The notes under the pieces are model-generated. The model was not told the origin of the DNA. It saw nothing but the letters and a program-made list of their open reading frames with translations, and did no database searches. A program made the translations under genes and the position numbers. This document shows, piece after piece, positions 1 through 31,298 of a stretch of DNA of 31,298 bases. Source of the DNA: a virus (taxonomy: Duplodnaviria; Caudoviricetes); the IMG/VR virus record IMGVR_UViG_3300017778_001321, positions 1 through 31,298 of that record, one strand, 5' to 3'. Each line of letters starts with the position of its first letter. Within the stretch, counting starts at the first letter, position 1.

Positions 1-9
1 GCGCCAGAG

Positions 10-82
10 CCCGGGGGGGGAGGCCCCGCGCCCGCCCCGTCCCGGTCACGGAGGGTCTGCAAAAACTTTTTTATTTTTTGCA
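10..82. other. GC-skewed G8/C-tract element followed by A/T tracts upstream of terS; candidate packaging-initiation region
   Basis: CCC-G8 at 10-20; C-tracts at 24-27, 31-33, 35-38, 41-43; inverted repeat TGCAAAAA (58-65) / TTTTTGCA (75-82). Function inferred from position only. Confidence 0.35.
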
Positions 83-107
83 AACCCAAAAAGCCGTGTT
101 ATATAAA
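78..107 (+). promoter_or_regulatory. sigma70-like promoter, probably giving a leaderless terS mRNA
   Basis: TTGCAA (78-83), then TG-T-TATATA (97-105) or TATAAA (102-107); predicted start site lies at or near the ATG at 112; no Shine-Dalgarno. Confidence 0.55.
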
Positions 108-111
108 ATCT

Positions 112-552
112 ATGACGTTTTACTCCCTGCCCTTTGAGCCGCGGCGGCTGCAAGCGACTGAGGCGCGGCTAGACGCAATTTATCAAGCGGCGCGCAAGGG
201 CGCGCGTGGTGACACGCTGGCGCTAGCGTCGGGTATGACGCCGCGCGAATACCGGGCGTTGTGTGAGTTTGACCCCTTGGCCGCCTTGGCAGAGGAAAAA
301 GGCCGGGCGGACGGCGAGATGGAAATGGCCGGCGTCCTGCGCGACGCGGCTTTGGCCGGCGACGCCAAGGCGGCGCTGGACATGTTGAAGCACGCGCATG
401 GGTGGGTGGCGAAGCAGGCGGTGCAGATTGACATCAACCAGACCATCTCTATCACCTCCGCGCTGCAAGAGGCCAGCCGCCGCGTGATCGAGGGCCTAGC
501 CGAGCCAGTAATACAAATCAGTCAGGCAGAACATGCAGACCACGCGGTATAG
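112..552 (+). CDS. terS: terminase small subunit
   Basis: 146-aa helical protein with HTH-like N-terminus; overlaps the start of TerL. Confidence 0.75.
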   Translation: MTFYSLPFEPRRLQATEARLDAIYQAARKGARGDTLALASGMTPREYRALCEFDPLAALAEEKGRADGEMEMAGVLRDAALAGDAKAALDMLKHAHGWVAKQAVQIDINQTISITSALQEASRRVIEGLAEPVIQISQAEHADHAV

Positions 553-2056
553 CGCCGACGACGAAATGGAGTTGATGACCCGGCTGTGGACGCCGGCCCT
601 CAAGGACGACCCGCTAAAGTTCGTGCTGTTCGTGTTCCCGTGGGGGCAGAAGGGTACGCCGCTAGAGAATTTTGACGGGCCGCGGCGGTGGCAGCGAGAA
701 GTGCTGCAAAGCATCGCCAACCACGTGAAGCAGAACAACGGCAAGGTGGACTTTGACACGCTCAGGATGGCGACCTCATCCGGTCGCGGCATTGGCAAGT
801 CGGCGTTAGTGTCCTGGCTGGTCATCTGGATGCTGACCACGCGGATTGGCAGCACCACCATCGTGTCGGCTAACTCCGAGTCTCAGCTTCGGTCGATCAC
901 CTGGGCGGAAATTACCAAGTGGCTTAGTATGGCGCTCAACAGCCACTGGTTTGAGGTCAGCGCTACGCGGCTGATGCCGGCCAAGTGGCTGACGGAACTG
1001 GTCGAGCGCGACCTCAAGATGGGCACCCGGTACTGGGGCGTCGAGGGGCGGCTGTGGTCGGCTGAGAACCCCGACGCCTACGCCGGGGTCCACAACTTCG
1101 CCGGGGTCTTGCTGGTGTTCGACGAAGCCAGCGGTATTGACGACAGCATCTGGTCGGTCGCAGCGGGGTTCTTTACCGAGAACACGCCGCACCGCTTTTG
1201 GCTGGCGTTTAGCAACCCGCGGCGCAACAGCGGCTACTTCTACGAGTGCTTCCACTCCAAGCGGGACTTTTGGAACACCAAGATCGTGGACGCGCGCACG
1301 GTCGAGCATACGGACAAGCAGGTCTACCAACAGATTATTGACGAGTACGGCCCCGACAGCACCCAGGCCCACGTCGAGGTGTACGGTCAGTTTCCCAACG
1401 CGTCAGACGATCAGTTCATTGGCGCAAGCCTAGTGGACGACGCCATGCGCCGGCAGCAGCACAAAGACCCGTCGGCGCCCATTATTGTTGGCGTGGACCC
1501 TGCCCGGTTTGGGTCCGACAGCACGGTCATCGCCGTCCGGCAAGGGCGCGACATCGTGGCAATCAAGCGCTACAAGGGCGACGACACCATGACGGTGGTG
1601 GGCCACGTCATTGACGCCATAGAGACGTACAAGCCGGCGCTAGTGGTGGTTGACGAGGGCGGCCTAGGCGCCGGCATCGTCGACCGGCTGAAGGAGCAGC
1701 GGTACAAGATCAAGGGCGTCAACTTTGGGAACAAGTCGAAGAACCCTATGATGTGGGGCAACAAGCGGGCTGAGATGTGGGGTGAGATGCGGGCCTGGCT
1801 GAAAGACGCCGCCATCCCCCAGGACCGCTACCTCAAGAACGACCTGACCGGACCGGTGATGAAGCCCGACAGCAAGGGGACCATTTTCCTAGAGAGCAAG
1901 AAGGACATGAAGTCGCGCGGGCTGGCCAGCCCCGACGCAGCTGACGCTATCGCGGTGACGTTTGCCTTCCCGGTAGCCCATCGAGAATATGTTGACAGGG
2001 GCACCCGGCGCTCCTATTCTCCCGCCGGAATACCAACATCTTGGATGGGGGCTTAA
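533..2056 (+). CDS. terL: terminase large subunit
   Basis: Walker A SSGRGIGKS, Walker B LLVFDEA, coupling motif SNP, nuclease motifs VGVDPARFGSD and SPDAADA. Confidence 0.97.
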   Translation: MQTTRYSADDEMELMTRLWTPALKDDPLKFVLFVFPWGQKGTPLENFDGPRRWQREVLQSIANHVKQNNGKVDFDTLRMATSSGRGIGKSALVSWLVIWMLTTRIGSTTIVSANSESQLRSITWAEITKWLSMALNSHWFEVSATRLMPAKWLTELVERDLKMGTRYWGVEGRLWSAENPDAYAGVHNFAGVLLVFDEASGIDDSIWSVAAGFFTENTPHRFWLAFSNPRRNSGYFYECFHSKRDFWNTKIVDARTVEHTDKQVYQQIIDEYGPDSTQAHVEVYGQFPNASDDQFIGASLVDDAMRRQQHKDPSAPIIVGVDPARFGSDSTVIAVRQGRDIVAIKRYKGDDTMTVVGHVIDAIETYKPALVVVDEGGLGAGIVDRLKEQRYKIKGVNFGNKSKNPMMWGNKRAEMWGEMRAWLKDAAIPQDRYLKNDLTGPVMKPDSKGTIFLESKKDMKSRGLASPDAADAIAVTFAFPVAHREYVDRGTRRSYSPAGIPTSWMGA

Positions 2057-2515
2057 ATGGCCAATACAAAGCCAATCGGCGTTGCCTACGAAGACCAAAA
2101 CATCGTAGGCGCTGATACCGTCAACGCAACAACCGTTAGCGGCACTGACATCAACGGCGTGGACATCTACGCTTCCGACGAGATTGGCTACGCGGCAGCC
2201 GCGCAAAGCACCGTTACGCAGTTGACCGACAAGTCCACGGGCGTGACGATTAACGCCTCAGCGGGCCGAATTACCATGAGCAATGCTACCCTCAACGCTA
2301 CTACCAATGTTGCGTTCACTATGACCAACAGCAAATTATCCGCCAAAGATTTAGTGATTGTCAACGTGGCTGGCGGCGTGGCGTCAAATGTAACCTACAA
2401 CTGCTGGGTTTCAGGCCACACGGCTGGTTCTTGCGCGTTTGTCCTGCGTAACATCTCAGCCGGTTCGTTATCCGAAGCCGTCGTGTTGAACTTTGCCATT
2501 ATCCATTGCGTGTAA
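2057..2515 (+). CDS. putative virion structural protein (Thr/Ala/Asn-rich, beta-rich)
   Basis: 152 aa; abuts the terL stop; composition typical of decoration or short fibre proteins. Confidence 0.6.
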   Translation: MANTKPIGVAYEDQNIVGADTVNATTVSGTDINGVDIYASDEIGYAAAAQSTVTQLTDKSTGVTINASAGRITMSNATLNATTNVAFTMTNSKLSAKDLVIVNVAGGVASNVTYNCWVSGHTAGSCAFVLRNISAGSLSEAVVLNFAIIHCV

Positions 2516-2516
2516 G

Positions 2517-2774
2517 ATGCCGAAAAAGAGCGTATCGCTGGCCGTAGGCCGCGGCGAGAAGCTACCGACGGATAAGGGCGCGGGTCTGACTGCAAAGGGC
2601 CGCGCCAAATACAATCGTGAGACAGGCTCTAACCTGAAGCCGCCGGCGCCCAGCCCCAAGACCGAGGCGGACAAGGGGCGCAAAAAATCCTTTTGCGCCA
2701 GAATGGCGGGCGTGGTAGCTAAGTCTGAAAACGCTGACCGCGCTAAGGCCAGCATGAGAAGGTGGAAGTGCTGA
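2517..2774 (+). CDS. small basic protein (DUF6321-like)
   Basis: 85 aa from ATG 2517; GLTAKGRAKYNRETGSNLK...RKKSFCARM...RRWKC, a Lys/Arg-rich pattern I recognise from phage packaging modules. Confidence 0.75.
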   Translation: MPKKSVSLAVGRGEKLPTDKGAGLTAKGRAKYNRETGSNLKPPAPSPKTEADKGRKKSFCARMAGVVAKSENADRAKASMRRWKC

Positions 2775-2944
2775 TGGCAAAACCAGGGCTTTACAGCAAC
2801 ATCAACGCCAAACGCGACCGCATTGCGGGCGGCTCTGGCGAGAAGATGCGGAAGGTTGGTTCCAAGGGCGCGCCAACTGCGGCTGCGTTCCGTGAATCTG
2901 CCAAGACGGCCAAGCCCGCCAAGCCTGCGAAAAAGGGCAAGTAA
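2774..2944 (+). CDS. small basic protein
   Basis: 56 aa, MAKPGLYSNINAKR...AKPAKPAKKGK; TGATG coupling with the upstream gene. Confidence 0.75.
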   Translation: MAKPGLYSNINAKRDRIAGGSGEKMRKVGSKGAPTAAAFRESAKTAKPAKPAKKGK

Positions 2945-2945
2945 C

Positions 2946-3083
2946 GTGCCGCTGGTCAAATCCGCGTCAAAAGACGCCTTCCGCAAAAACGTGAAGGCTG
3001 AGATTGCCGCGGGCAAGCCGGCCAAGCAGGCTGTTGCCATCGCGTATGCAACCAAGCGCACGGCCGCAAAGAAGCAAAAGTAA
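2946..3083 (+). CDS. small basic protein
   Basis: 45 aa from GTG 2946, MPLVKSASKDAFRKNVKAEIAAGKPAKQAVAIAYATKR...; TAATG coupling to the portal gene. Confidence 0.75.
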   Translation: MPLVKSASKDAFRKNVKAEIAAGKPAKQAVAIAYATKRTAAKKQK

Positions 3084-5269
3084 TGGCATCAAACGACGTA
3101 GAAGCAGCGGGCAGCGTATCGGACAGCGACGACAAGGATCGGCTGTCGGCTATGCGCCGGCGCTATACGATAGCGTTATCGGCCTATTCGGACAGCCGCG
3201 AGGACGAGCTGGACGACCTGCGGTTTATGGCCGGGTCGCCCGACAACCAATGGCAATGGCCGGCGGACGTGTTGTCAACTCGCGGGTCCGTGCAGGGCCA
3301 GACGATCAACGCGCGACCGTGCCTGACGATCAACAAGCTACCGCAGCATGTGCGCCAGGTGACGAACGAACAGCGGCAGAACCGCCCAACGGGCAAGGTA
3401 ATTCCGGCGGACGACATGGCCGACGTGCGCGTGGCTGAGATATTCGACGGCATGGTGCGCCACATCGAATACATCTCCGACGCCGACGTGGCCTACGATA
3501 CCGCCTGCGACAACCAAGTGACCTACGGCGAAGGCTACATCCGCATCCTGACCGAATACACCCGCGAGGACAGCTTCGATCAGGATATTAGGATTGGGCG
3601 CGTTCGCAACTCTTTCTCGGTCTATATGGACCCGGCAATCCAAGACCCGTGCGGCTCCGACGCCGAGTGGTGTTTTGTTACTGAAGATGTGAGCAAGGCT
3701 GATTATGAACGCATGTTTCCAGATGCTGCGCCAATTTCTAGCCTTTTGTCGCAAGGCGTGGGCGACCAGAGCCTTTCTCAATGGCTTTCGGAAGACATGG
3801 TACGTATCGCCGAATACTTCTACTACGAACACGAAAAAGCGACGCTAAACCTCTACCCCGACAACATCACGGCGTTTGCCAACAGCCCGCAAGACAAGCA
3901 ACTCAAGCAGATGTTTGGTAAGCCGCTGCGCTCGCGCTCGGTGGACCGCAAAAAAGTCAAGTGGATGAAGACCAACGGGTTTGAAGTTCTTGAAGAACGC
4001 GATTGGGCCGGCAAATACATCCCCGTTGTGCGGGTGGTTGGCAACGAGTTTGAGGTAGACGGCCAGCTTTACGTGTCGGGCCTTGTGCGAAACGCCAAGG
4101 ACGCCCAGCGCATGTATAACTACTGGGTCAGCCAGGAAGCCGAAATGCTGGCGCTGGCGCCCAAAGCACCCTTTATTGGTTATGGTGGCCAGTTTGAAGG
4201 GTACGAGATGCAGTGGAAAACGGCCAACACAAACAACTGGCCGTACCTAGAGGTCAATCCGGACGTTACGGACGGCGCAGGGCAGACTCTGCCGCTCCCG
4301 CAACGTGCTCCACCGCCTTTGGCTCAGACCGGCCTCATACAAGCTAAAATGGGCGCTGCTGAAGACATTAAGGGCACCACGGGGCAGTACAACAGCAGCC
4401 TTGGCGCCCAGAGCAACGAACGGTCGGGCCGGGCAATCCTCGCGCGTGAAAAGCAAGGCGACACGGGGACGTACCATTACGTTGACAACCTGTCTCGCGC
4501 AATCCGCTACGTCACCCGGCAGCTTGTGGACATGATCCCCAAGATTTACGACACCGCCCGCGTGGCGCGTATTGTAGGGTTGGACGGCGAGGTGGGTATG
4601 GTGCGGATTAACCCCACGCAGCCGGAACCAATGAAGGAAATCCGCGACGAAAACGGGTTTGTGATTGACAAGATCTATAACCCGTCGGTCGGCGTTTACG
4701 ACGTGTGCGTGACCACAGGACCAGGCTACATGACTAAGCGCCAGGAAGCCTTGGACGCCATGTCGATGCTGTTGCAGTCCAATCCTCAGCTTTGGTCCGT
4801 TGCCGGTGATCTATTCGTCAAAAACATGGATTGGCCAGGCGCGCAGGAGATGGCGGCGCGGTTTGCTAAGATCATTGATCCAAAGGTTATGGAAGGGGAA
4901 GATCAATCCCCTGAAATGCAGCAAGCCAAGATGCAACTTGAGGCACTGACCAAAGAACTCAACCAAGTGGTCGGCATGTTGCAGCGGGTCGAGCAGTCTA
5001 TTGAGGCCCAAGAGGTCCAAATCAAGGCGTATGACGCCGAAACCAAGCGCATTTCGGCGGTCCAGGCGGGCATGTCGCCTGAGCAAATTCAAGACATCGT
5101 GATGGGCACCATTGCTGCGGCCATGGATACGGGCGACATTGTGGGCCGCGACACGCCTATGGAGCGCCAAATGCCGGCTATGGATCAAATGCCGCCTGAA
5201 ATGGGTGGTATGCCGCCAGACATGGCTCAAATGCAACCCGAAATGCCCCCAGGAGGGCCAATGCAATGA
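3083..5269 (+). CDS. P22-like portal protein
   Basis: 728 aa; RPCLTINKL, GEGYIRI, GLVRNAKDAQRMYNYW, SGRAILAR motifs; C-terminal coiled-coil barrel and Met/Pro-rich tail. Confidence 0.95.
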   Translation: MASNDVEAAGSVSDSDDKDRLSAMRRRYTIALSAYSDSREDELDDLRFMAGSPDNQWQWPADVLSTRGSVQGQTINARPCLTINKLPQHVRQVTNEQRQNRPTGKVIPADDMADVRVAEIFDGMVRHIEYISDADVAYDTACDNQVTYGEGYIRILTEYTREDSFDQDIRIGRVRNSFSVYMDPAIQDPCGSDAEWCFVTEDVSKADYERMFPDAAPISSLLSQGVGDQSLSQWLSEDMVRIAEYFYYEHEKATLNLYPDNITAFANSPQDKQLKQMFGKPLRSRSVDRKKVKWMKTNGFEVLEERDWAGKYIPVVRVVGNEFEVDGQLYVSGLVRNAKDAQRMYNYWVSQEAEMLALAPKAPFIGYGGQFEGYEMQWKTANTNNWPYLEVNPDVTDGAGQTLPLPQRAPPPLAQTGLIQAKMGAAEDIKGTTGQYNSSLGAQSNERSGRAILAREKQGDTGTYHYVDNLSRAIRYVTRQLVDMIPKIYDTARVARIVGLDGEVGMVRINPTQPEPMKEIRDENGFVIDKIYNPSVGVYDVCVTTGPGYMTKRQEALDAMSMLLQSNPQLWSVAGDLFVKNMDWPGAQEMAARFAKIIDPKVMEGEDQSPEMQQAKMQLEALTKELNQVVGMLQRVEQSIEAQEVQIKAYDAETKRISAVQAGMSPEQIQDIVMGTIAAAMDTGDIVGRDTPMERQMPAMDQMPPEMGGMPPDMAQMQPEMPPGGPMQ

Positions 5270-5628
5270 GTTGCGCTGAATTTATTGGCAATCTGTTTTT
5301 GGCCCGTGATGTGGCCCATTCGGTCCATCTGAACACGCGCAGCTACGCCAAGCATAAGGCTTTAGGCAAGTTTTACGACAGCGTAATCGACCTTGCGGAC
5401 AAATTTGCCGAGGCGTACCAAGGCCGGCACGGGCTAATTGGCCCGATTTCCTTGCACTCAGCGCGCAAAACATCCAATATCACCGAATTTCTTGAGGATA
5501 ACCTCAAAGAAATTGAAGATGCGCGCTATAAGGTGTGCGACAAGTCTGATACGGCGTTGCAGAACATAATCGACGAAATTGTTGGCTTATACTTGTCAAC
5601 GCTGTATAAACTCAAATTCCTGGCATAA
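5266..5628 (+). CDS. ferritin/Dps-like four-helix protein (DUF5856-like)
   Basis: HSVHLNTRSYAKHKALGKFYDSVIDLADKFAE contains H...H-x14-D-x3-E, the Dps ferroxidase spacing; ATGA coupling to portal. Confidence 0.7.
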   Translation: MSCAEFIGNLFLARDVAHSVHLNTRSYAKHKALGKFYDSVIDLADKFAEAYQGRHGLIGPISLHSARKTSNITEFLEDNLKEIEDARYKVCDKSDTALQNIIDEIVGLYLSTLYKLKFLA

Positions 5629-5640
5629 GGACGCCGACTG

Positions 5641-5943
5641 ATGGAACTCCTTAAACCGCTTACTAAAGCAGATTTCCCCGCCCAAACCGCGTCTTTTACC
5701 GCCACGGCGGCTAATACGACCGGTTGGAACGCGGGACCGCAGGGTGTTGTGGTTTGGTCGGACCAGGCGTGTTACGTTGAAGTCGGCGAAGGGGCCGTTG
5801 CAACGACTGCCAGCACGCCGATACCGCCGTATACCCCCATTCCGTTCGCGGTTCCTATTACGACCAGCGGCGTTTGGCGGGTTAGCGCTATCCGAGTGTC
5901 TACCGACGGTATTCTGTACGCCAAACCTATCAATAAGGCTTGA
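5641..5943 (+). CDS. small beta-rich virion protein; candidate head-spike base
   Basis: 100 aa, SD TAAGGA; size, beta-rich composition and position ahead of an adaptor peptide and a fibre. Confidence 0.5.
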   Translation: MELLKPLTKADFPAQTASFTATAANTTGWNAGPQGVVVWSDQACYVEVGEGAVATTASTPIPPYTPIPFAVPITTSGVWRVSAIRVSTDGILYAKPINKA

Positions 5944-5946
5944 GAC

Positions 5947-6108
5947 ATGGGGTTTGCTGGCGCTTTACGAAACGGCGTTGCCATAGGGCTAGGCGCCATA
6001 GTTTCGTTTTTTTCAGGGTACGGCCCCGATCAAGCGCAAGGTAACCTTGAAACTGAAAATCTTGAGAACCTTACTCAAGAAGACAACGGTTTAATTTTGT
6101 TGGAGTAG
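5947..6108 (+). CDS. 53-aa adaptor-like peptide (not in ORF track)
   Basis: MGFAGALRNGVAIGLGAIVSFFSGYGPDQAQGNLETENLENLTQEDNGLILLE; fills the gap between its neighbours; shares the GAGACATGG start context with the next gene. Confidence 0.8.
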   Translation: MGFAGALRNGVAIGLGAIVSFFSGYGPDQAQGNLETENLENLTQEDNGLILLE

Positions 6109-6112
6109 AGAC

Positions 6113-7201
6113 ATGGCTGATAAAAAGATTTCGCAGCTTTCCGTTGCCTCTACGCCGCTTGCCGGGACCGAAGTGCTGCCGATTGTGCAAAGCGGCGCCA
6201 CAGTCCAAGTGTCGGTGGCTAATTTAACGGCGGCGCGCGCGGTCGCCGCCGCGGCCTTAACGGTAGACGCAAATTCAGTTTCAGACGCTGTTCGCATTAC
6301 CCAAACAGGCAGCGGCAACGCACTGGTGGTGGAAGATAGCACCAATCCTGATGCAACTCCTTTTGTGATTAATGCTTCCGGCAACGTGGGGATTGGGACC
6401 AGTTCGCCAGACGCTGCGCTAACCGTGAATACGGTTGCATCTTTTGGTGCGGGAGCAACGGCCTTGCCGTCTATTGCGGCTAAGGGTGATCTTGATACCG
6501 GAATATGGTTCCCAGCGGTTAACACTATTGCTATTAGCACAGCAGCCTCCGAGCGGTTTCGCATCACCAGCACTGGCAACGTGGGGATTGGCACGAGCGC
6601 CGCTGACGCTGCACTCACAGTGAATACCGTGGCATCTTTTGGTGCGGGAGCGGCGGCGTTGCCGTCTATCGCAGCTAAGGGCGACCTCAATACAGGTATG
6701 TGGTTCCCTGCTGCTGACACTACCGCTGTTAGCACGGGCGGCTCCGAACGCCTTCGCATTAATTCCAGCGGCAACGTGGGGATTGGGACGAGTTCGCCTG
6801 ATTACTTGTTGACCTTGCAATCTGCCGATTCGGCAATCAGTATGAAGGATAGTGGCGGTACGACGCGAGGATTTATCGGTATTGCGGGGGGGTTCGGGAC
6901 TGCACCGACGGGTGCGTTGCGGCTACGGTCGGATCAGGGCGGTCTGGTTTACGGCTTTGCAGGCACCGAGCAACTCCGCATTGACACCAGCGGCAACGTG
7001 GGGATTGGCACGAGTTCGCCTTCGGCATCTGCGATTTTGGACGCGCAAAGCACCACAAAAGGTGTGAGGCTGCCCAACATGACCACAGCACAGAAAAACG
7101 CTATTGCCAGCCCCGCTGCGGGTTTGATGGTGTTCGACACCACTTTGGCCAAACTTTGCGTTTATTCCGGCGCGGCATGGCAAACAGTCACATCAGTTTA
7201 A
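6113..7201 (+). CDS. modular fibre protein (probably head fibre) with four GNVGIGT repeats
   Basis: N-terminal MADKKISQL domain, four GNVGIGTS junctions, C-terminal KGVRLPNMTTAQKNAIASPAAGLMVFDTT domain. Confidence 0.8.
   Translation: MADKKISQLSVASTPLAGTEVLPIVQSGATVQVSVANLTAARAVAAAALTVDANSVSDAVRITQTGSGNALVVEDSTNPDATPFVINASGNVGIGTSSPDAALTVNTVASFGAGATALPSIAAKGDLDTGIWFPAVNTIAISTAASERFRITSTGNVGIGTSAADAALTVNTVASFGAGAAALPSIAAKGDLNTGMWFPAADTTAVSTGGSERLRINSSGNVGIGTSSPDYLLTLQSADSAISMKDSGGTTRGFIGIAGGFGTAPTGALRLRSDQGGLVYGFAGTEQLRIDTSGNVGIGTSSPSASAILDAQSTTKGVRLPNMTTAQKNAIASPAAGLMVFDTTLAKLCVYSGAAWQTVTSV
6380..7008 (+). repeat. four exact 17-bp direct repeats GGCAACGTGGGGATTGG; 195-bp tandem duplication
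   Basis: Copies start at 6380, 6575, 6770 and 6992 (spacing 195, 195, 222). Units 6380-6574 and 6575-6769 are homologous along their length. Confidence 0.95.
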
Positions 7202-7232
7202 AATGCAAACGCAAGAGCAAAAACAAAATGCG

Positions 7233-7311
7233 TAGCGCACTTTTTACCCTTTATCGTATAAGGGTTAAAATCCGTACTGGCGCGGTTCACCAGGGTTCGT
7301 AAGGAACACCA
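7233..7311 (+). promoter_or_regulatory. late promoter candidate plus structured scaffold 5' UTR
   Basis: TTTACC (7243-7248)-17 bp-TAAAAT (7266-7271) overlapping the inverted repeat ACCCTT/AAGGGT; downstream CCGTACTGGCGCGGTTCACCAG and a GTTC/GAAC hairpin over SD AAGGA. Confidence 0.55.
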
Positions 7312-8094
7312 ATGTCTGAAGCAGTACAAGACTTAGCGGAAGTGCCCGCGCCGGATCAGGCCGCCACGGCGGCGCCTGCGCCCGATGATATTACGCCGGC
7401 TGAAGCGTCAACGGACGCGCCTAAGACCTTCTCGCAGGAGGAATTGGACGCAATCGTTGGCAAACGCCTTGCCCGCGAACAGCGGAGATGGGAACGAGAT
7501 CAAGCCCAAAAACTGGCTGAACTGGACGCGCGGCGGGCAATGCCCGTCAACCCTCCCGCGCCTGACGATTTCGACAATGCTGCGCGTTATGCAGAGGCTT
7601 TGGCCGAGCAAAAAGCGCAGGAGATGTTGCGTCAGCGTGATGCAGCCCAGCAGCAGGCTAAATGGCTGGAAACCTACCATGAGAAAGAGGAAGACGCTCG
7701 CGGGCGGTACGACGACTTTGAACAAGTCGCCTACAACCCCAGCCTTCCTGTGACTGATGTTATGGCCCAGTCGATCCAGGCTTCTGACAGTGGCCCCAAC
7801 ATCATCTATTGGTTAGGGTCCAACCCGAAAGAAGCTGAGCGTATCTCTAAACTCCCTCCCTTTTTGCAGGCCAAGGCGATTGGTACGATCGAAGCCAAAT
7901 TGGCCGCCGATCCGCCGGTCAAAAAAACCTCATCCGCGCCCGCCCCTATTGCTCCGGTAAATGCGCGGTCAACTTCATCTCCTGCCTATGACACGACGGA
8001 CCCCAGGTCCGTAAAAACCATGTCAACGTCAGATTGGATTGAAGCGGACCGCCAGCGCCAGATCAAGAAGTGGGAGGCATCCCGCAACCGCTAA
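7312..8094 (+). CDS. capsid scaffolding protein
   Basis: Acidic Pro/Ala N-terminus, KTFSQEELDAIVGKRLAREQR coiled coil, C-terminal KTMSTSDWIEADRQR; lies directly before the coat gene. Confidence 0.88.
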   Translation: MSEAVQDLAEVPAPDQAATAAPAPDDITPAEASTDAPKTFSQEELDAIVGKRLAREQRRWERDQAQKLAELDARRAMPVNPPAPDDFDNAARYAEALAEQKAQEMLRQRDAAQQQAKWLETYHEKEEDARGRYDDFEQVAYNPSLPVTDVMAQSIQASDSGPNIIYWLGSNPKEAERISKLPPFLQAKAIGTIEAKLAADPPVKKTSSAPAPIAPVNARSTSSPAYDTTDPRSVKTMSTSDWIEADRQRQIKKWEASRNR

Positions 8095-8112
8095 GTATAA
8101 GGATAAGCCACT

Positions 8113-9318
8113 GTGGCTAATTCACTTCTTACCATCGACATGATTACTCGGAAGGCTCTCGAAATCCTCGAGAACAACCTTGTGATTACCCGCACCGTGA
8201 ACCGCCAATACGACGACAGCTTTGCCGTCGAAGGCGCGAAGATCGGCTCAACCCTGCGTATCCGTCTGCCAGACCGCGCTCTGGTGACTGACGGCGCCGC
8301 GCTGCAAGTGCAGGACGACAACGAACAGTTCACCACGCTGACGGTTTCCAACCAGAAGCACATCGGTGTGAACTTTACGTCTGCCGAACTGACCATGCAG
8401 TTGGACGACTTCGCCGAACGCGTTCTCAAGCCGCGTATTTCGCAGCTTGCGTCCAGCATCGACGCGGATGTGGCCAACTCCTACAAGTCCATCTTCCAGT
8501 CTGTCGGCACCCCCGGCACGACCCCGGCGACCTCTCTGGTTCTGTTGCAAGCGCAGCAGAAACTGAACGAGTCAGCCGCTGTCATGTCTCCGCGCTACGC
8601 CACGGTAAGCCCCGCGGCCAACGCAGGGCTTGTTGAAGGCTTGAAGGGCCTCTTTAACCCGGTCAACACCATCTCTCGCCAGTTCAAGAACGGCCTGATG
8701 GGTGAAGGCGTGCTGGGTCTTGAAGAAATCAACATGTCTCAGTCCATCAAGCAGCATACGACCGGCTCCCGCACCGGCGCGCATACCGTGACGACCACGG
8801 TGTCCACGCAGGGCCAGGCGACCGTCAACATCACCGGCACCGGCTCGCAGGTCATCGCGGCTGGCGACGTGTTCACCATCGCCAGCGTGTTTGCAGTTAA
8901 CCCGCAGACCCGCGAATCAACCGGCTCGCTTCAACAGTTTGTTGTGACTGAAGCCAACACGGCTTCCGGCGGTGCGTACACCTCGGTGGCGATTAGCCCG
9001 GCGCTTTATACTTCGACAAATGCTCTTGCGACGGTGGACAGCTTCCCGCAGTCCAGCGCGGTGGTGACGTTCCTCGGCTCTGCGTCTACGCAGTACCCGC
9101 AGAACTTGATCTACCACAAGGACGCGATTTCCTTTGCGACGGCGGACCTTCTGTTGCCGCAGGGCGTGGACATGGCTTCCCGCCAGGTTCACAACGGCAT
9201 CTCGCTTCGTGTTGTACGCCAGTACGACATCAACAACGACCGCCTACCGTGCCGTATTGACGTGCTGTACGGTTTCAGCGCCATCCGCCCACCAATGGCC
9301 GTTCGGCTCTGGGGCTAA
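8113..9318 (+). CDS. major capsid protein, P22 gp5-like
   Basis: GTG start with SD TAAGGA; MANSLLTIDMITRKALEILENNL, AKIGSTLRIRLP, C-terminal CRIDVLYGF. Confidence 0.95.
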   Translation: MANSLLTIDMITRKALEILENNLVITRTVNRQYDDSFAVEGAKIGSTLRIRLPDRALVTDGAALQVQDDNEQFTTLTVSNQKHIGVNFTSAELTMQLDDFAERVLKPRISQLASSIDADVANSYKSIFQSVGTPGTTPATSLVLLQAQQKLNESAAVMSPRYATVSPAANAGLVEGLKGLFNPVNTISRQFKNGLMGEGVLGLEEINMSQSIKQHTTGSRTGAHTVTTTVSTQGQATVNITGTGSQVIAAGDVFTIASVFAVNPQTRESTGSLQQFVVTEANTASGGAYTSVAISPALYTSTNALATVDSFPQSSAVVTFLGSASTQYPQNLIYHKDAISFATADLLLPQGVDMASRQVHNGISLRVVRQYDINNDRLPCRIDVLYGFSAIRPPMAVRLWG

Positions 9319-9343
9319 CAGGTAGAGATAGGAGAACACAATC

Positions 9344-9760
9344 ATGGCTATTCCTTCTGTCGGTGGCGGCTATCAATTTGGTGATGGCAACCTAAATGAA
9401 ACCGAAATCGTCACTGTCCCTGCGCCGGCAACGGCTACGGACAGCGCGACGCTGACGGCCGCGCAGCTTACCAACGGCATCCTCATCGGTACGCCGACGA
9501 CGACCGCCGCGTACACGCTGCCGTTGGCAACTACGTTGGACGCCACTCTTACTAACTCCAAAGTGGGGTCTTCGTTTGATTTCAGCGTCATCAACACGAC
9601 GACCGCGGGCGTCATCACCATGACGACCAACACTGGCTGGACCATCGGTTCCAGCGGTTCGCAGGGTCTTATGACCATTGCAGCCACCGCCGGCACCGTT
9701 CGGTCTTTCCGCGCGCGGAAGTCCAGCGATGGCGCGTGGGCGCTGTACGCAATCTCGTAA
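9344..9760 (+). CDS. putative capsid decoration protein
   Basis: 138 aa, Thr-rich, AAYTLPLA motif, SD AGGAG; follows the coat gene. Confidence 0.65.
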   Translation: MAIPSVGGGYQFGDGNLNETEIVTVPAPATATDSATLTAAQLTNGILIGTPTTTAAYTLPLATTLDATLTNSKVGSSFDFSVINTTTAGVITMTTNTGWTIGSSGSQGLMTIAATAGTVRSFRARKSSDGAWALYAIS

Positions 9761-9767
9761 TCTACCC

Positions 9768-9798
9768 GGCCCCTGCTTCGGCAGGGGCCACCTCCTTT
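9768..9798 (+). terminator. strong hairpin (terminator or mRNA stabiliser) after the capsid genes
   Basis: GGCCCCTGC-TTCG-GCAGGGGCC perfect 9-bp stem with C(UUCG)G loop; weak T-tract (ACCTCCTTT). Confidence 0.65.
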
Positions 9799-9808
9799 AG
9801 AGGCATAC

Positions 9809-10021
9809 ATGGCTGTTATTTACCTGACGCATCCCCAGCACGGCACTAAGGTGGCTATTATGGACGCCGAAGCAATTTATGATGAAGAATGCGGCTGGAA
9901 GCGCTATGATCCCGCCGCGCCGGCTTCTGCATCGGACATTGAACCTGTCAACGGGCTAGTTGTCCGGCGGCGCCGCACTCGGGTAACCAAAGAGGACGAC
10001 AGCAATGGCAACGGCGGGTGA
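9809..10021 (+). CDS. hypothetical protein (head-completion region)
   Basis: 70 aa, MAVIYLTHPQHGTKVA..., SD AGAGG. Confidence 0.7.
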   Translation: MAVIYLTHPQHGTKVAIMDAEAIYDEECGWKRYDPAAPASASDIEPVNGLVVRRRRTRVTKEDDSNGNGG

Positions 10022-10715
10022 CCAGATAAACGGAGCGCTTCGGCTGCTTGGGGTGCTGGCAGAAGGCGAAACGCCATCTGCTGAAACGTCTCAAGACGCG
10101 CTTAACGCGCTCAATCAAATGATTGACAGTTGGAATACCGAACGGCTTACCGTGTTTTCTACTCTGGACCAAGTGGAAACTTGGCCGCCGGGGCAAGCGT
10201 ATAGGACATTTGGCCCGACCGGCAACATCGTAGGCGACCGACCGATCTTGGTGGACGACAGCACCTATTTCCGCGACCCCGCCAGCGGCATCTCATACGG
10301 CCTCAAGCTGATTAATCAGCAGCAGTACAACGGCATCGCGGTTAAGACCGTGACCAGCACATATCCACAAGTGCTGTGGATCAACATGACATTCCCCAAC
10401 ATCGAAATGTATGTGTACCCGGTGCCGACTAAGGTGCTGGAGTTTCACATCGTCTCGGTGCAACCGTTGTCTCAACCGGCAAACTTGGCGACAGAATTGA
10501 CGTTTCCGCCGGGCTATCTGCGGTGTTTCCGCTACAACTTGGCGTGTGAAATTGCGCCTGAGTTTGGTGTTGAACCCTCGCCGCAGGTGCAGCGTATCGC
10601 CATGACATCTAAACGCAATCTTAAGCGTATCAACAACCCTGACGACATCATGGCGCTGCCGTACAGCATCGTTGGCACCCGCCAACGCTACAACATCTTT
10701 GCCGGCAATTATTGA
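10005..10715 (+). CDS. head-to-tail adaptor (P22 gp4-like)
   Basis: MATAGDQINGALRLLGVLAEGETPS...ALNALNQMIDSW; YNLACEIAPEFG. Confidence 0.8.
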   Translation: MATAGDQINGALRLLGVLAEGETPSAETSQDALNALNQMIDSWNTERLTVFSTLDQVETWPPGQAYRTFGPTGNIVGDRPILVDDSTYFRDPASGISYGLKLINQQQYNGIAVKTVTSTYPQVLWINMTFPNIEMYVYPVPTKVLEFHIVSVQPLSQPANLATELTFPPGYLRCFRYNLACEIAPEFGVEPSPQVQRIAMTSKRNLKRINNPDDIMALPYSIVGTRQRYNIFAGNY

Positions 10716-10724
10716 GGTGACATC

Positions 10725-11336
10725 ATGACCACTGTAGCAATCTCGCAACTTCCTCAAGCCACCACTACATCCGGCACGGATGATTACCCGTTGGTGCAGG
10801 GGGGAATTACCAAGCGGATTACGTTTACTAATTTGTTTGCCAACGCGACCGGCGTCCCGATTATCGCAGGCACCACGGGTACGCTTTCGGTTGCGCGCGG
10901 CGGCACGGGCGCCACAGTGGCCACGGGGACGGGCAATGTTGTTCTTGCTACTAGTCCCTCGCTAACGACCCCCACGCTAACGACCCCCACTATTAGCGCT
11001 GCAACCTTTACCGGTACGCAGACGTTTAACGGACCCATAGCAAGCGCCGCGCAGGCGCTGTCTGGCGCTGGCGCGGTCAACATTACTGAGTTGACCACCA
11101 AGTTTACTTCTACTGCGGCAGGCAACGCGCTCACGCTTGCCAACGGCGTGGAAGGGCAGATAAAGGTAATTGTGTACGTGGCCGAAACCGCGGGCGGTGA
11201 TACAGGCATTTTGACGCCTGCAAACCTCGGCGCCGGCACCACAATCACGTTTAACACTGTGGGCGACGCTTGTATTCTTCAGTACCTTGGTACTGATTGG
11301 TGGGCCGTTTCGCTCCGCGGCGCAGTGCTAGCCTAA
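10725..11336 (+). CDS. short fibre/appendage with N-terminal ISQL domain
   Basis: MTTVAISQLPQA...YPLVQGGITKRIT aligns by eye with the N-terminus of the 6113 protein; LSVARGGTGAT and LTTPT repeats. Confidence 0.7.
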   Translation: MTTVAISQLPQATTTSGTDDYPLVQGGITKRITFTNLFANATGVPIIAGTTGTLSVARGGTGATVATGTGNVVLATSPSLTTPTLTTPTISAATFTGTQTFNGPIASAAQALSGAGAVNITELTTKFTSTAAGNALTLANGVEGQIKVIVYVAETAGGDTGILTPANLGAGTTITFNTVGDACILQYLGTDWWAVSLRGAVLA

Positions 11337-11339
11337 CCA

Positions 11340-12974
11340 ATGAAGACGCCGATCCTTGGCTCGACCTACGTGGCCCGCAGCGTCAACGCTGCGGACAGCC
11401 GCATGGTCAATTTGTTTCCAGAGCTTGTGCCTGAGGGCGGCAAAGAACCGGCGTTTCTTCAACGTGCGCCGGGTTTGCAATTGCTTGCCACGGTCGGCAC
11501 CGGGCCTATCCGCGGGCTGTGGCAGTTTGGTGCATATGGGTATGTGGTGTCCGGCGGTGAATTGTACCGCGTGGATACGTCTTGGACAGCGACTTTACTA
11601 GGTATAATTAATGGGTCTGGTCCCGTTTCCATATCTGATAACGGAACGCAACTTTTCATTGCCGCTAACGGCCCAAGTTTTATATACAACAGCGCCACAT
11701 CTGTGCTTGCGCCCATATCTGACCTTGATTTTCCAGGTGCAGGGTCTGTGGGATTTTTGGACGGCTATTTTGTGTTCAACGAGCCTAATAGTCAAAAGAT
11801 ATGGGTTACAAGCCTGCTAGACGGTACGTCGGTTGACCCGCTTGATTTTGCCAGCGCCGAAGGTTCGCCGGACGGCGTGGTGTCTATCATAGTGGATCAC
11901 CGCGAGGTGTGGGTGTTTGGCACCAATTCGGTTGAAGTTTGGTATGATTCTGGGGATGCCGATTTTCCGCTTACGCGGGTGCAAGGTGCGTTTAACGAAA
12001 TAGGTTGCGCCGCTGCGTATTCCGTTGCCAAGCTGGACAACGGCTTATTTTGGCTTGGCTCTGACGCGCGTGGGCGCGGAATTGTGTACCGCGCCAACGG
12101 TTACACCGGAACGCGCATTTCCACCCACGCGGTTGAGTGGCAAATACAGCAGTACGGCGACATTTCGGACGCCATAGGCTATACCTACCAGCAGGACGGC
12201 CATTCATTCTATGTTCTGATTTTTCCATCCGCCAACACAACCTGGGTGTACGACGTGGCCACGCAAGCTTGGCATGAGCGCGCAGGCTGGGATAACGGCG
12301 AGTTTACGCGGCACCGCAGCAACTGCCAGATGTCGTTTAATAACGAAATTGTGGTTGGCGATTTTGAGAACGGCAACATTTACGCTTTTGACTTAGATGT
12401 TTACGCCGACAACGGGCAAATTCAACGCTGGTTGCGGTCTTGGCGGGCAATACCAACCGGCCAAAACACGCTTCTTCGCACAACGCAGCACTCTTTGCAG
12501 CTTGATTGCGAAACAGGCGTGGGGTTAGACCTATACCCCGCGTACGACGCGCAAGATTTAATTGCAGAGAACGGCGATTTGATAATCGCTGAGTATGTTC
12601 AAAATGACATATCTACTGAGTCCGGTGATGAGTTGACTACAGAAGCTGGCGACGAGTTTGCATTGCTTGTTGATGCGCCTAACTACCCTATTCCGTTTGT
12701 ACCTCCGATGTATCTAACCACAACCAGTTACCCGGCTGCGCCAGGTTACAATCCGCAAGTCATGTTGCGGTGGTCTGACGACGGCGGGCACACATGGTCG
12801 AACGAGCATTGGAAGTCTACGGGTCAAATTGGCCGCTACGGCTTCCGCACCATCTGGCGCCGGTTGGGCATGACTATGAAAATCCGCGACCGTGTGTATG
12901 AAGTGTCCGGCACGGACCCAGTAAAGATTGCCATCATGGGCGCGGAATTACGAGCCAGTCCGACCAATGCTTAA
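11340..12974 (+). CDS. tail hub / packaged DNA stabilisation protein (P22 gp10-like)
   Basis: GPIRGLW, FLDGYFVF, FASAEGSPD, RISTHAVE, TWVYDVATQAWHER, WSDDGGHTWS; carries an acidic insertion at ~12555-12670. Confidence 0.9.
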   Translation: MKTPILGSTYVARSVNAADSRMVNLFPELVPEGGKEPAFLQRAPGLQLLATVGTGPIRGLWQFGAYGYVVSGGELYRVDTSWTATLLGIINGSGPVSISDNGTQLFIAANGPSFIYNSATSVLAPISDLDFPGAGSVGFLDGYFVFNEPNSQKIWVTSLLDGTSVDPLDFASAEGSPDGVVSIIVDHREVWVFGTNSVEVWYDSGDADFPLTRVQGAFNEIGCAAAYSVAKLDNGLFWLGSDARGRGIVYRANGYTGTRISTHAVEWQIQQYGDISDAIGYTYQQDGHSFYVLIFPSANTTWVYDVATQAWHERAGWDNGEFTRHRSNCQMSFNNEIVVGDFENGNIYAFDLDVYADNGQIQRWLRSWRAIPTGQNTLLRTTQHSLQLDCETGVGLDLYPAYDAQDLIAENGDLIIAEYVQNDISTESGDELTTEAGDEFALLVDAPNYPIPFVPPMYLTTTSYPAAPGYNPQVMLRWSDDGGHTWSNEHWKSTGQIGRYGFRTIWRRLGMTMKIRDRVYEVSGTDPVKIAIMGAELRASPTNA

Positions 12975-13500
12975 CCCACCCAACATCACAAATATCCCTG
13001 CGCCGCGCGTTCCAATCATCGACGAGCGCACGGGGCTAATGTCGCGGGAGTGGTACAGGTTTTTATTAAACCTGTTCACGCTTACCGGAAGCGGCAACGA
13101 TACGACATCTATACAGGATGTGCAGCTTGGGCCGCCGGGCGTCGACGAGGCTGCGCTTCAGGCGGCGCTTCAAGCATACATGGACGTGACACCCCCCGCG
13201 CAAGCAGTTCCCACCCCGTTTGACACGCTGGCCCCACCAACGTTTCAGGACGTGCCGGGCCGGTTTCTACGCCCTTCCGGCGTAACCCCCGGCGCGTCGC
13301 CCTACACATACCAGAACACGTCCGGCCGCCCCGGCAACATGATTGTATCAGGCGGCACGGTGTCGGCCATTGCTTTTTCCCGCGACAATGCAACTTTCTA
13401 TAGCGTCGGGGTTGTTTCTGGTGTATTTCCTTTATCGGCATATGATTTTTTGCGGGTGACGTACACCGTAGCACCTACAATGACCTTTATCCCTAGGTAA
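12967..13500 (+). CDS. tail protein (needle/adaptor position)
   Basis: ATG 12967 overlaps the hub gene stop; PAPRVPIIDERTGLMSREWYRFL N-terminus. Confidence 0.7.
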   Translation: MLNPPNITNIPAPRVPIIDERTGLMSREWYRFLLNLFTLTGSGNDTTSIQDVQLGPPGVDEAALQAALQAYMDVTPPAQAVPTPFDTLAPPTFQDVPGRFLRPSGVTPGASPYTYQNTSGRPGNMIVSGGTVSAIAFSRDNATFYSVGVVSGVFPLSAYDFLRVTYTVAPTMTFIPR

Positions 13501-13517
13501 ACGCAGGAGCGCGCTTA

Positions 13518-15254
13518 ATGGCTAATCTCAGCCCCCCGCCGAAACTACAATTTTTTGACGCTAACGGCGTTCCTTTGGCCGGCGGCAAATTATATTCTTA
13601 CGCCGCCGGCACGACAACGCCCCTGGCGACGTACACCAGCGCCGGCGAAACAGCCTTCAACACTAACCCCGTTATTCTAAACGCCCGCGGCGAAGCTGAA
13701 GTGTGGCTAGGGGCGCCGCTGTATAAATTTAAATTAACTACGGCGGCGGACGTTGAAATTTGGACTGTTGACAACATTAATTCTTTGGCTGGTCTTTCGG
13801 CCGCCATCGTGGCGTCAGAAACAGCTATCAAAGCGTACTACGCCGCAAGCGACGGGTCATCTAAGGTAGGGTTTATTCAAGCGGGCGTTAGCGCCGTTGC
13901 GCGCACCGCGCAAGCCAAAATGCGCGATATCATTAACGTGCGCGATTTTGGCGCGGTAGGAGACCTTAACACCGATGATACTGCCGCCGTTCAAGCGGCG
14001 GTCAACGCGTCTAACGGCAACACGATCTTCTTTCCTACAGGGCAATACCGCCTTACCGCGCCGATTACAGCAACGCAAACCATTAGCGTTTTGGGTGTAG
14101 GAAATGGCGCAGGGCCGGGCGCGGCAGAGCAAAGCAACTCGCAAGTCACTCAATTCTTTTTGGACTTTGCCAACCCTTCTTGTTTTGTGGTGACAAACAC
14201 ACTCAAACCTTGTTTGTTCCGTGATTTCCAAATTAACGTCAATCCCGCTTGGCGCCCCGCTGGCGCGGGCCGAGGCATTTCAATTTCTGCACCGAGCGGG
14301 ACAGGCACCAACGCAAATACCAAGATTGAAAACGTCGCTTTCAATTGGCTGCATACGCCAATTTACGCCTACAAGCCTAACTGGTGGACAATAGCGGGGT
14401 GCTATTTTGGAAATTGGACCAGCGACGCCATTTTCTCAGAAACGCAATCTGGCATTGAGGCATCGCTTGGGTGGGTACGGGGAAATTATTTTTTTGGTGA
14501 CCCAACCGTTTCTCAGCGGTCGTGCATAAATCTACAGAACGGGTACACCATTATTTCCGAAAATGAAATTCTTGGCACCCAATCCGGTATACGCATTGAC
14601 AACGCCAACTTCCCTGCCGGGTTCATTAAGATAATCAATAACACCATAGAAGAACAGTTTTATTCGGGCGTTTATCTGGTCGGGACCGACACGAACGACG
14701 TTACCATGGTAGATATATCTGGTAATGAGTTTTCGGCGGTAAGCACCGCTGCGTCATACTTGGCAAGCATCTGGATTGGCGATGGCCCGGCGCGTCAATG
14801 GCTGCAAGATGTCACTATTAAAAACAACATAACACGCAATTTAGGCGTATGCTCGCTTGGTCATATGCGGGTAGGCGCGGGCGCTAACGTCATGGTTTCC
14901 GACAATCTGCTTGAAAATATCGGCGGCTCTGCGGTTGTTAGTGGGTTAATCATCAATGGAACAGCAAGCAACGCGGCGCTTGCGGCGCAGATTGCCGTGC
15001 TAGATAATATGTTTCGAGGCTCGTTCACGAATAGATATGATCTAAACGCTTTAGGCGGAACAGGTACAATCTTACGCGACACAGTGGCGATGACTGTCGC
15101 GCAGATACCAATCAACATAGCAGACGGCAGCGAGGTTTATACAAGCGACGGTCGCAGTACGGGGGCCGCTAACCTGACCTTGATTGCCGGCGGCGCTGGC
15201 GCCAAAGCAATTCGGCAGCGCGGCGCTTGGTTGACGCCGGGGTTTCTGGCATGA
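13518..15254 (+). CDS. tailspike with right-handed beta-helix (pectate-lyase-3-like), likely polysaccharide receptor-binding depolymerase
   Basis: Particle-binding N-terminus QFFDANGVPLAGGKLYSYAAGTTTPLATY, INVRDFGAVGDLNTDDTAAVQAA motif, Asn/Ile beta-helix repeats. Confidence 0.9.
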   Translation: MANLSPPPKLQFFDANGVPLAGGKLYSYAAGTTTPLATYTSAGETAFNTNPVILNARGEAEVWLGAPLYKFKLTTAADVEIWTVDNINSLAGLSAAIVASETAIKAYYAASDGSSKVGFIQAGVSAVARTAQAKMRDIINVRDFGAVGDLNTDDTAAVQAAVNASNGNTIFFPTGQYRLTAPITATQTISVLGVGNGAGPGAAEQSNSQVTQFFLDFANPSCFVVTNTLKPCLFRDFQINVNPAWRPAGAGRGISISAPSGTGTNANTKIENVAFNWLHTPIYAYKPNWWTIAGCYFGNWTSDAIFSETQSGIEASLGWVRGNYFFGDPTVSQRSCINLQNGYTIISENEILGTQSGIRIDNANFPAGFIKIINNTIEEQFYSGVYLVGTDTNDVTMVDISGNEFSAVSTAASYLASIWIGDGPARQWLQDVTIKNNITRNLGVCSLGHMRVGAGANVMVSDNLLENIGGSAVVSGLIINGTASNAALAAQIAVLDNMFRGSFTNRYDLNALGGTGTILRDTVAMTVAQIPINIADGSEVYTSDGRSTGAANLTLIAGGAGAKAIRQRGAWLTPGFLA

Positions 15255-15373
15255 TTTGCCCTGTAACCGGCTGGCGCCTTTCGCCGCAAGCCCCGCAACC
15301 GCAAGCGCCGGAAATGTGTCCCATTACTGGGTGGCGCATTAAATCAAAAGAGGATGCCCGACAATGGCCGTAA
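15251..15373 (+). CDS. 40-aa microprotein with two CPxTGWR motifs (not in ORF track)
   Basis: MICPVTGWRLSPQAPQPQAPEMCPITGWRIKSKEDARQWP; ATGA coupling to the tailspike stop; repeats differ at synonymous positions. Confidence 0.65.
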   Translation: MICPVTGWRLSPQAPQPQAPEMCPITGWRIKSKEDARQWP

Positions 15374-15702
15374 CCGTTAAGGTTCTCATTCCCGCCAAGA
15401 CTGCCGAGAACGCGCAAATTACGCAGTACACGGCGAACGGTGTCACGACGATCATCGACAAGTTCACCGCGACCAACTACAGCGCGGCGGCGGCTACGAT
15501 CAGCGTCAATCTGGTGACGGTGGCGGGCTCGGCAAGCAACGACAACCTGATTGTCCAGACCAAGACCCTACAGGCCGGGGAGACGTACACGTTCCCTGAG
15601 ATTGTCGGGCAAACCTTGTCGCCTGGCGGGTTTATCTCTACCATTGCCGGCACGGCTTCGGCCATCAACATTCGGTCAAACGGGCGAGAAGTAACGCAGT
15701 GA
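15364..15702 (+). CDS. small beta-rich virion protein
   Basis: 112 aa, SD AGAGG; in the tail module. Confidence 0.7.
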   Translation: MAVTVKVLIPAKTAENAQITQYTANGVTTIIDKFTATNYSAAAATISVNLVTVAGSASNDNLIVQTKTLQAGETYTFPEIVGQTLSPGGFISTIAGTASAINIRSNGREVTQ

Positions 15703-16148
15703 CCTCAGAAGACCAACTTCGGAAGTTATTTAGCGACGTTTTAGGTTTGCCGCCTGACGCCGCGGAATGGCTTTTAGACCTTTGGGCGGTCATCCAAGTG
15801 TTTGACGACGTGGCCGACGGCGACAACGTGGAGCGTAGAGCCTTACATGACGCCGTTTGGCGCAGCCTTATTCACATGCCGTCCAACCCTTTTTTCTCCG
15901 CCAACAGCGGGAATTTGCTGCCCATTCTGGCCAACGCGTTCCTTAAGTGGGTGGCGTCCGACGACGCCGAGCGCGCAGGGCAAATTGACGAAAGGTCTTT
16001 TATTTGGCGCGCATCCTATTACGATGTCGTGTTAATGGTTGTATTGTTGGCTCAAGGCAAGGACGCGGCGTTAGCCAAGGCGGTTACAGTCATGTCTTTA
16101 TACGGCGAAAACTTCGACGCCTACAAAAAGGAGTTTTCTAATGCCTGA
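15699..16148 (+). CDS. alpha-helical protein with DDxxD motif (isoprenoid-synthase-like?)
   Basis: VIQVFDDVADGD and a second acidic patch SDDAER; GTGA coupling; lies directly before the ejection genes. Confidence 0.6.
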   Translation: MTSEDQLRKLFSDVLGLPPDAAEWLLDLWAVIQVFDDVADGDNVERRALHDAVWRSLIHMPSNPFFSANSGNLLPILANAFLKWVASDDAERAGQIDERSFIWRASYYDVVLMVVLLAQGKDAALAKAVTVMSLYGENFDAYKKEFSNA

Positions 16149-16905
16149 ACCAGTATCGACCGGCACCGCAATTCTTGGCGCCGCCGCCCTTGGCACCGGC
16201 GTTAGCCTTTTCGGCGCAAACAAAGCGTCGAAGGCGCAAACCAACGCCGCGCGCGACGCCGCTCAACTGCAACAGCAAGGTTATGACCGGCAAGAGGCTT
16301 TACAAGAGCCGTTTCGCCAAGCCGGCCTGACCGCGCAAAACAGGTTGATGGATTATTTGGCGCTAAGCGACGACAAGTCGGCGCCCGACTATGGTAAGTA
16401 CGCCCGCGATTTTGGTATGTCGGATTTTCAGGCGGACCCAGGCTACGGGTTTCGCATGAGCGAAGGCATGAAGGCGCTAGAACGATCTGCCGCGGCGCGC
16501 GGCGGCCTTCTGTCCGGCGCCACGTTGAAAGGCATTACGCGGTTCGGCCAGGACACCGCGTCAAGCGAATACATCAACGCCTTCAATCGGTACCAGACAA
16601 ACAGGTCCAATCAGATTAACCCTTTGCAAAGCCTTTTGGGTAGCGGCCAGACCAGCACCAACCTGTTGTCCAACGCGGCAGGGCAGGCGGGCCAGGGTAT
16701 GGCCGGCGCTGCGATGGCCGGCGCCCAAGCCCGCGCGTCGGGCTACGCCAACATGGCCTCCGCGCTGAACCAAGGTCTTAGCACTGGCGCCAACATGTAC
16801 ATGCAGGTGCCGTTGTATAGCGCCATGGCGAGGTATTATGGCCGCGGCGCGCCGGTAAGCACCGCCGGCACTGTTGGCGGTCCTGGCGATACGTTCCAAA
16901 GTTAA
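16141..16905 (+). CDS. DNA ejection protein 1 (gp7-like)
   Basis: Gly/Ala-rich hydrophobic N-terminus, DPGYGFR..EG..ALERSAAARGGLLSGATLK motif. Confidence 0.8.
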   Translation: MPEPVSTGTAILGAAALGTGVSLFGANKASKAQTNAARDAAQLQQQGYDRQEALQEPFRQAGLTAQNRLMDYLALSDDKSAPDYGKYARDFGMSDFQADPGYGFRMSEGMKALERSAAARGGLLSGATLKGITRFGQDTASSEYINAFNRYQTNRSNQINPLQSLLGSGQTSTNLLSNAAGQAGQGMAGAAMAGAQARASGYANMASALNQGLSTGANMYMQVPLYSAMARYYGRGAPVSTAGTVGGPGDTFQS

Positions 16906-16916
16906 GGAATTTACAC

Positions 16917-18890
16917 ATGTCCGGTTCATTTGCACCGCTTAGTTTTGGTGAATTTAAAGCGCCCGATATTGTGGGCATCTCTAACGCCATGCAGGGGTTG
17001 GAACTCAACCGTATGCGGTCGCAGCAGTTGCAGGGCGCCGAAAGTGAGCGCAACGCGCTGCGGCAATACCTGTCCAACCCTAACGTCGACATTATGTCGC
17101 CTGAAACCAGCCGTCGCGTGTTGGCGGTTGCGCCGACCATTGGCGGTCCTGCGCTTAGCGCGGTTGTTGCCGCGCGCCGGGATGCAATGCAAGCGCAAAC
17201 AGCACAAGCTGAGTTGCTGTTAAAAAACATAGAAGTTGGTCGTGAACGTTTGGTGCCCATTAGGACGCTGCCGGAACCCGACCGACCTGCGGCGTACGCC
17301 TCTTGGCTTGATGATATGGAGCGCCGGATTCCGGGTTTTCGTCAAGGCGTTCCCCAAACATATTCGCCCGAAGCATACATAGATTTAATATCTAAGGCCA
17401 ACGAAATTATTTCCGCTAATAAACCTGACTATGTCGTGACACAAGTGCCGGGGTCTCCGCCGTTTTTGACAGACCGCCGCACAGGCATGACGCGCCCGGC
17501 TACCGAAGCAGAAGCCGCAGGCGCGCCAGCCGCACCGGCCGCTGCGCCCCGCGCTGGAGGCCCTGCGATGTCGCCGGGCCAAACAGCCGCGGCGGACTTC
17601 CTGCGCCGCCGCGAAGGGTTCCGCGAATCACCCTACTACGACGTAAACGCCTTTCGCGCCGGCTACGGCAGCGACACCGCGACACTGGCCGACGGCACGG
17701 TCGTGCCGGTGCGCCAAGGTATGACGGTCAGCCGCGAAGACGCCGAGCGCGATCTGGCCCGGCGCATCCCGCAATTTGAACAGCGTGTTGTTGCCGCTGT
17801 CGGGCAAGAACAGTACGCAGCGCTACCACCCAACGCGCAAGCCGCGCTGATTTCCATCGCGTACAACTACGGCACCCTGCCCGGCAGCATCCGCGCCGCC
17901 GCCCGGTCGGGCAATCCAGCCGCGCTGGCGCAAGCTGTGGCCGGGCTGGCCGCCGACAATGAAGGCGTCAACGCTGGGCGCCGCCGCGCAGAAGCCGCCA
18001 TGATTACCGGCGGCAACGCTATGGCGCCGGGCGCCATACCCACCAACGCCATGGCGCAGGCTGATGCTACGGCGATGAACATGCCTCAGTTTCCAACCTT
18101 TGCCCCGCCGCGCACGCTGGCCGAAGCAGACTATCAAAAGCGCATGATGGATGCAGTAGCGGAGTTGGAGAAGAAGCGGATTGAAGCCGACCGCGCGCGC
18201 GCTGAGCAGCCTGGACGAGTGCAAGAAGCAGGGCAAACGGCCGGCGCAATTGCTGGCGCGCAAGCCGATGTTCGCCGTGCGGGCCAGCCTGGACGAGTGG
18301 AAGAAGCAGGGGAAACGACCGCCGCGCAAACACGGGCAAAACTTGAAACCGAGGAAGCTATTAAGCGTCGCCAAGACGCCGAACGCTTGGACACGGCCAT
18401 ACGCGAAGTAGAAAAGCTTATCCAACCGGGCGGGTTGTTGCAGAGGGCCACCGGCAGCGGCGCGGGGGCTTTGATTGACGCGGCTGGTAATTTAGTCGGT
18501 ATGTCTAGCCGCGCAGCCGAAGCCGCAGCGGCCATACCGCCTATCGCAGATTTGGTGTTGAAGATGGTGCCGCGGTTTGAAGGACCGCAAGGCGTGCGAG
18601 ACGTACAAATTTACGAAAAGGCGGCGGGTGACTTATCAAACCCCACAACCCCCAATCCTCAACGGTTGGCCGCCGCGCGAGAAATTTTACGTCTTATGCG
18701 GGACCGGCGCGATCAATTTTCGTACACCGCGGGCGGCAGCACAACGCCAACAGCCGGTTCTGCGCCGCAACGCCCGGCTGCAACGGCGGCACCCCCTGCG
18801 CCTCCTGCGCCGCCCGGTATGTCGCAAAGCGATTGGGGCCGTTTGTGGGGCGTTATGAAACCTGAGGAGCGCGCGCTGTGGCAGAACTAA
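16917..18890 (+). CDS. DNA ejection protein 2 with GH24 lysozyme-like domain
   Basis: FLRRREGFRESPYYDVNAFRAGYG...LPPNAQAALISIAYNYG (E-x8-D) at ~17580-18010; remainder helical and Ala-rich. Confidence 0.82.
   Translation: MSGSFAPLSFGEFKAPDIVGISNAMQGLELNRMRSQQLQGAESERNALRQYLSNPNVDIMSPETSRRVLAVAPTIGGPALSAVVAARRDAMQAQTAQAELLLKNIEVGRERLVPIRTLPEPDRPAAYASWLDDMERRIPGFRQGVPQTYSPEAYIDLISKANEIISANKPDYVVTQVPGSPPFLTDRRTGMTRPATEAEAAGAPAAPAAAPRAGGPAMSPGQTAAADFLRRREGFRESPYYDVNAFRAGYGSDTATLADGTVVPVRQGMTVSREDAERDLARRIPQFEQRVVAAVGQEQYAALPPNAQAALISIAYNYGTLPGSIRAAARSGNPAALAQAVAGLAADNEGVNAGRRRAEAAMITGGNAMAPGAIPTNAMAQADATAMNMPQFPTFAPPRTLAEADYQKRMMDAVAELEKKRIEADRARAEQPGRVQEAGQTAGAIAGAQADVRRAGQPGRVEEAGETTAAQTRAKLETEEAIKRRQDAERLDTAIREVEKLIQPGGLLQRATGSGAGALIDAAGNLVGMSSRAAEAAAAIPPIADLVLKMVPRFEGPQGVRDVQIYEKAAGDLSNPTTPNPQRLAAAREILRLMRDRRDQFSYTAGGSTTPTAGSAPQRPAATAAPPAPPAPPGMSQSDWGRLWGVMKPEERALWQN
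18207..18317 (+). repeat. 33-bp direct repeat, 78-bp period
   Basis: CAGCCTGGACGAGTG(C/G)AAGAAGCAGGG(C/G)AAACG at 18207 and 18285, two mismatches. Confidence 0.9.
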
Positions 18891-20869
18891 ACATCGACCA
18901 ACAGCGCGCTATGGCGCTGGCGCAGGCGCGGCTTCGGCTACAGGACGCTGAAGCCCCGACGACCGGCGAAGGCGTCCCAGGCCCGCGCCGCACATGGTCG
19001 GACGTTCCTGCCGGCATCCGGCAAAATCTGCCGGCCAGCGCGCAACGGTTCTACGGCGGTCTTGTTGAAGCCTTTACCAGCCCCATACAGACCGCAAAAA
19101 GTTTTGCGGACTTAGCCGCGGGCGGCCTCCGTGCCGGCGCCCGCGCCGTGTTACCGCGCAGCGTTACCGACGCGCTTGACCGTTTGGACAACCCTGAAAC
19201 AACGGCGCGTATTAGCGAAATAGCCAATACTGTTGGGGGTGAGTACGCCAAAAATTATGGGTCTTTAGACGGCATTCGAGACAAAATTGCGGAAGACCCG
19301 GTGGGCTTTTTGTCGGATATGTCTTTAATTCTGACCGGGGGCGCGGGCGCGGCGACAAAAGCCGGCGCGGTGGGCACCGCGACAACTTTGGGCCGCGCTG
19401 CTAGGCTTACCGACCCTCTGACGCCGGTCATCGCGCCCATTCAGTTGGCGGGGCGCGCTGCGGGTAAAACGGCGGATGTGGCCTACGACATGACCGACCC
19501 TATGGCGCGCGCGTATACGCAAGCCGCGGCTGGACGTGGACCGGAAATCGTACAAGCATTACGCAATCCTGCTGCCGAGTTCGTGCCAGGCTCCCGACCG
19601 CTGACATCGCAATTGGCGGCGTCAGCCGGGGCGCCTGAGTTCGCGGCGTTTTCGCGCATGGGTGAAGAGCGCATGGCCGCAGAACTGGCGCGGCGGTTGG
19701 AAGACCAAAGCATCGCCCGCCAATCTTACATGCAGCAGGTTAGCGGCGCCCCCGCCAACCCGGTTACTGGTCAGCGCGGCGCCATGGAAGTGGCAAAAGA
19801 AGCGCGCGCCCAAACCTCGGGCGCCGCGTATCGTAGGGCCGAACCGGAAGTCTATCGCGCTGACGCGACCATAGAAACATTGTTTGACCGGCCGTCCATA
19901 CGCGACGCGCTGTCGTGGGCAGAAGAAGTAGCCCGCGAAAAAAGCCAGCCGTTTACAATCCGGCGTCCTGAGCCGCCCGCTGCGCCTACGCCGACAGGTA
20001 TGTTGGACGCGCAAGGCCGGCCGATAATGTCGACGCCGGCGGCGACCACGCCCCTTGAATACTCCGTGCGCGATTTGGACCGGCTGCAAAAGGCGCTAAA
20101 AGATTATGTCAAAGAAAACCCGAAAAACTTGGGTGTCGAGCAACGCAACGCGATTACCGCCACCCGGCAAGAACTGTTAGATTGGATCGACAATCAATCT
20201 GACGCGTACAAAGCCGCCCGCGAAGGATACGCGGAAGCCAGTGGGCCTATCAACCGCATGGCCGTGGGCCGCGAAATACAGAACGCGCTGACAAACCCTT
20301 TGACGGGGGAAGCGTCGCGGGCCAGCACTTTTGCGTCGGCGATTGAAAACGCGCCGCGCACTATCAAGCGTTCTACTGGCGAAAGCCGGTTCTCTTACCT
20401 GTCGGATGTTTTGGCGCCCGCGGATATTAAAGTGGTGCAAGACATTCAAAAAGACTTAATGCGGGCAGAAAGAACGGAAAGGTCTGTGGCCGCGGGACGC
20501 CGGGCGGATATTCCCGACATCACCAAAACCGCAACAGAAGCTTCAGAAGCACTTGGCCCGCGTTTGTCTTTATTAAATCGAGCGGCTACTGTTGCCAATT
20601 GGCTTATAAGTAAATTAGAGGGCAGATTAAACCCTGAATTAGCGCAAAGAATTGCGCGGGATTTGCTCGACCCTAACGCGACGGCGTTTCAGCTTGACCG
20701 TGCGCTGCGCCGCGAAGCCAACAGGGCCAAAACAGTGTCGCGTATTGAAACACCGTTTCAAACTACGGCGGCGGCATTGCGTAACCCCGCCGCTCGAGGG
20801 GTTCCTCAAGTCTTGAACGCCATGAACCCTTATGAAGACCCGTTTGTAGCCAACGCTTTTGCCCGTTAA
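18878..20869 (+). CDS. DNA ejection protein 3
   Basis: 663 aa, Ala/Arg-rich, helical; last large gene before lysis; GTG start with SD GAGGAG. Confidence 0.72.
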   Translation: MAELNIDQQRAMALAQARLRLQDAEAPTTGEGVPGPRRTWSDVPAGIRQNLPASAQRFYGGLVEAFTSPIQTAKSFADLAAGGLRAGARAVLPRSVTDALDRLDNPETTARISEIANTVGGEYAKNYGSLDGIRDKIAEDPVGFLSDMSLILTGGAGAATKAGAVGTATTLGRAARLTDPLTPVIAPIQLAGRAAGKTADVAYDMTDPMARAYTQAAAGRGPEIVQALRNPAAEFVPGSRPLTSQLAASAGAPEFAAFSRMGEERMAAELARRLEDQSIARQSYMQQVSGAPANPVTGQRGAMEVAKEARAQTSGAAYRRAEPEVYRADATIETLFDRPSIRDALSWAEEVAREKSQPFTIRRPEPPAAPTPTGMLDAQGRPIMSTPAATTPLEYSVRDLDRLQKALKDYVKENPKNLGVEQRNAITATRQELLDWIDNQSDAYKAAREGYAEASGPINRMAVGREIQNALTNPLTGEASRASTFASAIENAPRTIKRSTGESRFSYLSDVLAPADIKVVQDIQKDLMRAERTERSVAAGRRADIPDITKTATEASEALGPRLSLLNRAATVANWLISKLEGRLNPELAQRIARDLLDPNATAFQLDRALRREANRAKTVSRIETPFQTTAAALRNPAARGVPQVLNAMNPYEDPFVANAFAR

Positions 20870-20878
20870 AGGCCCACC

Positions 20879-21109
20879 ATGACGCAAGACCTATACAACA
20901 TTATCGTGGGCATTGCCGGCACCGCCATCGGCTGGTTGATGAAGGTGGTGTGGGATAGCGTAAGGCTGCTCCAAGAAGATATGAAAAAGATTGAACGTGA
21001 AGTACATACAAGCTACGTCAGCAAGGACGACTATCGCGCCGACATCCAAGAGATTAAAGAGATGTGCAAGGCGATCTTTGACCGTCTGGACCGCAAGGTC
21101 GACAAATGA
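20879..21109 (+). CDS. small membrane protein (one TM plus coiled coil), lysis-associated
   Basis: IIVGIAGTAIGWLMKVVW then charged heptads; first gene of the lysis cassette. Confidence 0.65.
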   Translation: MTQDLYNIIVGIAGTAIGWLMKVVWDSVRLLQEDMKKIEREVHTSYVSKDDYRADIQEIKEMCKAIFDRLDRKVDK

Positions 21110-21121
21110 AGGATAACAGAC

Positions 21122-21289
21122 ATGAGCCGTGACATCTGGCTGGGCCTTGCCCGGCACATCTTGACCGCCCTGGGCGGCTTCCTTGTCGCGCGAGGGTCCA
21201 TTGACGCCGCGACGGTGGAAGTGATCGTCGGCGCGTCCATCACGTTGGGCGGCGCAGCTTGGTCCATTGCAGACAAGAAGAACCGGTGA
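21122..21289 (+). CDS. putative holin, two TM segments (not in ORF track)
   Basis: 55 aa MSRDIWLGLARHILTALGGFLVARG...IVGASITLGGAAWSIADKKNR; SD AAGGA; basic tail; GTGA coupling to the endolysin. Confidence 0.8.
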   Translation: MSRDIWLGLARHILTALGGFLVARGSIDAATVEVIVGASITLGGAAWSIADKKNR

Positions 21290-21897
21290 TCACCACGCGA
21301 TTGATGCAGGCATTGAACTGGAGCGACCCAGCCGAATGGGCCGCGCTGTTGGACGACGCTTGCACTCAGTACGAAATTATTACTTCCAAGCGCATCGCCA
21401 TGTTTCTGGCCAACACCGGCCACGAGAGCAACGGCGGTCGGGCGTTGCGCGAGAGCCTAAACTACCGCCCTGCGGCGCTGGTGACGCAATGGCCGCAATA
21501 CTTCTCACCGGCGTATGCCGAAGACGTAGGGCGCACGGCTGACCACCCGGCGGACCAGAAGGCCATCGCCGAGGCGGCGTATGGCGGGCGCATGGGCAAC
21601 GTAAACCTAGGTGACGGCTGGCGCTTTATTGGCCGGGGGCTGATGCAGACCACAGGCCGAGACAATTACGAGAGCCTAGCGCAAACCCTAGGGATGCTGG
21701 TGGACGACCTACCAAGCTGGATTGAAACGAAGGAAGGCGCCGCCGAAAGCGCCGTTGTCTTTTGGTTCGCCAAGGGCTGCAACGACCTGGCCGACGCCGG
21801 CGCCGTGGACCGTTGCCGGCAGCGGATTAACGGCGGTCTGAACGGTATCTTAGACGTGCGGCAGCGCTACACTACGGCGCTGGGCTTGTTGACGTAA
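21286..21897 (+). CDS. endolysin, glycoside hydrolase family 19
   Basis: AMFLANTGHES, ESLNY, GDGWRFIGRGLMQTTGRDNY, RINGGLNG; likely GTG start at 21286. Confidence 0.92.
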   Translation: MITTRLMQALNWSDPAEWAALLDDACTQYEIITSKRIAMFLANTGHESNGGRALRESLNYRPAALVTQWPQYFSPAYAEDVGRTADHPADQKAIAEAAYGGRMGNVNLGDGWRFIGRGLMQTTGRDNYESLAQTLGMLVDDLPSWIETKEGAAESAVVFWFAKGCNDLADAGAVDRCRQRINGGLNGILDVRQRYTTALGLLT

Positions 21898-22060
21898 GCA
21901 ATTCCCGGCGCTCGCGTAGCGTCCGCAACGCGGTAAATCGCTGGTGCATCCGCACCAACAGCGTCGCGCGCCGCTCGCCCTGGCGTTCTTCTTCGATCAT
22001 CGTCGCCAATTCGTCTTCGCGCAGGCTGCTCAACCGGACGTTCAATTCGCGCCAATTCAT
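21872..22060 (-). CDS. small helical hypothetical protein
   Basis: 62 aa, ATGA-coupled to the helicase stop. Confidence 0.7.
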   Translation of the reverse strand: MNWRELNVRLSSLREDELATMIEEERQGERRATLLVRMHQRFTALRTLRERRELLTSTSPAP

Positions 22061-23406
22061 TTTGCGGTGCCTTTCAATTCATCCAACGCCAAGTCAGACA
22101 CGGCGCGCTTGTCATAAAGCGCAGCCCAGATGCGTTCGTCAATCGTTTTGTTGCAAAGCAGCACATAGACCCAGACCGGATGCTTCTGCCCGCTGCGGTG
22201 CAGCCGCCCCACCGTCTGCTCGAACAGTTCCAGCGACCAGGGGATGGACATAAACACCATCTTGCTACCCCCGTGCTGAAGGTTCAGCCCGTGCCCCGCC
22301 GACTTGGGGTGAACCAGCAACAATTCGATCTTGCCGGCGTTCCAGCGCTCAATGGCGTTCGGGTCGTCAATCGTCGCCGCCTGGGGATACCGGCGCTTTA
22401 ATTCGGCAAGCTCCTCCTTAAAGTTGTAGACGATGATCGTGTTGGCGCGCTGGTTGCCTTCCAAGATGTCGGCCAGCGCCTCAAACTTATGGTCTGAAAA
22501 CCAAATGGCTTCCTGGCTTGGCGTGAATTTCCCTGCGATTTCCTCCGCGACGGTCGTGCGGAGATAAACGAAGCCGCTGGCCATCTGTTGCAGCTTGTTC
22601 GTCACCGCCGCGGCGGATAGCGCCGTGATCTGGCGCCCGCCCAGGTTCACCAAAAACTCCTTCTTCATCTTCTCGTACGGCAGCCGGTCGGGCATGTCAC
22701 AGCGCGTTTCGACGGTGTGGAGCGGCGGCAACTGGTCCTTATACTCGCCCGGCTCAAGCACGAAGGTAGCAGGCCGGATGGCGTCCATGATGCCCACAAG
22801 CGCGCCGGTGCGCGGCGCCCATTCGCCAATCTCGCGGTTGAGGCAGACGAAATACTTTTGCAGGAAGGCCCCCTTGGACCGGCCAAGCAGCATTTGGTCC
22901 ACCATCTTGCACTGCCCGAACACGTCTTCCAGGCCGTTGCTGGTAAAACTGCCGGTCAGGCCCCACCGATACTTGAACCAGCCAATGAACTTAAAGAGCG
23001 ACTTAAACCGCTTGCCGCCGGGGTTCTTTAGGCGGGTCAACTCGTCGAACACGATCCCGTCAAAGGGACCGATGCCGCCGGGGATGCGCTCAATGTTGTC
23101 GTAATTCGTCACCACCACCGGCGCGTCCGACGCAAAGGCGTCCGCGCGCTGCTTCGGCGTCCCCACCGCAACCGCAATCTTCATACCCGGCGCCCATTTC
23201 GACCCTTCAACCGGCCATACGTCCGTGCAGACGCGCTTCGGCGCCAGCACCAGCCACCGCTTGACGTGCCCGTCCGACAACATAGCCGACATGGCGGTCA
23301 GGGTTATGGCCGTCTTGCCCGCGCCCACCGGCGCTAGGATCATCGCGCGGTCGTGTTCATAGAGGAAATCCGCCGCGTCATCCTGATACGGTCGCAGCCC
23401 AACCAT
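22057..23406 (-). CDS. SNF2-family (SF2) helicase
   Basis: LRPYQ, APVGAGKT, VFDEL, GLTGS, SAGHGLNLQ, EQTVGRLHRSGQ. Confidence 0.95.
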   Translation of the reverse strand: MVGLRPYQDDAADFLYEHDRAMILAPVGAGKTAITLTAMSAMLSDGHVKRWLVLAPKRVCTDVWPVEGSKWAPGMKIAVAVGTPKQRADAFASDAPVVVTNYDNIERIPGGIGPFDGIVFDELTRLKNPGGKRFKSLFKFIGWFKYRWGLTGSFTSNGLEDVFGQCKMVDQMLLGRSKGAFLQKYFVCLNREIGEWAPRTGALVGIMDAIRPATFVLEPGEYKDQLPPLHTVETRCDMPDRLPYEKMKKEFLVNLGGRQITALSAAAVTNKLQQMASGFVYLRTTVAEEIAGKFTPSQEAIWFSDHKFEALADILEGNQRANTIIVYNFKEELAELKRRYPQAATIDDPNAIERWNAGKIELLLVHPKSAGHGLNLQHGGSKMVFMSIPWSLELFEQTVGRLHRSGQKHPVWVYVLLCNKTIDERIWAALYDKRAVSDLALDELKGTAK

Positions 23407-23668
23407 CCACCTGTTCCTTTGTCCAAAGGCAAGCGTAGCGTTGCCCTAGTCGCGTCATGTCGTCCGCGAACACTTGCTGAAGCGGCGCCAAGCGCCCGCC
23501 CTTCGGCTTCTTTAACTCGATGAACCACGTCTGCCCGCCCGGCAGGCAGACAATGCGGTCAGACACGCCGCGGTGATTGACCGACTTAAACTTGTAGGCC
23601 AATCCGCCCAGGCGGGCGACGTGCCAAAGCAAATGCCGTTCGATTTCGATTTCACGTTGAAACGCCAT
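23378..23668 (-). CDS. VRR-NUC domain nuclease (Holliday junction resolvase-like)
   Basis: EIEIE...GVSDRIV...WFIELKKPKGGRLAPLQ. Confidence 0.92.
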   Translation of the reverse strand: MAFQREIEIERHLLWHVARLGGLAYKFKSVNHRGVSDRIVCLPGGQTWFIELKKPKGGRLAPLQQVFADDMTRLGQRYACLWTKEQVDGWAATVSG

Positions 23669-23982
23669 TAAGGCTTACCTGTCGCCGCACGCAACGTTTC
23701 GTCCGCCGCCCGCGCTGCGTCCGCCCATGCGTTTGCTGCCGCTCGCATTGCGCCCGCCACTAACCGCGCCGTCGCTGCCGCGTCCGCCGCGTCCATCACC
23801 GCTCGCGTCGCGTCTGCCGCTCGCGCGTCCGCCACCCGCGCCGCGTCCGCTGCCCGCACGTTCGCGTCCCGTATCACATCCGCGTCCCGCACCAACGCCT
23901 TCAAATCTGTCGCCAACCGAATGTCCGCCGCGGCCTGCACCGCTGCTAGTACGCCGGCCGGCGCTTTGTGTTGGTTTATCAT
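23668..23982 (-). CDS. Ala-rich low-complexity repeat protein
   Basis: Strong SD AAAGGAGG 7 nt before ATG 23982; TAATG coupling to VRR-NUC; (R)AADA repeats. Confidence 0.7.
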   Translation of the reverse strand: MINQHKAPAGVLAAVQAAADIRLATDLKALVRDADVIRDANVRAADAARVADARAADATRAVMDAADAAATARLVAGAMRAAANAWADAARAADETLRAATGKP

Positions 23983-23997
23983 ATCCAAACCTCCTTT

Positions 23998-24067
23998 CCC
24001 CTTTTATGCATAAAAACCTGTTACCTTAAAAAAGGGGCTTGTGCAAGAGATTTTGTTGCGCTACATC
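23998..24067. promoter_or_regulatory. divergent overlapping promoters with palindromic operator candidate
   Basis: + strand TTGTGC (24039-24044)-17-TACATC; - strand TTGCAC (24046-24041)-17-TAACAG; perfect palindrome TTTTATGCATAAAA at 24002-24015. Confidence 0.6.
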
Positions 24068-24099
24068 TTGGGGCGTACAAACACCAAGGAGAAAAGCGA

Positions 24100-25242
24100 A
24101 TGGCTAACCACTCAAACATTGTCGGCGGTTCTACCGCCAAGCGGGTTATCGCCTGCCCTGCTAGCGTCAAGCTGGCCCAGGCCATGCCGGAAGGCCGCAA
24201 GTCGTCCAAGTACGCGGACGAAGGCACCCTCTGCCACAACATCATGGACGCCGTGCTGACGGACGGGCGCAAGCCCGAGGACTTCATTGGCATGACGCTG
24301 AACGACGTTGAGGTCACGGCGGAACTGATCGAGGCTAAGGTGCGGCCGGCGCTGGCGGCGCTGGCTGAGATTGACCCTGACGGGCAGATGGAATTTGAGT
24401 GCGAAACCGTTGTCGGGTTTGGTGAAGCGTTGCCCGACGTGTTTGGTTCGGCGGACGTCATTGGGCGCATGGGCAACCGGGCGATTGTGCTGGACTGGAA
24501 GTTTGGCGACGGCGTTGACGTGGCGGTAGAGGAAAACCCGCAGGCCATGTTCTACGCCGCAGCCGCCATGCGTACCCCGGCGGCGCAATGGGCGTTCGAC
24601 GGCGCGACCGAGATTGAGTGTGTTATCATCCAGCCGACCGCGTACAAGCCGGTCAAGCGGTGGTTGACCGGCCCAACACGCATCCGCGCGTTTGAACGCG
24701 AGTTGTTTGCCGCGGTCAAGGCCGCCATGGGGCCAAAGCCCGCGCTGGTATCCGGCGATCATTGCCGCTGGTGCCCAGCCAAGCCGACATGCCCGCTGCT
24801 GACGGGCGCCGTGGATCGGGCGTTGCAGTTGCAGATGGCGGCCCTGGACGCGCCCATGATTGGGCAAATGCTAACCAAGGCTGACTTGCTCGAAGACTGG
24901 ATTAAGGACCTTCGCGGGTTGGCGTTTGACATGCTGAAGGCGGGTACGGCGGTGCCGGGCTTCAAGCTGGTGCCAAAGCGCGCTATGCGGCAGTGGATTG
25001 ACCCCGAGAAGGCGCAAGCGGCGCTGGAAGGCGTTGGCCTTGACGCAACGGAATTGACGGAGACAAAGCTGGTATCGCCGGCGCAGGCAGAGAAGGTGCT
25101 GAAAAAGCGCAAACTGGCCATGCCCGACGACCTGATTGTTGCCGTCTCATCAGGCGACACGCTGGCTCCCGAGGCTGACCCTCGCCCAGCGTCGTTGCAG
25201 ATTGGCGTTCAACTGAGCGCCGCTCTTGGCAAACTCATATAG
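24100..25242 (+). CDS. DUF2800-like PD-(D/E)XK exonuclease (Cas4/AddB-like Fe-S)
   Basis: ACPAS, ADEGTLCH, FGSADVI, VLDWKFG, NPQAMFYA, HCRWCPAKPTC (1+3 Cys); SD AAGGAG supports ATG 24100. Confidence 0.9.
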   Translation: MANHSNIVGGSTAKRVIACPASVKLAQAMPEGRKSSKYADEGTLCHNIMDAVLTDGRKPEDFIGMTLNDVEVTAELIEAKVRPALAALAEIDPDGQMEFECETVVGFGEALPDVFGSADVIGRMGNRAIVLDWKFGDGVDVAVEENPQAMFYAAAAMRTPAAQWAFDGATEIECVIIQPTAYKPVKRWLTGPTRIRAFERELFAAVKAAMGPKPALVSGDHCRWCPAKPTCPLLTGAVDRALQLQMAALDAPMIGQMLTKADLLEDWIKDLRGLAFDMLKAGTAVPGFKLVPKRAMRQWIDPEKAQAALEGVGLDATELTETKLVSPAQAEKVLKKRKLAMPDDLIVAVSSGDTLAPEADPRPASLQIGVQLSAALGKLI

Positions 25243-25254
25243 GAAACCCGAACG

Positions 25255-25920
25255 ATGAACGAACTCACGAAATTCGGCAGCGCAAACCTGCCGTCCGCCC
25301 AATCTCTCGCGCAATCGCTGCGCGGGCTTTCGGCAATCGCGGCGACCGGCGGCGCGGTCATCCTAAAAATGGACAAGACCGGCCATTGGGTGTTTGGTTC
25401 TGACCAGACGGAAATCGAGGAAGACAGCCTTTGGGCCGTCAATCCTTTCTCTTTTGTTCACGGCTATATTGCCTGGGGCAACGGCGAGCCGCTTGGTGAG
25501 AATATGGTCCCTGTCACGCACCCTTTGCCCGATGTTGGCGAACCCCCCAAGGGCGCCGACAAGGGCTGGGAAACGCAGGTGGGGCTTTCGTTGAAATGCA
25601 CCGCGGGCGAAGACAAGGACATGGAAGCGAGGTTTGCGGCTACGTCAGTCGGGGGCAAGCGCGCCGTGCAGGTGTTGGCCTTGGCCATCGCCACGCAGGT
25701 CGAGAAGGACCAGACGAAGCCTGTCCCAGTGGTGCGACTCAAGAAGGAACACTACGCCCACAAGAAGTACGGCAAGGTCTATACGCCGGTCTTTGAAGTG
25801 GTGGAATGGATCAGCCTTGACGGTCCTGCCGCTGCTGCTGCGCCGGCGGCGGAAGCCGAGCCTGACGCCGACGAACCCGCGCCGGCCGATACTGGCCGTC
25901 GTCGTCGTCGCACAGCCTGA
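25255..25920 (+). CDS. probable ssDNA-binding protein
   Basis: Sits between the nuclease and PolA; aromatic beta-rich core; acidic Ala/Pro tail. Call is mainly by synteny. Confidence 0.6.
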   Translation: MNELTKFGSANLPSAQSLAQSLRGLSAIAATGGAVILKMDKTGHWVFGSDQTEIEEDSLWAVNPFSFVHGYIAWGNGEPLGENMVPVTHPLPDVGEPPKGADKGWETQVGLSLKCTAGEDKDMEARFAATSVGGKRAVQVLALAIATQVEKDQTKPVPVVRLKKEHYAHKKYGKVYTPVFEVVEWISLDGPAAAAAPAAEAEPDADEPAPADTGRRRRRTA

Positions 25921-25921
25921 G

Positions 25922-25958
25922 AAGGATCGGCCCTGGCGCAAGCCGGGGCCGTTTCCCT
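25922..25958 (+). promoter_or_regulatory. GNRA hairpin between SD and polA start (weak terminator and/or SD-bridging stem)
   Basis: AAGGA, then CGGCCCTGGC-GCAA-GCCGGGGCCG (25928-25951), then TTTCCCT and ATG. Confidence 0.65.
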
Positions 25959-27923
25959 ATGATCCTTTGGCTTGACTTTGAGACCCGCAGCCGTTGCGAC
26001 CTGCCGAGCGCCGGGGCGTATAATTACGCCCAGGACGCCAGCACTGAGGCGCTGTGCATGTCCTACGCCTTTGGCGACGAGGACGTTGCGACTTGGCTGC
26101 CCGGTCAGCCGTTCCCCGCCCGGGTGGCGCAGCACCGCGGGCAGATCAGGGCGCACAACGCCGCCTTCGAACGCCTTATTTTCTGGTACGTCCTGGCGCC
26201 AGCGCATGACTTTCCTGAGCCGTCGTTAGATCAATTCTACTGCACCGCGACGCAATCCCGCGCCAATTGCGGCCCTGGTAGCCTGGAAGACGTGGGGCGC
26301 TTTGCCGGCGCGAGCATGAGGAAGGACCACCGCGGCGCGCAGCTTATCCGCGCGCTATGCGTCCCGAAGCCCGACGGCACGTTCCGCGAAGACGCCGCGC
26401 TGCTGGCCGAGATGGTCCAGTATTGCGAGCAGGATGTGCGCGCCATGCGCGCCGTCAGCAAGGCCATGCGGGACTTGTCCGAGGAAGAATTGGCCGACTA
26501 TCACGTCAACGAACGCATCAACGACAGGGGCGTTCTGGTGGACACGGCGCTATGCGCGGCTGCCGCGCGCTACGCGGCGCAGGAGTTGACGGAGATCGAG
26601 CAGACCGTCCGCGAGGTGACGGCGGGGGCCATCACGAGCGTTCGCAGCCCCAAGATGCGCGCCTGGGTGGAACACCGGGTAGGGCCGGAAGCGCGCAAGC
26701 TGATGATCGTCTATAAGGACGGCGAGGCCAAGGTTTCGATTGACAAGACCGTGCGCCATAACCTGCTGGCCCTGGCCGACGAAAACCCCGACGAAGTGCC
26801 GCCCGACGTGGCCGAGGTGATCCAATGCGCGGATGATCTTTGGGCGTCCAGCGTGGCCAAATTCAACCGCGCCGCGGCGCTGGCCGACAAGGAAGACCAC
26901 CGGGTGCGCGGCGCGTTCGTGTTCGCCGGCGGCGCGGCGACGGGCCGGGCGTCCAGTTACGGCTTGCAAGTGCATAATTTCCCGCGCAAGTGCGCTGCCG
27001 CGCCCGACGACGTGCGGCAATCTATGGTGCGTGGGCACCAGATTGTCCCGGCGCACGGCAAGCGCGTTACCGACGTGCTGAAGGGAATGCTGCGCCCGGC
27101 CATGATGCCGTCACCCGGCAAGGTGTTGGTGGCTGCGGACTGGTCCGCCATCGAGGCGCGCGTCAATCCCTGGCTGTCCGGCAACGGTGAGGCCAAGCTG
27201 GAATTGTTCCGCACCGGGCAGGACGTGTACAAGGTCAACGCCGCCGCGACGTTCCGCGTGTCGGTGGACGACGTGACTAAGGACCAGCGCCAGGTCGGCA
27301 AGGTGCAGGAATTAGCGTGTGGCTTCGCCGGCGGCGTGGGCGCCTTCGCGGCCATGGGCCGCGTCTATGGTGTTCACATGCCAGAGAGCGAGGCGCGGCG
27401 CATGGTGGATGCGTGGCGCCGGGCGAACCCCTGGGCGATGCCGTTTTGGCAGGCGCTAGAAGGCGCCTATACGCGCGCCATGCGGAACCGCGGCCGCGAG
27501 TTTAGCGCCGGGCTGATTACCTATTTGTTCGACGGCACACATCTTTGGTATGCCCTGCCGTCAGGCCGTGTGCTATGCTACCCGTTTGCGAAGCTGGAAG
27601 CGGACGGGGTGAGTTACGCAAAAGCGTCTTGGAAGCCCGCCGCCGATGCGACAGAATGGCCCCGCGCCCGGCTCTGGCGCGGGCTGGCGTGTGAGAATGT
27701 GACGCAGGCCGCCGCGCACGACCTATTGCGCGCCAGCCTGCGACGGCTAGAGGCAGAAGGGCAAGATGTGGTGTTGCATGTGCATGACGAGATTGTGTGC
27801 GAAACCGCCGATCCAGATGCGACCGTGGCCGCCATGCGCCGCGCCATGTGTACGCCGCCGAATTGGGCCGGCGGTATCCCGCTCAACATCGAAGCGGCAG
27901 TAATGACACGTTACGGGAAATAA
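25959..27923 (+). CDS. polA: DNA polymerase, family A
   Basis: Exo I WLDFETRS, Exo II AHNAAFER, Exo III YCEQDV; motif A ADWSAIEARV, motif B RQVGKVQELACGF, motif C LHVHDEIV. Confidence 0.96.
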   Translation: MILWLDFETRSRCDLPSAGAYNYAQDASTEALCMSYAFGDEDVATWLPGQPFPARVAQHRGQIRAHNAAFERLIFWYVLAPAHDFPEPSLDQFYCTATQSRANCGPGSLEDVGRFAGASMRKDHRGAQLIRALCVPKPDGTFREDAALLAEMVQYCEQDVRAMRAVSKAMRDLSEEELADYHVNERINDRGVLVDTALCAAAARYAAQELTEIEQTVREVTAGAITSVRSPKMRAWVEHRVGPEARKLMIVYKDGEAKVSIDKTVRHNLLALADENPDEVPPDVAEVIQCADDLWASSVAKFNRAAALADKEDHRVRGAFVFAGGAATGRASSYGLQVHNFPRKCAAAPDDVRQSMVRGHQIVPAHGKRVTDVLKGMLRPAMMPSPGKVLVAADWSAIEARVNPWLSGNGEAKLELFRTGQDVYKVNAAATFRVSVDDVTKDQRQVGKVQELACGFAGGVGAFAAMGRVYGVHMPESEARRMVDAWRRANPWAMPFWQALEGAYTRAMRNRGREFSAGLITYLFDGTHLWYALPSGRVLCYPFAKLEADGVSYAKASWKPAADATEWPRARLWRGLACENVTQAAAHDLLRASLRRLEAEGQDVVLHVHDEIVCETADPDATVAAMRRAMCTPPNWAGGIPLNIEAAVMTRYGK

Positions 27924-27935
27924 GGGAGGGACACC

Positions 27936-30245
27936 ATGGATTTCGTAGAGTTTCTTGACGGGCTGGCGCCAGAGGGCGAAACGCTCTTAGTCGTGCGGCA
28001 AAAGCCGGTCATGCGTGAAGGCGCGCCGGTGACCCACGCGGACGGTACACCGAAATACACCTGGCCGGCGTTCGTGCCGGGTAGGAAGCGCCCTGAAGGC
28101 GCTTGGTACGGAAACACCGGCTCGTTCATCCTTGACCGCTTTAGGGACGGCCAGCCGTCAGCGTCCGCGGCGAATTGCGAATATGTCCTCGTCCTGATGC
28201 TGGACGACGTAGGGACTAAGGCCCTAGAGCCAAACTTGGCGCCGACGTGGATTATGGAGACGTCTGAGGGGTCGTTTCAGTGGGGCTACGCCTTCAGCGA
28301 CCAGCCGACCAAGGGTGAGTTTACCGCGGCGATGAACGCCATTGCGGCGGCGGGCTACACCGACCCCGGCGCGACGAACGCCGTGCGGAATTTCCGGCTG
28401 CCGGGGTCGGTCAACCTCAAGCCTGGGCGCGGAGAGTACAAGGCCCGGCTTGCGGCATTCGACCCTACCCGCGAATTTACCCTGCCGCAGATATGCGACG
28501 CCCTGGGCGTCACGCCGGCGCCAGCCGACACGGCGACACAAAAAGCCCTACGGCTGCGCGACACCGGCAAGGATACCGTGTTGACATGGCTTAACGAGCA
28601 AGGCTTGGTCTTGTCGCCACAGAACGCTGAGGGGTGGCTTGGTATTGTCTGCCCGAACGCCGCCGAACACACGGACGGGCAGAACGAGGCGCGGTACAGC
28701 CCGCTTAATCGGTCCTTTTGCTGCTACCATGGCCACTGCGAGCATTTGACCAGCGCGGCGTTTCTGGATTGGGTTTGCGACAACGGCGGCCCGCGCGCCA
28801 CGACCGGGCTGCGGGATGAACTGCTGGCCGCGCACATGGCCCGCGCCATAGACAAGCTGGTTCCGACGCCCGCGTATCCCGACCAAGCGGCCCAGGTTAT
28901 AGCCGAGGTCGAGCGCCGCGAGTTGGGCCGCGTCGAGAAGGCGGCTTGGTACGAGCGGTTTGCCTATATCATGTCGGACGACGCCTATTTTGACCTAGCC
29001 GACCGGCGCGAGGTCAGCCGCAGTACGTTCAACGCCTTGTTTCGGCATGTGGACTGTAAGAGCATCCACAACGCCCGGCGGGTAGAGGCGGCGACGTGCT
29101 ACGACGAAAACCGCCAGGCGATGAACGCGCGGGTTCTGGTGGGCGTCACCTACGCTGCCGGCGATGATGTGCTGGTGGCGCGCAACGGCGACGTGTATGG
29201 CAACCGCTGGCGCAACGGGCGCCCCGACGTGTCGCAGGCGCCGGCGGGTGACGTAACCCCCTGGGTCGAGCATTGCCGGACGCTGGTGCCGGACCCGGGT
29301 GAATTGGCGCATGTGTGGGACGTGATGGCGTTCAAACTGCAACACCCCCGCGTCAAGATCAATCACGCAATCCTGCACGGCGGCCACGGCGGCAGCGGCA
29401 AGGATACCATGTGGGCACCATTCATGTGGGCCGTATGCGGGCCGGAATTGGCTAACCGCGGGCTGATTGACGGCGACACGATCAACAGCCAGTGGGGCTA
29501 CGCCCTAGAGGCCGAAGTCATCCTCCTGAACGAGCTAAAAGAGCCCGAGGCGTCGCAGCGCCGGGCGCTGGCGAACCGCCTGAAACCGATTATCGCCGCG
29601 CCGCCGGAAATGATTACCGTCAACCGTAAGAACATGCACCCGTATGATATGGCAAACCGGGCGCTGGTCTTGGCGTTCTCGAACGACCTATTGCCGATCA
29701 CACTGTCCAGCGACGACCGGCGTTGGTTTGTTATCTGGTCCTCCGCGCCGAGCATGGACGCGGCGGCGGCGGCCGAGATGTGGTCCTGGTATAAGAACCG
29801 GCACGGCTTCGCGCAGATAGCGCAGTGGCTATACGCCCGCGACGTGGCCAAGTTTAACCCTGGCGCCGCGCCGCCCATGACAGACCCCAAGGCCAATTTG
29901 GTCGAACACAGCATGAGCATGGCCGAATCGTTTATCGTCGACCTAATCCGCAATCGGACGGGCGACTTTGCTAAGGGTGTGGTGGGTGGCCCGTTCCATC
30001 CGCTATGCGATCGCATGGCCGGCTTGGCGCCGCCGGGCGTAAAGGTGCCTCAAGCGGCGCTGCTTCACGCGATACAAGAGGCCGGGTGGGTGGACGTGGG
30101 GCGGGTGGCGTCATCGGAATACGCCACGAAGAAGCATATCTTCGCGGCGCCCGACGTGGCCAAGAAATTCAGCAAAAGCGACCTTCGGCGCTTGGTGGAG
30201 GAACCCGTAGCGCCGAAGGTGATTAACTTGCAGACGGTGGCCTGA
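27936..30245 (+). CDS. primase-helicase (RepB-like AEP primase, Zn-binding motif, SF3/D5-like helicase)
   Basis: LMLDDVG, ETSEGSFQWGY, RNFRLPGS; CPNAAEH...CYHGHC; Walker A GGHGGSGKDT, ILLNE, FSN, DDRRW. Confidence 0.9.
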   Translation: MDFVEFLDGLAPEGETLLVVRQKPVMREGAPVTHADGTPKYTWPAFVPGRKRPEGAWYGNTGSFILDRFRDGQPSASAANCEYVLVLMLDDVGTKALEPNLAPTWIMETSEGSFQWGYAFSDQPTKGEFTAAMNAIAAAGYTDPGATNAVRNFRLPGSVNLKPGRGEYKARLAAFDPTREFTLPQICDALGVTPAPADTATQKALRLRDTGKDTVLTWLNEQGLVLSPQNAEGWLGIVCPNAAEHTDGQNEARYSPLNRSFCCYHGHCEHLTSAAFLDWVCDNGGPRATTGLRDELLAAHMARAIDKLVPTPAYPDQAAQVIAEVERRELGRVEKAAWYERFAYIMSDDAYFDLADRREVSRSTFNALFRHVDCKSIHNARRVEAATCYDENRQAMNARVLVGVTYAAGDDVLVARNGDVYGNRWRNGRPDVSQAPAGDVTPWVEHCRTLVPDPGELAHVWDVMAFKLQHPRVKINHAILHGGHGGSGKDTMWAPFMWAVCGPELANRGLIDGDTINSQWGYALEAEVILLNELKEPEASQRRALANRLKPIIAAPPEMITVNRKNMHPYDMANRALVLAFSNDLLPITLSSDDRRWFVIWSSAPSMDAAAAAEMWSWYKNRHGFAQIAQWLYARDVAKFNPGAAPPMTDPKANLVEHSMSMAESFIVDLIRNRTGDFAKGVVGGPFHPLCDRMAGLAPPGVKVPQAALLHAIQEAGWVDVGRVASSEYATKKHIFAAPDVAKKFSKSDLRRLVEEPVAPKVINLQTVA

Positions 30246-30849
30246 CGGTGGCGGCAATCTGCAACAAAACGTCGCGGAACTCTGCCGGCGTAGCGTTGCG
30301 GATTGCTTTTTTGTGTTTTCCGCCGATCATGCTGACCAGCCCCTTGCGGCGCGCGTATTCGTAACCGTAACGCTCGACCATCTTGGGGTCTAAGCGCTGC
30401 GGGAGCGTCCCCCAGCGCAGTTCCGGCGCAATCACTTTGCAGGCGTAGAGCCATGTCGCCTTGCGCGCGGCGTGGCCGTAGTGCCCTTGCTCGACGTAAC
30501 ATGTGAGGCCGCCCTGATCGTCAGCCGGAATCCAACCGCCCGACCTTGCGGGGCGGTTCAGCCCAAAAGCGCGCCATGCGTGACTATCGGCGGGATGCTC
30601 CAACACGCCCCCGTAAAGGCGCACCGCTTCAAGCGCCGCCGCAAAACACCCCCCATCATCACCAAGTTTGAATTGGTGCGGCTTGCGTGGGCTGCCATGC
30701 CAGAACCGCCCCCATCGCTCGCACGGCGGATGCGCGACAACAGGCCATGGGCCGGAGTATTGCCGCGCATCGCGCGCTTGGTCCCAGGGCTCAACGTCAG
30801 GCAGCCCGTAATATGCGCCGCATGGCTCGACATACAGGGCCGCTATCAT
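30223..30849 (-). CDS. C5-cytosine methyltransferase-like protein lacking canonical motif I
   Basis: VVAHPPC (motif IV-like), VLEHP (VI-like), QGHYGHAARKATWL (VIII-like), RNATPAEF (IX/X-like); ATGA coupling favours start 30849. Confidence 0.6.
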   Translation of the reverse strand: MIAALYVEPCGAYYGLPDVEPWDQARDARQYSGPWPVVAHPPCERWGRFWHGSPRKPHQFKLGDDGGCFAAALEAVRLYGGVLEHPADSHAWRAFGLNRPARSGGWIPADDQGGLTCYVEQGHYGHAARKATWLYACKVIAPELRWGTLPQRLDPKMVERYGYEYARRKGLVSMIGGKHKKAIRNATPAEFRDVLLQIAATVRPPSAS

Positions 30850-31046
30850 GGCGTAAGGCGCCCAAGGGTGGCGTTCGGCTGCGCGCGAATGTCTTGGTTG
30901 CGCCAAGTCCAGCACTCGCCGGTGCTGTCTTGGAAGCAGATCCACATGAGGTCTGCCTCCGGGCCGTAGTCAATAATCAGGTGCGCCCAGGCGGTGCCTT
31001 TGGGTGTCAACACAGGTAACGGCGGGTCAAGTTGCGTGACGCTCAT
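30846..31046 (-). CDS. hypothetical protein
   Basis: 66 aa QLDPPLPVLTPKG..AHLIIDYG..GECWTW; coupled on both sides. Confidence 0.75.
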   Translation of the reverse strand: MSVTQLDPPLPVLTPKGTAWAHLIIDYGPEADLMWICFQDSTGECWTWRNQDIRAQPNATLGRLTP

Positions 31047-31123
31047 TCGTCGCCTTCCCCTTTCCCGACAGGCTGCCCAAGCGTGGTCAGTCGCGCGCGA
31101 ATGATTGTTGAGATTTCATTCAT
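31043..31123 (-). CDS. possible 26-aa micro-ORF or gene remnant
   Basis: MNEISTIIRARLTTLGQPVGKGEGDE; SD AAGGTG; overlaps both neighbours in the usual coupled fashion. Confidence 0.4.
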   Translation of the reverse strand: MNEISTIIRARLTTLGQPVGKGEGDE

Positions 31124-31274
31124 TGTTTTTCACCTTCTTCACCATGCGCTTAGCAAAGCGTATCATCTCTGCCGATATGGTTTTCTTCTTGAGATAGCCT
31201 TCACGCAGCACATCATGCGCCACATCTTCCAGCATGGAATGTAGCTCCGCTATTGCCGCTTCTTCATCGCTCAC
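31116..31274 (-). CDS. 52-aa hypothetical protein (not in ORF track)
   Basis: GTG start, SD GAGGA, MSDEEAAIAELHSMLEDVAHDVLREGYLKKKTISAEMIRFAKRMVKKVKNNE; GTGA-coupled to a reading frame truncated by the window edge. Confidence 0.65.
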   Translation of the reverse strand: MSDEEAAIAELHSMLEDVAHDVLREGYLKKKTISAEMIRFAKRMVKKVKNNE

Positions 31275-31298
31275 GGCTTCCTCATTTCAGCAAGCGCC

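Follow-up and report, generated by a model that had tools for sequence, protein, structure and literature searches.

An acidic three-strand tag and an ISQL module as a probable portable docking pair for head and tail fibres in a P22-like podophage

The window analyzed here is the whole stretch of 31,298 nt of IMG/VR record IMGVR_UViG_3300017778_001321. It represents a P22-like podophage, and all features described below lie on the plus strand. The major capsid protein (8113..9318; PF11651, E 4e-37) served as the basis for choosing relatives and for tree building. Upstream of it, a 100-aa jelly-roll protein (5641..5943), likely a capsid-vertex spike base, is followed by a 53-aa adaptor peptide (5947-6108) that the base would hold. 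Residues 1-24 of the peptide (5947..6018) form a hydrophobic Gly-Leu plug, conserved across all 14 adaptors aligned and likely to bind the spike base, and residues 34-53 (6046..6105) form a C-terminal acidic triple, tag 1. The next gene encodes fibre 1 (6113..7201; 362 aa), a likely head fibre, which opens with ISQL module 1 (residues 1-42; 6113..6238), a predicted trimeric catcher. Residues 175-330 of this fibre matched PHROG tail-fibre families (E 1e-33), and it also matched the Bdellovibrio Bd2133 fibre (E 1.6e-5). Further downstream, fibre 2 (10725..11336; 203 aa), which starts with ISQL module 2 (10725..10847), a subtype without Lys5, precedes a P22 gp10-like nozzle (head closure Hc3; 11340..12974) that matched phrog_578 in two pieces (E 1.5e-131) and PF11134 (E 1e-5). 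The nozzle carries a 78-aa insert (12519..12752) comprising a two-strand unit (12558-12593) and the triple of tag 2 (12609-12668). The main beta-helix tailspike (13518..15254) carries neither module nor tag. All sequences quoted in an earlier note on this DNA were found, namely in the 53-aa ORF, in the fibres starting at 6113 and 10725, and in the nozzle, and its count of two ISQL proteins and two acidic tracts was exact at our threshold. It had also called both pairs adjacent. This was true of pair 1, in which fibre 1 begins 4 nt after the 53-aa ORF; in pair 2 the genes are neighbours, but the tag lies 1.9 kb downstream of the module.

The acidic (L/I)xxE repeats proposed earlier are present; however, they do not form an open tract but a 20-residue triple of three strands with a period of 8, located at the end of the 53-aa peptide and in a loop of the nozzle. 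Three glutamates (E37, E45, and E53 in the adaptor alignment) are invariant, and the other Asp/Glu positions are variable. When the translated sequence of the collected loci (2.74 million residues) was scanned with a two-unit pattern, 165 matches were obtained, compared with 6-13 in five shuffles. On a tag weight matrix, the training loci of which are partly shared with those of the module profile, tags 1 and 2 scored 37.8 and 39.7, respectively, while shuffled segments reached at least 15 once and 18 never. Among relatives, the nozzle loop at this site measured 10-18, 41-53, 77-80, or 84-88 residues, and the acidic tag was also found on unrelated carrier proteins. A tblastn search of cultured phages with the nozzle tag region, a short query, gave no match. 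A tag-profile HMM search of the PDB likewise returned nothing useful, which was a false negative because crAss001 gp39 holds the tag, as described below.

The ISQL module comprises 40 residues at the N-terminal start of both window fibres and is present in 13,897 protein clusters. Pfam and PHROG scans returned no family for the module, the adaptor, the 100-aa base, or fibre 2. The N-terminal beta-prism of Mtd (PF18454) is a lead only, with an Atlas feature score of 0.88; 30 of 30 module members lacked a useful Pfam match. Some proteins (P0002, P0006, and P0098) carry the module internally, as a repeating unit of the shaft, and several fibres begin with it although no tag was detected close by (Flavobacterium tooticki6-1, Klebsiella KP12, rV5-like JeffSchatz, and phi92 gp140). 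In addition, 65 of 103 module starts had no tag just upstream, and the module thus does not serve solely as a catcher. In bacterial and archaeal genomes, only eight of 120 pattern matches were true modules, three of them with a tag just upstream, and a cellular role of the pair was thus not supported.

The structure prediction proposed in the earlier note, an ISQL trimer with the tag, passed its controls. Three modules, a copy number that was imposed, and one tag gave an ipSAE of 0.86, whereas the best of three controls gave 0.03. Of 157 solved pairs, 116 attained the mark used for ipSAE, which is roughly applicable here, as did 2 of 215 mismatched pairs. Between runs, 95% of the contacts were shared, and the pLDDT of the partners was 81-83; this result may partly reflect memory, because partial homologues are present in PDB 7QOJ. 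The whole of tag 1 lay in the predicted interface. Each tag strand was predicted to pair with residues 4-6 of one module subunit, with the tag Leu/Ile resting on Pro23 and the tag Glu meeting Thr30 of a neighbouring subunit. As modelled, the three near-identical tag strands would wrap a three-fold base to which each of three ISQL modules contributes, which would allow a virion protein consisting of one chain to hold a trimeric fibre.

The joint had also been suggested to depend on a cation, and a bridging Ca or Mg ion held by the acidic residues of the tag would fit its three invariant glutamates and variable Asp/Glu, as well as the RcGTA spike base, which is described as gripping the capsid via a putative cation (PMC7296036). 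However, the complex passed without ions and placed the glutamates on a module threonine, and the conserved interface residues of the module are Lys, Ile, Ser, Pro, and Thr, none of them acidic. Moreover, fibre starts of a similar or analogous kind follow non-acidic triples of the same period (the LxWG type and phi92 gp142), and in other genomes an LxWG tag with its own partner substitutes for the acidic tag at the same site. The LxWG-type catcher is termed analogous because comparison of its profile with that of the ISQL module gave a probability of 2%. We therefore consider a cation requirement unlikely.

Homologues of both partners were recognized in the solved fibre hub of crAss001, in which THB gp39 and THA gp38 hold the trimeric fibre gp22 (PDB 7QOJ/7QOL/8CKB; PMC10172136). 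Residues 28-53 of gp22 (7qoj_J) matched module profile A6 (E 3.7e-4); the narrower profile A1 found nothing useful among PDB sequences, gp22 included, and a single-sequence search gave E 1. Residues 95-114 at the C-terminus of gp39 form a period-8 triple with a score of 18.6 on the tag matrix, which was derived from window-type tags. By eye, this triple is kept in three of three other Steigviridae, with scores of 21.5, 15.8, and 6.3. The structure models only residues 1-26 of gp22 and gp39 up to residue 107 (PMC10172136), which leaves the third tag strand and the bulk of the module outside the resolved part. No crassvirus hub family was among the Pfam and PHROG matches of the window proteins.

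As the earlier note had anticipated, the two motifs co-occurred across phage genomes. Among 64 related genomes or modules, 29 had both tag and module, 32 had neither, two had only the module, and one had only the tag (Fisher p 1e-14). The pair switched 16-17 times on the coat tree, which was a quick tree. After tree correction, independent pairs on starred branches changed in the same direction in 6.4 of 7 cases (median p 0.03), and the result was borderline when limited to distant pairs (median p 0.06). A tag also ended no more than 165 nt before the module in 38 of 103 module starts, versus 3 of 338 other ORF starts at the same loci. Isolates with different morphologies, siphophage vB_EliS_R6L and jumbo phage pEa_SNUABM_37, likewise carried the pair, as did podophage DSL-LC05 and Halomonas phage QHHSV-1. 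None of 14 insert-free nozzles had an adjacent ISQL gene, in agreement with the earlier expectation, and split-type nozzle inserts adjoined a fibre 2-type gene at 16 of 16 loci. Strict adjacency did not hold, since the ISQL gene adjoined mid-length nozzle inserts in just 2 of 46 cases; adjacency was common elsewhere but was no rule. Five relatives encoded two tagged proteins and a single ISQL fibre.

These data bear on whether the partners touch at all. The module could be a general trimerization or shaft unit and the tag an independent surface or ion-binding motif, both travelling in accessory cassettes without contact. Its internal repeats and the several isolates with a module and no nearby tag are compatible with this, as is the fact that many pairs are adjoining genes. 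In 12 units, however, the only tags sit in conserved core proteins whose distance to the fibre gene exceeds 3 kb, compared with 32 cases lacking both motifs, showing that adjacency is optional and that gene linkage alone does not account for co-occurrence. The symmetric predicted interface and the crAss001 hub, which contains both products although their genes lie about 20 kb apart, also argue against this explanation, which we regard as very improbable. Least probable of all is that the module binds the tag during assembly only, as a nucleator or chaperone of fibre trimers that end up elsewhere on the particle; this would be compatible with all sequence tests and with phi92, whose fibres are not resolved, but the proteins that carry the tag (nozzle, tail-tip hub, and crAss001 collar) are stable components of the virion, and in mature crAss001 particles the fibre N-terminus is visible within the hub (PMC10172136).

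The acidic tag is therefore best explained as a portable plug for the trimeric fibre base formed by ISQL modules, and it probably serves head and tail fibres here. The shared tag and module, their joint gain and loss, and the predicted fit together point to a likely reusable socket for host-binding fibres on head and tail; binding, the trimeric state in the window phage, the positions on the particle, and the assignment of each fibre to its site are what we infer from them. The portable tag/catcher system of the earlier note is thus retained for co-occurrence, insert-free nozzles, unrelated carriers, and the predicted complex, but not for cation dependence or strict adjacency. Tag 2, which lies on a nozzle surface loop, likely holds fibre 2 on the tail. 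Tag 1 ends the adaptor, the other end of which likely plugs into the spike base in the manner of RcGTA, so that fibre 1 would be mounted as head fibres. The base was predicted with a pLDDT of 49 from its single sequence and 95 (AF2, all-beta) with an alignment. In 17 of 18 base homologues, the exception being relative L309, the next gene bears the Gly-Leu plug at its N-terminus, and in relatives L400 and L404 residues 1-24 of the adaptor are also found on full head fibres.

We lean slightly towards a broader reading, in which tailed phages share interchangeable joints made of a 20-residue pseudo-threefold tag and a 40-residue trimeric module, with variants (acidic, LxWG, and others) that each have their own catcher; crAss001 gp39-gp22 and phi92 gp142-gp143 endosialidase would be two such joints. 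The carriers would be head adaptors, nozzles, tail-tip hubs, collars, and fibre ends, and the module would be represented by about 14,000 protein clusters. Accessory-fibre joints are mostly invisible in cryo-EM because they are flexible, as stated for crAss001 (PMC10172136) and phi92. If the reading is true, virion wiring would be readable from sequence: the tag and the very common, unannotated module would let thousands of 'hypothetical' proteins be annotated as docked fibres, tell the location of a fibre from the genome, and explain how host-binding appendages are gained and lost without remodelling of core proteins. The pair would also be a small natural one-to-three peptide/protein coupling, possibly useful in protein assembly.

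In the literature covered, which included few subscription papers and no supplements, the tag/module pair was not found described, and the available text on the A-1(L) neck fibre, the Pa223 spike, and one homo-oligomer preprint describes no such motif. The JBD30 baseplate hub similarly holds a receptor-binding trimer by a single C-terminal tail, but the tail is inserted into the alpha-helical bundle that a T7-like anchor domain forms and not into a beta-strand module (PMC11445458). The branched receptor-binding proteins of Klebsiella podophages KP32, K11, and KP34 are likewise modular, a short conserved element and a partner domain adding a second protein; compared by description only, their polarity is reversed, with the peptide on the fibre and the domain on the carrier (PMC13352976). 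In rope-and-bead fibres (A1002 nozzle-rope gp39 with gp40/gp41, the GP4 rope, and the Bas63 collar-whisker), a nozzle or collar extension also offers repeated sites to which fibre subunits bind by beta-sheet augmentation; however, each bead on the rope is a dimer of a 140-170-aa protein (PMC13730344, PMC12609058), and PDB sequence searches with the tag, the module, and the fibre N-termini gave no match to the GP4, A1002, or Bas63 bead proteins.

RcGTA is the closest parallel on the head side. Its spike consists of a pentamer of the base Rcc01079 and the head fibre Rcc01080, which carries an N-terminal Gly-Leu repeat plug (PDB 6TB9; PMC7296036). In both systems a jelly-roll base gene, a putative one in the window, is followed by such a plug, and one chain fits a symmetric oligomer through internal repeats. 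Two relatives connect the window genes with both RcGTA proteins: in L400 the gene after the base homologue encodes an Rcc01080 homologue (E 3e-24) with the N-terminus of the adaptor, and in L124 an Rcc01079 homologue (E 5e-9) is followed by a 43-aa tagged peptide and then an ISQL fibre. In contrast to RcGTA, where the plug and the sugar-binding fibre belong to a single monomeric protein (PMC7296036), the window has the plug on a 53-aa adaptor ending in the tag and a separate, predicted trimeric fibre. The window base also lacked a direct sequence match or specific fold match to Rcc01079 among the matches listed: PDB sequence searches gave nothing useful, and four fold searches gave generic jelly rolls (Z about 6-7, best 6.7-7.1) or unnamed viral proteins.

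The crAss001 hub bears on the earlier suggestion that the system might be undescribed. The available text of PMC10172136 names no motif and describes no portability, so the pair has not been named as such there, but homologues of both partners are present in a solved structure. In crAss001, gp22 has a 17-residue N-terminal extension within a dedicated A2B hub (PMC10172136) and a first strand without the ISQL consensus, whereas in the window a nozzle loop and a head adaptor carry the tags. The stoichiometry agrees, one THB per gp22 trimer (PMC10172136) fitting one tag per module trimer.

The tag is a 20-residue triple with a period of 8 (approximately L-x-T-E-x-G-x-x twice, then L-x-x-E in aligned relatives), which in the window ends the 53-aa adaptor peptide (5947-6108) and recurs in an insert of the gp10-like nozzle (12609-12668). 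The sequences quoted in the earlier note were checked and found to be right. The two-unit pattern gave 165 matches in the loci collected at that stage, compared with 6-13 in shuffles. On a weight matrix built from 40 tags, the two sites scored 37.8 and 39.7; because shuffled sequences reached 15 once and 18 never, the threshold was set at 16. The ISQL module, the first ~40 residues of fibre 1 (6113-7201, 362 aa) and fibre 2 (10725-11336, 203 aa), matched no family in Pfam or PHROG, and its profile matched 13,897 cluster representatives out of 1.84 billion (E ≤ 0.001). We conclude that the tag/module observation is real. Among the best 150 matches, the module was mainly N-terminal and was also repeated within fibre shafts; four matching proteins (P0002, P0006, P0085, and P0098) carry 3-9 tandem copies, so the module doubles as a fibre shaft repeat.

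A complex of three copies of the fibre 1 module with adaptor residues 24-53 was predicted without ions, the trimer being assumed beforehand. The complex scored 0.86 (0.85-0.87 in three runs, with at least 95% of contacts in common and a partner pLDDT of 81-83), and the best of three control complexes scored 0.03. Among solved pairs, 116 of 157 reached that mark, as did 2 of 215 mismatched ones; this calibration applies only roughly here, and the score may partly reflect the predictor's exposure to the solved crAss001 homologue. In the predicted complex, the tag lies on the module with pseudo-threefold geometry: every subunit has its residues 4-6 paired with one stretch of the tag (34-35, 43-44, or 49-51), while tag residues 36-37, 44-45, and 52-53, among which the invariant glutamates fall, each contact Thr30 of another subunit, a residue invariant in the module alignment (A1). 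This model supports binding of the tag to the ISQL module, and the pair is quite likely a docking joint.

The best independent support for this joint is the crAss001 pair. Residues 28-53 of the tail fibre gp22 (L487:370-2868) match a broader module profile (E 3.7e-4), and the hub protein THB gp39 (L487:20706-21050), encoded ~20 kb away, ends in the full triple (residues 95-114, score 18.6). The available part of the structural report describes each hub, with one THB, as the holder of a gp22 trimer; its model covers THB up to residue 107 and residues 1-26 of gp22, and that part names no motif (PMC10172136). The triple is retained at the THB end of three other Steigviridae (L610-L612; 38-48% overall identity; scores 21.5, 15.8, and 6.3), of which two gave a weak module match (E 0.02 and 2.5) and the third gave none. 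In phi92, the module opens both gp140 (L485:13992-14465; E 1e-13) and the endosialidase gp143 (E 1e-9), and gp142, just before gp143 (L485:17350-19634 for both), ends in a barely acidic, sub-threshold triple (13.3). Judging from these sequences, the gp142 triple and gp143 module are a candidate for the fibre I joint, an arm left unresolved in the accessible part of the 2026 structure report (PMC13450770).

Relatives were gathered by nozzle or coat homology; one of six patterns in one search fell inside the insert, which biased that search toward tagged nozzles. The units compared were 20 whole or nearly whole records and loci running from the portal end to the nozzle end, after removal of 14 duplicates. 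Among 64 units including the window, 29 contained both motifs, 32 neither, 2 the module only, and 1 the tag only (p 1e-14). By eye, both module-only units contain sub-threshold tags; the unit with the tag alone is a fragment of 13 kb. Completeness was rated at 90% or more for 19 virus records; the module was detected in 9 of these, and a tag in those same 9. A quick tree of the coat protein gave 16-17 switches of the trait, and independent pairs on its starred branches agreed in 6.4 of 7 cases (median p 0.03). All tags were >3 kb from all modules in 12 units, with core genes between them in those inspected; this subset gave p 2e-8 uncorrected and a median p of 0.06 on the coat tree. Five units (G010, G018, G029, L019, and L058) had two tagged proteins and a single ISQL fibre, suggesting that one fibre can serve both head and tail. 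In G029, an insert-less nozzle is followed by a protein that has a tag at its C-terminus (L279:13670-13741), which adds a third carrier to those of this group of phages.

Nozzle inserts were compared in 81 parsed nozzles with sufficient upstream DNA (3 more were dropped and others were unparsed). An ISQL gene lay directly before the nozzle in 16 of 16 cases with split-type inserts like that of the window, which probably represent few lineages, in 2 of 46 with mid-length inserts, and in 0 of 5 with other long inserts. Insert-less nozzles were expected to lack an ISQL neighbour, and this was borne out (0 of 14). The co-occurrence, distant-pair, and nozzle-insert counts thus indicate that the motifs need each other and that adjacency, which the earlier note saw in both pairs, is not required. 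Other peptides occupy the same loop. In two loci (L043:8001-9533, 2590-3759; L028), an L-x-L-N-F...Y strand replaces the acidic tag, and a head-fibre-like protein of L043 seemingly lacks its first strand, a possible strand-complementation joint. Ten further loci (L056, L283, L285, L325, L336, L368, L376, L383, L384, and L389) carry unrelated 42-50-aa inserts, some with short internal repeats. Apparently the nozzle loop is a hot spot where docking peptides are inserted.

Searching with a degenerate DNA pattern of the beginning of the module retrieved 123 viral loci. Of 103 distinct, in-frame module starts with sufficient upstream DNA, 38 had a tag ending just before them, compared with 3 of 338 other same-strand ORF starts; some of these loci had supplied training tags, and some are close relatives. 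The carriers are unrelated (45-57-aa adaptors, one 190-aa protein, and 750-820-aa proteins), and in others the tag is N-terminal or internal. The pair is also present in cultured phages. In siphophage vB_EliS_R6L, the tag is at the C-terminus of gp79, whose gene precedes gp78; in jumbo phage pEa_SNUABM_37, the tagged protein precedes a 1,131-aa fibre; podophage DSL-LC05 has the pair via the adaptor, with an insert-less nozzle and no second ISQL gene; and in QHHSV-1 the order is reversed, the fibre gene preceding the tagged gene. As counter-examples, Flavobacterium tooticki6-1, Klebsiella KP12, and rV5-like JeffSchatz had the module and no tag within the stretch examined.

The adaptor also carries other triples. 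In L244 (2207-2629), L335 (6135-7295), and L231 (6188-7228), an LxWG triple of equal period precedes a different fibre start (further cases in L448-L484), and L231 also contains the acidic pair. Of 37 loci with this fibre start, 30 were parsed and 25 were distinct, all 25 directly preceded by an LxWG tag; in the rest of the 4 Mb of collected DNA, the pattern matched 6 times, 4 being known cases. Homology between this fibre start and the ISQL module was not found (probability 2%). In a third adaptor type (G019:C1:6405-7918), the repeat is longer and of VLxS type, and the fibre that comes next has another conserved start. Such variant tags on one adaptor, each before its own fibre start, support the term "code" and, as the LxWG triple is not acidic, argue against the suggested cation dependence.

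The window is a 31-kb P22-like podophage record with a terminase, portal (3083-5269), scaffold, coat (8113-9318), gp4-like adaptor (10005-10715), gp10-like nozzle (11340-12974), and tailspike (13518-15254). A small DUF5856/Dps-like protein (5266-5628) lies right behind the portal, a position kept in relatives; 16917-18890 likely encodes an ejection protein that contains a phage-lysozyme domain in its interior (PF00959, E 4e-9); and a SNF2-type helicase (22057-23406), the sole well-matched minus-strand gene, lies between lysis and replication genes. The 100-aa gene preceding the adaptor peptide (5641-5943) has a predicted jelly-roll fold with generic fold matches only, and its gene context is more telling. 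For 17 of 18 homologues of this gene, the next gene begins with the Gly-Leu plug of the adaptor peptide, and in L400 that next gene is homologous in full to the RcGTA head fibre Rcc01080 (E 3e-24). In the unrelated locus L124, a tagged peptide of 43 aa and an ISQL fibre come after a gene homologous to that of the RcGTA base Rcc01079 (E 5e-9). The RcGTA plug is described, in the part of the report available, as a five-point star within the base pentamer (PMC7296036). By this likeness, the 100-aa protein as putative base, the adaptor peptide, and fibre 1 would be joined in that order at the capsid vertices, and fibre 2 would be mounted on the nozzle loop.

No account of the portable tag/module pair was found in the main texts of the openly accessible literature. 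In kind, peptide-docked fibres are already known: examples, as far as the accessible parts of the published accounts go, are the crAss001 hub, the RcGTA spike, and rope-and-bead fibres, as well as branched receptor-binding proteins and the JBD30 hub.
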